64,000 bases of DNA from Patescibacteria group bacterium (GCA_022709565.1 JAKLIO010000001.1:4368-68367); one strand, 5' to 3'; shown: positions 1 through 64,000, counted from the stretch's first letter. Translations and numbers: made by a program. Notes: generated from the sequence alone by a model not told the origin.

Positions 1-1393
<1,393 letters not shown>

Positions 1394-1435
1394 TTATCCG
1401 TCTTATAGGTCCTATTTGTCCTATTTCATTATATA

Positions 1436-1466
1436 ACGAAAAAATCGCCCTGACTATGGGCGATTT
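1436..1466 (-). terminator. rho-independent terminator closing the pilus operon
   Basis: On the minus strand the stem ATCGCCC/GGGCGAT is followed by TTTTTT, immediately after the stop of the 1484..2119 gene. Confidence 0.6.
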
Positions 1467-1483
1467 CTGTGTCTTGCAAAAAA

Positions 1484-2119
1484 TTATTGGCGAAGCGACA
1501 CGGATGATTGTATGGGAATTTCAGATGTATCTTGCCCCGGACCTGTAATATCTTGTTGAACATACAAAACAATAGTAACCCTTCCCTTATTAGTACTGGA
1601 CGATGGATTAACATATACGTGCGCATTATTTATATTATCAGATGATAGGTTCATGGGAGTACCACCGAAAGCACAGCTTGCTGATGGGTTTGTTGGGTCT
1701 GCAGGAGTTGAAAGAGAATATTGCACCACCCCATTATTTAGACGATACCTAATGCATTGACCTTGCGAATAATCATAAGTATCCAACATGTTGCCAGATG
1801 CATTTCCCAGAGGAAAATTTAATTCACTGGAAGGCGACACTATAGTGCTCGTACGTAATCTTTTAGCCATAAAATTCAAAATATACTGCGCATTTTCAAT
1901 GTCCTTCTGGGCTTTTTTTTGTTTGGAATAATTTCTATAAAATCCGGCAAATGTTCCGGATATCATCATCATAAGAATAGAAAAAATAAAAATGGAAATA
2001 ATCATTTCTATCAATGAAAAGCCGTGCTTCTCTTTTCTATTTTTTCGAACCAAAGAAGATGAGCGATTTTTTTCCGCTTTTTTTTCTGATAAACCAACAA
2101 GTTTTAGTATTTTTTTCAT
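1484..2119 (-). CDS. pseudopilin (prepilin-type N-terminal cleavage/methylation domain protein)
   Basis: Carries the motif HGFSLIEMIISIFIFSILMMMISG (G|FxLxE plus a hydrophobic helix). It is the last gene of the pilus cluster. Confidence 0.75.
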   Translation of the reverse strand: MKKILKLVGLSEKKAEKNRSSSLVRKNRKEKHGFSLIEMIISIFIFSILMMMISGTFAGFYRNYSKQKKAQKDIENAQYILNFMAKRLRTSTIVSPSSELNFPLGNASGNMLDTYDYSQGQCIRYRLNNGVVQYSLSTPADPTNPSASCAFGGTPMNLSSDNINNAHVYVNPSSSTNKGRVTIVLYVQQDITGPGQDTSEIPIQSSVSLRQ

Positions 2120-2128
2120 AAAACAGCT

Positions 2129-2695
2129 TTAATATAGATCCGGCATTAACGAAATTGCCGAAACGCATTTATTGCCAGAAGTGCACCCCGATGGAAGAGC
2201 AAGCCCTATAAATCCGCCATTTCTCCATGTCACATAACTGGTTACCGTAGTTTCATTGGTTCCATCTTTCGGAATAGTTGAAACATCCACTCTTCTATAA
2301 AATTTTGTAGGCGTAGCATTAACAACGTGCCGATAAAAATTTCCACTCATGTACAATCTTTGACCATCATTATTAGTAATAGATAAATTGGGTGATGGTC
2401 CAATATTAATCCTGCAATTGGAACAGTCAGGGGTCGGTAATTTATTGTCTTTCAAATTTCTGACAAGCTCAATTCCTTCCTGCGCCAGCATCGCTGCGAT
2501 AATCTGATTTTTAGAGTTCTGCACGCTGGCAATATTTTTTGCCATCAAAAAAGTGACTCCCGTAATTGAAATAGTCAGAATTAGAAGCGTAATCAAAACT
2601 TCAATCAGTGAAAAACCGCGCCTGGCGGATTTATTCAGCCAAATCAAAACCAACGAGTCTGTTTTTTTTTGATTATTTTTTTTATCAACAATCAT
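2129..2695 (-). CDS. pseudopilin (prepilin-type N-terminal cleavage/methylation domain protein)
   Basis: Carries RRGFSLIEVLITLLILTISITGVTFL, a class III signal-peptide motif. Confidence 0.75.
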   Translation of the reverse strand: MIVDKKNNQKKTDSLVLIWLNKSARRGFSLIEVLITLLILTISITGVTFLMAKNIASVQNSKNQIIAAMLAQEGIELVRNLKDNKLPTPDCSNCRINIGPSPNLSITNNDGQRLYMSGNFYRHVVNATPTKFYRRVDVSTIPKDGTNETTVTSYVTWRNGGFIGLALPSGCTSGNKCVSAISLMPDLY

Positions 2696-2787
2696 GTGTC
2701 TGGTTTTTTATAATTAAGGTTATTATACCACATCTGCTCAATAAATTCTATGCTTTTACCATTATTCTGATAGGCCGGCCCGATTTC

Positions 2788-3585
2788 CTAAAAATATAAA
2801 GGGAAATATTTTAAAACCGGAAAAATTTGTGGCAAAATAATTATTAAAAAAACGCTTAAAACAAGAAAAGGCGCGAATGGAACTTGACTCTTCATAGTTT
2901 TTTTGCGGGCAATAATCAGCCCTATGCTTATAATTGCGCCAACAGCAAATGAGAGCACCAATGTCCAGATTATATTTGGCCATCCAACAATAAAACCTGC
3001 CAACATACCAATGTAAGCGTCGCCATAGCCCATCCATGTTTCTTTGGAATAGGCCGCTAATCCGAAAAAAAACATAAAGGCCACCAGCCCGCCCATAACG
3101 CCAGACATCGTTTTGAGGTCAAGAATCGATGTGGCTAAGCGAAAACTCTGCCAATCCGCTGCTAGAAAATATACAACCGTGACCACTACTCCCATCCAGA
3201 GAATCAGCATGGGAATTTCCATATATTTCAGATCATAGATGAAAATAACGGTTAGCAATGAAAATATAACCAGATAATAGGCGGTCAAAAGCCAGCTGGC
3301 AGAATCATATGACAGAAAAAAATAATTTCCGATGAGCGCGAAAACAACTCCCGTCAGAAATTCCGTGACCGGATATTGCCAGGAAATTTTTTCGCCGCAA
3401 TCTCGGCACTTGGCGGACAAAATAATAAAGCTCAGCAATGGAATATTGTCAAACCAGCGGATTTTTTTCTTGCAATGCGGACAATGCGAACGCTCCAAAA
3501 GCGACTCAACCGCATTGAGCCGATAGACAACAGCATTCAAAAAGCTGCCGATAATGAGACCTAAAATAAAAAATATTATAATCAT
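2788..3585 (-). CDS. pilD: prepilin peptidase (A24 family)
   Basis: The N-terminus reads LGLIIGSFLNAVVYRL. A Zn-binding CPHCKKKIRWFDNIPLLSF...CRDCGEKI block is present, the protein is polytopic, and it has a GYGDAYIGMLAG motif. Confidence 0.9.
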   Translation of the reverse strand: MIIIFFILGLIIGSFLNAVVYRLNAVESLLERSHCPHCKKKIRWFDNIPLLSFIILSAKCRDCGEKISWQYPVTEFLTGVVFALIGNYFFLSYDSASWLLTAYYLVIFSLLTVIFIYDLKYMEIPMLILWMGVVVTVVYFLAADWQSFRLATSILDLKTMSGVMGGLVAFMFFFGLAAYSKETWMGYGDAYIGMLAGFIVGWPNIIWTLVLSFAVGAIISIGLIIARKKTMKSQVPFAPFLVLSVFLIIILPQIFPVLKYFPLYF

Positions 3586-3661
3586 ATATTAAGTATAACA
3601 TATTCTTTGAAAAACAAAAAGGACTTTACAAAAAATTCGGGATCAAGACTTGAGTTAAATC

Positions 3662-3690
3662 AAAAACCCATCCCCCAAAAGAGGACGGGT
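3662..3690 (-). terminator. terminator/attenuator after the distal pilin gene
   Basis: The minus strand reads ACCCGTCCTCTTTTGGGGGATGGGTTTTTG, a stem followed by a T-run. A second hairpin, TTGAGGAttgTCCTCAA, precedes it. Confidence 0.5.
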
Positions 3691-3736
3691 CTTGATTTAT
3701 TTTATTTGAGGACAATCCTCAAATCGAGTCATGATG

Positions 3737-4144
3737 CTAACATCCACTTGGAGCAGTAAGACCGCCATATACACTTAATGTCCAGGCACTATTGCAAGCA
3801 GCCAATGGGTGCCCTGCCAATGTGACAGTGACAGTCGGATCAGATGTGGAACAATCAAATGTTGCCGCATATGTAACACCTGTTGCTTTTAAGTCAGCCG
3901 CAGTAGGAAGATTGCCAACTGAACCTATGGAACAAATTTCTGCACCTTCAGTAGTATTAAAAGTTGCATTTGTATCATCACAACATGTTGTTAATGATGC
4001 TTTTAAACTTGCGAGAGTCTGTTTTGTTGTTGCCGCTGTAGCTTTATTTCTTGCACTGCTAGTGCTAACCAAAATAACCCCAGCCAAGATTCCGATGATC
4101 GCAATTACAATCAGAAGCTCGATCAACGTGAAACCTTTTTTCAT
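3737..4144 (-). CDS. type IV pilin (PilA-like), paralogue 1
   Basis: Starts MKKGFTLIELLIVIAIIGILAGV and has six Cys including the C-terminal ..APSGC. It is about 75% identical by eye to the 4240..4680 pilin. Confidence 0.85.
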   Translation of the reverse strand: MKKGFTLIELLIVIAIIGILAGVILVSTSSARNKATAATTKQTLASLKASLTTCCDDTNATFNTTEGAEICSIGSVGNLPTAADLKATGVTYAATFDCSTSDPTVTVTLAGHPLAACNSAWTLSVYGGLTAPSGC

Positions 4145-4239
4145 ATTTTTTTAAATTATTAAATTAATTAAAAACCTATACTAAAATTTAAATACTTCAT
4201 AATCTGCCAAAAAATAGCAGATAGAAAAATGCTTGATTT

Positions 4240-4680
4240 CTAACAACCTGTCGGTGCCTGCAGACCTCCATATAACCTTAAAAGCCATGCGCCATTACAA
4301 GCAGCTAAAGGATGGCCTGTTAAAGTAACTGTTATGGTAGGATCAGCAGCACTACAAGATGCTGTTTGTGCGTATGTAACACCTGTTGCTTTTAAATCAA
4401 CAGCTGTTGGTAAATTTGTTCCTATTCCAGCCCCACCAGCAGCAGCGCCATTGCTATCACAAATTTCTGCACCTGCAGTAGTGTTGAATGTAGCTCCTGT
4501 CTCAGAACAACAGGTGGCTATTGATGCTTTCAAACTGGCTAGAGTTTGTTTTGTAGACGAAGCTGTAGCTTTATTTCTGGCTGAACTAGTGCTAACCAGA
4601 ATAACCCCAGCCAAAATTCCGATGATCGCAATCACAATCAGAAGCTCGATCAACGTGAAACCTTTTTGCATTTTTTTCAT
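4240..4680 (-). CDS. type IV pilin (PilA-like), paralogue 2
   Basis: I place the start at ATG 4680 (MKKMQKGFTLIELLIVIAIIG), which is preceded by GGAGGTGTGAAATT. The track ORF (to 4749) adds 23 implausible residues. Confidence 0.85.
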   Translation of the reverse strand: MKKMQKGFTLIELLIVIAIIGILAGVILVSTSSARNKATASSTKQTLASLKASIATCCSETGATFNTTAGAEICDSNGAAAGGAGIGTNLPTAVDLKATGVTYAQTASCSAADPTITVTLTGHPLAACNGAWLLRLYGGLQAPTGC

Positions 4681-5000
4681 AATTTCACACCTCCTTCCGC
4701 CAATTTTGCCAAAATCTCCGATTTCGAAGCAAAATTGAGCGTCCGTCATTTCTCTTTAAAAACCCGTGGGTTTAAACCAAAATAATTATCACGTGTTTTT
4801 TGGAAAACATTGGATCGCCAATTTTCCTAAAAATCTTCAACCAATAACAAAATCTTTTTAATTTTTATTTTATCTTTATCCCATTATGACTTAAACAATA
4901 ATAACCGCATCGACAGCCAAACTAATTTTTTAAAATTAATTTGTCGAATTGAAATTATTACGAATTAAGTTATAACGGGATAAACTATCCAAATTTTATT

Positions 5001-5456
5001 TTATTCACAGCCATTCAAAAGCATGCTGCAAACGACATAGCTAGTTCCATCAGTAATTCTAAAAGTATAAGTACCCGCCGCCCATGAGCCCGTTGTTCCA
5101 GCATCATATGACCATCCGGTTTTCGTAGCTATATTAGGCCACAGTACATTACTGTGCCCCTCCGCAGCACTTGTATACCCGGCCTGAGCCCAACATATAA
5201 CTTCTCCGGCAACAGGAGTTGTTTTAACAAACCCACCATCATCTTGACACGTCACCAATTCCGGCAAAACACTAGCTGCGCTCGTCAGCGCCGAAGCTCT
5301 TTTTGATTTATCAATAGAACTTTTCATACTAACAGTCACCACGCCAGCCAAAATACCGATAATTGCAATTACAACCATAAGTTCAATCAACGTAAATCCT
5401 CTCCTGCCAATACGCGCGAATTTTTTGTTATAGATTTTCAAAATATTTTTTTTCAT
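5001..5456 (-). CDS. type IV pilin-like protein
   Basis: Carries RRGFTLIELMVVIAIIGILAGV and has a divergent C-terminal domain. Confidence 0.8.
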   Translation of the reverse strand: MKKNILKIYNKKFARIGRRGFTLIELMVVIAIIGILAGVVTVSMKSSIDKSKRASALTSAASVLPELVTCQDDGGFVKTTPVAGEVICWAQAGYTSAAEGHSNVLWPNIATKTGWSYDAGTTGSWAAGTYTFRITDGTSYVVCSMLLNGCE

Positions 5457-5539
5457 TTTTTTGTTTCTAAATCAATTTAAAATGATTTGTTTAATATTAT
5501 ATCATAAATTTCAAAAAAAGCCTGTGTATAATTTTTTTA

Positions 5540-6748
5540 TCAGATTGAACTAGTAATACTGTATATAGGCATCAGCACCGCGAACACCAAAATGGCTACG
5601 CCTATTCCCAAAACACATATCATTATCGGTTCAAGCAATGTCGCTAAATTGCGCGTGATGCGATCCGTTTCTTTGCCGTAGAAATCTGAGATATGCCTGA
5701 GAACCTCGCTGATTTTTCCGGACTCTTCTCCAATCCTTATCATTTGCGCTACAATTGCCGGAAAATTCTGGCTACGCCCAAAAACACCGCTCATATTGCC
5801 GCCCGTCTTGACTTCATCGGCTGCCCGCAAAATAGCACTCTCGTAGGACTTATTATTCACAACTTCGCTCACAATGATCAGCGCCCTCACAATCGGTATG
5901 CCTCCGTCCAACAGCACGGCTAAATTTTCAGAAAATCTAGAAATATATATGTATCTAAAAATATTACCAATGATTGGTATTTTGAGTTTAATCACATCGA
6001 ATTCTTTCTTGCCATCCTCAGTCCTGATATAATATATTGTTGCTAAAACAACCATAATTATGACAAGAATAACGGCCCACCAATAGTGGCTCATAAAATC
6101 TCCCATAGACATTAGAACTTTGGTATACCAAGGAACTTGCACATTCATATCCTCAAAAACAGCTGTGAGCTTGGGTAGCACAAGCGTAAAAACCACAAAA
6201 CCGATTATAATCGCCACCGTGCAAACAAATAATGGATAAAACATGGCTCCCTTTATTTTTGCGTTCAATTCGTAGTTTTTTTCAGTATTGTCAGCTAAAA
6301 ACATGATTGAGCGTTGCAAGTTTCCCGAAGCCTCACCAGCCTTAATCATGCTCACAGCTAAAGGCTTGAAAACTATAGGATGCTTTTTCATAGCCTCCGA
6401 CAAGGATGACCCGTCTTCGACATCTCCAATCATCTCCTTTGTGATTGTTTTTAGATAAACATTTTCAGTTTGATTACCCACCGCCGTAAGTGCGGAAACT
6501 ATCGGCACCTTGGCATCCAATAATGTCGCCATCTGGCGGAAAAAAACCGACAGCTCACGGGCATTTACTCCCGACCAGATGCGCTGAAGATCTTTCATTA
6601 CGCCAGAAACTTCTTTTTCTTGTTCAACTACAATCGGAATAAGCCCCTTTTCTTGAATAATAGTAACAGCTGATTCGCTGCTGTTTGCTTCTACAGTGCC
6701 TTCTCGCAATTGGCCCTTTGGATCTTTAGCTTGAAATGAAAAACGCAT
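5540..6748 (-). CDS. pilC: type IV pilus platform protein PilC (GspF family)
   Basis: 402 aa with two GspF-type repeats (..GEASGNL.., ..GEESGKISEVL..) and three TM segments. Confidence 0.9.
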   Translation of the reverse strand: MRFSFQAKDPKGQLREGTVEANSSESAVTIIQEKGLIPIVVEQEKEVSGVMKDLQRIWSGVNARELSVFFRQMATLLDAKVPIVSALTAVGNQTENVYLKTITKEMIGDVEDGSSLSEAMKKHPIVFKPLAVSMIKAGEASGNLQRSIMFLADNTEKNYELNAKIKGAMFYPLFVCTVAIIIGFVVFTLVLPKLTAVFEDMNVQVPWYTKVLMSMGDFMSHYWWAVILVIIMVVLATIYYIRTEDGKKEFDVIKLKIPIIGNIFRYIYISRFSENLAVLLDGGIPIVRALIIVSEVVNNKSYESAILRAADEVKTGGNMSGVFGRSQNFPAIVAQMIRIGEESGKISEVLRHISDFYGKETDRITRNLATLLEPIMICVLGIGVAILVFAVLMPIYSITSSI

Positions 6749-6816
6749 ATTTATTTGGCCTTAACGTTCCAAAGTCTTGTTATTTAGGAATAAAGACATT
6801 TGGACGCTCGGACTGT

Positions 6817-7899
6817 TTATTGTTTTTTATTTATTAACATTTGCAAATATTCTTTATTTTTCGTATATACATAAGCATCATCCAGCGTAACCATTCCGCG
6901 CTGAACTAAATCGGCTAATGATTTATCCAATGAAATCATCCCGTCCCGAAGACTTGTCTCAATAACTGAATCAATCTGATAGGTTTTGTTTTCCCGGATC
7001 AGATTCTCTACGGCGTGGTTGTTAATCATTATTTCCAGAGCCGGAATTCTTCCTCCGCCTACCCGCGGTACTAATCTTTGGGAAACTACGCCCAAAAGGA
7101 CGCTGGCCAGCTGGGAACGCACCTGGTTTTGCTGATGCGCGGGAAAAACATCTATAATTCTATCGATGGTTTGTGAAGTATCGTTAGTATGCAAAGTCGC
7201 AAGGATAAGGTGTCCTGTTTCGGCCGCTGTCATGGCTGTACTGATAGTGTCCAGATCCCGAAGTTCGCCAATAAGCACTACATTGGCATCTTCGCGGAAA
7301 ATGCTGCGCAAGCCGTCAGCAAAAGATTTTGTGTCTCTGCCAATTTCCCGTTGATTAATGATGCATCTGTCTTGTTCGTAAACATATTCTATCGGATCTT
7401 CAACTGTAATTATATTTTTGTCTTCATTGTGATTGATAAAATCAATCATGGCTGAAAGCGTGGTTGATTTTCCGTGCCCGACGGGACCGGTAATTAGCAG
7501 CAAACCCTGCGGTTTATGGGTAAATTCATAAAGTGTTGTTGGAATATTCAATTCTTCAAGAGTGCTGAGCCGTCCGGAAACCATACGCATAGCCACGCTC
7601 ACGTTTCCCTGTTGAAAAAAAACATTTGTCCTGAAGCGTACCTTGTTTTCAAGATTATACGAAAAATCCACTTGCCCGTCTTCCAGCAGCCTTTTTTTGT
7701 TTTCTTCGCTGAGAAGCACGTTGCTGAGCGCCTTTGTGTCTTCTGGAGAAAGGATGCTTTCCTGTGTCAGCGGATAGAGTTTGCCGTCGATACGAAGGGT
7801 CGGATATCTTCCCACCACCAAGTGCAAGTCGGAAGCATTCTGCTGAGCCGCCAATTTTAAAAGATTTTTCATTCTCTGTTCGCTGTGATCTACAGTCAT
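6817..7899 (-). CDS. pilT: pilus retraction ATPase PilT
   Basis: Contains ASDLHL, Walker A GPVGHGKSTT, IITVEDPIEY and ATLHTN. Its 360-aa size is typical of PilT. Confidence 0.9.
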   Translation of the reverse strand: MTVDHSEQRMKNLLKLAAQQNASDLHLVVGRYPTLRIDGKLYPLTQESILSPEDTKALSNVLLSEENKKRLLEDGQVDFSYNLENKVRFRTNVFFQQGNVSVAMRMVSGRLSTLEELNIPTTLYEFTHKPQGLLLITGPVGHGKSTTLSAMIDFINHNEDKNIITVEDPIEYVYEQDRCIINQREIGRDTKSFADGLRSIFREDANVVLIGELRDLDTISTAMTAAETGHLILATLHTNDTSQTIDRIIDVFPAHQQNQVRSQLASVLLGVVSQRLVPRVGGGRIPALEIMINNHAVENLIRENKTYQIDSVIETSLRDGMISLDKSLADLVQRGMVTLDDAYVYTKNKEYLQMLINKKQ

Positions 7900-7904
7900 G
7901 TTTG

Positions 7905-7963
7905 CTTGCCCTTTTAAATTCCACTAAAAGCGGATTCCGACAAGTCGAAGAATTTAACAGGGT
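7905..7963 (-). repeat. hairpin-family element immediately upstream of the pilT start
   Basis: The minus-strand sense reads ACCCTGTTAAATTC...GGAATTTAAAAGGGCAAGCAAACATG. It belongs to the same family as the elements at 11707, 43541, 45665 and 45899. Confidence 0.5.
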
Positions 7964-8024
7964 AAATTTTTATTTTTTAATACTTTCAAAAAAATTCTTA
8001 TCTCTGAATATATTATACCAAATT

Positions 8025-8405
8025 TTATCTGTTCAGCAAAGCATTCACTTTTCCAACAACTTCCGACGGAGTAAATTGCGATTTAACAAGATAATCATTA
8101 ACTCCCATCTCTTCACTTTCTTCGACTTTTTCTTTCTCGGAGATGTTGGTTAGCATTATTATCGGAATATTTTTCCATTTGTCATTGTTTTTTATTTTCT
8201 TTAATGTTTCTATTCCGTCCATCTGCGGCATTATTATATCCAAAAGTATTATGTCGGGACGAAAATTATCCAAAATCTTCAAGGCTTCCAAACCATTGAC
8301 CGCTATAGCCACTTCAAATCCCTCCTGAGTAAATTTAACCTGATAAATATCACTTATAAAAATATCGTCCTCAACAACCAATATTTTCTTTTTTTCGTCA
8401 GTCAT
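8025..8405 (-). CDS. stand-alone response-regulator receiver (CheY-like)
   Basis: Reads KILVVEDD...DIILLDIIMPQMDG...MLT..., with conserved acidic pocket, T and K positions. The 126-aa protein has no output domain. Confidence 0.85.
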   Translation of the reverse strand: MTDEKKKILVVEDDIFISDIYQVKFTQEGFEVAIAVNGLEALKILDNFRPDIILLDIIMPQMDGIETLKKIKNNDKWKNIPIIMLTNISEKEKVEESEEMGVNDYLVKSQFTPSEVVGKVNALLNR

Positions 8406-8444
8406 ATAATTATATATTAGGATTTAAGATTTTGGATTTTTACA

Positions 8445-10154
8445 TTATCCCTTATCGTCTTCCACTTCCCCTCCGACGCTTTTGCTTCCTTCAGTCACGC
8501 GTTCAATTTCCGCCAATGTTGTCAGACCCAAAACAACTTTTAGCAAACCATCTTGCTTGATTTTTATCATGCCTTGCTTCTCGGCATGTTTTTGCACTTC
8601 AATTTCAGCTCCATTTTTTTCGGAAATTATTTCTTTTATGTCCTTGTCTATTTCAAGAGCTTCAAAGATAGCTATCCGGCCTTTATATCCGGTATTCCCG
8701 CATTCTTCACAGCCTTTGCCTTCAAAAACATGGATTCCATCTGCCAGCGTGACCCCGTATTTCTTTAGTTCTTCTTGCGGTAATGTTTCTATCTGATTTT
8801 TTATATTTTCCAAAACTTTTTGCGGAATCTTAACTTCTTGCTTGCATTTTTTGCATATCCTCCGAACAAGACGCTGGGCGGCCACAACCCTCAGGGATGA
8901 TGCCAAAAGAAAGGGCTCTATGCCCATATCCACAAGCCGTGGGATGGCTCCGATTGAACTGTTGGTGTGAAGAGTTGAAAGCACCAAGTGACCGGTCAGC
9001 GCGGCATGAATTGTAAGCTCAGCGGTTTCACTGTCGCGTATTTCTCCAACCATAATGACATTCGGATCCTGACGTAAAATTGACCGGAGGCCGCTGGCGA
9101 ATGTGTAGCCGATTTCCGGATTAATTTGGCTCTGGTTTATGCCGCTGATGGAATATTCCACCGGATCCTCTAGCGTAATAATGTTGCGCTCTTCTTTATT
9201 CAAAATACCCAAACAAGCATAAAGAGTAGTTGATTTTCCGCTACCAGTTGGTCCCGTCATCAGAATGATTCCATAGGGCTCCATAACATTCCGAACTAAG
9301 ATATCTTTTCCTTTACCCATAAGACCCATGCTCTCCAGATCAATAATTTTATTTTCCGTATCCAAAAGACGCATAACTATTTTTTCTCCCTCCACGACCG
9401 GCAAACTTGAAACGCGAAAATCGACAAAATGGCCGTCTTCATCAGAAAGCTTGAAGCGACCGTCCTGTGGTTTTCTTTTTTCGTCAATTTTAAGATTGGA
9501 AAGAATTTTTATTCTGGAAACTACTGCCCGGCCCACTTCTTTTGGAATGGACAATGAAGAATGCAAAACTCCGTCTACGCGGAAACGCACTCTATATTCC
9601 TTGCCAAAAGGCTCGATATGAATATCGCTGGCCTTGCCTTCGATGGCATGTCGGGTAATGACGCTGAGCAATTTTGTTACAGGAGCCGCCTGCATGCTAT
9701 CTATTTCTTTTTTTTCGCTCTCTTCCACTACATTAAAATCGGCATCGCCCTGCAATAATTCCATGGCTTCTTGGATGACCGTTTCTGCGCTACCTGAATA
9801 TTGCTCAGCCATATCCTTGAATATTTCTTCAGAAATCAGATACAAATCGAGTTCAATTTTCTTTTTTTCAACAATAAAACGCAAAATATTAAGCGCGTTT
9901 ATATCGTTGGGATCAACTATTCCCACTTTGACTTTTTTTCCGTTTCTCTCAAATGCGACAATCTTATGCTGAATGACAATATCGCGAGAAATAATGTTTA
10001 GAACTTCCTTGTCTATTTTTGGAGCTTCCTGCAAATAAGGCATACCTAAAAAATTCGCCTTTTCGGCCAATTCATTTGCATCCCGATCTTGTTGAGACTT
10101 GTCAGTGGAAAAATTCTTTGTTTTGGTTTGTTTTTTCTTTTCCTCTTCAGACAT
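8445..10154 (-). CDS. pilB: pilus assembly ATPase PilB (GspE family)
   Basis: Has a GspE-type N-terminal domain, Walker A GPTGSGKSTT, ITLEDPVEY, and the tetracysteine CKKCK...CEECGNTGYKGR. Confidence 0.92.
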   Translation of the reverse strand: MSEEEKKKQTKTKNFSTDKSQQDRDANELAEKANFLGMPYLQEAPKIDKEVLNIISRDIVIQHKIVAFERNGKKVKVGIVDPNDINALNILRFIVEKKKIELDLYLISEEIFKDMAEQYSGSAETVIQEAMELLQGDADFNVVEESEKKEIDSMQAAPVTKLLSVITRHAIEGKASDIHIEPFGKEYRVRFRVDGVLHSSLSIPKEVGRAVVSRIKILSNLKIDEKRKPQDGRFKLSDEDGHFVDFRVSSLPVVEGEKIVMRLLDTENKIIDLESMGLMGKGKDILVRNVMEPYGIILMTGPTGSGKSTTLYACLGILNKEERNIITLEDPVEYSISGINQSQINPEIGYTFASGLRSILRQDPNVIMVGEIRDSETAELTIHAALTGHLVLSTLHTNSSIGAIPRLVDMGIEPFLLASSLRVVAAQRLVRRICKKCKQEVKIPQKVLENIKNQIETLPQEELKKYGVTLADGIHVFEGKGCEECGNTGYKGRIAIFEALEIDKDIKEIISEKNGAEIEVQKHAEKQGMIKIKQDGLLKVVLGLTTLAEIERVTEGSKSVGGEVEDDKG

Positions 10155-10239
10155 ACTTCATTTATTTTTAGAGCACAGCCAAAAATTACAAACACTAATG
10201 CAGTCGTCAAAAAAATATCGCCGCTTTGCTAATCACCTC

Positions 10240-11040
10240 CTACGGAATAAATGGATTGGGTCTTCCTTCTAGCGTACTTTCTTTTTGAAGATCAGACGAA
10301 ACAGAAACTAGTTCTCTATATCCGGTTAAGGCTTTGACCGTGCTTTCATCAAGAGTTGTTTGAATTTGAAATTGCTCCAACTTATTTTCATCAATCTTTA
10401 TTTTTTTAAGATAACCAAAATCCATGACAATTTCAGCCAACAACGATGTTGATTTATTATCACTGGTTGCTTCGTTGGAATTAGCTGCGCTGGCGCTGTT
10501 ACTCAAGTTTTCTTCCTTATATATTTTCAGAGATTTTATATTATTAATCAAAGCCATTTTTTGCAGTTTATCGAAAAAAAGCTGCATCTTTTCATACTCG
10601 CCGATAATTTTTATTGTAGCTTTGCTAAAAAGCATTCCTTCATTTTGGGCTTCGCCTGCTTCAGTCAATAAATTAGGATCAGAAACGGTCGCGTTAAAAA
10701 CCGCTGTTTTCTGAGGAGCCGCATCTTCTATGGAAATATCAGCCAAATAAACCTGGCTGCCAGACGCCAAATAATTTATGCCTGCGATAATCTGCTCTTC
10801 CACTTTTCTAGACGGCAAATAATTATACACCACGTCTTTATATTCGCTCGTTTCTCTGATTTGCTGGCTAAGATTTTTTGCAGCAGCTTCTTTTTTGCCC
10901 ATATCATCTATTTTTTTCTGCGTGTCAGCCTTTTGATTATTCGCCGCTATGAGACTGTCAATCTCCGGCCTAATATACGAGAAAAAAACAAACAAGCAAA
11001 TAATCAGCATCAAAGGGAAAAACAAAATTTTTAAACGCAT
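10240..11040 (-). CDS. PilO-like pilus assembly protein (single N-terminal TM plus coiled coil)
   Basis: The call rests on its position between the pilN-like gene and pilB, an N-terminal TM (FFPLMLIICLFVFF) and a coiled coil. No diagnostic motif was found. Confidence 0.45.
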   Translation of the reverse strand: MRLKILFFPLMLIICLFVFFSYIRPEIDSLIAANNQKADTQKKIDDMGKKEAAAKNLSQQIRETSEYKDVVYNYLPSRKVEEQIIAGINYLASGSQVYLADISIEDAAPQKTAVFNATVSDPNLLTEAGEAQNEGMLFSKATIKIIGEYEKMQLFFDKLQKMALINNIKSLKIYKEENLSNSASAANSNEATSDNKSTSLLAEIVMDFGYLKKIKIDENKLEQFQIQTTLDESTVKALTGYRELVSVSSDLQKESTLEGRPNPFIP

Positions 11041-11146
11041 TTTTTTGTTGCCCGAGTTAATGTTTTAATTCCCTGAAAGCAATTAAACAAAAACTGCGCT
11101 GGCTTTTAAAATTTAATTAAAAAAATTAAACATGTTGCCGAAATGA

Positions 11147-11701
11147 TTATTTAATAAGCATCTCTAAATCACATTTGATATTGCCGCTTTTTTCATCTTT
11201 AGCAATTCCCGTAAGGTTTACGCCCGTTAGATTCTTTGAATTTTTAAAATTCATAATCTGGCGCGATATCTCGTTGTAACTGTTGGATTCGAAAGTTATT
11301 TCAATTTTTCCGCTGTCATCATAGTTCAAACTTGATACCACAACTGCATTGTTAATATAATTTTCAAAATCATCCAAAACATTTTTTACCTGCACTCTGG
11401 AGACTTCTCCGTCCGTAATTTTTAAATTTTCTTTTATGTGTTGCAATCGGGTTTGGACATCAATAACCTCACCAAGCTCAGCAAGATTAATTATTGAAAT
11501 TTTTTTATTTTCAATTTTTTGAAGCGCGGCTTCGTTATTTTTTTCGACCTGCGATACATAAAATTTTAAACCAACAAAAACCAGCAAAGTCAGGACAACC
11601 AGCATCAGTGAAAAAAACACTCCCCCGCTAAAAAATTTACTATTGGCTGCAAGCCTTTTTTTAATTTCTTGATCGTCTTGGTATAGATTTATATTAGTCA
11701 T
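11147..11701 (-). CDS. PilN-like pilus assembly protein
   Basis: Has a short cytoplasmic N-terminus (INLYQ), one TM, and sits directly after pilM. Confidence 0.55.
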   Translation of the reverse strand: MTNINLYQDDQEIKKRLAANSKFFSGGVFFSLMLVVLTLLVFVGLKFYVSQVEKNNEAALQKIENKKISIINLAELGEVIDVQTRLQHIKENLKITDGEVSRVQVKNVLDDFENYINNAVVVSSLNYDDSGKIEITFESNSYNEISRQIMNFKNSKNLTGVNLTGIAKDEKSGNIKCDLEMLIK

Positions 11702-11706
11702 TTTTT

Positions 11707-11747
11707 CTTGCCCCGTTAAACCCGCCTTTAGCGGATATTAAACTGGG
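11707..11747 (-). repeat. hairpin-family element between pilM and the pilN-like gene
   Basis: The minus-strand sense reads TCCCAGTTTAATAT CCGC taaag GCGG GTTTAACGGGG CAAGAAAAAATG. It has an outer stem plus an independent apical stem. Confidence 0.55.
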
Positions 11748-11789
11748 ATAAATTTTTATTTTGTTTATTTTTTATTATATTAAATTTTT

Positions 11790-12905
11790 TTATTTGCGCT
11801 TATATTCTTCTATGCCTCTAAGAGCCAATCCTAAAGCAACAGAGAATGACCCGCCCAGATTTTCAACAAGAACCCTGGCTTTATCTTCAGCCATGACCCT
11901 GATCCAAGGATTTCCAACCATTATTTTTGTTTCAAGCAGCCGGGCAAAATATTCTTCAAGGCCTTTCATTTTTGATGTTCCTCCGGACAATATAACGCCA
12001 TCGATTCGGGCTTCTTTATTTTTTACGCTGTAAAGACCAATTATTCTTTTTGCTTCACTGGCAATAAATTCCAGGACCGGAATCACAAGTGCGGATTCCT
12101 TATTATTCAAAAAATCTCTCTCGCCTTTTTTCAGTGCTTCCGCTCTCTGATTGGAGATATTCATACTTTCGGCTATGGCTGAAGTAATTTCATTGCCTCC
12201 GGCATCAATACTGCGATTGACCATTACAATACCTTTTTCAACCAGAATTATGTTTGTGGCCTGCAAGCCTATATCTATAATCAAGAAATTTCCGGCATCT
12301 TCCCCCACTAAGGCTCTGACCAGAGAAAAAGTTTCCAGTTCGATAGCGCCGACTTTCATGTTTTTCGTAGCAACGTATTTCCCATAACGATCGATATCCT
12401 TTTTGGGAGCAGCCACTAACAGAACTTTTATTTTTTGGGAATTAGCGTCTTTGCCGATTTTTTGCGCAAGAGGCAGACTGGCATTTTCCACGCGTTCAAT
12501 AACCTCCCAGCTCATGGAAATTTCATCCAGCGAGCTTGGTATATACTTGTGGGCTTCGAATTGAATTGCTTTTGCCAATTCATCATCCGGCATATCCAGC
12601 ATTTCTATAATAGTTATCAGACCGTTGAATCCGGGAATGGAAACATTTGCAGATTTTGCCTTGGGTTTCATTTTTTCAAACAATTGCATCACTCCTTCAG
12701 CAAGATTCTGCTCAAAAGAATAAGATTTACCGATTTCTTTTTGCTTATTAAAATCGCTTCCGGCCAAAAAGTTTAGATCAACAATCCCATAATTTTCTAG
12801 AAAAACTTTCTGATCCTTATAGGAAAGTTCGACAGCCTTAATAGAAGAGGTCCCAAAATCAACTCCAATAAAATGATTGCTTTTACCTTTTAAAAATTCC
12901 AGCAT
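11790..12905 (-). CDS. pilM: pilus assembly ATPase-fold protein PilM
   Basis: Has an actin-like fold signature: GVDFGTSSIKAVEL, ..IIDIGLQATN.., ..ILSGGTSKMKGL. Confidence 0.85.
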   Translation of the reverse strand: MLEFLKGKSNHFIGVDFGTSSIKAVELSYKDQKVFLENYGIVDLNFLAGSDFNKQKEIGKSYSFEQNLAEGVMQLFEKMKPKAKSANVSIPGFNGLITIIEMLDMPDDELAKAIQFEAHKYIPSSLDEISMSWEVIERVENASLPLAQKIGKDANSQKIKVLLVAAPKKDIDRYGKYVATKNMKVGAIELETFSLVRALVGEDAGNFLIIDIGLQATNIILVEKGIVMVNRSIDAGGNEITSAIAESMNISNQRAEALKKGERDFLNNKESALVIPVLEFIASEAKRIIGLYSVKNKEARIDGVILSGGTSKMKGLEEYFARLLETKIMVGNPWIRVMAEDKARVLVENLGGSFSVALGLALRGIEEYKRK

Positions 12906-12923
12906 TTTTGTGTTTATGTTAGA

Positions 12924-12952
12924 TTGAAGATACCGTACTACGTTAATATAAT
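12924..12952 (+). promoter_or_regulatory. putative sigma70-type promoter for comF
   Basis: TTGAAG (12924-12929), a 17-nt spacer, then TATAAT (12947-12952). Confidence 0.5.
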
Positions 12953-12976
12953 AACATATTTAATAAAAACAAACAA
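12948..12976 (-). promoter_or_regulatory. putative sigma70-type promoter for the pilM operon
   Basis: The minus strand reads TTGTTT-N17-(TGT)TATTAT. Its -10 overlaps the -10 of the divergent comF promoter. Confidence 0.4.
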
Positions 12977-12978
12977 CC

Positions 12979-13722
12979 ATGCTAGTGGAGTTATTCACAA
13001 TTTTCCGCAAAGTTCATATTTTTGCCTTAAATATTCTCTTTCCCATCAAGTGCGTTTCCTGTGCAAAGGAAGGCGACTGGCTTTGTGAAAATTGTTTTGC
13101 AAAAATAAAATTTCTTGACGAGCATATCTGCGGAGTTTGCGAAAAAATGATTACGCCGGACGGACGCACCTGCCAAAGTTGCAGGAAAAAATCTTCTATC
13201 AGCGGTCTCATCGTGGCCACTTCCTACAAAAATAATCTGATTGCCCACTTAGTGCATTTATACAAGTACCGTTTTGTTTCCGATTTGCATAAAGAATTGG
13301 GAGAAATTCTGGCGAAAGCCCTTCAAAAAACTGACGTCCCCCTGCCTGACATTATTGTTCCCGTTCCGCTTCATTATAGGCGCCTCCGCTGGCGCGGATT
13401 CAATCAGTCATTATTATTAGCCCGGTATCTTTCCGCAAACCTTCTGCCCCAATTTGAAATTCCCCTGAAAGAATGCCTTGCTCGAAATCGCTATACCCCG
13501 CCGCAGATGAAAATAAAAAATTATCACAGCCGCCAGCAAAATTTGGCTGATGCATTTTCGATAACAGAATTAAAAGAAGTAAAAAATAAAACTGTGCTAT
13601 TAGTTGATGACATTGCCACGACCGGTTCCACCATTTTTGAATGCGCCAAGGTTTTGAGAAAAGCCGGCGCCAAAGAAGTTTTTGCCATCGTCATCGCCCG
13701 ACAAGAAATGAAAAGTGTTTAA
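12979..13722 (+). CDS. comF: ComF family protein (ComFC-type phosphoribosyltransferase fold)
   Basis: Has N-terminal Cys pairs (CVSCAKEG..C..C; CGVCEK...CQSC) and the C-terminal PRTase motif VLLVDDIATTGST. Confidence 0.85.
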   Translation: MLVELFTIFRKVHIFALNILFPIKCVSCAKEGDWLCENCFAKIKFLDEHICGVCEKMITPDGRTCQSCRKKSSISGLIVATSYKNNLIAHLVHLYKYRFVSDLHKELGEILAKALQKTDVPLPDIIVPVPLHYRRLRWRGFNQSLLLARYLSANLLPQFEIPLKECLARNRYTPPQMKIKNYHSRQQNLADAFSITELKEVKNKTVLLVDDIATTGSTIFECAKVLRKAGAKEVFAIVIARQEMKSV

Positions 13723-13790
13723 TTTTTAAAAATTGATGAAAATATAAATTTGCGTTAAAATAAAGATAGCTAAAAATTAATATTAAAAAA

Positions 13791-13985
13791 ATGCCTACTG
13801 ATGATATAAAAAAAATACTAACTGAAACAGATGAAAAAGAAATTAGAGAGCGCTTTAGGGAAGCTGGTCTCAATTATGACAAAATAAAAAAAGGAGCAGA
13901 GCAAGCCGACTACATACATGAGAAAAAAGGCGTATATGATGAACCTAAGCCTCTCCCAGAATCATACAAAAATCCACGAAGATAA
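13791..13985 (+). CDS. hypothetical small protein (64 aa)
   Basis: This is an ORF only, charged and lysine-rich, with no recognisable family. Confidence 0.35.
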   Translation: MPTDDIKKILTETDEKEIRERFREAGLNYDKIKKGAEQADYIHEKKGVYDEPKPLPESYKNPRR

Positions 13986-14028
13986 ACTTTGAAAATTTTT
14001 GGCTTAAAATCAATAAAAATTTTACCTA

Positions 14029-14057
14029 TTGACGAAAATCAGTAAATATGCTATAAG
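14029..14057 (+). promoter_or_regulatory. putative sigma70-type promoter
   Basis: TTGACG-N17-(TGC)TATAAG, located 65 nt upstream of the 14123 ORF. Confidence 0.5.
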
Positions 14058-14122
14058 AAGATGTTAGCAATGAGGCTTTTTTTGATCGTTGTTTAACAAA
14101 TAAATAAACGGGGGGAGAAAGG

Positions 14123-14581
14123 ATGCTACTAAAAATAACGAGGGAGGAAGCAAAGAAAATCGGAATATTGTTAGAGGGGTTTAAATTTACAAAACAGCAA
14201 GTTGAAGAGGCAGATGGCACTGACATGTTAAAAGCATGCCAAAGCGGCAGACAAAAAAATCCAATTCCAAGGCCTAAGATTCTGTTGGAAGAAACACCTG
14301 GAGCAATTTTCAAGAACAGAGCATGGGATCAATTTTACTTCCTAATTAAAATTTTTATAAAAAATCTTGAGGAAAAAAATTATCCGATTGACAAGTTTGA
14401 TTTTGAATTTGAGTTTCAATTTCAAGACGACGTTAGTTTTGTTCTGCGAATTACGGAAGACACTGCCGCGAGAATATTGGGCTTAGAAACAGAAAACAAC
14501 TTAAAAGACCCTATGCCCGAAATGATCATTCCCGAAGTTCGGGAAAAAATAAGCAACTCTCAATCAAAAACAAAGCATTGA
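14123..14581 (+). CDS. hypothetical protein (152 aa)
   Basis: Has a strong RBS (GGGGGGAGAAAGG) directly before the ATG and two terminators downstream. No family was recognised. Confidence 0.5.
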   Translation: MLLKITREEAKKIGILLEGFKFTKQQVEEADGTDMLKACQSGRQKNPIPRPKILLEETPGAIFKNRAWDQFYFLIKIFIKNLEEKNYPIDKFDFEFEFQFQDDVSFVLRITEDTAARILGLETENNLKDPMPEMIIPEVREKISNSQSKTKH

Positions 14582-14611
14582 GAGATGCTGAAGCGCACTT
14601 TTAAAAAAATG

Positions 14612-14655
14612 GGGAGCTGGAAAATTATCATTCCGGTTCCCCGCTTTTTATTTTA
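14612..14655 (+). terminator. rho-independent terminator
   Basis: A 12-bp stem GGGGAGCTGGAA/TTCCGGTTCCCC (two G-U pairs) is followed by GCTTTTTATTTT. Confidence 0.65.
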
Positions 14656-14667
14656 GACAACAAAATA

Positions 14668-14692
14668 AACCGGATTTGACCGGTTTTTTATT
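14668..14692 (+). terminator. second rho-independent terminator
   Basis: AAACCGG atttga CCGGTTTTTTATTT. Confidence 0.6.
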
Positions 14693-14737
14693 TGGCGGAT
14701 TTGTTGGCCAAAGCTCAAAACTTTGATTTTGAAAAAT

Positions 14738-14761
14738 TGCGGAAAGGCAAGGAATCTACCT
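14738..14761. repeat. distal att-like copy of the tRNA-Ser(GCU) 3' end
   Basis: TGCGGAAAGGCAaGGAaTCtAcC aligns with TGCGGAAAGGCAgGGAtTCgAaC at 21344. The first 12 nt match 12/12, and most of the next 11-12 positions also match (about 7-8), in the same orientation. Confidence 0.5.
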
Positions 14762-14949
14762 CGACTAAATTTTTGCCGTCGCAAAAATTTGTCTGGTCAC
14801 CGCCTCGCGGTTTTGCCTGCTGGCAAAACATCGCTCCGGCGTTCGAATCCTGCACGCAAGCAAAGCAGTTTACTTGCTCTTTTCCTCGCTCACTTTGTTC
14901 GCTGCGGAGAGTATGGGACGAAGTTGGAACTTATTTAGCTTCTCCCATA

Positions 14950-16218
14950 TCACTTTATTAGCAAACTTTCTCGATATTGTTCCGCTGGAGCATTCTTGAC
15001 CATATCAATAACTTTATCATAATTTTCTTTTACAACTTTTTCTATCTCATTTATATCTGCTCGAAAAAATTCTTTCCTATTATTCAGCTTATTGATTCTA
15101 TTGTTGTAAAAATGTTGATGTATTTTCGCTTCAAGCTCAGGTGCATTATCTGAAAATATCATAGCATGTATATCAAAAGTAAATGGAACAGAAGCGTCAC
15201 CAAGCTCATCTATTCTATCAGTAGGCTCAAGTCTTCTGGTCATACCAATCTTATATACACCCTCCCCAAATGCGCCAATATTAGAAATAATATACACATA
15301 CCCAGCCTTAGCGTTTTGTTCCCGATAATCAATGACTTTTTCCTCTTTTTCAAGTTCTCCAAGCTGTTCTCTGATTTCTCGCATTCTCTCCTGAATAATT
15401 TTTTTCTCAACTTCATCAATAACATTTTTATATCTTTCTTCTAATCCCTTTAACGCTGTTGAAAAGTGCTTTTTTTCTTTTGCTATTTTTTCTCTTGCTT
15501 CTTTAATCTCTTGTTCTAGCTTTTGTTGTTCGCGCAACTCCTCGCGTATTTTTTTCTGTTCCTCTCTTTCTTCTTGTTTCTTTTGCTGATACTCATATGC
15601 AAGATATAGTTCTTCAAGCTTACAATCTTTATAGTCATAACTTATGGAAACTTGCATGATTGCTCCAATCTTATTTAAAGACTCATACGATTGCTCGATT
15701 CTTTTCACGCTTCTCTCGATATTATTGAATTTGACATTATCAACGCAGTAGTCGCATTCATTATTGAATGACCGCAATACCAGCTTAATCATATCATTGA
15801 CCATTTTCTTGCCTTGAGTTCTGTTGTTATTTACTGTCCAGTTTTGATTTCCATTGGCTGCAATACCTGATTTTATTAGTTGTTTTTGCTTATCTCGAAT
15901 TATCTCTAATCTTTTTTTATATTCATCACTAGAAGTAAAGTTAAATTTTGGTTTATAGAGCGCAAAGTCTTCAAGCATTAACTCTTCCTCTAATACAATA
16001 ATTTGGGATTTCTTTTCATCTATTGAGCTTGTGAGATTTTCTTGTTCTTTCTTGAGTTGTTCATTATTCGCAATTAAACTATCCTTGTCTTTTGCTAATT
16101 CATCAATCTTTCGTTGTATCGCTATTGCATCACCTGCGCCCATTTGAGTTATCAATGATTGCAATTTTTCATTCTCCTTTTTTATTTTCGAGGCGTTTAA
16201 AACATCAAGAATTCCCAT
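14950..16218 (-). CDS. DUF4041-type protein with a C-terminal T5orf172/MUG113 (GIY-YIG-like) domain
   Basis: Has a long coiled-coil region, then GYVYIISN..GEGVYKIGMTRRLEPTDRIDELGDASVPFTFDIHAMIFS..A.ELE..IH..F...R.N..N.RKEFF. The family was recognised from memory, not searched. Confidence 0.75.
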   Translation of the reverse strand: MGILDVLNASKIKKENEKLQSLITQMGAGDAIAIQRKIDELAKDKDSLIANNEQLKKEQENLTSSIDEKKSQIIVLEEELMLEDFALYKPKFNFTSSDEYKKRLEIIRDKQKQLIKSGIAANGNQNWTVNNNRTQGKKMVNDMIKLVLRSFNNECDYCVDNVKFNNIERSVKRIEQSYESLNKIGAIMQVSISYDYKDCKLEELYLAYEYQQKKQEEREEQKKIREELREQQKLEQEIKEAREKIAKEKKHFSTALKGLEERYKNVIDEVEKKIIQERMREIREQLGELEKEEKVIDYREQNAKAGYVYIISNIGAFGEGVYKIGMTRRLEPTDRIDELGDASVPFTFDIHAMIFSDNAPELEAKIHQHFYNNRINKLNNRKEFFRADINEIEKVVKENYDKVIDMVKNAPAEQYRESLLIK

Positions 16219-16232
16219 ATTTTTATGTTCAA

Positions 16233-16454
16233 TTATTTCACAAAATAATCAATACTCTTTTTGTAAAGTTTAGCGAATTTTTTCACTTCCAAAATATCCA
16301 ATCTATATTCTCCCGATTCGACACGAGAAATATAAGACTGCGGTCGCTTCATTGCCTTAGCCACATCAATCTGCCGAAGACCCGATTCAAGTCGGGCTTT
16401 TTTCATCCTTTCAATAAAAAGGGCATATTCTTTTGTGCGTATTGTTCTACCCAT
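16233..16454 (-). CDS. XRE-family helix-turn-helix transcriptional regulator
   Basis: RLESGLRQIDVAKAMKRPQSYISRVESGEYRLD is a classic Cro/C1-type HTH. The gene lies 14 nt upstream of the T5orf172 gene. Confidence 0.85.
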   Translation of the reverse strand: MGRTIRTKEYALFIERMKKARLESGLRQIDVAKAMKRPQSYISRVESGEYRLDILEVKKFAKLYKKSIDYFVK

Positions 16455-16481
16455 ATACTACCAGCGTATATTCAAAAAATC

Positions 16482-16502
16482 AATATCTAAAATTTGGATA
16501 TT
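16482..16502. promoter_or_regulatory. candidate operator in the divergent promoter region
   Basis: Inverted repeat AATATC-N9-GATATT lies between the HTH gene start (16454) and the 16511 start. Confidence 0.4.
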
Positions 16503-16510
16503 GTGCTAGT

Positions 16511-17047
16511 ATGGTAAAAACAATAAATTTTAATTTTATGCTGAAAATATCTTTTCTGTTTCCAATATTTGCAATAGCATTTTTATCTTTGGTGATAATG
16601 GCTCTGGCGGTTTTTTATAAAGTAAAAACCAGCAAATGGCCATATTTAAAAAAGGATTCTTTACTGACAGAAGCGGAAAGAAAATTTTACCTTGTTTTGT
16701 TGGAAACTATCGGAAATGATTATTTAATATTTTCCAAAGTTAGAATGGCGGATTTACTTTATTTGCCAAAGATGAACAACAGCCAATATTATCATTACCA
16801 AAATAAAATTCAGTCTAAACATGTTGATTTTTTGATTTGTGATAAAGAAAATATTAAACCACTATTAGTAGTTGAATTGGACGATTCATCTCATCTTAAG
16901 ATTGATAGGATTTTAAGAGATGAGCTAGTTAATGAGATTTTTAAAAACGCAAAGCTTCCTATTTTTCATGTAAGAGCTTCTGCCAACTACGAAAAGGAAT
17001 CGTTATTAAGTCAAATTAAAAGTAACCTATCTGCCACATTTGATTAA
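16511..17047 (+). CDS. membrane-anchored DUF2726 protein (PD-(D/E)xK-like nuclease fold)
   Basis: I place the start at ATG 16511 (MVKTINF..). The protein has a TM (FLFPIFAIAFLSLVIMALAVF) followed by ..EAERKFY...KHVDFLICDKENIKPLLVVELDDSSH..RD. Confidence 0.65.
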   Translation: MVKTINFNFMLKISFLFPIFAIAFLSLVIMALAVFYKVKTSKWPYLKKDSLLTEAERKFYLVLLETIGNDYLIFSKVRMADLLYLPKMNNSQYYHYQNKIQSKHVDFLICDKENIKPLLVVELDDSSHLKIDRILRDELVNEIFKNAKLPIFHVRASANYEKESLLSQIKSNLSATFD

Positions 17048-17122
17048 CCAACCAGCTTTGACTATATCGTATATTAGTGCTAATTTTTAACTAATCAATA
17101 ATAATTAAACAATAAAAAAAAT

Positions 17123-17938
17123 ATGGAAGATTTATTTGTAGGTTTAGTTTTAATCTCTCTGATTTGTTTTTTGCTTAGCTGGATTATCCCCAATACTTTT
17201 TCACCTCTGTTTAAAAATAAACTTTCGAAAGGAAAAATCAGGTTAGTTTTTGGATTATCTACAATCGCATTTTTTATTTTATTTGGAATGATTTCCGATA
17301 CTAAACATCCCTTACCGAAAAATCAAGAAGTTTCTACTTCCCAAAATAACGCACAATCTGCCAATTCTCAAGAAAAAAAAGTAGAAACGAAGCAATTAAG
17401 CGCAGAAGAAATTGCGAAGAAAGAAGCCGAAGATAAGGCCAAGCAAGAAGCATTGGCAAAGCCTCATTTTAATGACGGAAATTATGAAGTTGGTACAGAT
17501 ATTCAGCCTGGAACATATAGAACACGCAAAGGCTCATCTGGATGTTACTATGCTCGACTTAAGGGATTTAGTGGTTCGTTAGGAGATATAATTTCCAACG
17601 AAAATACCTACTATCCTGCAGTTGTGACAATTGAATCAACAGATAAAGGTTTTAAATCTTCAGGCTGCGGAACTTGGACGCAAGACCTTTCCGCAATAAC
17701 AACTGAACAAACTACATTCAATGACGGAATTTTTATTGTCGGCACTGATATTTTGCCAGGAACTTATAAAAGCAGTGGTAGTGATGGTTGCTATTATTCA
17801 AGATTAAAAGGATTCACAGGTTCACTAGGAAATATAATTGCCAATGAAAACACTGACACATCTGCAATTGTAACTATTTCCTCAACCGATAAAGGATTCA
17901 AGTCTTCTGGTTGTGGTACATGGACCAAAACAAAGTAG
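17123..17938 (+). CDS. membrane-anchored protein with two ~85-aa tandem Cys-containing repeats
   Basis: Has an N-terminal TM and a KE-rich linker. The block GTD I.PGTY....GS.GCYY.RLKGF.GSLG.II.NENT....VTI.STDKGFKSSGCGTW then occurs twice. Confidence 0.6.
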   Translation: MEDLFVGLVLISLICFLLSWIIPNTFSPLFKNKLSKGKIRLVFGLSTIAFFILFGMISDTKHPLPKNQEVSTSQNNAQSANSQEKKVETKQLSAEEIAKKEAEDKAKQEALAKPHFNDGNYEVGTDIQPGTYRTRKGSSGCYYARLKGFSGSLGDIISNENTYYPAVVTIESTDKGFKSSGCGTWTQDLSAITTEQTTFNDGIFIVGTDILPGTYKSSGSDGCYYSRLKGFTGSLGNIIANENTDTSAIVTISSTDKGFKSSGCGTWTKTK

Positions 17939-17999
17939 ACTTCTTGACTTTTGCCATAAATAAGGCTACATTAAACTGATTTATCAATCAGTTTTTTGT

Positions 18000-18782
18000 A
18001 TGAAAAAAGGACTCAATAACGCTATTAAAAAATACCAACAAAGCCAAACATCGCTTGAAGCCTATCAGGCTATTTCTGATTTTGTAAAAATAATCATGGC
18101 AGTTCCCGAATTTATTGAGCAAGTCGAAAATGAAGGCGAAAAAATACGCCTTGCACAAAAGGAACTCAATGCTGATAAAGGTTGGAATTATGGTTTGAAA
18201 GGTAAGGAACTAAAACAGCACAATGAACGCCGAGCAAGAAAATCCGAAGCTCTACATCAACTAGACCCTATGTTTCCATTGCAAAATCTATACAGTGTTC
18301 ATTGTGGAGTTCAGCCTAAAAATATAACCGATAATTCCGATTGGCTGTTTCATAGATTTAGCCCTGATGAGCCATTGCCAGAAGCAGATAAAAAAGAATA
18401 TCAAGGATTTATTGATAAACTTTATAAAAAAATATTGCCGTTTCTGAACAAAGAAGAAACGCCAGATTTTGATTTTGATTTTAATAAAAGCCTTTTATAT
18501 TTCCAAGAAAAAGAAATTCACATCTCGCTTAAAAACGATAAGACCAATGCCCACTATATTTTGGAACATATTTTTAAATCCAAAGATTTAAGCCAACAAT
18601 TTCCTTTTTCTGAAATAGCCGAAGATACTTTTAAAGAAACTAATGATAACTGGCGAAAATACTATCGGGCTTGTAAAGATATAAACGATAAAGTTTACAA
18701 AGCTACTAAAATTGATGACTTTTTAGAGTATTCGAGTGGCAAAACCGCTTGGGTAAAAATCAACGAAAAATATCTTAAATAA
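18000..18782 (+). CDS. hypothetical protein (260 aa)
   Basis: This is a long ORF followed by a terminator at 18833. No family was recognised. Confidence 0.55.
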   Translation: MKKGLNNAIKKYQQSQTSLEAYQAISDFVKIIMAVPEFIEQVENEGEKIRLAQKELNADKGWNYGLKGKELKQHNERRARKSEALHQLDPMFPLQNLYSVHCGVQPKNITDNSDWLFHRFSPDEPLPEADKKEYQGFIDKLYKKILPFLNKEETPDFDFDFNKSLLYFQEKEIHISLKNDKTNAHYILEHIFKSKDLSQQFPFSEIAEDTFKETNDNWRKYYRACKDINDKVYKATKIDDFLEYSSGKTAWVKINEKYLK

Positions 18783-18832
18783 AGCAATTACGGCTTTACG
18801 GATAAAATAGCGTAAACGCTTTATTAGAAAAT

Positions 18833-18861
18833 GGCACTACAAATCGTAGCGCCGTTTTTTT
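18833..18861 (+). terminator. rho-independent terminator
   Basis: GGCACTAC aaatc GTAGCGCC G TTTTTTT. Confidence 0.55.
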
Positions 18862-19038
18862 ATGTCTTACAAATTTAGCTTTGAGCTAAGAGAAAAACTG
18901 ATTGACTATTTTTTGCGAAAACATCAGGTCGAGATTTCGCAAGATAAAGCCGACGAATATTTAGATTCGATGGCTGATTTATATTGCGCGTTTAGCCAGA
19001 GAAACGCCAAAGATAAATTTTCACCAGCGAAGCGGTGA
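18862..19038 (+). CDS. hypothetical small protein (58 aa)
   Basis: My own translation is MSYKFSFELREKLIDYFLRKHQVEISQDKADEYLDSMADLYCAFSQRNAKDKFSPAKR. It falls below the track cutoff. Its 3' end overlaps the 18999 hairpin. Confidence 0.3.
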   Translation: MSYKFSFELREKLIDYFLRKHQVEISQDKADEYLDSMADLYCAFSQRNAKDKFSPAKR

Positions 19039-19057
19039 AAATTTTCGTGGCGTTCTC
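18999..19057 (+). other. long imperfect hairpin upstream of the Rep gene (candidate rolling-circle origin, or a terminator)
   Basis: GAGAAACGCCA..AAATTTTCACC agcgaagc GGTGAAAATTT..TGGCGTTCTC. It has about 21 paired positions in two helices and an 8-nt loop, and ends 43 nt before the Rep ATG. Confidence 0.4.
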
Positions 19058-19100
19058 TTCTTAACTTGATTATAACCTCACTTAAACAGAAAACAATTTT

Positions 19101-19835
19101 ATGATATATACTGAAAAAATAATTATTTCTGGAGACATTTTAGAATATTATCAATATTCTAAGCCATTATTTAGGGAATTTAAAAAAAAGAAAAAAGAAA
19201 AATTGCCTTGCGAGCCGAAGCAATTGGAGCTAGATTTTTCCATACCCGATACTGCTACTGGCAAACGGGACGATAATATTGCCCGTACTCGCACAAACAT
19301 ACGGCGACTTGTTAATTCCAATCAAGATTTTGATAAATTTGTCACCTTAACTTTTGCAGAAAACATGCAAGATATTAAAATAGCCAATCGTCATTTTAAT
19401 AAATTTATTATGCGTATAAGCTACCGCTATCCTGATTTAAAATATCTCGCAATTATCGAATTTCAAAAGCGTGGAGCTGTCCATTATCATTTTTTATGTA
19501 ATTTGCCTCATATTAAAAATTCTATTCTTTCAGATATTTGGGGACACGGATTTGTCAAAATAAACAAGATCAAGAATGTCACAAATCTTGGAGCTTATGT
19601 TTGCAAATACTTAAGCAAGGACGGCAATAACAAAAAAATGTTTCGCAAGAAGAAATATTTTTGTTCTAAAAACTTAGAGCAACCAAACAAATTTTTTGAT
19701 AACAAAACTATACAAACGCTAAAAAATTTCTATAACCTTTCTTCTGCAAAGCCAGCTTTTCAAACAACTTTTTCCAATGAATACCTCAAGGAAGTTGTAT
19801 ATAAACAGTTCAACCTAAAAAATCTAGCCCCTTGA
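19101..19835 (+). CDS. HUH-superfamily rolling-circle replication initiator (phiX174 gpA / Microviridae VP4-like motifs)
   Basis: Motif I is FVTLTF, motif II is AVHYHFL (HUH), and motif III is GAYVCKYLSKD. The Y-x-x-K-Y pattern matches phiX174 YVAKYVNK. Confidence 0.75.
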   Translation: MIYTEKIIISGDILEYYQYSKPLFREFKKKKKEKLPCEPKQLELDFSIPDTATGKRDDNIARTRTNIRRLVNSNQDFDKFVTLTFAENMQDIKIANRHFNKFIMRISYRYPDLKYLAIIEFQKRGAVHYHFLCNLPHIKNSILSDIWGHGFVKINKIKNVTNLGAYVCKYLSKDGNNKKMFRKKKYFCSKNLEQPNKFFDNKTIQTLKNFYNLSSAKPAFQTTFSNEYLKEVVYKQFNLKNLAP

Positions 19836-19884
19836 TTTTATCTCTTAATTCCGCTAAGTTATGAATATCTAAATATTGAATATT

Positions 19885-27013: not shown

Positions 27014-27045
27014 AAACACTATATTTGTTAGTATTTAGAGGATGT

Positions 27046-27165
27046 TTTTATAATTTTCAATTTACAATTTTCAATTTTCAACCAATTTTCAATTTTTCAA
27101 TGTTTTAAATAATTAATTCATTAGAAATTTATTGTAAATTGTTCATTGATCATTGATTATTGAAA
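27046..27165. repeat. cargo-less inverted low-complexity array (TTTTCAATTT arm / ATTGTAAATTG..ATTGAAA arm)
   Basis: The left arm (ttttcaatttacaattttcaattttcaacc...) and right arm (..attgtaaattgttcattgatcattgattattgaaa) are partly complementary, for example caatttacaat/attgtaaattg. Confidence 0.55.
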
Positions 27166-27171
27166 TATTTT

Positions 27172-28536
27172 ATGAACCCAGGAATCTTCAAGGCCTATGA
27201 CATCCGCGGCATCTACCCCTCCGAAATAAATGAGCAGGATGCTTACAAAATTGCCAAAGCTTATTGCAAATTTGTGAAACCCAGCGAGGTTGTCATCGGA
27301 TCAGATGTGCGTTTATCCTCCCCATCACTCAAAAAAGCCGCCATCAAAGCTGTCACGGATCAGGGAATAAAAGTAATCGACGTGGGAGAGATTTCCACTG
27401 ACATGCTCTATTTTGCCGTAGCCAATTACGGATATGCCGGAGGATTTTCCCTTACCGCTTCACATAATCCCAAGGAATATAATGGAGCAAAATTCGTACG
27501 CGAAGAGTCGCGACCAATTTCATCCGACACTGGACTTTTTGAAATTCGTGACATTGCCATGCAAGATACGTCTGAAATTAGCAACTTTGAATTGACGGAA
27601 GAAAATCTAAAGTTGATCGAAAAGAAAAATATAATGGATGATTACATAAACAAAATTAAAACTTTCGCTGATTTTTCTAAATTCAAAAAATTTAAGATTG
27701 TTGCTAATCCGAATTTCGGAGTGGCCGGCCGGGCTATTGATAGATTATTGGAAAACTCTGATATTGAAGTAGTCAAACTTAATTGGGAATCAGATGGCAA
27801 TTTTCCCAAGGGCCGTCCGGATCCATTAATACCAGAAAACCGAGAAGAAATTTCCAAATTGGTTGTGGAAAATGGGGCTGATTTCGGAGTAGCCTGGGAC
27901 GCTGATGCCGACCGCTGTTTCTTCTTTACAGAAAAAGGCGAATTTATTGAAGGCTATTTCATCACGGCACTCTTAGGAAAAATATTTTTAGAAAGAACGC
28001 CGGGAGCAACAATTTTGCATGATCCAAGATTAGTATGGGCAATTCAAGATATCGCCAAAGAAAACGGAGGTTCAGACATCATGACAAAATCCGGTCATGC
28101 TTTCATTAAAGAAAGGATGCGGAAAGAAAACGTGGTTTTTGGCGGCGAAATGAGCGCGCATTATTATTTTAAAGATTATTTTTTCTGCGACAATGGCTTA
28201 ATTCCCTTTGTAATGATGCTGGAATTTCTTTCAACGGAGAAAAAAACGCTTTCAGAAATCATGACGGAAATGTTCTGGAATAAATATTTTGTCAGTGGAG
28301 AAATCAACAGTGAAGTTTCTGACGTGAAAACAAAAATATCCGAAGCTAAATCAAAATATTCTCCGCAGGCTAAGAATGTTGATGAAACTGACGGCGTTTC
28401 CATAGAATTTGAAGATTGGCGTTTCAATCTGCGTGGCTCAAACACGGAACCGGTCATCCGTCTGAATGTCGAAGCAAAAACTAAAGAAAGGATGGAAGAA
28501 AAGAGAGATGAACTGCTGGAAATTATTAGAAAATAA
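27172..28536 (+). CDS. phosphomannomutase/phosphoglucomutase (alpha-D-phosphohexomutase family)
   Basis: Starts MNPGIFKAYDIRG, has the active-site loop TASHNPKEYNGAKF, and the Mg loop GVAWDADADR. I prefer the ATG 27172 start over the TTG at 27160. Confidence 0.88.
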   Translation: MNPGIFKAYDIRGIYPSEINEQDAYKIAKAYCKFVKPSEVVIGSDVRLSSPSLKKAAIKAVTDQGIKVIDVGEISTDMLYFAVANYGYAGGFSLTASHNPKEYNGAKFVREESRPISSDTGLFEIRDIAMQDTSEISNFELTEENLKLIEKKNIMDDYINKIKTFADFSKFKKFKIVANPNFGVAGRAIDRLLENSDIEVVKLNWESDGNFPKGRPDPLIPENREEISKLVVENGADFGVAWDADADRCFFFTEKGEFIEGYFITALLGKIFLERTPGATILHDPRLVWAIQDIAKENGGSDIMTKSGHAFIKERMRKENVVFGGEMSAHYYFKDYFFCDNGLIPFVMMLEFLSTEKKTLSEIMTEMFWNKYFVSGEINSEVSDVKTKISEAKSKYSPQAKNVDETDGVSIEFEDWRFNLRGSNTEPVIRLNVEAKTKERMEEKRDELLEIIRK

Positions 28537-28539
28537 TTT

Positions 28540-28576
28540 CAAAGTCTAAAGCTTAAAGTCTAATATCTAAATTAAG
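28540..28576. repeat. left inverted-repeat array (AAGTCTAA units) of four-helix-bundle cassette 1
   Basis: caaagtctaaagcttaaagtctaatatctaaa is complementary to the array at 28967-28995. Confidence 0.6.
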
Positions 28577-28581
28577 TATAA

Positions 28582-28944
28582 ATGCCTGCGTTTTTGAAGA
28601 ATAATTTAGAAGAAAGAACAACTAATTTTAGCAAAAAGGTTGTAATTTTTTTAAAGACAATAAAAAAAGACAATTTGAGTTTGCCTCTAATTAACCAGCT
28701 CGTAAGATCAGCTACTAGCATAGGCGCTAACTATTTTGAAGCTGGTGGATCCTGTTCAAAAAAAGACTTTAAAAATAAAATATATATTTGCAAAAAAGAA
28801 TGCAGAGAAACTAAATATTGGCTGGAGATTTTAGCCGAAGCTCATCCTGAATCTAAGAATATATGCAGGGAGCTATGGAAGGAAGCTCATGAATTAACTT
28901 TAATTTTTTCTAAAACAATCCTGACACTAGAAAATAAAAAATGA
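28582..28944 (+). CDS. four-helix-bundle protein (23S rRNA intervening-sequence protein family)
   Basis: Carries the family signature ..QLVRSATSIGANYFEAGGSCSKKDFKNKIYICKKECRETKYWLEIL... Confidence 0.85.
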   Translation: MPAFLKNNLEERTTNFSKKVVIFLKTIKKDNLSLPLINQLVRSATSIGANYFEAGGSCSKKDFKNKIYICKKECRETKYWLEILAEAHPESKNICRELWKEAHELTLIFSKTILTLENKK

Positions 28945-28966
28945 TAAATTTGAACTTTTTCAATTG

Positions 28967-28995
28967 TTTTAGACTTTAGATTTTAGACCTTAGCC
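28967..28995. repeat. right inverted-repeat array of four-helix-bundle cassette 1
   Basis: ttttagactttagattttagaccttagcc abuts the trpS stop codon. Confidence 0.6.
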
Positions 28996-29979
28996 TTAAA
29001 TGATGAATCCAACTTTCTTTTTCACTTCTTGCATTTTCTTTTCAGCAATCAATCGAGCCTTTTCCGCGCCTTCTTTTAATATCTTTATGACTTCTTCATC
29101 AGAATAAGAATTGTATTTTTGTTGGAAATCTTTCAAAAAAGAAACAACTATTTCGGCCAAATCATTTTTGAATTCTCCATAGCCTTTGCCAGCATACATT
29201 TTTTCAATATCTTTCGGACTTTTTTCGGAAAAAAAAGAATGAATGTTTATAAGATTTTTTAGCGCAGGCTTCTCTTCGCTATAAATTATTTCGCTGCCGC
29301 TATCCGTCACGGCTTTTTTTATTTTTCTACGTACTGATTCAGCGTCATCCAAAAGAGCAATGTAATTATATTCTGAAGAAGATGACTTATCCATTTTTTT
29401 TGTCGGATCATCAAGCCCCCTGATTCGCATCCCGCTTTTTTTCACAAATGGCTCTGGAATAACAAATGTTTCTCCAAAATTATTATTAAACCGCTTGGCT
29501 AAAGTGCGAGCCAGTTCTACATGTTGCACCTGATCCTCTCCGACTGGAACTTTTTCTGCATCATAAAGCAGAATGTCCGCGGCCATCAGAACCGGATAAT
29601 CATATAGACCAACACCGGCACTTTCCCTGCCATTTTTTTGAGACTTATCTTTGAACTGAGTCATCTTGTCCAAATCAGATACTCGAGCAACAGTATTTAA
29701 TATCCATGCCAATTCCGCATGCTCAGCTACTTGCGATTGAACAAATATGGCCGATTTTTTTGGATCAATTCCGGAAGCCAAATATATTTTCGCAATTTCA
29801 ATAGTCCTCTTATTTAAAGTCTTTGGATCTTGTGGAACTGTTATTGCATGCATATCAACGACACAAAAAACGGCTTCGTACTCGTCCTGAAAATCAAGCC
29901 AGTTTCTGATTGCACCGATATAATTTCCAATTGTAAGGCTTCCACTTGGCTTAATGCCCGAAAAAATTCGTTTTGCCAT
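28996..29979 (-). CDS. trpS: tryptophan--tRNA ligase
   Basis: Has FSGIKPSGSLTIGNYIGA (HIGH-region variant), KMDKSSSS (KMSKS) and GEDQ.QH. The 327-aa length fits. Confidence 0.93.
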   Translation of the reverse strand: MAKRIFSGIKPSGSLTIGNYIGAIRNWLDFQDEYEAVFCVVDMHAITVPQDPKTLNKRTIEIAKIYLASGIDPKKSAIFVQSQVAEHAELAWILNTVARVSDLDKMTQFKDKSQKNGRESAGVGLYDYPVLMAADILLYDAEKVPVGEDQVQHVELARTLAKRFNNNFGETFVIPEPFVKKSGMRIRGLDDPTKKMDKSSSSEYNYIALLDDAESVRRKIKKAVTDSGSEIIYSEEKPALKNLINIHSFFSEKSPKDIEKMYAGKGYGEFKNDLAEIVVSFLKDFQQKYNSYSDEEVIKILKEGAEKARLIAEKKMQEVKKKVGFII

Positions 29980-30048
29980 AAATACATTAATTAATTATCA
30001 ATTGCTTTAATAATACCCAAAACAGGCTTTTTTTGCAAACCAAATTAA

Positions 30049-30084
30049 GTATTTCGTATTTTGTATCCAGTATTTGGTATTTAT
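30049..30084. repeat. short-period GTATTT(C/G)GTAT array
   Basis: agtatttcgtattttgtatccagtatttggtatttat lies directly 5' of 168-bp repeat copy A. Confidence 0.6.
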
Positions 30085-30086
30085 AG

Positions 30087-30254
30087 GCGCCATATGAAGT
30101 ACGTAGGCGAAGCGCGAGTGATGAGCGTTAAAAAATTTTAAAACGGAGCGTAGCGAAGTGCAAATTTTAGCGAAGAACGAAGCGCTTGCCATCAGTATCT
30201 TCATCGGGCGCGACTTTCTTTTGTAACTTTTCTTATCTAGAAAGAAAAGTTAAT
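30087..30254. repeat. 168-bp structured repeat, copy A (candidate small RNA; strand unknown)
   Basis: About 96% identical to 38540-38707 (4 substitutions, 2 single-nt indels). The ends pair (GCGCCATATGAAGTAC / GTATCTTCATCGGGCGC), and GGCGAAGCGC pairs with GCGCTTGCC. Confidence 0.7.
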
Positions 30255-30318
30255 TCTAGAAATTGCATAAAAAGAAAGGTAAAAAATATATTGCTTACAA
30301 AAAATAATTTTTTACAAA

Positions 30319-30349
30319 TAAAAAACTGCTCATTTCTGAGCAGCTTTTT
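30319..30349 (-). terminator. bidirectional rho-independent terminator after rnj
   Basis: The stem CTGCTCA tttc TGAGCAG is flanked by A6 and T5. Confidence 0.7.
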
Positions 30350-30357
30350 CATTTCAT

Positions 30358-32319
30358 TTATACTTCGATTACTACTGGTAAAACCATCGGTCGTCTTTCT
30401 GTTTTAGTAAACAAGAACGATCCGACAGATTCACGGATATTATTCTTCACATAATCCCAATTGACCGGCAAACCTTCGGAAGTTTTTTCTTTGACCACCT
30501 TTTCCACCACCCGCTTTGTCGCATTCACCAAATCAAAATTTTCTTTGACGAAAATAAATCCGCGCGACGTGATTTGCGGCGTACCGATAATTTTTTTGGT
30601 TTTGGAATCTATAATAACGACAATCGTAAACATTCCGTCCTTAGCCAAAAGCTGTCTGTCTCTCAGCACCACTTCACCAACGTCGCCCACGCCCAATCCG
30701 TCTACCATGACATAAGCCGTGTCCACTTTGTTTGGCAAAATCTTGGCTTTGTTTTCATGGACCTCCAATTGATGGCCATTGTCCAAAACAAAAATATTTT
30801 CTTTGCGAATGCCGACTTTTTCTCCCAGTTTGGCCGCTTCTTTGAGCATATAGTGATTGCCATAGACCGGCAGAAAGAAATCAGGCTTGATCTGACGCAA
30901 GATATCTTGAATATCATTAGCGTTGCTATGTCCGCTGGTATGGACATCCAAAATATCAGAATGGATAACATTATCGCACTTGCGATAGAGATCATCTTTC
31001 AGCCTTTGCACAGTGCGTTCATTGCCTGGAACAATCGACGAAGAAAATATGATTGTGTCATCTTTTTGGATTCGCACAAAGCGATGTTCGTCATTGACGA
31101 TGCGCGACAACACAGCATTGCCTTCGCCCTGCGCGCCGGTGCAAATCACCACCACTTTATTTCTCGGATGTTTTTGAATCTCATTAACTGAAATCAGAGT
31201 CTTTTTATGCGCTTTGATATAGCCCAATTCCTTGGCAATTTCGATATTCATTTTCATGCTATATCCATCCAGTGCCACTTTCTTGCCAATACTTTCCACG
31301 TATTCGATAATTTTTCCAATACGCTCGATTTGTGAAGAAAATGTGCCGATAATAACCAGTCCCGTGGCTGAGCTGATAAGTTCGTTCAAGTTTTTATACA
31401 TTTCCGATTCCGGTTTGTCGGCCGATTCATTGTCCGTCGCACCCAAGCTTTCTAGCATAAGTATCCGCGGTGAAGGCAGTTTCGACAAATGATCATAGGT
31501 GACCATTTTATGATTCGGATTCTTGTCCATCGTCCAGTCACCGGGATGGATTATTGTTCCGTCCGGAGTTCTAATAATAACACCGACTGCATCCATCACA
31601 GAATGCTCCACTTCAAAAAATTCAATTTCAAATTTTCCCAGTTTGACTTTGTCAGAGACGGAATTGACTCTGATGATTTTCAAATTTTGCGCTGAATTTT
31701 TGTCGAAGTCTTCCATCTTTTTCTTGACCAAGGCCAATGTCAAATCACGTCCGACAATCGGTGGATAGCCGAGTTCTTTGAGCAAGATCGGAGCCGCTCC
31801 AATATGATCGAGATGTCCATGGCTCAAAAGAACTCCGCGGACATTTTTTTCCTTGCCTTTCAGATAACTCATATTTGGAATAATATAATCTATTCCCGGC
31901 ATGTCTTCTTCTGGAAACTGAATGCCCATATCTAAGATTATGATGTCGGAGTCATATTCAAACATGGTCATATTGCGACCAACTTCCTCATTTCCTCCCA
32001 TCGGGGTTATGCGCAGATTTTTGCTGACCACATTCCCCTGAGACTTCTGAGTCCTTGTGTTATTGCTGATATTAATCCTCCTGCCAATATTCTGGCTAGG
32101 ACGCCTGCTTGGAGCATTACGCCGTGAAGGCTGGCCGGAATGCTGGCTAACATTTTTGGAAGGTTTTTCCATCCTGACATGATAGGCTTTTTGCTCTATC
32201 ATCTTGCCCAATTGTTTTAGCGGCTTTTTGAACGCAGCCGCTTGCCTGTTGCCTACCTGTCTAGCAGGCAAAGGGTTCGCGTTGGCAGCCATCTGGCCGC
32301 CTTGTTTTTTGTTAAACAT
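30358..32319 (-). CDS. rnj: ribonuclease J (with a ~100-aa basic N-terminal extension)
   Basis: Has the metallo-beta-lactamase motif LLSHGHLDHIG, beta-CASP features and HTSGH. Confidence 0.9.
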   Translation of the reverse strand: MFNKKQGGQMAANANPLPARQVGNRQAAAFKKPLKQLGKMIEQKAYHVRMEKPSKNVSQHSGQPSRRNAPSRRPSQNIGRRINISNNTRTQKSQGNVVSKNLRITPMGGNEEVGRNMTMFEYDSDIIILDMGIQFPEEDMPGIDYIIPNMSYLKGKEKNVRGVLLSHGHLDHIGAAPILLKELGYPPIVGRDLTLALVKKKMEDFDKNSAQNLKIIRVNSVSDKVKLGKFEIEFFEVEHSVMDAVGVIIRTPDGTIIHPGDWTMDKNPNHKMVTYDHLSKLPSPRILMLESLGATDNESADKPESEMYKNLNELISSATGLVIIGTFSSQIERIGKIIEYVESIGKKVALDGYSMKMNIEIAKELGYIKAHKKTLISVNEIQKHPRNKVVVICTGAQGEGNAVLSRIVNDEHRFVRIQKDDTIIFSSSIVPGNERTVQRLKDDLYRKCDNVIHSDILDVHTSGHSNANDIQDILRQIKPDFFLPVYGNHYMLKEAAKLGEKVGIRKENIFVLDNGHQLEVHENKAKILPNKVDTAYVMVDGLGVGDVGEVVLRDRQLLAKDGMFTIVVIIDSKTKKIIGTPQITSRGFIFVKENFDLVNATKRVVEKVVKEKTSEGLPVNWDYVKNNIRESVGSFLFTKTERRPMVLPVVIEV

Positions 32320-32608
32320 AGTTTTTGAACACTAACGAAAGTAAATTATCTGTTTTTTTATTTTAGAATCTCTGCATTTGATTTTTTGCGAAACTTTACG
32401 CAGGCGCTAGACAATTATTGCGATGGCAATTATAAAGTTGGCCTGCCGTGACAATAATTTAGCAGAGAGCGTTCACGCCGAGCAGTGCAGCAAAAAATAA
32501 AATGCTAGGATCCTAAATTTGAAAGATAACTACTTGCTTATTTTTTAAAGTTAATTTTTTAATCAGTAGAAAATATAAATTAGAATCTGCCGCAAGTTTA
32601 GTGTTTTG

Positions 32609-32692
32609 TGCCTTGAGGGAGACTCGAACTCCCAATCCCTTACGAGAACATGCTCCTGAAGCATGCGCGTATACCAATTCCGCCACCAAGGC
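32609..32692 (-). tRNA. tRNA-Leu (anticodon CAG)
   Basis: Hand fold: acceptor GCCTTGG/TCAAGGC, anticodon stem CATGC/GCATG with loop TTCAGGA, a long variable arm, and T arm GGGAG TTCGAGT CTCCC. Confidence 0.9.
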
Positions 32693-32870
32693 TTTAATTT
32701 TTTAATTTAACTGCGCCATACCGCCAAAGCATAACGCATATAGAAAACAAAGACTTTCAAAAAAGAGAAAGTTAAAAAGGCTTATTTAAAGCAATATAAA
32801 ACAAAGTTGAAGAAGTCTTTACTATATACTAAGTATACACTAGTTTCATTATTTTGTCCAGTTTCAGAAG

Positions 32871-34253
32871 CTAACTTCTTTGATAGACATCCTCATATCT
32901 GACAATGTCATCCTCTTCCAAATAGTCTCCGGTTTGGACTTCGATAATTTCCAGATTGGTTTTCCCCGGATTGCCCAAGCGATGTTTGGTGCCTACCGGT
33001 ATGAAAGTGCTTTCATTTTCTTCAAGTGTCAACAAATCTTCGCCATGAACAATCTCGGCCGTGCCTTTGACAACCACCCAGTGCTCCGCCCGCCTGTTGT
33101 GCGATTGCAAACTCAGTTTCGCTCCGGGATAAACTGTGATTTTTTTGACTTTGTGATTATCTTCGTCAATCAGAACCTCGTATTTCCCCCATGGACGGTA
33201 GCCGATCACATTATCAGAAAGTTCCGGATAATTTTTTTCTTTGAGATATTCAACCACTTTTTTCACGCCATCATTGCTCTCGCCCATTTTTTGCACCAAA
33301 ATACTGTCATTGTTTTCAATCACAATCACGTCCTCAAGACCCGAGGTGACAATCAAACCATCGTTGACCGAATAAGCAAAAACATTTTTTGAGTCAATGG
33401 AAACATGTTTCGGATTTTCATCTTTTTTTCTTCCCAAGATTTCTGCCAGAACATCAAAACTGCCCACATCACTCCAATCAAAATCACCTTCAAAAGTTAT
33501 TAGCTTGTTTGATTTTTCAGCAATAGCATAATCAATTGCAATTGCCGGCAAATTCTGGAAATCCTTTAAAAAAGTATCGTAATCTTTTTCAAACAAGGAA
33601 TAGAATTCAGGCGCATGATTTTTCATTTCGTCAGCCAAAGTTTTTATATTGAAAAGATACATGCCGGCGTTCCATAGATATTCCCCGGAAGCAAAAAATT
33701 CTTCGGCTGTTTTTTTATCCGGCTTTTCCTTAAATGTTTCAACCTTGTAATAATCGCCTAGATTCTCTCCTTTTTTTATGTATCCAAAACTAGTGTCCGG
33801 CTTCGTTGGAACAATTCCTATTGTGCCGATATTGTCACCTATTTTTGAAAGCGCATTTTTGGCAATTTTAGCATAAGCCGGTCGATTGCCAATATAATGA
33901 TCGGAGTGTACTTCGATAATCGGCGCCGTTTCGTCTATTTTTATTACATCTTTAAGATATTTCGCAGCCAAAGCCAAGGCTGGCATATTATTCAAGCTTT
34001 TTGGTTCTTTGAGCACCTGACTTTCCAAAAAATCTGGATAGATTTCTCTGATCTGATTCAGGACATTGTAGTAATTATCTCCGTTAGTCACGAAATATAT
34101 ATTGGTTTCCGGCACAACCTCTTTCATTCTCAAAAACGTCTCTTGCAGAAGCGACTTGTCGCTATAAAGTTTCAGAAATTGCTTAGGAAAATTTTTTCTC
34201 GACAGCGGCCAAAGGCGTGTGCCTGATCCACCGCAAAGGATGATACTATGCAT
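32871..34253 (-). CDS. manC: mannose-1-phosphate guanylyltransferase / mannose-6-phosphate isomerase (bifunctional type)
   Basis: Starts MHSIILCGGSGTRLWPLSRKNFPKQF. The C-terminal cupin contains SLQSHNRRAEHWVVVKGTA. Confidence 0.88.
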   Translation of the reverse strand: MHSIILCGGSGTRLWPLSRKNFPKQFLKLYSDKSLLQETFLRMKEVVPETNIYFVTNGDNYYNVLNQIREIYPDFLESQVLKEPKSLNNMPALALAAKYLKDVIKIDETAPIIEVHSDHYIGNRPAYAKIAKNALSKIGDNIGTIGIVPTKPDTSFGYIKKGENLGDYYKVETFKEKPDKKTAEEFFASGEYLWNAGMYLFNIKTLADEMKNHAPEFYSLFEKDYDTFLKDFQNLPAIAIDYAIAEKSNKLITFEGDFDWSDVGSFDVLAEILGRKKDENPKHVSIDSKNVFAYSVNDGLIVTSGLEDVIVIENNDSILVQKMGESNDGVKKVVEYLKEKNYPELSDNVIGYRPWGKYEVLIDEDNHKVKKITVYPGAKLSLQSHNRRAEHWVVVKGTAEIVHGEDLLTLEENESTFIPVGTKHRLGNPGKTNLEIIEVQTGDYLEEDDIVRYEDVYQRS

Positions 34254-34263
34254 AAGTTTAAAA

Positions 34264-34306
34264 TTAATGACTAATTTCCAATGACTAATGACAAGTCAAT
34301 GACAAA
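34264..34306. repeat. left inverted-repeat array (ATGAC(T/A)AA units) of four-helix-bundle cassette 2
   Basis: aatgactaatttccaatgactaatgacaagtcaatgacaaag is complementary to the array at 34662-34715. Confidence 0.6.
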
Positions 34307-34319
34307 GTCCAAATAACAA

Positions 34320-34715
34320 CTAATACTTTCTCTTGGCAATACTAGAAAAAATAAGCGTTAATTCATGTGCTTCTTTCCATAATTTTCTACAATAATCAGC
34401 ATTGTTAGGTTCGGCAGTTGCTAACATATGAAGCCAATAGGTTGTTTCCTTAGACTCTTTTTTACAAATACCTATCTTATGAACAAAGTCCTTTTTTGAT
34501 TCTGCACAATCAGCCTCCATATAATTAGCGCCAATGCTAGTAGCGCTACGAATCAACTGGCTAGTAATTGATCTATTTATATTATTTTCTTTTATTTTTT
34601 TGACAAAAATTATAACCTCACAACCAAACTTAGATGTGCGTTCAGCTAAGTTGTATTTATTTTTGTCATTTTGATTTTGGTTTTGATTTGTCATTGGTAA
34701 TTTGTCATTTGTCAT
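34320..34715 (-). CDS. four-helix-bundle protein (23S rRNA intervening-sequence protein family)
   Basis: Carries ..SQLIRSATSIGANYMEADCAESKKDFVHKIGICKKESKETTYWLHML... The N-terminal MTNDKLPMTNQNQNQND is encoded by the repeat array. The start overlaps the pgi stop as ATGA. Confidence 0.85.
   Translation of the reverse strand: MTNDKLPMTNQNQNQNDKNKYNLAERTSKFGCEVIIFVKKIKENNINRSITSQLIRSATSIGANYMEADCAESKKDFVHKIGICKKESKETTYWLHMLATAEPNNADYCRKLWKEAHELTLIFSSIAKRKY
34662..34715. repeat. right inverted-repeat array of four-helix-bundle cassette 2
   Basis: tttgtcattttgattttggttttgatttgtcattggtaatttgtcatttgtcat. Confidence 0.6.
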
Positions 34716-35320
34716 TCTATGACTTCCAATCCACCTAAATCTTCTTTTTCGATTGATTTATACAGAGGATTTTTTTTGAGCGCCGGCTGGCCTTCGTGTT
34801 CAACGACATAATACGCAAAACCTCGCATTTTTTTGACCAATTCATAATCTGCATGTCCAGGAAAACTAACAGGATCGCGATCTTCAAAATCAACCGGACT
34901 GTCATCAGCCGTGGCAAAATAAGTCTGGCCGGTATTAACAACCAAGTGGCCTTCCTCGGGAGACATGAAAATTTTATCACCCACTTTAACTGGGATTGCC
35001 TTAAACTCCTCCACTTCGTCGGCAATCATCTGCCCCTCCGCATCTTTTTTTAATTTTTGCAAAAGAGCCACGCCTTCTCCGAAAATAATCCAGTAAGTTT
35101 CGCTCAAATCTCCGACGTGGTAATGACCGTACGTTTTAATATATTCTCCCGAAATTGTGCCTGGTTCCCAGACAGTGATATTTTTCTGATCAACTCCCCC
35201 GCGAATCATATAATAATGTATAGCTGGGCCAACACCCTTAGGATCCATCAAAACATCTTGCATTTTTTCCTGTGTTCGGGCTGCATAATGCTTGGGAACA
35301 TTTTTGAAATCTGTTTCCAT
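34712..35320 (-). CDS. pgi: cupin-type (archaeal-type) glucose-6-phosphate isomerase
   Basis: Has the TYGHYH metal motif, a cupin core of about 200 aa, and a position beside manC and the phosphohexomutase gene. The family was recognised from memory. Confidence 0.7.
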   Translation of the reverse strand: METDFKNVPKHYAARTQEKMQDVLMDPKGVGPAIHYYMIRGGVDQKNITVWEPGTISGEYIKTYGHYHVGDLSETYWIIFGEGVALLQKLKKDAEGQMIADEVEEFKAIPVKVGDKIFMSPEEGHLVVNTGQTYFATADDSPVDFEDRDPVSFPGHADYELVKKMRGFAYYVVEHEGQPALKKNPLYKSIEKEDLGGLEVIE

Positions 35321-35361
35321 AATATTTTTATTATTTATTTATTTTCTAAAAAGCTAATAAG

Positions 35362-37035
35362 CTATTTAAAAACCCTTTTTGTTTTGACATACCATTTATT
35401 AACATCCGTGAATCTTTGTTCCGGACTATTAATATTTTGCGCATTGATTTCTTTGACCTTGGTATTGACCGGATACAAATAATAACGTCCGTAAAGGAAA
35501 ATAGCCGGAATTTCTTTGATTAAAATTTCTTGAAACTTTTGATAAGTTTCGACTCTTTTGCCTTCATCCATTTCCTGCCTAGCGCTTTCCAACAGAGAGT
35601 CTGCTTCACTATTATCCAGCATGGATAAATTAAGGCCTTGATCGCGCTTTTGGCTGGAATGCCAAAATGAATATAAATCCGGATTGAAGCTCGTGGCCTG
35701 TCCGAACAAGAGACTGTCATATTCTCTAGTGCGAATATAGTTCTGTTGCAAATCAGAAACTGCCAGAACCTTTACGTTAACTTTAGCGCCTATGCTTTCC
35801 CACTGTTTTTTGAGCATTTCCGCTGTCGTTACCAGCTCCGGCCAGTCAGCTGTTACTAATTCAAATTCCAGTTTTGTTGAACTTTTTTTGAGGACATTTT
35901 CTTCTGCGTTTATTTTCCAGCCGGCTTCGTCCAGAATTTTTTTGGCTTCATCAATATTGGCATCTGTTGATTGTTCGACATAACCCTTCATCTGCGGAAA
36001 GAAAGGCGATTTAAGCGCCAAGCCTTTTGCAAACAACACACTATCCACCAGTTCACGCCTGTTTACGGCCAGATTTAAAGCTTTGCGCACTTCATCGTTT
36101 GCCAAAGCGGCGCTTTTTGTCTGATTGAAAAACACCGAAAAATATCGGGGAATAACAAGTTCATGCATATTGGTACTCTTCACATTCTTGATATCTTTTA
36201 TATTTTGCGGGGTAATACTGCCCATGCCCATAATTTCTTTTTTATTATAGGCATCAATAAGCGCGCTATCAGCAGGATAGAAATTGAAGGTTATTCTTGA
36301 AATATATGGCGCTCCATTGTAATAATTTTTATTAGCCGTAAGCTTAAGCGTCAAAATATTGCCCCCGGCGTCTTTTTGAAAATCAGAAAACGCATATGGC
36401 CCGGATCCGATCGGATGCAGATTATATTCAGCTAGGGCAAACTTTTCCGGAGCAATGTTTTCCCAAACATGTTTCGGCAAAATTCCAATCGTCAGATTAT
36501 CCAAAAATCCGACATAAGGATTTTTAAGGGAAAAAATCAATGTATAATCATCTGCCAAGCGAACATCAACTCCCTGAAGATTTTGCCTGAGTGGGCTCTT
36601 GTAGGATGAGTCCAGCAATATGTTAAATGTGAAAAATGCGTCTTGAGCGGTGAGCTGTTGGCCATCATGCCAGAAAACATCTTTTTTCAAATGTACCGTA
36701 TATTCCTTCTTATCTTCCGAAAGCGAATAATCTTGCGCCAGATCATTAACCACATTTCCGTCTTTGTCATATTTGAAAAGTCCGCTGTATATGAGCTGCG
36801 CCAAATCTGAATCTGCCTGGCTGGTTTGCGAAATCAATGGATTTATATACAAAGGCTGTCCGACAATTCCTTCCACATATTCACCTCCGGTTTTTGGAAT
36901 TTCATTGGTAAAATGTTTATAAAGTGAATTTCCCCACACAACAAAAGAAACCCCCATCATGATGAGAAGCAGGGTTACTAAGATTTTTTCTTTAAAATTT
37001 AAAACACTGGCGATTGATTTCCAATTTTTCGGCAT
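35362..37035 (-). CDS. ABC transporter substrate-binding protein, family 5 (peptide/nickel type)
   Basis: 557 aa with an N-terminal TM anchor and a family-5 SBP-like sequence throughout (..YTLIFSLK..; ..WHDG...). Confidence 0.75.
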   Translation of the reverse strand: MPKNWKSIASVLNFKEKILVTLLLIMMGVSFVVWGNSLYKHFTNEIPKTGGEYVEGIVGQPLYINPLISQTSQADSDLAQLIYSGLFKYDKDGNVVNDLAQDYSLSEDKKEYTVHLKKDVFWHDGQQLTAQDAFFTFNILLDSSYKSPLRQNLQGVDVRLADDYTLIFSLKNPYVGFLDNLTIGILPKHVWENIAPEKFALAEYNLHPIGSGPYAFSDFQKDAGGNILTLKLTANKNYYNGAPYISRITFNFYPADSALIDAYNKKEIMGMGSITPQNIKDIKNVKSTNMHELVIPRYFSVFFNQTKSAALANDEVRKALNLAVNRRELVDSVLFAKGLALKSPFFPQMKGYVEQSTDANIDEAKKILDEAGWKINAEENVLKKSSTKLEFELVTADWPELVTTAEMLKKQWESIGAKVNVKVLAVSDLQQNYIRTREYDSLLFGQATSFNPDLYSFWHSSQKRDQGLNLSMLDNSEADSLLESARQEMDEGKRVETYQKFQEILIKEIPAIFLYGRYYLYPVNTKVKEINAQNINSPEQRFTDVNKWYVKTKRVFK

Positions 37036-37096
37036 AAAATATTTTATTTTTTCAGAATAGATACTAATACTTGTAAGTAAAAATTATGATTTCAGC

Positions 37097-37318
37097 TTAA
37101 CGGTTGGATAGCCAAACCATGGCTATAGCCAACAAAATGAAGATTGTTCCCAGAACAATTGAAACATAAAAAAGAAATTTCTCCATCCCGCGTTTGGTGT
37201 AATATCCGCCAAAATCGCTCCCGAAAGCACCCCCCAATCCACTACCCCTGTTTTGAAGCAGAATAGCGATCGTCAGCAGGACAGAAACAACAATTTGAGC
37301 AATAGTAATCAACTTCAT
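37097..37318 (-). CDS. secG: preprotein translocase subunit SecG
   Basis: 73 aa with two TM segments and the motif ILLQNRGSGLGGAFG. Confidence 0.8.
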   Translation of the reverse strand: MKLITIAQIVVSVLLTIAILLQNRGSGLGGAFGSDFGGYYTKRGMEKFLFYVSIVLGTIFILLAIAMVWLSNR

Positions 37319-37320
37319 TT

Positions 37321-37451
37321 ACCCTGTTAAATAAGATTTGAATTTCATTGGGAAACTCTGACTTACCGTTATTATATTTTTATTCTCTAAATTCCAACCC
37401 TGTTCCAGTCTTCAAATCTTAATTTTGACAAGCAAGATTATTTAACAGGGT
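37321..37451 (-). repeat. long-range hairpin abutting the secG start codon
   Basis: ACCCTGTTAAATAAGATTTGAA (37321-37342) pairs with TTCAAATCTT (37411-37420) and with TTATTTAACAGGGT (37438-37451). The sense strand ends ..TTTAACAGGGTAAATG. Confidence 0.5.
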
Positions 37452-37550
37452 GTGTTTTTTGATTATGTAAAACTTATTTAAACTTACCAAAACCCCATCC
37501 TAAAGTCAAGCTGAACCAGCTAATTTTGCCTTATTTAAAGCTTTTTTATC

Positions 37551-38486
37551 TTAAACACTAAGTTCACCTATTTTTTTCTTAAACTGTTCGAAAATCTTCG
37601 GACCATGCGGATCAGGCAGGAAAATCAGCGCGTCATCATCGGCATAGACCATGCTTCCCTCTTGATGAGTTTTCGGATTTTTCATGATTCTTTGTTTTTC
37701 TGTTTTCTTAAGCATTTTTTCAATCCAGCCAAAAGACAAAATAATTTCACCCAAATTTCTGATGGCTTTGGAAAAAGCCGAATCGGAAATTATTTTCAGC
37801 GGAGGAATTTCAGAGATTCCGTAGGCAGGCTTTATTGATTTGATCCAAGAATTTCTTATTTGAAAACGCTTATAAGTTTCAAATCCATATATTGGAAAAA
37901 GAAACATATACTCGCTGGCAGAATACAGATCTTTCGTGCTTATTTCCAAAGACTCATCGGTTATAAAAAAATTGAGACAGACCCGGTCGGAAATTTTATT
38001 TCCGTGCCTTCTTTTTCTAAAAAGATGCAGCAGCAGTGTTGCCAATGTTCGTCCTGTCCAAATTTTACCCTGCTTGAAAACAAGCAAAATATCCAGATCG
38101 CTTTTGGCTTTGGCATTTTTCATGGCCAGCGCTCCGGTCACTCCAATCATCTTGATGAAAGGGACAAATCTGAGCAAATGAGAAGCTTTTAAAAGAATTT
38201 TCATCTTGCCCATGGAAATTTTATTATTCTTGATGCGCCTATCCACTAAAAATTTCCGTCCTTTCAAAAAGTAGAATCCGTTATGTTTTTCTATAAATTC
38301 AGCCAATTTTTCATCGGCCAGTTGTTTTGTAATTTCAGCCAGATTAATTTGCAATTCTTGTTTGTTATCCAAAAAATAATCCGTTCTGATTAAATATTTC
38401 CATATTTCAAAAGCCGTCAGCGGGTAGTCAAATCCGTCGTAATATATGATCGTCGCCAAAATGTGTTTATTAAGCTTGCTGGACAT
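37551..38486 (-). CDS. hypothetical protein, possible nucleotidyltransferase fold
   Basis: GVTGALAMKNAKAKSDLDILLV resembles the pol-beta-type NTase G[SG]...DxD motif, but the match is weak. Confidence 0.4.
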   Translation of the reverse strand: MSSKLNKHILATIIYYDGFDYPLTAFEIWKYLIRTDYFLDNKQELQINLAEITKQLADEKLAEFIEKHNGFYFLKGRKFLVDRRIKNNKISMGKMKILLKASHLLRFVPFIKMIGVTGALAMKNAKAKSDLDILLVFKQGKIWTGRTLATLLLHLFRKRRHGNKISDRVCLNFFITDESLEISTKDLYSASEYMFLFPIYGFETYKRFQIRNSWIKSIKPAYGISEIPPLKIISDSAFSKAIRNLGEIILSFGWIEKMLKKTEKQRIMKNPKTHQEGSMVYADDDALIFLPDPHGPKIFEQFKKKIGELSV

Positions 38487-38487
38487 A

Positions 38488-38533
38488 AATTTCGTATCTA
38501 GTATCTAGTATTTCGTATTTCGTATTTCGTATC
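38488..38533. repeat. short-period GTATTTCGTAT / GTATCTAGTAT array
   Basis: atttcgtatctagtatctagtatttcgtatttcgtatttcgtatc lies directly 5' of 168-bp repeat copy B. Confidence 0.6.
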
Positions 38534-38539
38534 CCATCT

Positions 38540-38707
38540 GCGCCATATGAAGTACGTAGGCAAAGCGCGAGTGATGAGCGTTAAAAAATTTTAAAACGGA
38601 GCGTAGCGGAGTGCAAATTTTAGTGAAGAACGAAGCGCTTGCCACAGTATCTTCATCAGGCGCGACTTTCTTTTGTAACTTTTCTTATCCTAGAAAGAAA
38701 AGTTAAT
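38540..38707. repeat. 168-bp structured repeat, copy B
   Basis: See copy A (30087-30254). Same orientation and same type of flanking array. Confidence 0.7.
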
Positions 38708-38806
38708 GAAAATTTTGCAAAAAAATAAAGCGGAAATAAATTCTCTCAGAAAGAAATGTTAATGAATCTTTACGGAAAAAAAAGCGAGAGAAGAGCATTT
38801 AAATAT

Positions 38807-39844
38807 CTAAACACTTTCTTCACCCACTTCACGTTGATCAAAAAAATGATTGAAAACCACGTTAATCGAAGTAGCAATCGGCACAGCCAAAACCGCTCCC
38901 AGCACTCCGCCCAGCTTGATGCCGATCATTAAGGCCAAAATTACCAAAATCGGATTTAGTCCCACCACCTTTTTCATAAGCTGCGGAACGATGATGTTGC
39001 TTTCAATTTGCTGAATAATTGTCAGGATGCCTAAAACCATTAGCCCCGTAACCGGAGAAATCAAAAAGCCCACCACGGAAGCCAGCCCGATTGAAATTAT
39101 CGGCCCGAGATACGGAACGATTTCCAAAAGACCCGCCAAAATAGCCAGGGCCAAAGCATATTTGACTTTGAAAATAGACAGAGCAATAAAATCCAAAAAG
39201 AAAATTATGGCCATAAGCAGAAGCTGTCCGGCCAGCCAATTGCCAACTTTTTTCTTGATACTGTCTGCGATAGCAATAATCCGGCCCTGCTGCGCCTGCG
39301 GCGTTATAAAGAGCAAGAATTTGTTCATGCCGTCTTCCTTGACCAACATGTAGAAAGTCAGCGCCAAAACCACGACAACTGAAATGAAAAATGAAAAAAC
39401 CCCGACCGTAGTGGAAAATATCTGATTGGATGATTGGAAAAAACCACCCGTATTTTGCAAGAGAAAATCGCTGGTATTAAATTTTATATTATACGACTGC
39501 GCGTAGCGACTTATACTATTCAAAAAACTTTCAAACGAACTTGCATAGCCCGGCAATTCTTTGGCAAATTCCTGAAATTGGCTGATAAGCGGCGGGATCA
39601 GAAAAGAAAAAAGCAGTCCTACAATCAGCAGCATGATTGCATAAATAATCAGCACGCCCAAAGGACGCGGGATTTTGCGTCTGGCCAGGAAGTCGACCGG
39701 CGAATCGAAAGTAGCGGTCAAAATAACCGACAAGAACAATAAAGCCAGTACATCACGCACCAAATACAAAAACCACAGACCCAAGATGATGGAAAAAATC
39801 TTAAGTATGGTTGCTGTTGAAATGCTGATTAAGCGATTGTTCAT
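38807..39844 (-). CDS. AI-2E family transporter (PerM/UPF0118)
   Basis: 345 aa with about 8 TM segments and family-typical blocks such as ..LEIVPYLGPII... Confidence 0.75.
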   Translation of the reverse strand: MNNRLISISTATILKIFSIILGLWFLYLVRDVLALLFLSVILTATFDSPVDFLARRKIPRPLGVLIIYAIMLLIVGLLFSFLIPPLISQFQEFAKELPGYASSFESFLNSISRYAQSYNIKFNTSDFLLQNTGGFFQSSNQIFSTTVGVFSFFISVVVVLALTFYMLVKEDGMNKFLLFITPQAQQGRIIAIADSIKKKVGNWLAGQLLLMAIIFFLDFIALSIFKVKYALALAILAGLLEIVPYLGPIISIGLASVVGFLISPVTGLMVLGILTIIQQIESNIIVPQLMKKVVGLNPILVILALMIGIKLGGVLGAVLAVPIATSINVVFNHFFDQREVGEESV

Positions 39845-39855
39845 AAATTTAAAAC

Positions 39856-41130
39856 TTAAAATTTACCCGCTAGAATTTTTTTGATTTTTGCATTATTTTT
39901 TTGTGGTCCGATAATCGCCAAGTTAAGTTTTTCCGATCGGAAAACATCTTTAGCTACCCGCAAAATATCTTTGGGAGTGACAGCATCAATTTTGGCGAAA
40001 ATTTCCTTGAGTGTCAGAATTTTTTCTTTGTGAAATTCCTGGTCGATAAAAAATATAGCCACCTCATCTGAAGCCTCAAACTCCATCACCCCTTTGCCTT
40101 TCACAAAATCTTTGGCTTTTCTGAGTTCCTTCTGGCCAACCTCAGAAGTGGCTATTTTTTTGTATTCCATGAGAATCACTTCAATCGTTTCTTGCAGTTT
40201 TTTATGATCAACTCCCGCTTGCGTGGAAATGTAGCCGCAATCTTGATAGGTATCAACACCTGTGCGCACCGAGTAGGCCAGCCCGCGCTTTTCCCGCACT
40301 TCCGTAAACAGACGGCTGCTCATATTGCCACCGAGAATAATCGCCAAAAGCGACAAGGCAAAACGATCTTTATGCTCTTGTTTATAAGCGCGATTAGCCA
40401 GGATAAAATGCGTCTGATCGGTTTTTTTGAATTTAATATGAACCTCTGGTTTTTTTTGTTTCTCGGAAATTTTGACAAACTGAGAAATTTTGCCTTTCGG
40501 CATGCCACCCAGATATTTTTTGATTTTTTGGATAATTTCCTTTTCGTTAAATTTGCCGGCCACACAAACCACTGTGCCCGCACCGTTATAGTGCTTGCGC
40601 ATGTAATCGATGAAATCTTTACGCTTGAATTTCTGGATCGTTTTTTTGTAACCGATAATCTCGCGTCCCAAGGCTGAATTTTTGTAGAGCAGTTTTTCCA
40701 ATTCATCCCCCACGCTTCTGCGCGGATCATCTTCATACATACTAAGCTCCTGAAGAATGGTACCGCTTTCTTTGTCGATTTCTTTCTGTTCGATTTTCGA
40801 ATTCAAAAACATGTCTGTCAGTACGTCAAAAGCCGTGCCGATATGTTTGGAATCCGCTTTGGCATAATAGAGCGTTTTGTCTTTGGAAGTAAATGCATTA
40901 AACTCGCCTCCGATCGCATCCAATTCTTCGCTGATATCCTGCGTTGTCGGACGTTTTTTGGTGCCCTTGAAAAACATGTGTTCAATAAAATGTGAGAGTC
41001 CAGCTTGTTTTTCGGTTTCAAAACGCGACCCGGCATTAACCATCAGCATTACCGTCGCCGTCTGCGTCCCCTGCATGGGAACAGTTATGATCCTGAGCCC
41101 ATTTTTAAGTGTTGTTTTTTTGTAATTCAT
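39856..41130 (-). CDS. M16-family zinc peptidase (insulinase-like)
   Basis: Has the inverted zinc motif HFIEHMFFKGT. I place the start at ATG 41130 (MNYKKTTLKNGLRIITV), which avoids overlap with the upstream gene. Confidence 0.85.
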   Translation of the reverse strand: MNYKKTTLKNGLRIITVPMQGTQTATVMLMVNAGSRFETEKQAGLSHFIEHMFFKGTKKRPTTQDISEELDAIGGEFNAFTSKDKTLYYAKADSKHIGTAFDVLTDMFLNSKIEQKEIDKESGTILQELSMYEDDPRRSVGDELEKLLYKNSALGREIIGYKKTIQKFKRKDFIDYMRKHYNGAGTVVCVAGKFNEKEIIQKIKKYLGGMPKGKISQFVKISEKQKKPEVHIKFKKTDQTHFILANRAYKQEHKDRFALSLLAIILGGNMSSRLFTEVREKRGLAYSVRTGVDTYQDCGYISTQAGVDHKKLQETIEVILMEYKKIATSEVGQKELRKAKDFVKGKGVMEFEASDEVAIFFIDQEFHKEKILTLKEIFAKIDAVTPKDILRVAKDVFRSEKLNLAIIGPQKNNAKIKKILAGKF

Positions 41131-41141
41131 AAATAATATAA

Positions 41142-42098
41142 TTATTTTTTCTTCTTTTTGTTTCTGCTGACTCTTATAAGTCCTGAACATGGCACAATTT
41201 CAATGCCCTTCTTTTCCAATTCATCCAAAAACAAATTCATGCCCAATGAGTCAGAAGAGATATGACCGGCAATAACCACATTAATATGATATTTTTCCGC
41301 TTCTTTGCGATGTTCTTCGCTCATATGCATGCCAATAACAGTTCCTATTCCAGCTTGAGACAATTTTTCATAAATATTTTTACTTCCGGAAGTTCCTCCA
41401 GTAATTTCCGTTAGAGCAATCTTGCCAGTTCTGTTATCTTCCGATCCGGAAAATATTACCGGCCCAAAACCTTTTTTTGCTGCTTCTTTATATTCCGGTA
41501 TTTCCAATAAAGATTTTATGACATCACCCACATATTCCGGTTTATCTTTTTTTATTTTATTGTCAACAAATCTAGCTACCAAGTTGTCAGCTGGGGTGTG
41601 CACATTCATCAGACTTATATTCATTAGTTTTGCCGCATCAATTTCTTTGTAATGATTTTCCGCGCTTATGCCACGACCTACTTCACTGATTCTAATCTTC
41701 ATTAAACTCTCCGCCACATTGATTGGCACGCCGTATTGTTCCAAAACATCGGCTTGCAGACGCATAACATCATCTAGGCCAACCAATCCCATTCCGACCG
41801 GATGATGCGCAATGACCGTTTCAATATCCAATTCTTCGGCCAGCATTATTTCCGCCGTATCAATGTCGATCCCAACCATCACTTTTTTGATATTCTTTTT
41901 GCCATTGTCAAAATGGATTCTGGAATCTGCATAGGGATTTTTCAATTTTTCCACGTCAAAAATTTCTTTCTGATCTTTTGAAAGTTTTTCATATTTTTCT
42001 TTTTGTCGTTTCATCTGTTTCTCTATCTGCTGCTTTGGACGAAAATCATTTTCGATTCCCATTTTAATTGCCAGTTTGTAAATTTCTTGGATGTTCAT
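41142..42098 (-). CDS. NIF3-family (dinuclear metal centre) protein
   Basis: Has ..ETVIAHHPV.. and ..NVHTPADN.. blocks typical of NIF3/YbgI. Recognised from memory. Confidence 0.5.
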   Translation of the reverse strand: MNIQEIYKLAIKMGIENDFRPKQQIEKQMKRQKEKYEKLSKDQKEIFDVEKLKNPYADSRIHFDNGKKNIKKVMVGIDIDTAEIMLAEELDIETVIAHHPVGMGLVGLDDVMRLQADVLEQYGVPINVAESLMKIRISEVGRGISAENHYKEIDAAKLMNISLMNVHTPADNLVARFVDNKIKKDKPEYVGDVIKSLLEIPEYKEAAKKGFGPVIFSGSEDNRTGKIALTEITGGTSGSKNIYEKLSQAGIGTVIGMHMSEEHRKEAEKYHINVVIAGHISSDSLGMNLFLDELEKKGIEIVPCSGLIRVSRNKKKKK

Positions 42099-42119
42099 AT
42101 TCGATTATATATAATTAAA

Positions 42120-43451
42120 TTATTTATTAATTTTTCTGATTAATGATAGCGGCTGAATATCCTTTTTATTAATTTTAACATAATATAGTTTCTCGTGCCC
42201 ACCGTGCGCCGAAACCACTTTATTTTTACCTTCATCATAAATAGCCAGAATTTTGGCCGGAATATTCTTCTCAGGCGTCACAATTTCAATTTTATCTTCC
42301 TTGCGCAGAGCATTGTGGCTTTTAACTTTAAGTTCGCCGCCGTTAGCCTCTAGAACTTCACCGACAAACTGAAACGCGTCACTGGTTTGCTGACCGGCGA
42401 AACTATGCTCAGGTTCATTGCCCAAAAGAAAGCCTTCCGTATATCCCCGATTAGCCAGCTTGTCCAATTCCTGTTCTGACCATTTTTGAATTTTTTTAAT
42501 TTCGGCTGAACTTTTTTTCGCTTCGATTGCATCAATCACTTTTCTGTAGGCGCGCACTGTGTTGGCTACATAATAGGCGCTCTTGGTGCGTCCTTCGATT
42601 TTGAAAGCCATGACTCCCGCTTTTCTAAGCTCGGTTAAATGTTTTATCAAATTCAAATCCTTGCTGTTAAAAAAATATGTCCCATGTGAATCTTCCTCCA
42701 GTTCTACCTCCGTACCACTTTGCATTTCAGTTACTATAATATTTTTGTATTTTTTCGCATTTTGTTTGGAAATTTTATCATTGTGATTTGTTTGAAAATT
42801 GGAAATTGAAAATTGATCATTGGGGCGGTACGCCCATCTGCACGGTTGCGTGCAGCCTCCTTCATTCGCGCTTTGGTTTGACATCCACTTGCTCAAGATG
42901 CAGCGGCCGGAATAGCTCATACACATGGCGCCATGGACAAAATATTCCAATTCCAGTTTGGGAACTCTTTTGTGAATTTCCTGAATATCTTCCAGAATGA
43001 CTTCGCGCGCTAAAATAACTCTTTTGACACCCGCGGCATGCCAAAATTTGGCCGCGCGCCAGTTAGTCGTGTTAGCCTGCGTGCTGAGATGGATGTCCAC
43101 GCCCGGCAAATATTTTTTAGCCAATTCTATAATTCCCGGATCAGAAATGATCACGCCGTCGATTTTTATTTTCCTGAGAAATTGGAGATGTTTTTCCACA
43201 ACCAGCAAATGATAGTTATGCGCGTAGATATTCACCGTCACAAATATTTTCTTGCCCCGCGCATGCGCGTATTCAGCCGCCATCGCCAAATCTTTTTCGG
43301 AAAAATTGTTGACTCTGGCCCGCATGGAAATGTCCGGCGTGCCGGCATAAACCGCATCCGCCCCGTATTCTATGGCATATTTAAGCTTTTCCAGACTCCC
43401 CGCCGGCGCCAATAATTCTATTCGATTCTTGGAACTTTTTACAATTCTCAT
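42120..43451 (-). CDS. U32-family peptidase-like protein (with an in-frame insertion)
   Basis: Reads IELLAPAGSLEKLKYAIEYGADAVY..., ..CMSYSGRC.. and ..GGCTQPCRW. Confidence 0.85.
   Translation of the reverse strand: MRIVKSSKNRIELLAPAGSLEKLKYAIEYGADAVYAGTPDISMRARVNNFSEKDLAMAAEYAHARGKKIFVTVNIYAHNYHLLVVEKHLQFLRKIKIDGVIISDPGIIELAKKYLPGVDIHLSTQANTTNWRAAKFWHAAGVKRVILAREVILEDIQEIHKRVPKLELEYFVHGAMCMSYSGRCILSKWMSNQSANEGGCTQPCRWAYRPNDQFSISNFQTNHNDKISKQNAKKYKNIIVTEMQSGTEVELEEDSHGTYFFNSKDLNLIKHLTELRKAGVMAFKIEGRTKSAYYVANTVRAYRKVIDAIEAKKSSAEIKKIQKWSEQELDKLANRGYTEGFLLGNEPEHSFAGQQTSDAFQFVGEVLEANGGELKVKSHNALRKEDKIEIVTPEKNIPAKILAIYDEGKNKVVSAHGGHEKLYYVKINKKDIQPLSLIRKINK
42762..42822 (-). repeat. low-complexity element inserted in frame in the U32 gene
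   Basis: The coding strand reads ..CAATTTTCAATTTCCAATTTTCAAACAAATCACAAT.. and encodes DQFSISNFQTNHND. It is homologous to, and in the same frame as, the recG insert. Confidence 0.7.
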
Positions 43452-43540
43452 AGTGTTTTGACAAGCTTCAGAATACCCCTAATTGCCCTAATAGTCAATA
43501 AAAACATGCCTATAAGCAGACATGCTTTAAAATAATTTTA

Positions 43541-43580
43541 CCCCGTTAAATTTTCACAAAGTGAAACTATTTAACTGGGG
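43541..43580 (-). repeat. hairpin-family element
   Basis: The plus strand reads CCCCGTTAAAT TTTCAC aaa GTGAAA ct ATTTAACTGGGG. Confidence 0.6.
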
Positions 43581-43633
43581 TGTTTTAAAAGTGTTACTTA
43601 ACTAGTTACTGAACACTTTATTATTACTTCTCT

Positions 43634-43662
43634 ATAATACCCCCATTCCACATCCCTTTCAA
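43634..43662 (-). promoter_or_regulatory. putative sigma70-type promoter (conserved cassette)
   Basis: The minus strand reads GCCTTGAAA-GGGATGTGGAATGGGGG-TATTAT (17-nt spacer). It belongs to the same cassette as the promoters at 48979 and 53417. Confidence 0.55.
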
Positions 43663-43712
43663 GGCATAAGAAACAGGCTCCTTCGAAGCTTTTTTTGTTG
43701 AAGTTTTTGTAA

Positions 43713-44291
43713 TTATCTATAAATCCAGTACTCCACTTCTTCCATATCTTCTCCATTTTGTTTTTTCGATATAAGTTCCCTCATCGCTTTTCCGCCTAAA
43801 GATTCTGGGATTTTCCTGCTAGCAATATTTTCTTTTGCAACAGGATATAGCAAATATTCATATTCTATGTTCTTATCAGCCCACTCTTTAAGGCCCGCAA
43901 CCGCTTCTCGCCCATATTTATTTCCATGAGCTGATTTTTTAATCCAAATTCCTAATTCGGGAGTTTTTGTATCAAGATGATGAATACCTCCCCCGCCTAA
44001 AAATTCGTTTGTTTCCTTATTGAAAATGCTTACCGCAAGATCTAACCCGTTTTTAATACGCTCTCTTGCATCATTGATAAAGTTTTCAGTATCTTCTATT
44101 TGTTTTGGCGTTGACGGAAACATGAATTTTGTCACTTCATCAGTAAACTCTGAAAAAATCATATCCTTATATTTTAAAGATACAGGTTTTAGAGTAAGCC
44201 GCTCGGTTTCAATTTCAACATTAAGCAGATTTTCTATTGGTCGCTTATTTTCTCTTAATTGTTCCGGATTCATATTTTTATTATTTAACAA
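43713..44291 (-). CDS. GNAT-family N-acetyltransferase (RimJ/RimL-like)
   Basis: Has ..TERLTLKPV.. at the N-terminus and an acetyl-CoA-type block (..GNKYGREAV...). Confidence 0.75.
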   Translation of the reverse strand: MLNNKNMNPEQLRENKRPIENLLNVEIETERLTLKPVSLKYKDMIFSEFTDEVTKFMFPSTPKQIEDTENFINDARERIKNGLDLAVSIFNKETNEFLGGGGIHHLDTKTPELGIWIKKSAHGNKYGREAVAGLKEWADKNIEYEYLLYPVAKENIASRKIPESLGGKAMRELISKKQNGEDMEEVEYWIYR

Positions 44292-44333
44292 CTCTGCCCA
44301 TTTTTTAGTATCTTAAGAGCCCTACTGGAATCA

Positions 44334-45206
44334 TTACGGCTGAAGAATATCTTCCGTCCGCCCATTGACCGATATGACAACTTCTTTAACAGTCGGGAAC
44401 TGCCTGAGCGTATCCTCAATTTGCGATCTGATGGCGCTTACCCGGCAAGAACCGCCGACAGCCTGCTCCAATTGTCCGTTAAAATCAACCCGGGCTTTGC
44501 CGGCCTGTATGCTGATGCTGTTCAGTTTTACCGATGGGTTGATGGATGTGAAATAACCCGCTGATTTTTCTTCCAGTGTTGGACCGACCAAAAGAAGTTC
44601 GATGGCTGCTCGCGCTACCGCCTGAGTTTTCGCAATCACCCGTTCGCGCGGAGCTGTGACTGAACAATCCATTTCCGTGCGGCTTTCTTCGTGGCTGAAA
44701 AATACTTTGACAACCGTGGTTTCTCCTTGTGAAAAAACAACCGGCACGGCGAAAGAATCGTCCAATTCTTCCAAATCGGAAGCATTGGCTTTCAGCAAGA
44801 TCAAATTTCCCGACTTAGCCGTTTTGCGGTCAAAAACCAGAGTGGCTTTAAAAGGCACGAAATTTTCTGTCATCCACTCGCCCTCAGCCTCCGCAATTCC
44901 GCTAGCCAATTCTTTTCCGTTTTCATCCACGAGACGCACCGGAAAACTGGCCTCGAAAAACCAACTGCCCCGCGCTTCGCCGCTTATTTCCAACGGACTG
45001 CTGATTTCAGCTCCGGCTTGCGGCTTTGTCACTCGGATAAGATTTTCATAATTTTTTTCCGATTCTTTCTTCTTCTCCTCTTGAACTATTACTGGCGATT
45101 TGACTTGCGGAGCAGCTTCCTTTTTTTCGGATTTAGAAAAAACAACATAGGCCGCGACGGCCACTAACACAACCGCCAAAAATATTAACCAGATATATTT
45201 TTTCAT
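44334..45206 (-). CDS. secreted protein with an Ig-like (Gmad2-type) domain and a GerMN domain
   Basis: Has an N-terminal TM, then ..ISSPLEISGEARGSWFFEASFPVRL.., then ..ELLLVGPTLEEKSAGYFTSI... Family names are from memory. Confidence 0.55.
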   Translation of the reverse strand: MKKYIWLIFLAVVLVAVAAYVVFSKSEKKEAAPQVKSPVIVQEEKKKESEKNYENLIRVTKPQAGAEISSPLEISGEARGSWFFEASFPVRLVDENGKELASGIAEAEGEWMTENFVPFKATLVFDRKTAKSGNLILLKANASDLEELDDSFAVPVVFSQGETTVVKVFFSHEESRTEMDCSVTAPRERVIAKTQAVARAAIELLLVGPTLEEKSAGYFTSINPSVKLNSISIQAGKARVDFNGQLEQAVGGSCRVSAIRSQIEDTLRQFPTVKEVVISVNGRTEDILQP

Positions 45207-45217
45207 ATTTATATTAT

Positions 45218-45652
45218 TTACTCGCGATCCGCTTTTATTCTTTTTTTAAAAATTACGGACGCGATGAAAATTATTACGAAAAAAATGCAACCCATAACGC
45301 AGGTCGGAAGTCCGAAAAAATAGGCTCCGAAACCGCTCTGCCAAAGTAGCGGAATTTCCCCTATCGAAAAATAGCCGGCAAAAATTATTCCGGCCAACGA
45401 AACGCCAAACAGCACTTTTGCTAAATATTCCACATTCCATTTGCCCAGCGCTAAAATTATGGAGAAAATAAAAAGCAAGCAAAACATTGCAAATCCGAAA
45501 TAGCAAGCCGGCATTCCTAAAAAAAGCGGGCAAGTTTCCCCGAAGGCGCAGGTTGCTGAGAAGAATTTCACTCCGCTCATATAGCCGGAAAACAAAACTC
45601 CGACCATGGAAGCTATCAAAAAGAAAATTTTAAAATTTTTATATGTTTCCAT
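45218..45652 (-). CDS. 4-TM membrane protein with conserved Cys pairs (possibly VKOR-like)
   Basis: Contains SATCAFGETCPLFLGMPACYFG and GLPTCVMGC. The functional call is tentative. Confidence 0.5.
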   Translation of the reverse strand: METYKNFKIFFLIASMVGVLFSGYMSGVKFFSATCAFGETCPLFLGMPACYFGFAMFCLLFIFSIILALGKWNVEYLAKVLFGVSLAGIIFAGYFSIGEIPLLWQSGFGAYFFGLPTCVMGCIFFVIIFIASVIFKKRIKADRE

Positions 45653-45664
45653 ATTTTTTACTTG

Positions 45665-45701
45665 CCCCGTTAAATTCCGCTTGCGGACTATTTAACTGGG
45701 G
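45665..45701 (-). repeat. hairpin-family element abutting the 45652 start
   Basis: The plus strand reads CCCCGTTAAAT TCCG cttg CGGA ct ATTTAACTGGGG. The sense strand ends ..TTTAACGGGGCAAGTAAAAAATATG. Confidence 0.6.
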
Positions 45702-45727
45702 TTTTTTATTTATTAAACGGTCTAAGC

Positions 45728-45889
45728 CTAAAATCTCGCCGCAACGAAGACTCCGATGTAGTAAGGCCAAAGCACAATTGCCAAAACACCTTTCCAAAAG
45801 GCCAGTTGCAAAAAGCCGATAGTGAATAGCCAGCCCGCCGCCCATAATAAACCAATGGAACAGCCGTTTTCGATTTTTATTCTTTCCAT
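45728..45889 (-). CDS. hypothetical small membrane protein (53 aa)
   Basis: My own translation is MERIKIENGCSIGLLWAAGWLFTIGFLQLAFWKGVLAIVLWPYYIGVFVAARF. It is preceded by the conserved ..TTTAACGGGGCAAGAATATATG context. It falls below the track cutoff. Confidence 0.45.
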   Translation of the reverse strand: MERIKIENGCSIGLLWAAGWLFTIGFLQLAFWKGVLAIVLWPYYIGVFVAARF

Positions 45890-45898
45890 ATATTCTTG

Positions 45899-45938
45899 CC
45901 CCGTTAAATTTCCACGAAGTGAAACTATTTAACTGGGG
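45899..45938 (-). repeat. hairpin-family element abutting the 45889 start
   Basis: The plus strand reads CCCCGTTAAAT TTCCAC gaa GTGAAA ct ATTTAACTGGGG. Confidence 0.6.
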
Positions 45939-45960
45939 TTTTATATTTTATAATTATTTA

Positions 45961-46446
45961 TTAAATCTGAGCGAAGATAATCATATAATTATTGCCGTAT
46001 TTTTTGGCGCATTTTGGACAATAGGCATAATGAATATAATAGTCTTTGGCTTTTTTGCCTTGAGCTTCTAAATACTCATTCATCTCTTTGATGAATTTTG
46101 GAACATCCCTATACGCACCGGCATAGACTTTAGCCACAAATGTTCCGGAAATATTCTCATTGTTAGCATTTGGCACAGTGCCGGTCACAGATAAATATAT
46201 TTCCGATTTGAAAGCGCTGGGGTCATGGAATAGCATCAATACATCTTCAATATCAGTTTCCACCGTTTTGGCATTTTCTGACATCTGGCACATTTTGGTA
46301 ATTTTTTGACCAATCATTGGATAAAACGGGATATGGAAAAATGTCGGAATAGTTTCCTTGATAAATTTTTTATTTTCCCAATTAAATGTCTGCCCGTCCC
46401 ATTTTTCTGGATTAAACTTGGGACAACAAATTTTTTCTTCGTTCAT
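45961..46446 (-). CDS. hypothetical protein with an N-terminal CC motif and a C-terminal CPKC motif
   Basis: This 161-aa ORF reads MNEEKICCPKF... and ...YCPKCAKKYG. No family was recognised. Confidence 0.55.
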   Translation of the reverse strand: MNEEKICCPKFNPEKWDGQTFNWENKKFIKETIPTFFHIPFYPMIGQKITKMCQMSENAKTVETDIEDVLMLFHDPSAFKSEIYLSVTGTVPNANNENISGTFVAKVYAGAYRDVPKFIKEMNEYLEAQGKKAKDYYIHYAYCPKCAKKYGNNYMIIFAQI

Positions 46447-46469
46447 ATTGTTTTATTAATTAATAAAAA

Positions 46470-47210
46470 TTACTCCTTAGTTGCTTTGATTTTTAAACTT
46501 TCCAGCGGCATGCCGGAATATTGCTTCTTGCTGATGTCTACATCTTCCGAAAGAACCTCGACTGCAAAACCGGCATTTTTAATCTTAGCAATATAGTCAT
46601 CTTTAAGAAGCGCTCCCGCCACACAGCCAGAAAGGAGCTCCTTATTATTTTTAACTTCCTCCGGCAGTTCCTGAAGAAGCACAATATCGGAAACAAACAT
46701 TTTCCCTCCGTTTTTCAAAACCCGATAAGCTTCGGCAAAAACTTTATCTTTGTCAGGCGACAAATTAATCACGCAATTGCTAATAACAATATCAACTGAA
46801 TCATTTTCCACCGGCAAGCTTTCGATCTCGCCCAATTTGAATTCAACATTTCTGTAGCCGTATTTTTCGCCGTTCGCTTTGGCTTTGGCCACCATTTCCG
46901 GAACCATATCCACTCCGATCACGCTGCCTGTTTCTTCCACTTTTCGAGCCGCCAAAAAACAATCCAAGCCTGCGCCCGATCCCAGATCCAAAACCGTGTC
47001 GCCCGCTTTCATTTCCGCCATAGCGACCGGATTTCCACAACCCAATCCCAAATTCGCCTCGGAAAATTTTCCAATATCTTCTTTGGAATAGCCGATTTCT
47101 TCAGCGATTCTTTCCTGCTCCTGTTTAGCCCCGCAGCAAGAGCAACCGCTGCCTTTGGCAATCTTCGTATAACTTTCTTTCACAATTTTTTTCACTTCAT
47201 CTTTTTGCAT
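46470..47210 (-). CDS. arsM: arsenite S-adenosylmethionine methyltransferase-like (ArsM family)
   Basis: Has N-terminal Cys residues (GSGCSCCG), the SAM motif VLDLGSGAGLD, and ..ISNCVINLSPDK... Confidence 0.78.
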   Translation of the reverse strand: MQKDEVKKIVKESYTKIAKGSGCSCCGAKQEQERIAEEIGYSKEDIGKFSEANLGLGCGNPVAMAEMKAGDTVLDLGSGAGLDCFLAARKVEETGSVIGVDMVPEMVAKAKANGEKYGYRNVEFKLGEIESLPVENDSVDIVISNCVINLSPDKDKVFAEAYRVLKNGGKMFVSDIVLLQELPEEVKNNKELLSGCVAGALLKDDYIAKIKNAGFAVEVLSEDVDISKKQYSGMPLESLKIKATKE

Positions 47211-47255
47211 AATGTATATAGTTTATTATTCATTTCCCTTATCCCAATTATACCA

Positions 47256-47292
47256 CCAAAACAGAAACCAGTCTCAAAAAGATCGGTTTCTG
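47256..47292 (-). terminator. rho-independent terminator
   Basis: The minus strand reads CAGAAACC (15-nt loop) GGTTTCTG TTTTGG. Confidence 0.55.
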
Positions 47293-47314
47293 ATCGGTAG
47301 AACCATATTTTTTG

Positions 47315-47560
47315 TTACCTGAACAATTTGACCACAAAAATCAGCACGATTGCTCCTACCAGCGCCACGAGAAAGCTGTATAAATTGAATCCGGTTATGC
47401 CTGTCTTTCCGATAAAACTCATCAGCCAACCACCAAGAAAAGCGCCGATAATCCCCACTACGACATTGAGGATCATCCCCTGATTATCATCTGTACCCAT
47501 CAGCATGGATGCGATCCAGCCGACCAGGGCTCCAAACACGATCCAAAGAATTATACCCAT
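47315..47560 (-). CDS. GlsB/YeaQ/YmgE-family stress membrane protein
   Basis: I place the start at the internal ATG (MGIILWIVFGALVGWIASMLMG...GAFLGGWL..), giving a typical 81-aa family member. Confidence 0.8.
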   Translation of the reverse strand: MGIILWIVFGALVGWIASMLMGTDDNQGMILNVVVGIIGAFLGGWLMSFIGKTGITGFNLYSFLVALVGAIVLIFVVKLFR

Positions 47561-47621
47561 ATGATTTAAATTAATTATTATATAATACAATACAATATTC
47601 ATTGAAACTTATTTCTATCAC

Positions 47622-47665
47622 CAAAAACAAAGACAGCCTCCGAGTCATTTATGGCTCGAAGGCTG
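47622..47665 (-). terminator. rho-independent terminator
   Basis: The minus strand reads CAGCCTTCGAG (10-nt loop) CTCGGAGGCTG TCTTTGTTTTT. Confidence 0.6.
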
Positions 47666-47678
47666 GTGTGCACTGCGT

Positions 47679-48251
47679 TCATAGGGGAACTTTTTTAAAT
47701 TTTCTTTTTCCTTTCTGCAGTTCAATTCCCATTTCTGCCGGAATGATGGCAAAAATTTCCGCCTGATCAATGGAAAGATTCTTGAGTTTCTTAATTTTAT
47801 CCGGATCTTTAAGGATCTCCGTTTTGTCGACCGCTTCCTTGGTGCGGATAAAATCTAAAAGTCCCTGGCGCTTGAGCTCAGCTATGGCCGCTTCCTCATC
47901 TTCCACGATGACTGACGGGGGCGGAAAATACCATCGGATCTTATCGCCAGCCATAAACTCAACCGTTTTTTTCTTTTCGTTTTCAGTCAGCTCTTCACGA
48001 TGTCCTTGAGCAAAAATAAATATTCCTGCCGCCAGCCTGTCAATCTCCTCTTCGAGGGGCTTAGCCTTACCTTGGGCATCCTTTTTTATTTCATTGATCT
48101 CATCTTCATGCCTCTTTATTTTCTTTGAAGCTTCTTCACCGATTGATCTTATCTTTTGCTCCGCCTCGCGGACTTGGGCTGCAAATTGCTCCAGTTCAGG
48201 TCTGTCCTTAGGCACACTTGCTACTTTTTTCTTCACGGTTTCCTTTTTCAT
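47679..48251 (-). CDS. Mu Gam-like host-nuclease inhibitor family protein
   Basis: Has a coiled-coil N-terminus, then ..FAQGHREELTENEKKKTVEFMAGDKIRWYFPPPSV.V.DEEAAIAELKRQGLLDFIRTKE.VDK..I. Recognised from memory of the Gam family. Confidence 0.5.
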   Translation of the reverse strand: MKKETVKKKVASVPKDRPELEQFAAQVREAEQKIRSIGEEASKKIKRHEDEINEIKKDAQGKAKPLEEEIDRLAAGIFIFAQGHREELTENEKKKTVEFMAGDKIRWYFPPPSVIVEDEEAAIAELKRQGLLDFIRTKEAVDKTEILKDPDKIKKLKNLSIDQAEIFAIIPAEMGIELQKGKRKFKKVPL

Positions 48252-48397
48252 TTAATCCCCTCCTTTGATCGGATTTATTTTTATGGTTACATTAAAAGAA
48301 CAAATAAAAAAACAGCACGCCATCTGCTATTAATACAACCAATATTGGTAATTATTTGCCCATCCGTTTGACTCACTCTGGATGGTTATTAATAAAA

Positions 48398-48943
48398 TTA
48401 TCTTAAAATATATTCCCAGCCTGGTTGCCAGGCCTTGGTTTTTCTCCAGTCTTCCGTGAAAGCCTGCTTCCAAGTTTTATCTTTGAGTAAAACATCTAAT
48501 GACAATTGCGGCGCTTTATGAGCAACAATGGCAACATTTTTTCCGTCATAATTCTTTTTCAAAAAATCAAGAAAGTCGGCAATTCTATTTTTGACATCTT
48601 CATAGCTTTCGCCATCGGGAAATTTTTCCGTAGCATGTTCTTCTTGCAAGGGTTCGACTGTCTCGGAAGACTGGCCGTTATATATTCCATAATTGCATTC
48701 CCGAAGCCGTTCATCCGCAATAATAGGCACTTCCCCTTCAAAAGTTAGCTCTGCTGACTTTGTCGCTCTTTTTAAATCAGAACAAAAAACAACATCGAAT
48801 TTCTGGTCTTTAATTTTGTCTTTAAGGGCAATCGATTGCTCAATTCCCAGATCGGAAAGCTCAGCATCAGACCAGCCGGAAGATATTCCGGCTTCATTAT
48901 CAACAGTTGTCCCATGAACAAAATAGATTATTTTAATACTCAT
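48398..48943 (-). CDS. histidine-phosphatase (phosphoglycerate-mutase-like) family protein
   Basis: Has the family blocks IYFVHGTT.DN..G..SGW.D..LS..G..Q and ..SDL.RA. Val replaces the Arg of the canonical RHG motif. Confidence 0.7.
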   Translation of the reverse strand: MSIKIIYFVHGTTVDNEAGISSGWSDAELSDLGIEQSIALKDKIKDQKFDVVFCSDLKRATKSAELTFEGEVPIIADERLRECNYGIYNGQSSETVEPLQEEHATEKFPDGESYEDVKNRIADFLDFLKKNYDGKNVAIVAHKAPQLSLDVLLKDKTWKQAFTEDWRKTKAWQPGWEYILR

Positions 48944-48978
48944 ATTTTTTGTTACTGAACACGTTACTTAACACTTTT

Positions 48979-49007
48979 ATTCTACCCCTATCCATCATAT
49001 CCTTCAA
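48979..49007 (-). promoter_or_regulatory. putative sigma70-type promoter (conserved cassette)
   Basis: The minus strand reads GCCTTGAAG-GATATGATGGATAGGGG-TAGAAT (17-nt spacer). Confidence 0.55.
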
Positions 49008-49053
49008 GGCACGAAAAAACAGCCCCGTTTTGGTGAGACTGTTTGTAGATATT

Positions 49054-49092
49054 AAATAAGGATGACGTTAAATCACGTCACCCTTATTGATG
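49054..49092 (-). terminator. hairpin terminator after the PurN-like gene
   Basis: The minus strand reads AATAAGGGTGACGTgatttaACGTCATCCTTATTTAAT. Confidence 0.5.
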
Positions 49093-49119
49093 CTTTTGTT
49101 TGTGGCGATGAGTTTCCAA

Positions 49120-49824
49120 TCACCTCCTGTCTTGTATTTCCTGTACAGCCAGATTGACTGCGTAAGGTAAAACCCTGTGCTCATGTTTCAGGACAAATTT
49201 CTGCACCTTTTCTGCTGATTCCTTCAATGGAACTTTTTTGGAAATGTAGTCTGCAATAATCTCCGTCGGGATTTTCACTGGATACTGCAAAAAAATTCTT
49301 CCTTCGTCCCATTTTTCGGTTATTTCATGAATCGTAATCTTTGCATAGAACGGATCGGTCACTTCTTTTCGTCCTCGATAAACCAAGTCGCCCACTTCAT
49401 GGATAAGAAAGTTTTTATGAGGTCCCAGCCCGACCATATTGCGACCCCCGTGAGCAATAGTGCACTGTGGATGAATGTTCAGCATCAAGACACCGGGGAT
49501 AATAGGCAGCTTGTACTTGCACCCGAGTGCAAAAAGCAGATCTGCCTTCATGCTGATGACCATAGCCTCAACCTCATCTTCAAATGTTAGAAAATGATTC
49601 AATCTGAATCCCTTGGTATACCCTTCATAATTAATTTCCCAGACATTTTCATACCCGAGCGCTCTTGCTCTTCTCGCCCCTTCCAGTCCAAGCGCCGTGG
49701 CGATAATCCCAGCGATTTCAGCGTCTGGGATTAGTGATGACTTATGCGCATTAAGAACTGCTCCATTATCCGAACCTGTTCCGGAAAGAATAGTTACTAT
49801 GCGTACTGGTTTTGTCATAAACAT
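49120..49824 (-). CDS. formyltransferase-fold protein (divergent PurN-like)
   Basis: Has ..VTILSGTGSDNGAV.. and ..MLNIHP.. blocks, and sits next to purD. It is divergent, so the call is tentative. Confidence 0.5.
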   Translation of the reverse strand: MFMTKPVRIVTILSGTGSDNGAVLNAHKSSLIPDAEIAGIIATALGLEGARRARALGYENVWEINYEGYTKGFRLNHFLTFEDEVEAMVISMKADLLFALGCKYKLPIIPGVLMLNIHPQCTIAHGGRNMVGLGPHKNFLIHEVGDLVYRGRKEVTDPFYAKITIHEITEKWDEGRIFLQYPVKIPTEIIADYISKKVPLKESAEKVQKFVLKHEHRVLPYAVNLAVQEIQDRR

Positions 49825-49858
49825 GAATCTCCTTTCTCAATCTCGTTTATACGGTTTT

Positions 49859-51211
49859 TTATGCGGCCGCTCTATTGATTGCCTTTTTGGCAATATCCGT
49901 CCGATAGTGCATTCCATCGAAATGAATCATGCCAACCGCCTCATAGACTTTTTCTATTGCTCCAGTAAAATCACCTGGGAAATCTCCCTTGGCTGTCACA
50001 TAGAGCACCCGTCCACCGTTTGTAATCAGCTCGCCTTTTTTATTGCGCTTCACTCCAGCGAAAGATATAATGGCACCGGTTTTTTCGGCGTCTTCAATGC
50101 CAGTTATAACATCACCCTTCCTGGGTTTTCCGACAGAATATCCTTCGGCTGTAAGCGCAACTGTAACTGCTGGAACATCATCCCACTCGATTTTAAACTT
50201 ATCGAGAGCACCATCAAGTGCGGCCATGATCAGCTCGGCGAAATCAGATTTCATTCTCGCCAAGATCGGCTGCGTTTCCGGATCGCCTGAGCGCACATTG
50301 AACTCCAGCACGTTGATTTTTCCGTCTTTTATCATAAGGCCGATGTACAGGAAACCGGTAAACGGACATTTCTCTTTTTTCATTCCGTTTATTACCTTAC
50401 GAACAATTCTGCGCACCTTTTTTTCCACTGCATCGGTGACAACCGGAGCGGGAGAATATGCTCCCATACCTCCAGTATTGCGTTTAGGCCTTGGACCATC
50501 ATAATCATCATTTTCGCTTAACTTATGATCCTGCGAAGATGCAAGAGAAATAAAGTTTCCATTCTTGTCGATAATGACGATATAGGAAGCTTCTTCACCT
50601 TTAAGACAATCTTCAATGATGATTTTTCCGTTCCCCGCCTCTCCGAATTTTCCTGCCAGTATGTCATCTAGGAATTCAATAGCGGCAACCAGATCATAAC
50701 AAACTCTGACGCCTTTGCCGGCCGCCAGTCCGTCCATTTTGATAACCAGGGGGAATTTTTTAGGCTTCCCAAATTCAGTGAGTGTGCCGGAAAAATAATC
50801 TTTGGCTTTGACAGCATTTTCCAGAACTATAAAGGGAGCTGTCGGAATTTTATGTCTTTTCATAAACTCTTTGGCCCGAACCTTCGAGCCCTCCAATCTT
50901 GCCGCCGCTCCTTTCGGGCCTAAACTATTAAGACCCGCTGCTTCAAAATCATCGCTGGCACCAAGAACCAAGGGGTCCTCTGGACCGGCAACGATACAGC
51001 CAACGTCATTTTCAAGAGCAAAGTTTCTGAGCCCTAAGACGTTTTTTGCTGTTATGTCGCTGATGGGTGTTGTTTTTGGTATTCGCCCCATTTCATCATT
51101 TCCCGGAGCACAATAAATTTTGTCCACCAGCGGTGACTGCGCTAACTTTCCCACCATTGAATATTCCCTGCCGCCACTTCCTATCACTAAAATACGTTTA
51201 CGTTCTTTCAT
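49859..51211 (-). CDS. purD: phosphoribosylamine--glycine ligase (PurD)
   Basis: Has ILVIGSGGREYSM, CAPGN, NTGGMGAYSPAPV, EFNVRSGDPETQ, and the C-terminal YRTDIA. Confidence 0.88.
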   Translation of the reverse strand: MKERKRILVIGSGGREYSMVGKLAQSPLVDKIYCAPGNDEMGRIPKTTPISDITAKNVLGLRNFALENDVGCIVAGPEDPLVLGASDDFEAAGLNSLGPKGAAARLEGSKVRAKEFMKRHKIPTAPFIVLENAVKAKDYFSGTLTEFGKPKKFPLVIKMDGLAAGKGVRVCYDLVAAIEFLDDILAGKFGEAGNGKIIIEDCLKGEEASYIVIIDKNGNFISLASSQDHKLSENDDYDGPRPKRNTGGMGAYSPAPVVTDAVEKKVRRIVRKVINGMKKEKCPFTGFLYIGLMIKDGKINVLEFNVRSGDPETQPILARMKSDFAELIMAALDGALDKFKIEWDDVPAVTVALTAEGYSVGKPRKGDVITGIEDAEKTGAIISFAGVKRNKKGELITNGGRVLYVTAKGDFPGDFTGAIEKVYEAVGMIHFDGMHYRTDIAKKAINRAAA

Positions 51212-51298
51212 GCCATCACCCTTTTCCTTTCTTTTTGATATTTTTTTGACTAATTTTATAAGTACTCTTTATTTAATATCTACTAAATAAAGTTTTTT

Positions 51299-51327
51299 AT
51301 CATAGCAACTGGGCTATAAAAATGCAA
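51299..51327 (-). promoter_or_regulatory. putative promoter of purD
   Basis: The minus strand reads TTGCAT-N17-TATGAT, followed by AAAAAACTTTATT and a leader hairpin. Confidence 0.55.
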
Positions 51328-51345
51328 ATAACAAATTCTGGGAAT

Positions 51346-51382
51346 TGAAAAGTGGCTAATCTAATAATACAGATTAGCCACT
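51346..51382 (-). terminator. rho-independent terminator after the purD paralogue
   Basis: A 12-bp stem AAGTGGCTAATCT/AGATTAGCCACTT is followed by TTTC. Confidence 0.7.
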
Positions 51383-51446
51383 TAACACGTGAGATTTTTC
51401 TCATTTACTACTGGTAAATTGCTCTGTCGCCAATATCCTTTTGATA

Positions 51447-52721
51447 TTATTGACCACAGAATAAGATCTTTTCGAGAGCTTCACAGGCCTTTTTCCTTGC
51501 GCCCAGGTAATCTCCGGGGAAATTACCTTTATGTGTAACACTGAGTACTTTTTCTCCCGCTGTTATAAGGTTGCCGGATTCATTAAGAGCCACTCCAGCA
51601 AAAGACACAATAGCACCGGTTTTTTCGGCATCCTTAATGCCTAAAATTTCGTCTCCCTTTATGAGAGTACCCGGATACCCTTCGGCCGCCGCCACAAAAC
51701 AAACTGCCGGAACATCATCCCAACGAATCGTGCATGTATCAAGCTTGCCCTCGATAGCTGCCGAGATCAAAGTCAAAAAGCTTGTTTTCATTCTGGCCAT
51801 TATAGGTGGAGTATCCAAGTCGCCCAAACACACATTAAGCTCCAGCACGTTGAGTTCTTCATCTTTGATCATCAGACCGAGGTTTAGAAATCCAAAAAAT
51901 GGATTCTCTTCTTCTCTCATACCTTTAATCACTTTGCGGACAATATCGTGGATCTCTTCTTCCGCAACTGCGGTAACAACTGGAGCCGGAGAATAGGCGC
52001 CCATGCCGCCAGTGTTGAATCCGACATCTCCGTTGCCAATCCGCTTGTTATTTTGTGAAGATGCCAGTGGAATGAAATTTCCTTTCTTGTCCACCAAGAC
52101 ACTATAGGAAGCTTTCTCGCCCAGTAGGTAATCCTCCAGCAGAAGGCTGTCGTTGGCATTTCCGAATTTACCTGACCTTATTTCTTCAAGAAACTCGAGG
52201 GCAGATTGCAGATCATTGCAAACCCTGACACCCTTGCCGACAGCCAGTCCATCCATTTTCAAGACCAGCGGAAATTTCGTGGACTTCTTTTCGGCCGTTT
52301 TTTTCAACAATTCAATGGCCTCATCGGCATTGGCAAAAACATTAAACGGCGCTGTTGGAATATCGTGCCTGCCCATAAAATGCTTAGCAAGAGTTTTTGA
52401 TCCTCCTGCCAGCTTGGCAGCTTTTTCTCTTGACCCGAATATCGGAAGTTTTGCATTTTCGAAAGCATCGACGATGCCATTGAACTGTGGCTCCTCCGAA
52501 CCAACAATGGTCACCTCTATTTCCTGCTCCTTGGCAAATTTCAGAAGTGCCGGAATATCGTTGGCTTTAATGTCAATGCATTCCGCCCCCGGGATCAGAC
52601 GCATACCCGCATTGCCTGGAGCGCAAAAGATAGTACAAACAATTGGAGATTTTGCTATCATCCAAGCCATTTCGTACTCTCTTACTCCATCCCCGATAAC
52701 CAAAACTTGAATTGGATCCAT
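51447..52721 (-). CDS. PurD paralogue with altered conserved motifs
   Basis: About 50% identical by eye to purD. GDGVREYEM replaces GSGGREY, LNVCLGDLDT replaces FNVRSGDPET, and the C-terminal YRTDIA block is absent. I place the start at ATG 52721. Confidence 0.75.
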   Translation of the reverse strand: MDPIQVLVIGDGVREYEMAWMIAKSPIVCTIFCAPGNAGMRLIPGAECIDIKANDIPALLKFAKEQEIEVTIVGSEEPQFNGIVDAFENAKLPIFGSREKAAKLAGGSKTLAKHFMGRHDIPTAPFNVFANADEAIELLKKTAEKKSTKFPLVLKMDGLAVGKGVRVCNDLQSALEFLEEIRSGKFGNANDSLLLEDYLLGEKASYSVLVDKKGNFIPLASSQNNKRIGNGDVGFNTGGMGAYSPAPVVTAVAEEEIHDIVRKVIKGMREEENPFFGFLNLGLMIKDEELNVLELNVCLGDLDTPPIMARMKTSFLTLISAAIEGKLDTCTIRWDDVPAVCFVAAAEGYPGTLIKGDEILGIKDAEKTGAIVSFAGVALNESGNLITAGEKVLSVTHKGNFPGDYLGARKKACEALEKILFCGQ

Positions 52722-52797
52722 AACCCTCTCTTTCCTTTCTTTTTGAAGTATTTTTTGTAGGTACCCCTTATTCAATCGCTATTGAATAAAGTTTTTT

Positions 52798-52826
52798 ATT
52801 ATATCAGACAAATTTACAAAATGCAA
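52798..52826 (-). promoter_or_regulatory. putative promoter of the purD paralogue
   Basis: The minus strand reads TTGCAT-N17-TATAAT, followed by AAAAAACTTTATT and a leader hairpin. Confidence 0.6.
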
Positions 52827-52869
52827 GATCTAAAAAACCAGCCCTTCTGGAGCCGGTTTATGATATCAA

Positions 52870-53373
52870 CTAAGCTGCGTTTAGCCTATCTTTTCTCTTT
52901 TTATACCAAAAGATAGCATAGAGAATAATCAAAATAGCTACGTTCGGGAAAAATATTATTGGGTTTCCCCACCCGATGCCATTGACCATAAAATCAGAAA
53001 CTGGCCAGAGAAAAGGCGTTGGAAAAAAATCGAAAGAATGGCTGGGAATGTCGATGAGAATATGCAATCCCCAAGCTCCCAACAGCCAGTATGGTTTTTT
53101 CCTGAAAAACCAAACGAGACAGAAAATAACGGCGAACACAATCAAGCTATGTGTGATGTTGTATAGAATATGCACATACTGCGGAACTAAACCTTGATCC
53201 ATATGCCCACCCGCAAAATTCACATTGGAAAAGCCCAGCATTCTGGCAACCATAAAAATTCCAAAAGAAAAAGCATCAGGAGCAAGTCCGATAAGAAAAG
53301 ATATGATATAATTTTTACGGTTTTTTCGGCCGAAAGCAATTCCACCCCAAAGCCCGTGAGAAATAACGTCCAT
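52870..53373 (-). CDS. membrane-bound metal-dependent hydrolase family protein (YdjM/DUF457-like)
   Basis: Starts MDVISHGLWGG, is polytopic, and has conserved His residues (..THSL.., ..IPSHS..). Confidence 0.55.
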   Translation of the reverse strand: MDVISHGLWGGIAFGRKNRKNYIISFLIGLAPDAFSFGIFMVARMLGFSNVNFAGGHMDQGLVPQYVHILYNITHSLIVFAVIFCLVWFFRKKPYWLLGAWGLHILIDIPSHSFDFFPTPFLWPVSDFMVNGIGWGNPIIFFPNVAILIILYAIFWYKKRKDRLNAA

Positions 53374-53416
53374 GCTGTTTTTTTATTTTTCTAGAATTAT
53401 TTAATAGAATACTCTC

Positions 53417-53445
53417 ATTCTAACCCCATTCCCCCTATTGTCCAA
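53417..53445 (-). promoter_or_regulatory. putative sigma70-type promoter (conserved cassette)
   Basis: The minus strand reads GCCTTGGAC-AATAGGGGGAATGGGGT-TAGAAT (17-nt spacer). Confidence 0.5.
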
Positions 53446-53449
53446 GGCA

Positions 53450-53472
53450 CAAAAAAACCAGCCTCGCTGGTA
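53450..53472 (-). terminator. rho-independent terminator after the receiver gene
   Basis: The minus strand reads ACCAGC gag GCTGGT TTTTTTT. Confidence 0.65.
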
Positions 53473-53490
53473 ATTTTTATTGAAACATTT

Positions 53491-53874
53491 TTAGCCAAGT
53501 ATTTGATTGATTTTTTCCACCAGTTCAGACGGGGTATGCTGAGATTTGATGAAATAATCGCTGGCTCCCATTTCGAAGGCCTGCCTTTTGTCTTCTTCTC
53601 CGTCCAGGTTGGTAAAAAATATGCAAGAAATCTTTTTGAATCTTTCATCAGCCTTGATTTTTTTCAGCGTTTCAAAACCGTCCATCTTTGGCATGATAAT
53701 GTCCATAAGAATCGCATCAATATCCGCATATCTATCTTCCAGCCAGGCCATGGCTTCCACTCCGTTGTCGGCCGACAAAACTTCATAGCCGCTTTGCATG
53801 AGCGCCAGAGTATACATTTCCAAAAGATCCTCTTCATCTTCGACAATCAAAATTGTTTTTTTGCCGTCTTTCAT
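53491..53874 (-). CDS. stand-alone response-regulator receiver (CheY-like), paralogue of 8025..8405
   Basis: Reads ILIVEDEEDL...DAILMDIIMPKMDGFETLKKIK...YFIKSQHTPSELV. The 127-aa protein has no output domain. Confidence 0.85.
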   Translation of the reverse strand: MKDGKKTILIVEDEEDLLEMYTLALMQSGYEVLSADNGVEAMAWLEDRYADIDAILMDIIMPKMDGFETLKKIKADERFKKISCIFFTNLDGEEDKRQAFEMGASDYFIKSQHTPSELVEKINQILG

Positions 53875-53964
53875 AAAATTGATTTACACTTGATATTTTA
53901 GCATATTTTCTGGAAAAAAGAAAAGAATATTGGCTTTGGGTCTATTTGCTGTTAAACTGTTATT

Positions 53965-54513
53965 ATGAACATATTGGCGACCAACAAAAGCGCATCTTTT
54001 GACTACGAGCTTCTGGATAAATATGAGGCCGGTTTGGTGCTGACCGGAGCCGAAGTAAAATCCATAAAAACAGGACATATAAGCCTTAAAGGCAGTTTTG
54101 TGACCCTGCACAGCGGAGAACTCTATCTTACTAATGCTAACATCTCGCCCTATCCTTTCGCCAAAAGTTCTGCTGCCTATGAACCGACCCGCTCCCGCAA
54201 GCTTTTGGTCCGCAAAATTGAAATTCGCCATTTAATAGGCAAATTGCAGGTTAAAGGCTTGACATTAGTGCCCCTTCGTGTGTATACTAAGAAACGATCC
54301 ACCCGCTACATTTCCCAAGCGAGTTTATCAACTAATACAAAATTTTCAGCTGCCGGCAATAAAACTAGTAACTCAAACAGACGTAGCGAAATGGACGGGC
54401 TAATCAAGTTGGAATTTGCTTTGGCAAAAGGAAAAAAGGCCTATGACAAACGCAAAGATATTTCCAAAAAAGAGTCAAAACGCAAAATTGAAAGAGCAAT
54501 AAAAAATAATTAA
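53965..54513 (+). CDS. smpB: SsrA-binding protein SmpB (with a ~33-aa in-frame insertion)
   Basis: Has NKSASFDYELLDKYEAGLVLTGAEVKS, ..TRSRKLL.. and ..ALAKGKKAYDKR... The tmRNA gene follows directly. Confidence 0.9.
   Translation: MNILATNKSASFDYELLDKYEAGLVLTGAEVKSIKTGHISLKGSFVTLHSGELYLTNANISPYPFAKSSAAYEPTRSRKLLVRKIEIRHLIGKLQVKGLTLVPLRVYTKKRSTRYISQASLSTNTKFSAAGNKTSNSNRRSEMDGLIKLEFALAKGKKAYDKRKDISKKESKRKIERAIKNN
54296..54402 (+). repeat. hairpin-flanked insertion, in frame within smpB
   Basis: CCCG cta CATTTC (54302-54314) is complementary to GAAATG ga CGGG (54388-54399). The insert encodes KRSTRYISQASLSTNTKFSAAGNKTSNSNRRSEMDG. Confidence 0.55.
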
Positions 54514-54580
54514 ACAATTGCGTACTGTGTGTTTGCAAAAAGGAGGGCTTGCCCCGCACTTTTTGCGAAGCAAATAGTGC

Positions 54581-54984
54581 GGGGTTGTTTAGTTTCGACA
54601 GGTTGTACTTTTCAAAATATGCAAGTCGATCAACCATGTTTATATCGTAAAACTAACATGGAAGATATAAGTGCAAACTTCATATCAAAGGCGCGGGCTT
54701 CATTTGCGCAAGCATTTGCAAGTTTTGCTCCTGCTTTAGCTTAAGTTAAAGCCATCGAACCGCTAATTTCTCATAAGCGGACTTCGGTGCCAAACATGAG
54801 AATAGTTTTCTGCGGTTTTCCGGACGCATAAAGCGAAAAATTTCTGGAAACGACGTATGCAGGTTTTGTTTGTTCCTGACTGCATGTTGTTGAATCCCGA
54901 TTTTATCGGGAAAGAAACAAACTAAACTTGTAGAGGATTTTGAATTGTCAATTTTGGACGCGAGTGCAATTCTCGCCAACTCCA
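54581..54984 (+). ncRNA. ssrA: tmRNA (SsrA)
   Basis: The 5' end GGGGTTGTTTAGTTTCGACAGG pairs with the 3' end CAACTCC-A and includes the G3:U70 pair. The T arm is GCGAG TGCAATT CTCGC. The tag ORF GCA AAC..GCT TAA (54673-54744) encodes ANFISKARASFAQAFASFAPALA. Confidence 0.85.
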
Positions 54985-55232
54985 CACCTGAAAAATTTTA
55001 AAAGCTAAATTTTAAATTTTAATTGAATTTTAAATGATTTAATCCATTAAAACATTTAATCATTAAGATTTGATTTAAAATTTTAAATTTAAAACTTAAA
55101 ATTATTATCAGTATTTGTTTAATAAAATATAAAAAAATCACAAAGCGTTTTTTAAAAACTCTAATGTGATTTTACAAAGTTATAAGAAAGCGATTTAAGT
55201 TTAAGCCAAAACAACCAACAGGTCCTGCTCAA

Positions 55233-55739
55233 ATGCGCATTAATGACGGCATCAGAGCTGTTCGCGTTTTTGTCATTGATGAAATGGGAAAACAGCTGGG
55301 AGAAATGGCAATTTTCGAAGCCATAGCCTTGGCTAGAGAGCACATGTTGGATCTGGTTGAAGTTTCGCCCAAAGCCGTCCCACCCGTATGCCGCATCATG
55401 GATTATGGCAAGCAACTCTACCAGCAGTCTAAACAAATGCGGATTGCCAAGACTAAGCAGAAAAGAGTTGAAACGAAAGGCGTGCGCCTGGGAGTCAGAA
55501 CCGACACCCATGATCTTAATTTCAAAAAAGCACAAGCCGAAAAATTTTTGGGCCACGGCGACAAGGTCAAGATAGAAATCGTGCTCAAAGGCCGTGAAAA
55601 AGCTCATCAAGATTTAGCCAGAAAAAACCTGCAAGATTTTATTTCAGGAATAACCGCTCCCTACAAGATCGAAGAACAGATCAAAAGATTCCCTGGAGGA
55701 TTCAATGTTATCCTCGCTCCAACTGAAGAACAAAAATAA
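55233..55739 (+). CDS. infC: translation initiation factor IF-3
   Basis: Reads RINDGIRAVRVFVIDEMGKQLGEM...LDLVEVSPKAVPPVCRIMDYGK. The frame is open back to 55170, so a non-ATG start such as ATA 55182 is possible. Confidence 0.9.
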   Translation: MRINDGIRAVRVFVIDEMGKQLGEMAIFEAIALAREHMLDLVEVSPKAVPPVCRIMDYGKQLYQQSKQMRIAKTKQKRVETKGVRLGVRTDTHDLNFKKAQAEKFLGHGDKVKIEIVLKGREKAHQDLARKNLQDFISGITAPYKIEEQIKRFPGGFNVILAPTEEQK

Positions 55740-55740
55740 T

Positions 55741-55846
55741 TTCTAATTTTCAATTTATAATTTCTAAGCAATTCCCAATAATTCAATTTCAAAATTCAAA
55801 AATTTAAGCATTGTTTGAAAATTGAAAATTGAGAATTGAAAATTTT
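55741..55846. repeat. cargo-less inverted low-complexity array (TTCAAAA arm / TTGAAAA arm)
   Basis: ..attcaatttcaaaattcaaaaattt.. is complementary to ..tttgaaaattgaaaattgagaattgaaaatt... It lies between infC and rpmI. Confidence 0.6.
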
Positions 55847-55857
55847 ATTACAAGTAT

Positions 55858-56064
55858 ATGCCTAAGATCAAGACCAACAAATCAGTTGCCAAGAAAGTAA
55901 AAATTACCAAAAACAAGAAAGTCATCCGCCGCGCAACCGGACAGAACCACTATAATTCTAAGGAAAACGGAGCTGAAGGACGAGCCAAGAAAAAAGATAG
56001 ACGCATGTTTTCGGCTGACGAAAAGAACGTTGTATCCGCTTTGCCATATTCCATAAACAGATAA
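55858..56064 (+). CDS. rpmI: 50S ribosomal protein L35
   Basis: Starts MPKIKTNKSVAKKVKITKNKKVIRR..G.NH and lies between infC and rplT. Confidence 0.9.
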   Translation: MPKIKTNKSVAKKVKITKNKKVIRRATGQNHYNSKENGAEGRAKKKDRRMFSADEKNVVSALPYSINR

Positions 56065-56123
56065 TTATTATTTCATTTCAAGCTATTGCCTTTTAACCTT
56101 AAGAGAACATCCGTATTTGTGAT

Positions 56124-56154
56124 CTAAAAGCTAAAAGCTAGAAGCTAAAAGCTA
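56124..56154. repeat. short-period GCTAAAA array
   Basis: ctaaaagctaaaagctagaagctaaaagcta lies just upstream of rplT. Confidence 0.55.
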
Positions 56155-56159
56155 CTTAT

Positions 56160-56504
56160 ATGACAAGAGTAAAACGCGGCGTTGCCGCCAGTAAAAGAAG
56201 AAAGAATGTGCTTGATGCCGCCAAGGGTTTCCGCTGGCGCCGCAGCAAAAACTATGTTGCCGCTAAAGAAGCTCTGCTCAAAGCCGGCAAATACGCGCAC
56301 AGAGATCGCCGCAAGAAAAAAGGCATCAACAGATCTCTTTGGATATTGAGACTCAACAATGCCGTCAGGATGCTTGAACTGACTTACAGCAAATTTATCG
56401 CCAATCTCAAATCAAAGCAGATAGAAATAGACCGCAAGGTGCTTTCGCAAATGGCTGTTGAAAATCCGGCAGTATTTGCAAAATTTATTGAAAAAATAAA
56501 ATAG
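56160..56504 (+). CDS. rplT: 50S ribosomal protein L20
   Basis: Reads MTRVKRGVAASKRRKNVLDAAKGFRWRRSKNY..AKEAL.KA..YA.RDRR.KK and ends ..LSQMAV..PAVF. Confidence 0.92.
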   Translation: MTRVKRGVAASKRRKNVLDAAKGFRWRRSKNYVAAKEALLKAGKYAHRDRRKKKGINRSLWILRLNNAVRMLELTYSKFIANLKSKQIEIDRKVLSQMAVENPAVFAKFIEKIK

Positions 56505-56530
56505 ACTTTCAATAAAAATTAGAAAATATA

Positions 56531-56555
56531 AAAACGGCTGTAAAAGCCGTTTTTG
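56531..56555 (+). terminator. rho-independent terminator after rplT
   Basis: AAAAACGGCT gtaaa AGCCGTTTTTG. Confidence 0.7.
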
Positions 56556-56666
56556 TTAAACTTAAATTAGCCAGTCTCTGTCTACTCCAGTTTAAAACAT
56601 ATAAATTTTAATAGGTATTAAATAATTTTTTTAGACAAGTTATAACAAATATGCAACAAAAAATTG

Positions 56667-59009
56667 CTAACGGAATAGTTTCATTAATGAATTAGAAAAT
56701 ATTGGAATAAAAAAAGAAATTAGTAAACCAATGAAAGCAATAATTTGGAAAAAAGTGTTTTTAGATCTAATTGCACTAAATGTTACAATCAAAATAAAAT
56801 AAATCCATAAAGGAAAATAAGTTACCATGTAGAACATGCCACCGTATATACCCATGTTACCAATCATTAATCCTTGAGAAAAAAAGTATGGAATAACTAG
56901 TAAAGCCCAAATGAAATTATCCCTCTCTCTTAACAATTTTAAAGAATAATGAAACAAATATGCTACTGTTGCGACTGCAATAAATATTCCCAAAGAACCA
57001 GGGATTAAATCTACTCCTCCACCAGCACCGAAAGTTCTTCCTTCTTTTGAAAAAAATCCTAAATTAATCAACAAAATAAACAATCTTGCTATAAATAATG
57101 GCAATAAAGACAAAAAGATAAGTTTTGCTTTTTTTTGCAAGTTTTTAAGATTAATTTCTAACAAAAAAATAACAATGAACATAGTAATCAACAGATATAT
57201 TGAATACGATTCTAACATTTTTAATTTTTCTGTTACCCGCACTGGTCCAATAAATAAATGAATTAAAATTTCAATAATTGGTAAATACAGGAAAATAAGC
57301 AAAATAATTTTTGTAATTCTGGAAAGATTGCTCTCTACGTTTATTTTTTCTGATTCTGAAAAATTAAAAGCAACTTTATTTTCCATTTGTTTTTGTTTAA
57401 TTTTTATGTCTACTTTTATATCACAATAAATGAAAACTGAGATCGCAATTAGGTAAATTGAATAATAAAGTGCTGTTTCATAGAAAAATTTTATATCTAC
57501 CCATAAAAGATAATGAAATGTTAGCAAACAAGAAGCCAGCACAAACATAGGATACAACACAATAGCGATAGGAACATTTTCTCTTTTTCTTTTTGTTATT
57601 AGCAAAATGCTACTGAAAATAAAGATCAATATTAAAATAAGTGCTGCAATGTTTTTATAGATATATGCTTTATTATTTTCTGATTTTCCAGAAAAGTCTA
57701 TTCCTAGTTTAAAATAACATTCTTCTTTGGAAACAAGTTCGCTTTTTATCCCAAAATTACCAGTCATGCGTGACATAATACCTCTAAATGTATTCGGATT
57801 TTCTGATAAACCCGGAAATTTTTCGCAATATGTGTTTCCGGATTTTGACTCATTTAAACTGCTCATGGCAAACTCATAACACTCCTCTTGATTTTGTCTG
57901 GGAAAATTAATACAAGCATTGGCATTTTTTCCCAAAAAGGTTCCTCCTTGATAGGAATACATAACGCTTAACGCTTCTTGATAACATTCTTCTTTATTAT
58001 CGGGCTCAATAAAATCTTCACAAATTTTCGGATTTTCAACAAAATAATCAGAAAATTTTGATTTCATCAAACTATCAAGAACTTTTTGATAACAATTAGC
58101 GCTATACTCTGCTGAAGGAAACTTACTACAAATTGGAATGTTTTTTACCAAATATTCTTCAAATTTTTCTCCTGTAAGTTTATCAAAAGCAACATTATAA
58201 CAAGCAGATCTGTCTTCTGATAAAGGAAATCTCTTGCAAATTGGAATGTTTTTTACCAAGTATTCTTCAAGCTTTTCTCCTGAAAGTTCACTAAGAGCAA
58301 AATTATAACACTCGGTGCGATACGCATCATTTTTAGTATGATACAATTCTTTCATTGATGATCCTGGAACTTTTTCGCATAATTCAGGATTTTTTGGTAT
58401 TAAATCATCCTTACTTGCGATTGCTTTTTCAAGGCCATTTATATAACAATGCTCTTTTAACCCTATCTGCGTTGTCTGTATATTTTCACAAGTATTTATA
58501 TTTCCTGTATAAATGGAAACTTGCCTGAGACAATTATTTTTAATAATTTCGCGTTCAGAATCGGGAATTAATCTGTTTGTTACTGCCCCTGCCGGAATAT
58601 CAATCTCATTAATTCTTTCACATAGACTAGAATTTTTCTCAGCAATAGCTATCTGCGAAACGCAATCGGCTTTATTTGAATATTCACTATTATTAAACTT
58701 TTGAAAGCAAATATTTATATCCCTATTTTTTAAGGCTACTTGCATAAAACATAAGGTTGATTCACGATATGGATCGTAACCTGTTTTATAATATTCCCCG
58801 CACCCAGGAGGAGCAAGACATTTTTCCCAATCTTTTCTTATTTTTTCACATTCGCTTATGTCAGAATGTTGTTCGTAGTTTGTATATCCCTGAAGATTTT
58901 CTGCTGAAGCATTATTTGCATAACCAAAAAGCAAGCTAACAATAATTACCGATATAATAACAAAAAATATTCGAACAAAGAATGAATAATAAATATCTTT
59001 ATAATACAT
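56667..59009 (-). CDS. large membrane protein: N-terminal TM, ~400-aa array of Cys-pair repeats, C-terminal polytopic domain
   Basis: 780 aa. It has about 10 repeats of the pattern C-x(8-14)-(E/A)CY, including a 105-bp near-identical tandem duplication (EEYLVKNIPIC..F..) around 58130-58290. More than 10 TM helices follow. The gene is very AT-rich. Confidence 0.7.
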   Translation of the reverse strand: MYYKDIYYSFFVRIFFVIISVIIVSLLFGYANNASAENLQGYTNYEQHSDISECEKIRKDWEKCLAPPGCGEYYKTGYDPYRESTLCFMQVALKNRDINICFQKFNNSEYSNKADCVSQIAIAEKNSSLCERINEIDIPAGAVTNRLIPDSEREIIKNNCLRQVSIYTGNINTCENIQTTQIGLKEHCYINGLEKAIASKDDLIPKNPELCEKVPGSSMKELYHTKNDAYRTECYNFALSELSGEKLEEYLVKNIPICKRFPLSEDRSACYNVAFDKLTGEKFEEYLVKNIPICSKFPSAEYSANCYQKVLDSLMKSKFSDYFVENPKICEDFIEPDNKEECYQEALSVMYSYQGGTFLGKNANACINFPRQNQEECYEFAMSSLNESKSGNTYCEKFPGLSENPNTFRGIMSRMTGNFGIKSELVSKEECYFKLGIDFSGKSENNKAYIYKNIAALILILIFIFSSILLITKRKRENVPIAIVLYPMFVLASCLLTFHYLLWVDIKFFYETALYYSIYLIAISVFIYCDIKVDIKIKQKQMENKVAFNFSESEKINVESNLSRITKIILLIFLYLPIIEILIHLFIGPVRVTEKLKMLESYSIYLLITMFIVIFLLEINLKNLQKKAKLIFLSLLPLFIARLFILLINLGFFSKEGRTFGAGGGVDLIPGSLGIFIAVATVAYLFHYSLKLLRERDNFIWALLVIPYFFSQGLMIGNMGIYGGMFYMVTYFPLWIYFILIVTFSAIRSKNTFFQIIAFIGLLISFFIPIFSNSLMKLFR

Positions 59010-59216
59010 AATTTATGTCTTAATTATATCGTAATCAGACATTTAAAAAGCCGCTTTTATTAAGTTAAAACATAACATCAGGAATCTGTGTTACCAAACT
59101 CCAAACTAGGAACTTGGTTTATCATAGTAATAATATGTATTATTACAAAAATAACTAAAACAACAACTTTATAAAGAATAAACTTACACCATTTTAATTC
59201 TAATCATTTTTTATTT

Positions 59217-59891
59217 TCAGCCTATCTTTGCCCAACTGAACATCTGTTTGAATTGTTGAATAATAAGATCTATAACATTATCGCTCTTGGTTGAAGTAAA
59301 GGTGGTAAATTTTTCAGAATTTGCGACGTTCCCCCACCTGTCGGTAGCGCTGATCGAATAAGTGTAGCGAGTGGATGGCTCAAAATTAAGAATAAGGGCA
59401 TGCGCAAGCCCTGGACCTTTTTCTTCCAAATTGTTCTTTATCGGACCGTCATTTTTGGCATAGGTTACGATAGATGTTGCCATTTTGTTTGTTTTCCAGG
59501 TAAACAACAGCTTTGTTTCTTTCCCGTCTTTTGAAATCACGGTTTCCCCCTTAACATCCGAAATGACCAGCGGGTCATTTTTTGCTTCCCCCGCAATATC
59601 AATCTCGTAACCGCCGAAGGTTATCTCTTTCATCATATAATTCTCGCTGTGAGAAAATCCTTCCGGAAACTTATCTTCCTCTTCGATTTCTTGAACTCCG
59701 CTAACATCATTGACAAAAGCTTCTTTGGAATTTTCTAGCACTGGAATTTCTACCGGCTGGCTCGAATCTTTTGGCTTGATAAAAATCGTCCACAAAACAA
59801 CAGCCAGCACAATCAAAAGAAGCACAATCAAGATTGCTCCTCCGATAATAAATTTTTTAGAAAACTTTTTTTGGCTGGATTGTTCTTCCAT
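59217..59891 (-). CDS. hypothetical membrane-anchored protein (possible beta-sandwich/FN3-like ectodomain)
   Basis: Has an N-terminal TM (FIIGGAILIVLLLIVLAVVLW). The C-terminus (..TWKTNKMATSIVTY...YTYSISATDRWGN) resembles an FN3-like fold. The call is tentative. Confidence 0.5.
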   Translation of the reverse strand: MEEQSSQKKFSKKFIIGGAILIVLLLIVLAVVLWTIFIKPKDSSQPVEIPVLENSKEAFVNDVSGVQEIEEEDKFPEGFSHSENYMMKEITFGGYEIDIAGEAKNDPLVISDVKGETVISKDGKETKLLFTWKTNKMATSIVTYAKNDGPIKNNLEEKGPGLAHALILNFEPSTRYTYSISATDRWGNVANSEKFTTFTSTKSDNVIDLIIQQFKQMFSWAKIG

Positions 59892-60078
59892 CTTTTTTTA
59901 TTATTTAGTGTGATAAACAAAAATTAAACATTTTCCATGTTTAAAAATACTTTTCCCGAAATTCCTTAAGGAGTCTCCAACAAGCGCGAAAAGGCAGCCA
60001 CATCCACAAAGTCGCTAACAATATTTTTTCTAAGCGTTCGTTTAAAGTCATATTTTTATTGTCATTATAATTTATATA

Positions 60079-60774
60079 TTATTTGATTTCATAAATAACA
60101 TCCTTTTTTTCCACCACAATCCGCCAGCCTTTTTCTTCCGCAATCGCTTTGAGATTTTCGTCAGGATTGAAAGCAATCGGATTAGCCACGATTTCCAATA
60201 GGCTTGCGTCTGATTTTGTGTCGCCTACTCCATAAGAATCATCCAGCGGCATGCTATGTTCATAGACATATTGTTTGACCAAGTGGCCTTTGTGCTTTAC
60301 CGGCTCATATAGAGCTTTCCCGGTGCAAATTCCTTTTTCATCATATTCATAGACGCTGCCGAACACCGCATCAAAATGCAAATGCTTATTATTAAATTCT
60401 CTCACAATTTCGATTGGCGATCCGGAAATAGCGATCAGATGATAATCCTCCTGCTTGAGCTTGCGTATCAGTTCCTCCGCAAAAATATAGGTGCGATCTT
60501 GATGAAATGATATCACAGCTTTGCTGGCTCTTTCAACATCTTTGAGAGAACATCCTTTTATGTATTTTTCATAAAGATCGACTAGATTAGCGCGATATTG
60601 TTCATATGCTCCCTTATGTTCCAGCCAATCCGTGTAAAAAGCCACGATTTGATCGCGAACATTGCGCGGAAAAATGTTCATCCAAGAAAGTTCATTGATG
60701 AGTTCAAACTGGAGATTTTTTCGAAAAATAGTTCCGTCAATATCAAAAACGGCAATTTTCTGCTGCTTGCTCAT
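60079..60774 (-). CDS. HAD-superfamily hydrolase (subfamily IB-like)
   Basis: Motif I is IAVFDIDGTIF. It also has ..ISGSP.. and ..GVGDTKSD... Confidence 0.78.
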   Translation of the reverse strand: MSKQQKIAVFDIDGTIFRKNLQFELINELSWMNIFPRNVRDQIVAFYTDWLEHKGAYEQYRANLVDLYEKYIKGCSLKDVERASKAVISFHQDRTYIFAEELIRKLKQEDYHLIAISGSPIEIVREFNNKHLHFDAVFGSVYEYDEKGICTGKALYEPVKHKGHLVKQYVYEHSMPLDDSYGVGDTKSDASLLEIVANPIAFNPDENLKAIAEEKGWRIVVEKKDVIYEIK

Positions 60775-60840
60775 ATTTTGTTTTTATCAACTAATCGTTT
60801 ATATTATACAATTTTTGCATAATATATCCAACTTAAGTTG

Positions 60841-61854
60841 CTACTGCCGAGTAAAAGTTTTGACTGTCTCCCAAACTGTAGCGTTATTTTGTGTTTTTTT
60901 CATCCAATACCACCACTCCACACCCCAAACATATATTTCATTGATGCCGGTTTTTTTGGCAAATTCAATATTGTCGACCAGAATTTCAGCATTCATTGAT
61001 TCCAATTGCCTTTCAACCGGAGCATGAACTGTCCAGCCCTCCACCCAAGGCTCGCCTTGAAGTTCTACTACGATTGTATTATTTTGCTTTGCAAACAGTT
61101 TAATTAAAAGTTGCTTGGCCTTGAAAAAATTTGGCCCGATTGGATAGCGCCAATGGCCCAGTTTCGCGTTATATACTTCACGATACATTGTTGTTCCAAA
61201 AATATCCGCTCTTTTGGCCGCTGGTATCCACAGACTCAACTCTCCGCTATCCGTGATCATAATCGGACGGGATGAATCAAGGCTTTTGACTTTGGCTATT
61301 TCACTATCCAGCAAAGCGGGATCGATGGCCGGGCAAATGCCAAATTTCAAAAATGGTTCATTTTCAACCTGCCAGACGGCAATTTCCGGATGGCCATTTT
61401 TATATCTGTTGATAACAACTTCTTCAAACGCCAGCAGTTTTTCTTTTCTCAAATTATCATCTGATCCGATCCACCCAGGGATAAAACATTCCGGCCAGCG
61501 CGGAACTTTTTGGCCAACAACCAAAATTATTTTTGCATCCCGCTTTCGCGCTTCATCAAGCTGCCAATCAATGTCGGAAAAATCATACTCGCCCGAATTT
61601 TTTTCCACCAAATCCCAATAGATCGGAATGCGGATATTTTTCATGCCCAAGTCATCGAGCATAGCCAGATAAACCTCTTTCCAATCAAGCCCAATATCCT
61701 GCGCGTAACGCAAAGAAAAGGTCACGCCTATTTTAGCCTTTTGGCTGCTCGGACTTACCGGAAGATTGATGTAGATGAAAAACAACAAAACTATCACCAA
61801 AATAGCGCCCAGGATACAGCCCAGAATTTTTAAAACCTTCTTTAGGATTTGCAT
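60841..61854 (-). CDS. TIM-barrel glycoside-hydrolase-like protein (GH5-like NEP motif)
   Basis: Has an N-terminal TM and WQVENEPF (a candidate acid/base Glu). The family assignment is tentative. Confidence 0.5.
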   Translation of the reverse strand: MQILKKVLKILGCILGAILVIVLLFFIYINLPVSPSSQKAKIGVTFSLRYAQDIGLDWKEVYLAMLDDLGMKNIRIPIYWDLVEKNSGEYDFSDIDWQLDEARKRDAKIILVVGQKVPRWPECFIPGWIGSDDNLRKEKLLAFEEVVINRYKNGHPEIAVWQVENEPFLKFGICPAIDPALLDSEIAKVKSLDSSRPIMITDSGELSLWIPAAKRADIFGTTMYREVYNAKLGHWRYPIGPNFFKAKQLLIKLFAKQNNTIVVELQGEPWVEGWTVHAPVERQLESMNAEILVDNIEFAKKTGINEIYVWGVEWWYWMKKTQNNATVWETVKTFTRQ

Positions 61855-61912
61855 AAAGATATACTTTTAAATTTTAATTTTTGTATTTTATTTTTGCCAT
61901 TTATGGCAATTA

Positions 61913-62833
61913 TTATTTATAAATTAAAAACACTCCGCCGCCTATAATAACAATCGCTGCGATTTTTTGCGCCCAATCCCAGAATAAAAGTTTTTCCTGA
62001 AAAATATGCGCCTTGCTGCGATGGAGAATGGAAACAATAATCAGCACAAAAACATATTGCATTGAAACCAAGGCATTGATCAAAGTAACGCTTCCAAGCC
62101 CGATGGCATAATTCAGCATCAGTGTGCTGGCTCCACCGGCAATTTTATTGCCTAAAAAAATTCCGCCGGTCAGGACGGCCTGTTTTTTATTCTTCTTGGC
62201 CGCATGAAAACTTTTAAAGATATTTTTTCTCCAGATGGGAACAGCCAGCAGAATGCAGGCTCCGATAAATCCCCCCATTCTCGTCCAGACATACCAAGTA
62301 ATAAAATCCTCCTGGCCTGAAATAATTTTAAACAGCAGATAGGCAACTGCAATAAAAGTTCCGGCACCGATCGCGTAATAAAATCCGGAAAAAAATTTTC
62401 TTTTTCCAATTTTGAGCGGCAAATCAAAGGAGATGAGCAACCCGCCAAGAATAAGGATTGCCATGCCGACAATCTGCAATTCAGTTAATTTTTCTATACC
62501 AAAAATACCGCCTAAAATAAACGTGGCTAATGGAATAGTGGCTCCAACCACTGGAGTAACCCGGCTAGCTTCCGCTTTTTCTATTGAAAAAAACAACAGC
62601 ATGATCCCGAACGAAAAAATAAGTCCGCTAATCAAACACCAAATCATATTGCTTCCAGTGGGAAAACCCAGCCCGAAAGGCGCCAATAAAAATGCTCCCA
62701 AGCCAAACAAGCCGACATAAAAAGCGTACACCGGCGCTGATGAAATTCTCTTGGATCCCAAAAGAAATTTATCTCCAACATTCGATAGGGATCCGAAAAA
62801 ATACGCGCTAACAACAATAATGAGCCAAGCCAT
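61913..62833 (-). CDS. EamA/DMT-superfamily transporter
   Basis: 306 aa with 10 predicted TM segments arranged as two 5-TM halves. Confidence 0.72.
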   Translation of the reverse strand: MAWLIIVVSAYFFGSLSNVGDKFLLGSKRISSAPVYAFYVGLFGLGAFLLAPFGLGFPTGSNMIWCLISGLIFSFGIMLLFFSIEKAEASRVTPVVGATIPLATFILGGIFGIEKLTELQIVGMAILILGGLLISFDLPLKIGKRKFFSGFYYAIGAGTFIAVAYLLFKIISGQEDFITWYVWTRMGGFIGACILLAVPIWRKNIFKSFHAAKKNKKQAVLTGGIFLGNKIAGGASTLMLNYAIGLGSVTLINALVSMQYVFVLIIVSILHRSKAHIFQEKLLFWDWAQKIAAIVIIGGGVFLIYK

Positions 62834-62887
62834 CGCGGGTAAAATTGAAAGTTATTATAGACTTATTATACACTAAAAACTCCATAA

Positions 62888-62916
62888 CAAAAAACCCCGA
62901 CCAATCGGGGTTTTTG
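62888..62916 (-). terminator. bidirectional rho-independent terminator
   Basis: AAAAACCCCGA ccaa TCGGGGTTTTTG. Confidence 0.7.
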
Positions 62917-63053
62917 TTTTTTTTATTGTCGAACGAAGCGAGCGAAATGAAAACTTGTTTTCATTTCCGAGCGAGTGATGACAACAAAGAGGTAAATACC
63001 GATTTATTACGTAATAAGTTACGTAATATTTATTGAAATTTTTTATTGCTGTT

Positions 63054-63791
63054 TTAGCCGATAATTTTTTCAAAATACATAGCAACAGTTGAAACCCATC
63101 CGGGAGCTCCCGGATCGCCTTTGCAGTTTGTTCCGCATTTCCAAGTGTGAACCATGCTGGCTGGTGTCGTACGATTTTTATTAACCAAGACATCTATGCG
63201 ATCACCAACTATCTGGATAGCTTCTTCAGCGCTGGCAAAACAAGCATAGCCCATGGAAGTGCCTCGCCCCGCAGAACCCTTATAGCCCCAATAGTTGAAG
63301 CAGTCTTGGTCGTTCAATGACGGCGAATGTTCACCAAAACCACTTTCTTTCTTTGCAATAGCCACCAGAAAAGCAGCCGTGCGTTTATCGCGTTTAGCAA
63401 TAAAAGGCACCATCTCCTTGATCGGCGCATCTTCAACAATGGCGTACAATTTTTTGGCAAATTCTCCGGATGAGCCGTCAATCGTATTAAAAGGCTTTTT
63501 TTGTTCTTTTTTGGCGGAATTTACCTGAATATCACCTTTTTCGGAAAAAATTTGAGTTTTTTCCGCAAATAACGGCGACTCTATTTTTTCAGATTCACTT
63601 TTTTCGCTGGCATAAGCATGCGCAAAAAACACAGGCTGGGAGTCCAAAACTTTTGTTCCCACTCCTACTATGATTAATAGCACCGCGAAAATAAGAATGA
63701 CCTTATTTTTCAGAACCGATTTTAAAACTTCCTTGGTTTGCAGATCAGATTCCGAGAACGCTTTTTCCCCTAAATTCAAGGGATCACTCAT
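63054..63791 (-). CDS. hypothetical secreted protein, possibly with a lysozyme-like/transglycosylase fold
   Basis: Has an N-terminal TM. AIAKKESGFGEHS resembles the E-S catalytic block of SLT-type enzymes, but the match is weak. Confidence 0.4.
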   Translation of the reverse strand: MSDPLNLGEKAFSESDLQTKEVLKSVLKNKVILIFAVLLIIVGVGTKVLDSQPVFFAHAYASEKSESEKIESPLFAEKTQIFSEKGDIQVNSAKKEQKKPFNTIDGSSGEFAKKLYAIVEDAPIKEMVPFIAKRDKRTAAFLVAIAKKESGFGEHSPSLNDQDCFNYWGYKGSAGRGTSMGYACFASAEEAIQIVGDRIDVLVNKNRTTPASMVHTWKCGTNCKGDPGAPGWVSTVAMYFEKIIG

Positions 63792-64000
63792 ATAGTATAT
63801 TTAACAATTTAAAAGGTTTCCTGTTTTGGAAACGCAGACTCTAGTGTAGCAAAAAACAATCCTGAGGTCAAACGGGTTATCCACTTTTTCAAGAATTTAT
63901 ATTCTTATTTTTTGCTTTATATAAGCCATTTTTTAATATTGTAAAATAAAAAAGCCCTCAAAGATGGGCTTTTTTAAGATAAAACTTGTCAATATCTGCT

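Follow-up and report, generated by a model that had tools for sequence, protein, structure and literature searches.

The locus described here contains two adjoining purD-like genes, A and B, on the minus strand of the tiny genome of a Moranbacteria (CPR) bacterium, and the best explanation, to which we assign a probability of about 0.7, is that A is a redundant resident copy decaying after its displacement by B and not a new enzyme. Judging from the sequence, B probably encodes the working GAR synthetase of the locus, and A is probably a gene in decay. The features are listed in Table 1, where the window is the whole 64-kb stretch of DNA that was analysed. The A and B proteins were 54% identical over 429 aligned positions, and public records name both alike as phosphoribosylamine--glycine ligase.

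The sequence statements of the first-pass annotation hold, with the genes on the minus strand. Both A and B are preceded by the shared TTGCAT-N17-TATRAT, by AAAAAACTTTATT and by a hairpin, and the RBS context is similar in units 1 and 2. GSGGREY, EFNVRSGDPETQ and YRTDIA are all present in B; A reads GDGVREY and ELNVCLGDLDT and stops ahead of the YRxDI block, and a divergent PurN-like gene is present downstream. The leader hairpin is present in both units as described, but its stem is 11 bp in each when G-U pairs are counted and not 9 bp. A, B and the PurN-like gene were the only pur genes found in the window, as had been noted, in Pfam scans that covered 26 larger ORFs and left out about twenty ORFs of at least 180 aa and all smaller ones. 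A start of gene A at TTG 52775 was considered and dropped, because ATG 52721 carries an RBS and aligns with the start of the orthologue.

Table 1. Features of the tandem purD locus, from the upstream to the downstream end on the minus strand.
Feature	Position	Strand	Description
Terminator of the YdjM-like gene	52831..52858	-	hairpin and T-run; -13.1 kcal/mol, z = -3.3; kept in L001 and L009; 5' limit of unit 1
Promoter 1 (putative)	52798..52826	-	TTGCAT-N17-TATAAT
Leader motif 1	52747..52797	-	A-run, 11-bp hairpin at 52766..52791 (4-nt loop), then GGGGTACCTAC
Gene A, resident purD, degenerate	51447..52721	-	ATG start, 424 aa, ends at a nonsense codon
Ghost C-terminal remnant of A	51405..51446	-	in frame past the nonsense TAA: YQKDIGDRAIYQ, new TAG, original TAA
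Intrinsic terminator 3' of A	51347..51383	-	14-bp stem and UUUU; -22.6 kcal/mol, z = -8.4
Promoter 2 (putative)	51299..51327	-	TTGCAT-N17-TATGAT
Leader motif 2	51248..51298	-	A-run, 11-bp hairpin at 51267..51292 (4-nt loop), then AGAGTACTTAT
Gene B, intact purD	49859..51211	-	450 aa, all mapped catalytic residues present
B-to-PurN-like intergenic spacer	49825..49858	-	GAAAGGAG RBS; right-hand recombination junction lies here (L009 mismatch map)
Divergent PurN-like gene	49120..49824	-	234 aa, formyltransferase fold

The domain architecture of A is that of PurD, with Pfam matches to GARS_N, GARS_A and GARS_C at 4.9e-28, 2.8e-50 and 2.3e-12, respectively. A scored 362 bits against the TIGR00877 equivalog cutoff of 288, which shows descent from PurD and is not evidence of activity. 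Near-invariant PurD columns were altered at 23 of 105 positions in A, at 2 of 101 in its orthologue A' and at 0 to 10 in 21 other PurDs. Residues were mapped on human GARS, with the sequence verified against 2qk4 and the functional roles taken from published work (PMC2978367, PMC8880213), and the set checked consisted of human E104, E197, D217, K219, R292, D295, E297 and R385 together with the B-loop GLAAGK. In this numbering A carries E104A, E197K, D217N, R292C, E297D and R385K, six changes at substrate- or Mg/ATP-binding residues, and its B-loop reads GLAVGK where the canonical form is GLAAGK. The residues lost in A were all present in 11 other aligned sequences, including A', B and the B copy of contig L009 (B9). 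Structural Gly/Pro positions were also altered, and the LEGSK motif contains a one-codon insertion. The claim that A has lost conserved PurD motifs was thus borne out, and the lost positions include catalytically relevant ones.

Alignment of the DNA with the orthologue in contig L001 showed that a CAA to TAA nonsense mutation truncates A before the YRxDI block. A second nonsense mutation, CAG to TAG, lies in the ghost tail, which is still readable and retains YQKDIG as the remnant of YRxDI outside the ORF. Both nonsense mutations fall within the last 18 codons, the two indels preserve the reading frame and no frameshift is present. The motif losses occur only in A of this one species; P0001 (A', 78% identical to A) and P0002 are canonical, A' fully so. 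Judged by these residues, A would not be a working PurD.

B scored 415 bits against the same cutoff of 288, has the GARS_N/GARS_A/GARS_C architecture and keeps every mapped residue of the ATP, Mg, glycine and PRA sites. It deviates at 6 of 103 near-invariant columns, inside the range of other PurDs, and carries the lineage-specific insertions TEFGKPKK and DYDGPRPKR. B and B9 were 97.7% identical in nucleotides while the neighbouring gene was 85% identical, and dS was 0.068 for B against B9, 0.47 for the adjacent PurN-like gene and about 0.45 for the flanks. B is therefore a laterally moving copy, and the junctions of its transfer lie in the hairpin and in the spacer between B and the PurN-like gene. 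The search for a donor of B gave nothing above 59% identity, and nothing above 47% among GTDB representatives. The GC and GC3 of B are the same as those of A and the neighbouring genes, so they give no compositional hint of foreign origin.

In the 64 kb there are exactly two matches to the promoter pattern TTGCAT-N17-TATRAT, against an expectation of 0.06. The hexamers and spacing of promoter 1 are common to contigs L001, L009, L011 and L088, and the orthologue of promoter 2 in L001 precedes the PurN-like gene; it is on this conservation that the promoter assignments are based. A promoter scan called promoter 2 in a shifted register and missed promoter 1, because TTGCAT matches TTGACA at three of six positions. 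Homology between leaders 1 and 2 extends from the -35 box as far as the RBS, and both hairpins are present in the minimum-energy folds. The covariance model R1 matched leader 1 with 65.1 bits (E = 6.5e-13) and leader 2 with 66.7 bits (E = 2.6e-13); these were its only matches in the window, and in the loci searched it matched only before purD or PurN-like genes. The leader also precedes purD in L002, L011 and L088, where the proteins are only 52-68% identical. It was missing before the more distant purDs P0006 and P0007. Conservation of the leader in relatives had been chosen beforehand as the check on the sharing of a leader by the two units, and it was seen before the purD genes of a six-member clade. 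The Rfam scan called for by the first-pass annotation returned no family for the leaders at gathering thresholds, and over 51150..52900 none even at E <= 1; the purD motif and purine-, ZTP- and PRPP-type riboswitches are among the families without a match.

In the hairpin alignment 97% of the cells pair, and two pairs show compensatory changes (T-A to C-G and C-G to T-A). Mismatches in the natural copies, listed by eye, are all G-U except for a 1-nt bulge in L088. In a shuffle test with seven hairpins, 19 of 500 shuffles reached the observed score; the same test with the first five hairpins was not significant (331 of 500). A metagenome scan with the pattern RATAAAAAACTTTATTYARTAG gave 30 matches, which were taken as chance because the promoter, the hairpin and a purD gene were missing around every one of them. 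The hairpins were also considered as attenuators or intrinsic terminators and rejected, as the stems are rich in AT and lead into GGGGTACC or AGAGTACT, where there is no T-run, and the terminator scan did not report them. Running from the -35 box through the 5'-proximal hairpin to a conserved AGAGTNCTTAT block, the leader is a cis-element that this clade keeps specifically before purD and purN-like genes.

The hairpin starts about 7 nt 3' of the -10 box, so it would lie at or a few nucleotides from the 5' end of the transcript. Most likely, the leader acts as an RNA hairpin at the extreme 5' end, where it would either protect the mRNA from 5'-end-dependent decay or bind a regulator, and both the transcription start and this role are predicted from sequence. 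A possible but doubtful alternative is that the inverted repeat works at the DNA level, as the operator of a dimeric repressor that might, for instance, respond to purines. A near-perfect palindrome right downstream of a -10 box is a classic repressor site, the stem sequence CTTTATT...AATAAAG is itself conserved beyond its pairing, the repeat is restricted to purD and purN-like genes, and whole-leader folding z-scores are weak (-1.8 to +0.7). However, the imperfect positions, as listed from the alignment, are G-U on the sense strand and A-C on the other strand, and the two compensated positions change on both sides with pairing kept. Furthermore, the hairpin of L011 lacks one pair in both arms and that of L088 has three additional pairs and a larger loop, which an operator of fixed spacing would hardly tolerate.

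Three locus states of purD were found in near relatives. Contig L001 carries an intact A', a terminator and leader 2 directly before the PurN-like gene, with no B. The window and contigs L003-L008 carry A plus B. Contig L009 carries promoter 1, a hybrid hairpin, B and the PurN-like gene, with no A. The terminator after A divides units 1 and 2, and its copy in L001 keeps the stem through a compensatory pair. In the tree, the clade of A, A' and P0002 excluded B with 100% bootstrap, a clade of A and B received 0%, and B grouped weakly with P0003. The first-pass annotation had described the locus as a tandem duplication of a purD unit, and this description fails, with A nearest to A' and P0002 and with B absent from L001. 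B is not a recent tandem duplicate of A.

An ancient tandem, in which promoter, leader and purD were duplicated in the ancestor of the clade and then lost differentially, B by deletion in L001, A by deletion in L009 and A by ongoing point mutation in the window species, is unlikely. Unit duplication would directly explain the homology of the two leaders from the -35 box to the RBS, the 7-nt GAAAGGA repeat that flanks B could have mediated a precise deletion, and the six leader-bearing purDs form one clade with 99% bootstrap. Against this, the position of B outside the clade of A, A' and P0002 would make the tandem older than P0002, long intact and then redundant three times independently, and P0002, P0003 and P0005 are single purDs in their own contigs. 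The dS of B against B9, compared with that of the flanks, also means that B moved between lineages recently in any case.

The changes on the A branch show how selection has acted on the resident copy. Of 48 polarised changes on the A branch, 20 fell in columns with at least 90% conservation, compared with 1 of 25 on the A' branch (Fisher p = 7e-4). Over columns of high, mid and low conservation (133, 115 and 175 columns), the changes were 20, 13 and 15 on the A branch and 1, 2 and 22 on the A' branch, respectively. Substitutions in A are thus spread evenly over conserved and variable columns, whereas those in A' avoid conserved columns. Pairwise dN/dS was 0.35 for A against A' and 0.09 and 0.18 for the flanking genes, and the value of 0.35, not 1, indicates that the relaxation is recent or partial. 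The pattern is that A evolves without the constraint of PurD, by relaxed selection and not toward a new function. A point-mutation simulation gave P = 0.07-0.23 for zero internal stops in A, with which neutral decay is compatible but unproven, and some selection for an open frame is possible. A residual non-catalytic role for A is also possible.

The first-pass annotation had suggested that A is a neofunctionalised ATP-grasp ligase, or a dead pseudoenzyme acting as a partner or regulator of B, and this is now improbable. A has an open frame of 424 codons behind an intact promoter 1 and RBS, its indels are in frame, the fold-level signature persists, E294/N296 (Mg ligands) and the lysines K109, K155 and K226 (ATP) are retained, and drift alone would leave the frame free of internal stops only with the low probability given above. 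However, the residues are altered in one species only while the 78% orthologue is canonical, the changes are not focused on the pocket, structural Gly/Pro positions are hit, and the two nonsense mutations left a ghost tail. In addition, A' is intact without B, and A is dispensable in L009, a further lineage with B, where B stands alone. We also give little credence to a wider version, in which A survives as an open, expressed but dead PurD-fold pseudoenzyme, with a role as partner or regulator of B or in binding a purine intermediate, and is co-regulated with B through a purD-specific leader that would be a new class of cis-regulatory RNA in Patescibacteria. An artefact of sequencing, assembly or chimeric binning as the origin of the degenerate A, for which only the general risk of metagenome-assembled sequence speaks, is refuted: six contigs, each from a different sample, have A and B without a single nucleotide difference (source metagenomes ENA ERZ795054, ERZ795055, ERZ15185696 and ERZ27257455, JGI 3300025715 and 3300010429). 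The same protein is present in NCBI under two accessions, and a 218-kb NCBI contig carries HRY28209.1 / HSA08590.1.

Displacement of A by B would have proceeded as follows. The ancestor of this Moranbacteria lineage would have carried YdjM, then promoter-leader 1 with purD (A), a terminator, and then promoter-leader 2 with the purN-like gene. The second purD (B), native to another branch of this small clade, would have entered between leader 2 and the purN-like gene. B would then have supplied the activity and freed A from selection, and A may subsequently have gathered conservation-blind changes at the six residues and the Gly/Pro positions, the LEGSK insertion and the two nonsense mutations that removed the YRxDI tail. 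In the sister lineage of L009, A would have been deleted through recombination between the repeated leaders, leaving the B cassette directly behind promoter 1 with a hybrid hairpin. The shared leader would put units 1 and 2 under common control. We infer this order of events by parsimony from three short contigs only; in the opposite direction, B would be ancestral and later lost in L001, the other reading being the arrival of B.

Only B is credible as an enzyme, so metabolic reconstructions should count one purD and not two. The set of loci shows gene replacement with the resident alone, with both copies while the resident decays, and with the newcomer alone, and to our knowledge such gene turnover has rarely been documented in streamlined CPR genomes. 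We are also aware of almost nothing on gene regulation in Patescibacteria (CPR), and the conserved leader of purD and purN-like genes, without an Rfam match, is a candidate regulatory element. What these two steps do for such organisms is a question posed by the pairing of purD and a very rare PurN-like gene, with no further pur gene among the ORFs scanned around them.

Compared with bacterial PurD, or GAR synthetase (EC 6.3.4.13; TIGR00877; 1GSO, 2YS6, 2QK4), A and B share the GARS architecture and pass the cutoff, but A lacks the six residues and YRxDI and has an altered B-loop, whereas B adds its two insertions. The PurN-like gene, probably co-transcribed with B, scored 26.7 bits for Pfam Formyl_trans_N, borderline to the cutoff of 26.1, and 31.5 bits for TIGR00639, below the cutoff of 150.1. 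Its SGxGSN-type N-terminal loop, NIHP and HE..WDEG block align weakly to PurN structures. A search of 5.8 billion proteins, able to find only relatives with exact 5-residue words in common, yielded just 3 related clusters, and no relative of the PurN-like alignment was found among GTDB representatives. In L091 purN follows purD, as the PurN-like gene follows B here. It resembles PurN GAR transformylase (TIGR00639, Formyl_trans_N) in the loop, NIHP, the HE..DEG block and the position after purD, but differs in its insertions and its sub-cutoff score.

The 5'-terminal stem-loops that stabilise mRNA in organisms with RNase J, such as the aprE and ermC leaders of B. subtilis, are not known to be conserved in sequence or specific to a pathway. 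The hairpin described here would likewise sit near the 5' end of the transcript, and RNase J is encoded in the window, but its stem sequence and 3' block are conserved and, in the loci compared, appear restricted to purD and purN-like genes. The purD RNA motif of epsilon-proteobacteria is a structured element upstream of purD with covariation, an inferred cis-regulatory role and no known ligand (Weinberg et al. 2007, PMC1950547). The leader of the present locus is also conserved, structured and upstream of purD, with covariation, but it consists of one short hairpin right after the -10 box, also stands before a PurN-like gene, is confined to a small clade of Moranbacteria and has no Rfam match.

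Displacement of a gene in situ, xenologous or paralogous, with the resident copy then becoming a pseudogene, is known in bacterial genome evolution. The present locus resembles it in that a non-sister second copy adjoins a resident with relaxed constraint, nonsense mutations and a ghost tail, and in that relatives carry either copy alone. It differs in that all three stages are found in near relatives, and in that the removal of A in L009 would have used the duplicated promoter-leader as the recombination substrate and left a hybrid hairpin.

Two purD-like genes, each preceded by its own promoter and hairpin, were found in succession with a PurN-like gene after them, as the first-pass annotation had described. 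The proteins of the upstream gene A and the downstream gene B were 54% identical, both contained the Pfam domains GARS_N, GARS_A and GARS_C, and both scored above the curated 288-bit cutoff of the purD equivalog model (A, 362 bits; B, 415 bits). TTGCAT-N17-TATRAT occurred exactly twice in the 64 kb, before A and before B, where 0.06 matches were expected by chance; downstream of each were AAAAAACTTTATT and an 11-bp hairpin with a 4-nt loop, which lay within the minimum-energy fold. Folding gave a strong terminator between A and promoter 2 (-22.6 kcal/mol, z = -8.4), indicating that the two purD genes are separate transcription units, and B and the PurN-like gene, 34 nt apart, probably form a single one. 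An assembly artefact was ruled out, because six contigs, each from a different sample, carried A and B without a single nucleotide difference. The claim that the window holds no other purine genes was true of 26 of the larger ORFs, scanned with Pfam, which yielded no pur genes besides these three; about 20 ORFs of at least 180 aa and all smaller ones lay outside that scan.

The leader, as predicted, was conserved in relatives. The same arrangement (TTGCAT-N17-TATNAT followed by an A-rich run, a hairpin of the type CTTTRT... and AGAGTNCTNAT) was present 5' of purD on contigs L002, L011 and L088, whose PurD proteins (P0002, P0003 and P0005, respectively) were only 52-68% identical to A', the orthologue of A on contig L001. 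No such arrangement preceded the genes of the more distant P0006 and P0007. In a bootstrapped neighbour-joining tree, the six leader-bearing purDs formed one clade (99%). Across seven natural copies of the hairpin, 97.3% of the cells paired, compared with 37-63% in slid controls. At two pairs both partners had changed (T-A to C-G in one, C-G to T-A by way of T-G in the other), one pair was gone from both arms in L011, and the stem was extended around a larger loop in L088; by our own listing from the alignments, the remaining imperfections were G-U on the sense strand, bar a 1-nt bulge in L088. The covariation score was equalled by 19 of 500 shuffles, so that support from covariation is moderate. 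Across the window, a covariance model of the leader hit only the two known copies (66.7 and 65.1 bits; next best, 15.9), and in the eleven loci searched it matched solely upstream of purD or PurN-like genes. No Rfam family matched the leaders in the scan that had been proposed, the epsilon-proteobacterial purD motif included. The leader appears to be a conserved, purD-specific element. Because the hairpin begins about 7 nt past the -10 box, lacks a U-run and leaves the RBS uncovered, a 5'-terminal RNA stem-loop is favoured, which might stabilise the mRNA or bind a regulator; a DNA operator formed by the same inverted repeat is a serious rival, possible if rather unlikely. The window also encodes an RNase J with beta-CASP and C-terminal domains, which bears on the idea of a 5' hairpin protecting transcripts.

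The proposal that A and B arose by tandem duplication was not borne out. A and A' grouped at 100% bootstrap, as did A, A' and P0002 to the exclusion of B, which joined P0003 at 71%; A and B are thus not recent tandem duplicates. B is an ordinary PurD. The other locus states were read from three short contigs of near relatives. L001, which has no B, carries YdjM, promoter 1 with hairpin 1, an intact A', a terminator, and promoter 2 with hairpin 2 leading directly to the PurN-like gene. L009, which has no A, carries the end of YdjM, promoter 1, a hybrid hairpin, the remainder of leader 2, its own copy of B (B9, 97.6% amino acid identity to B) and the PurN-like gene. In this hybrid, hairpin 1 supplies the 5' arm and hairpin 2 both the loop and the 3' arm, with a resulting C-A mismatch, and the predicted leader fold weakens from about -8 kcal/mol to about -4 kcal/mol; the hybrid amounts to a naturally occurring single-arm mutant of the element. 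In its flanks L009 is similar to L001 (PurN-like genes about 93% identical in nucleotides), whereas its B cassette resembles the window (97.7%, versus 85% for the adjacent PurN-like gene). The junctions map to the hairpin, near 51283, and to the spacer between B and the PurN-like gene (about 49837-49828). The dS of B versus B9 was 0.068, while that of the PurN-like gene in the window was 0.47 against L009 and 0.44 against L001, and that of A versus A' was 0.34. This indicates that B crossed between the lineages long after their split. Identity of the PurN-like gene to its L001 and L009 counterparts varied from 73% to 96% by 150-nt window, which suggests a recombination mosaic there too.

Without B, A is intact, and with B, A is decaying or gone. 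The simplest reading of these three states is that an incoming copy displaced the resident purD: B would have arrived beside A, after which A decayed (window) or disappeared (L009), in the latter case with the duplicated leader as recombination substrate. An ancient A-B tandem could give the same states, but it needs three independent losses and is less parsimonious; we consider it improbable.

That the upstream copy has lost conserved PurD motifs was confirmed. Its closest relatives, A' (P0001, 78%) and P0002 (62%), both retain GSGxRE, LEGSK, GLAAGK, GEEAS, SSQDHK, EFNVRLGDPETQP, GGRVL and YRTDIA. Over 105 near-invariant columns in 22 PurDs, A deviated at 23 and the others at 0-10 (A' at 2, B at 6). 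Residue roles described for human GARS (PMC2978367; the sequence mapped matches PDB 2qk4) and Geobacillus PurD (PMC8880213) were placed on A. Human E104 (Mg/ATP) is A with a 1-codon insertion, E197 (ATP ribose) is K, D217 (glycine) is N, R292 (glycine/acyl-phosphate) is C, E297 (glycine) is D, R385 (GAR glycine moiety) is K, and the B-loop GLAAGK (ATP gamma-phosphate) is GLAVGK. All seven sites were kept in A', B, B9 and seven other PurDs, and the losses are private to this copy of A. The YRxDI tail is cut off by a nonsense mutation (CAA to TAA); the old C-terminal tail, YQKDIGDRAIYQ, is still readable in frame beyond it and runs to another newly arisen stop (CAG to TAG) immediately 5' of the ancestral TAA. 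A is derived from PurD but falls short on two of the traits that define the family, its catalytic residues and its C-terminal block, and on this sequence evidence it should not be classed as a working GAR synthetase. The label 'phosphoribosylamine--glycine ligase' in NCBI records HRY28209.1 and HSA08590.1 is probably an over-annotation, given six lost substrate-binding residues and the lost C-terminal motif.

The 92 differences between A and A' were polarised with six outgroups. The 48 changes on the A branch fell 20/13/15 over columns conserved at least 90%, 60-90% and below 60%, fitting the column shares (133/115/175), whereas the 25 on the A' branch fell 1/2/22 (Fisher p = 7e-4). Pairwise dN/dS for A versus A' was 0.35, higher than in YdjM (0.09) or the PurN-like gene (0.18). 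A appears to evolve without PurD-type constraint. By our own estimate from dN/dS and the polarised counts, the A branch carries about 34 excess non-synonymous changes, the number that neutral drift of A would be expected to produce over roughly the time separating B from B9 (0.034 x 978 sites). The frame is open through 424 codons and both indels are in frame; in a point-mutation simulation, 35-60 amino acid changes left no internal stop with P = 0.07-0.23, so neutral decay is compatible with the data, not proven. The earlier suggestion of a neofunctionalised ligase or pseudoenzyme partner was not supported, given the nonsense mutations and substitutions that ignore site conservation; because of that open frame it survives, but only as a very unlikely reading.

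The third gene was marginally PurN-like (Pfam 26.7 versus a cutoff of 26.1; TIGR00639 31.5 versus 150.1), aligning weakly to PurN and keeping the NIHP and WDEG blocks. A word-seeded search of 5.8 billion proteins found only three related clusters, and a search of 185,579 species genomes found none, so the family appears very rare. It directly follows purD in the window and L009 and is separated from A' by the terminator and second leader in L001; in contig L010, the gene upstream is not a purD. Another PurN-like protein (257-258 aa) follows purD in L011, where it is about 23% identical, and in L088. In the more distant L091, YqeY, a GATase-domain gene, purD, Formyl_trans_N and FGAR-AT (purL) stand in a row; this purD, purN and purL cluster indicates that part of this CPR group keeps a larger purine-pathway block. 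Unlike in the window, P0002 and P0003 lie directly downstream of YqeY, and P0007 with one gene between.

Elsewhere in the window, the DUF4041/T5orf172 protein, the serine recombinase and the Mu Gam-like protein point to DNA of mobile or phage origin; the SmpB-tmRNA pairing is ordinary. Two strains with identical purD loci (L004 and L003) differed in downstream DNA, one having an MmeI-type restriction-modification gene and a 454-aa ORF, the other an acetyltransferase, peptidase U32 and a NIF3-like gene.

Coordinates of the features discussed
Feature	Contig	Position	Strand	Remark
Gene A	window	51447..52721	-	424 aa, counted from the ATG with RBS
Gene B	window	49859..51211	-	450 aa
PurN-like gene	window	49120..49824	-	234 aa
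PurN-like gene	L001	2260..2913		
PurN-like gene	L009	1602..2309		
PurN-like gene	L010	314..1021		
Recombinant leader	L009	122..172		B-only lineage
DNA downstream of purD locus, differing between strains	L004	12003..16081		
DNA downstream of purD locus, differing between strains	L003	16921..20070		
Purine gene row	L091	345..7272		
DUF4041/T5orf172 protein	window	14950..16218	-	
Large serine recombinase	window	19876..21465	+	adjoins tRNA gene
tRNA gene	window	21346..21432		
RNase J gene	window	30358..32319	-	
Mu Gam-like protein	window	47679..48251	-	
SmpB gene	window	53965..54513	+	immediately upstream of tmRNA
tmRNA gene	window	54581..54987	+	136 bits

Further study would be best spent on the conserved leader element and on the PurN-like family, given how rare the latter is; the A paralogue itself is of moderate to low interest. 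The closest conceptual precedent for the leader is the epsilon-proteobacterial purD motif (PMC1950547). In-situ displacement followed by decay of the resident gene is a known kind of event, which would here be unusually well documented, by three locus states and a duplicated leader as recombination substrate.
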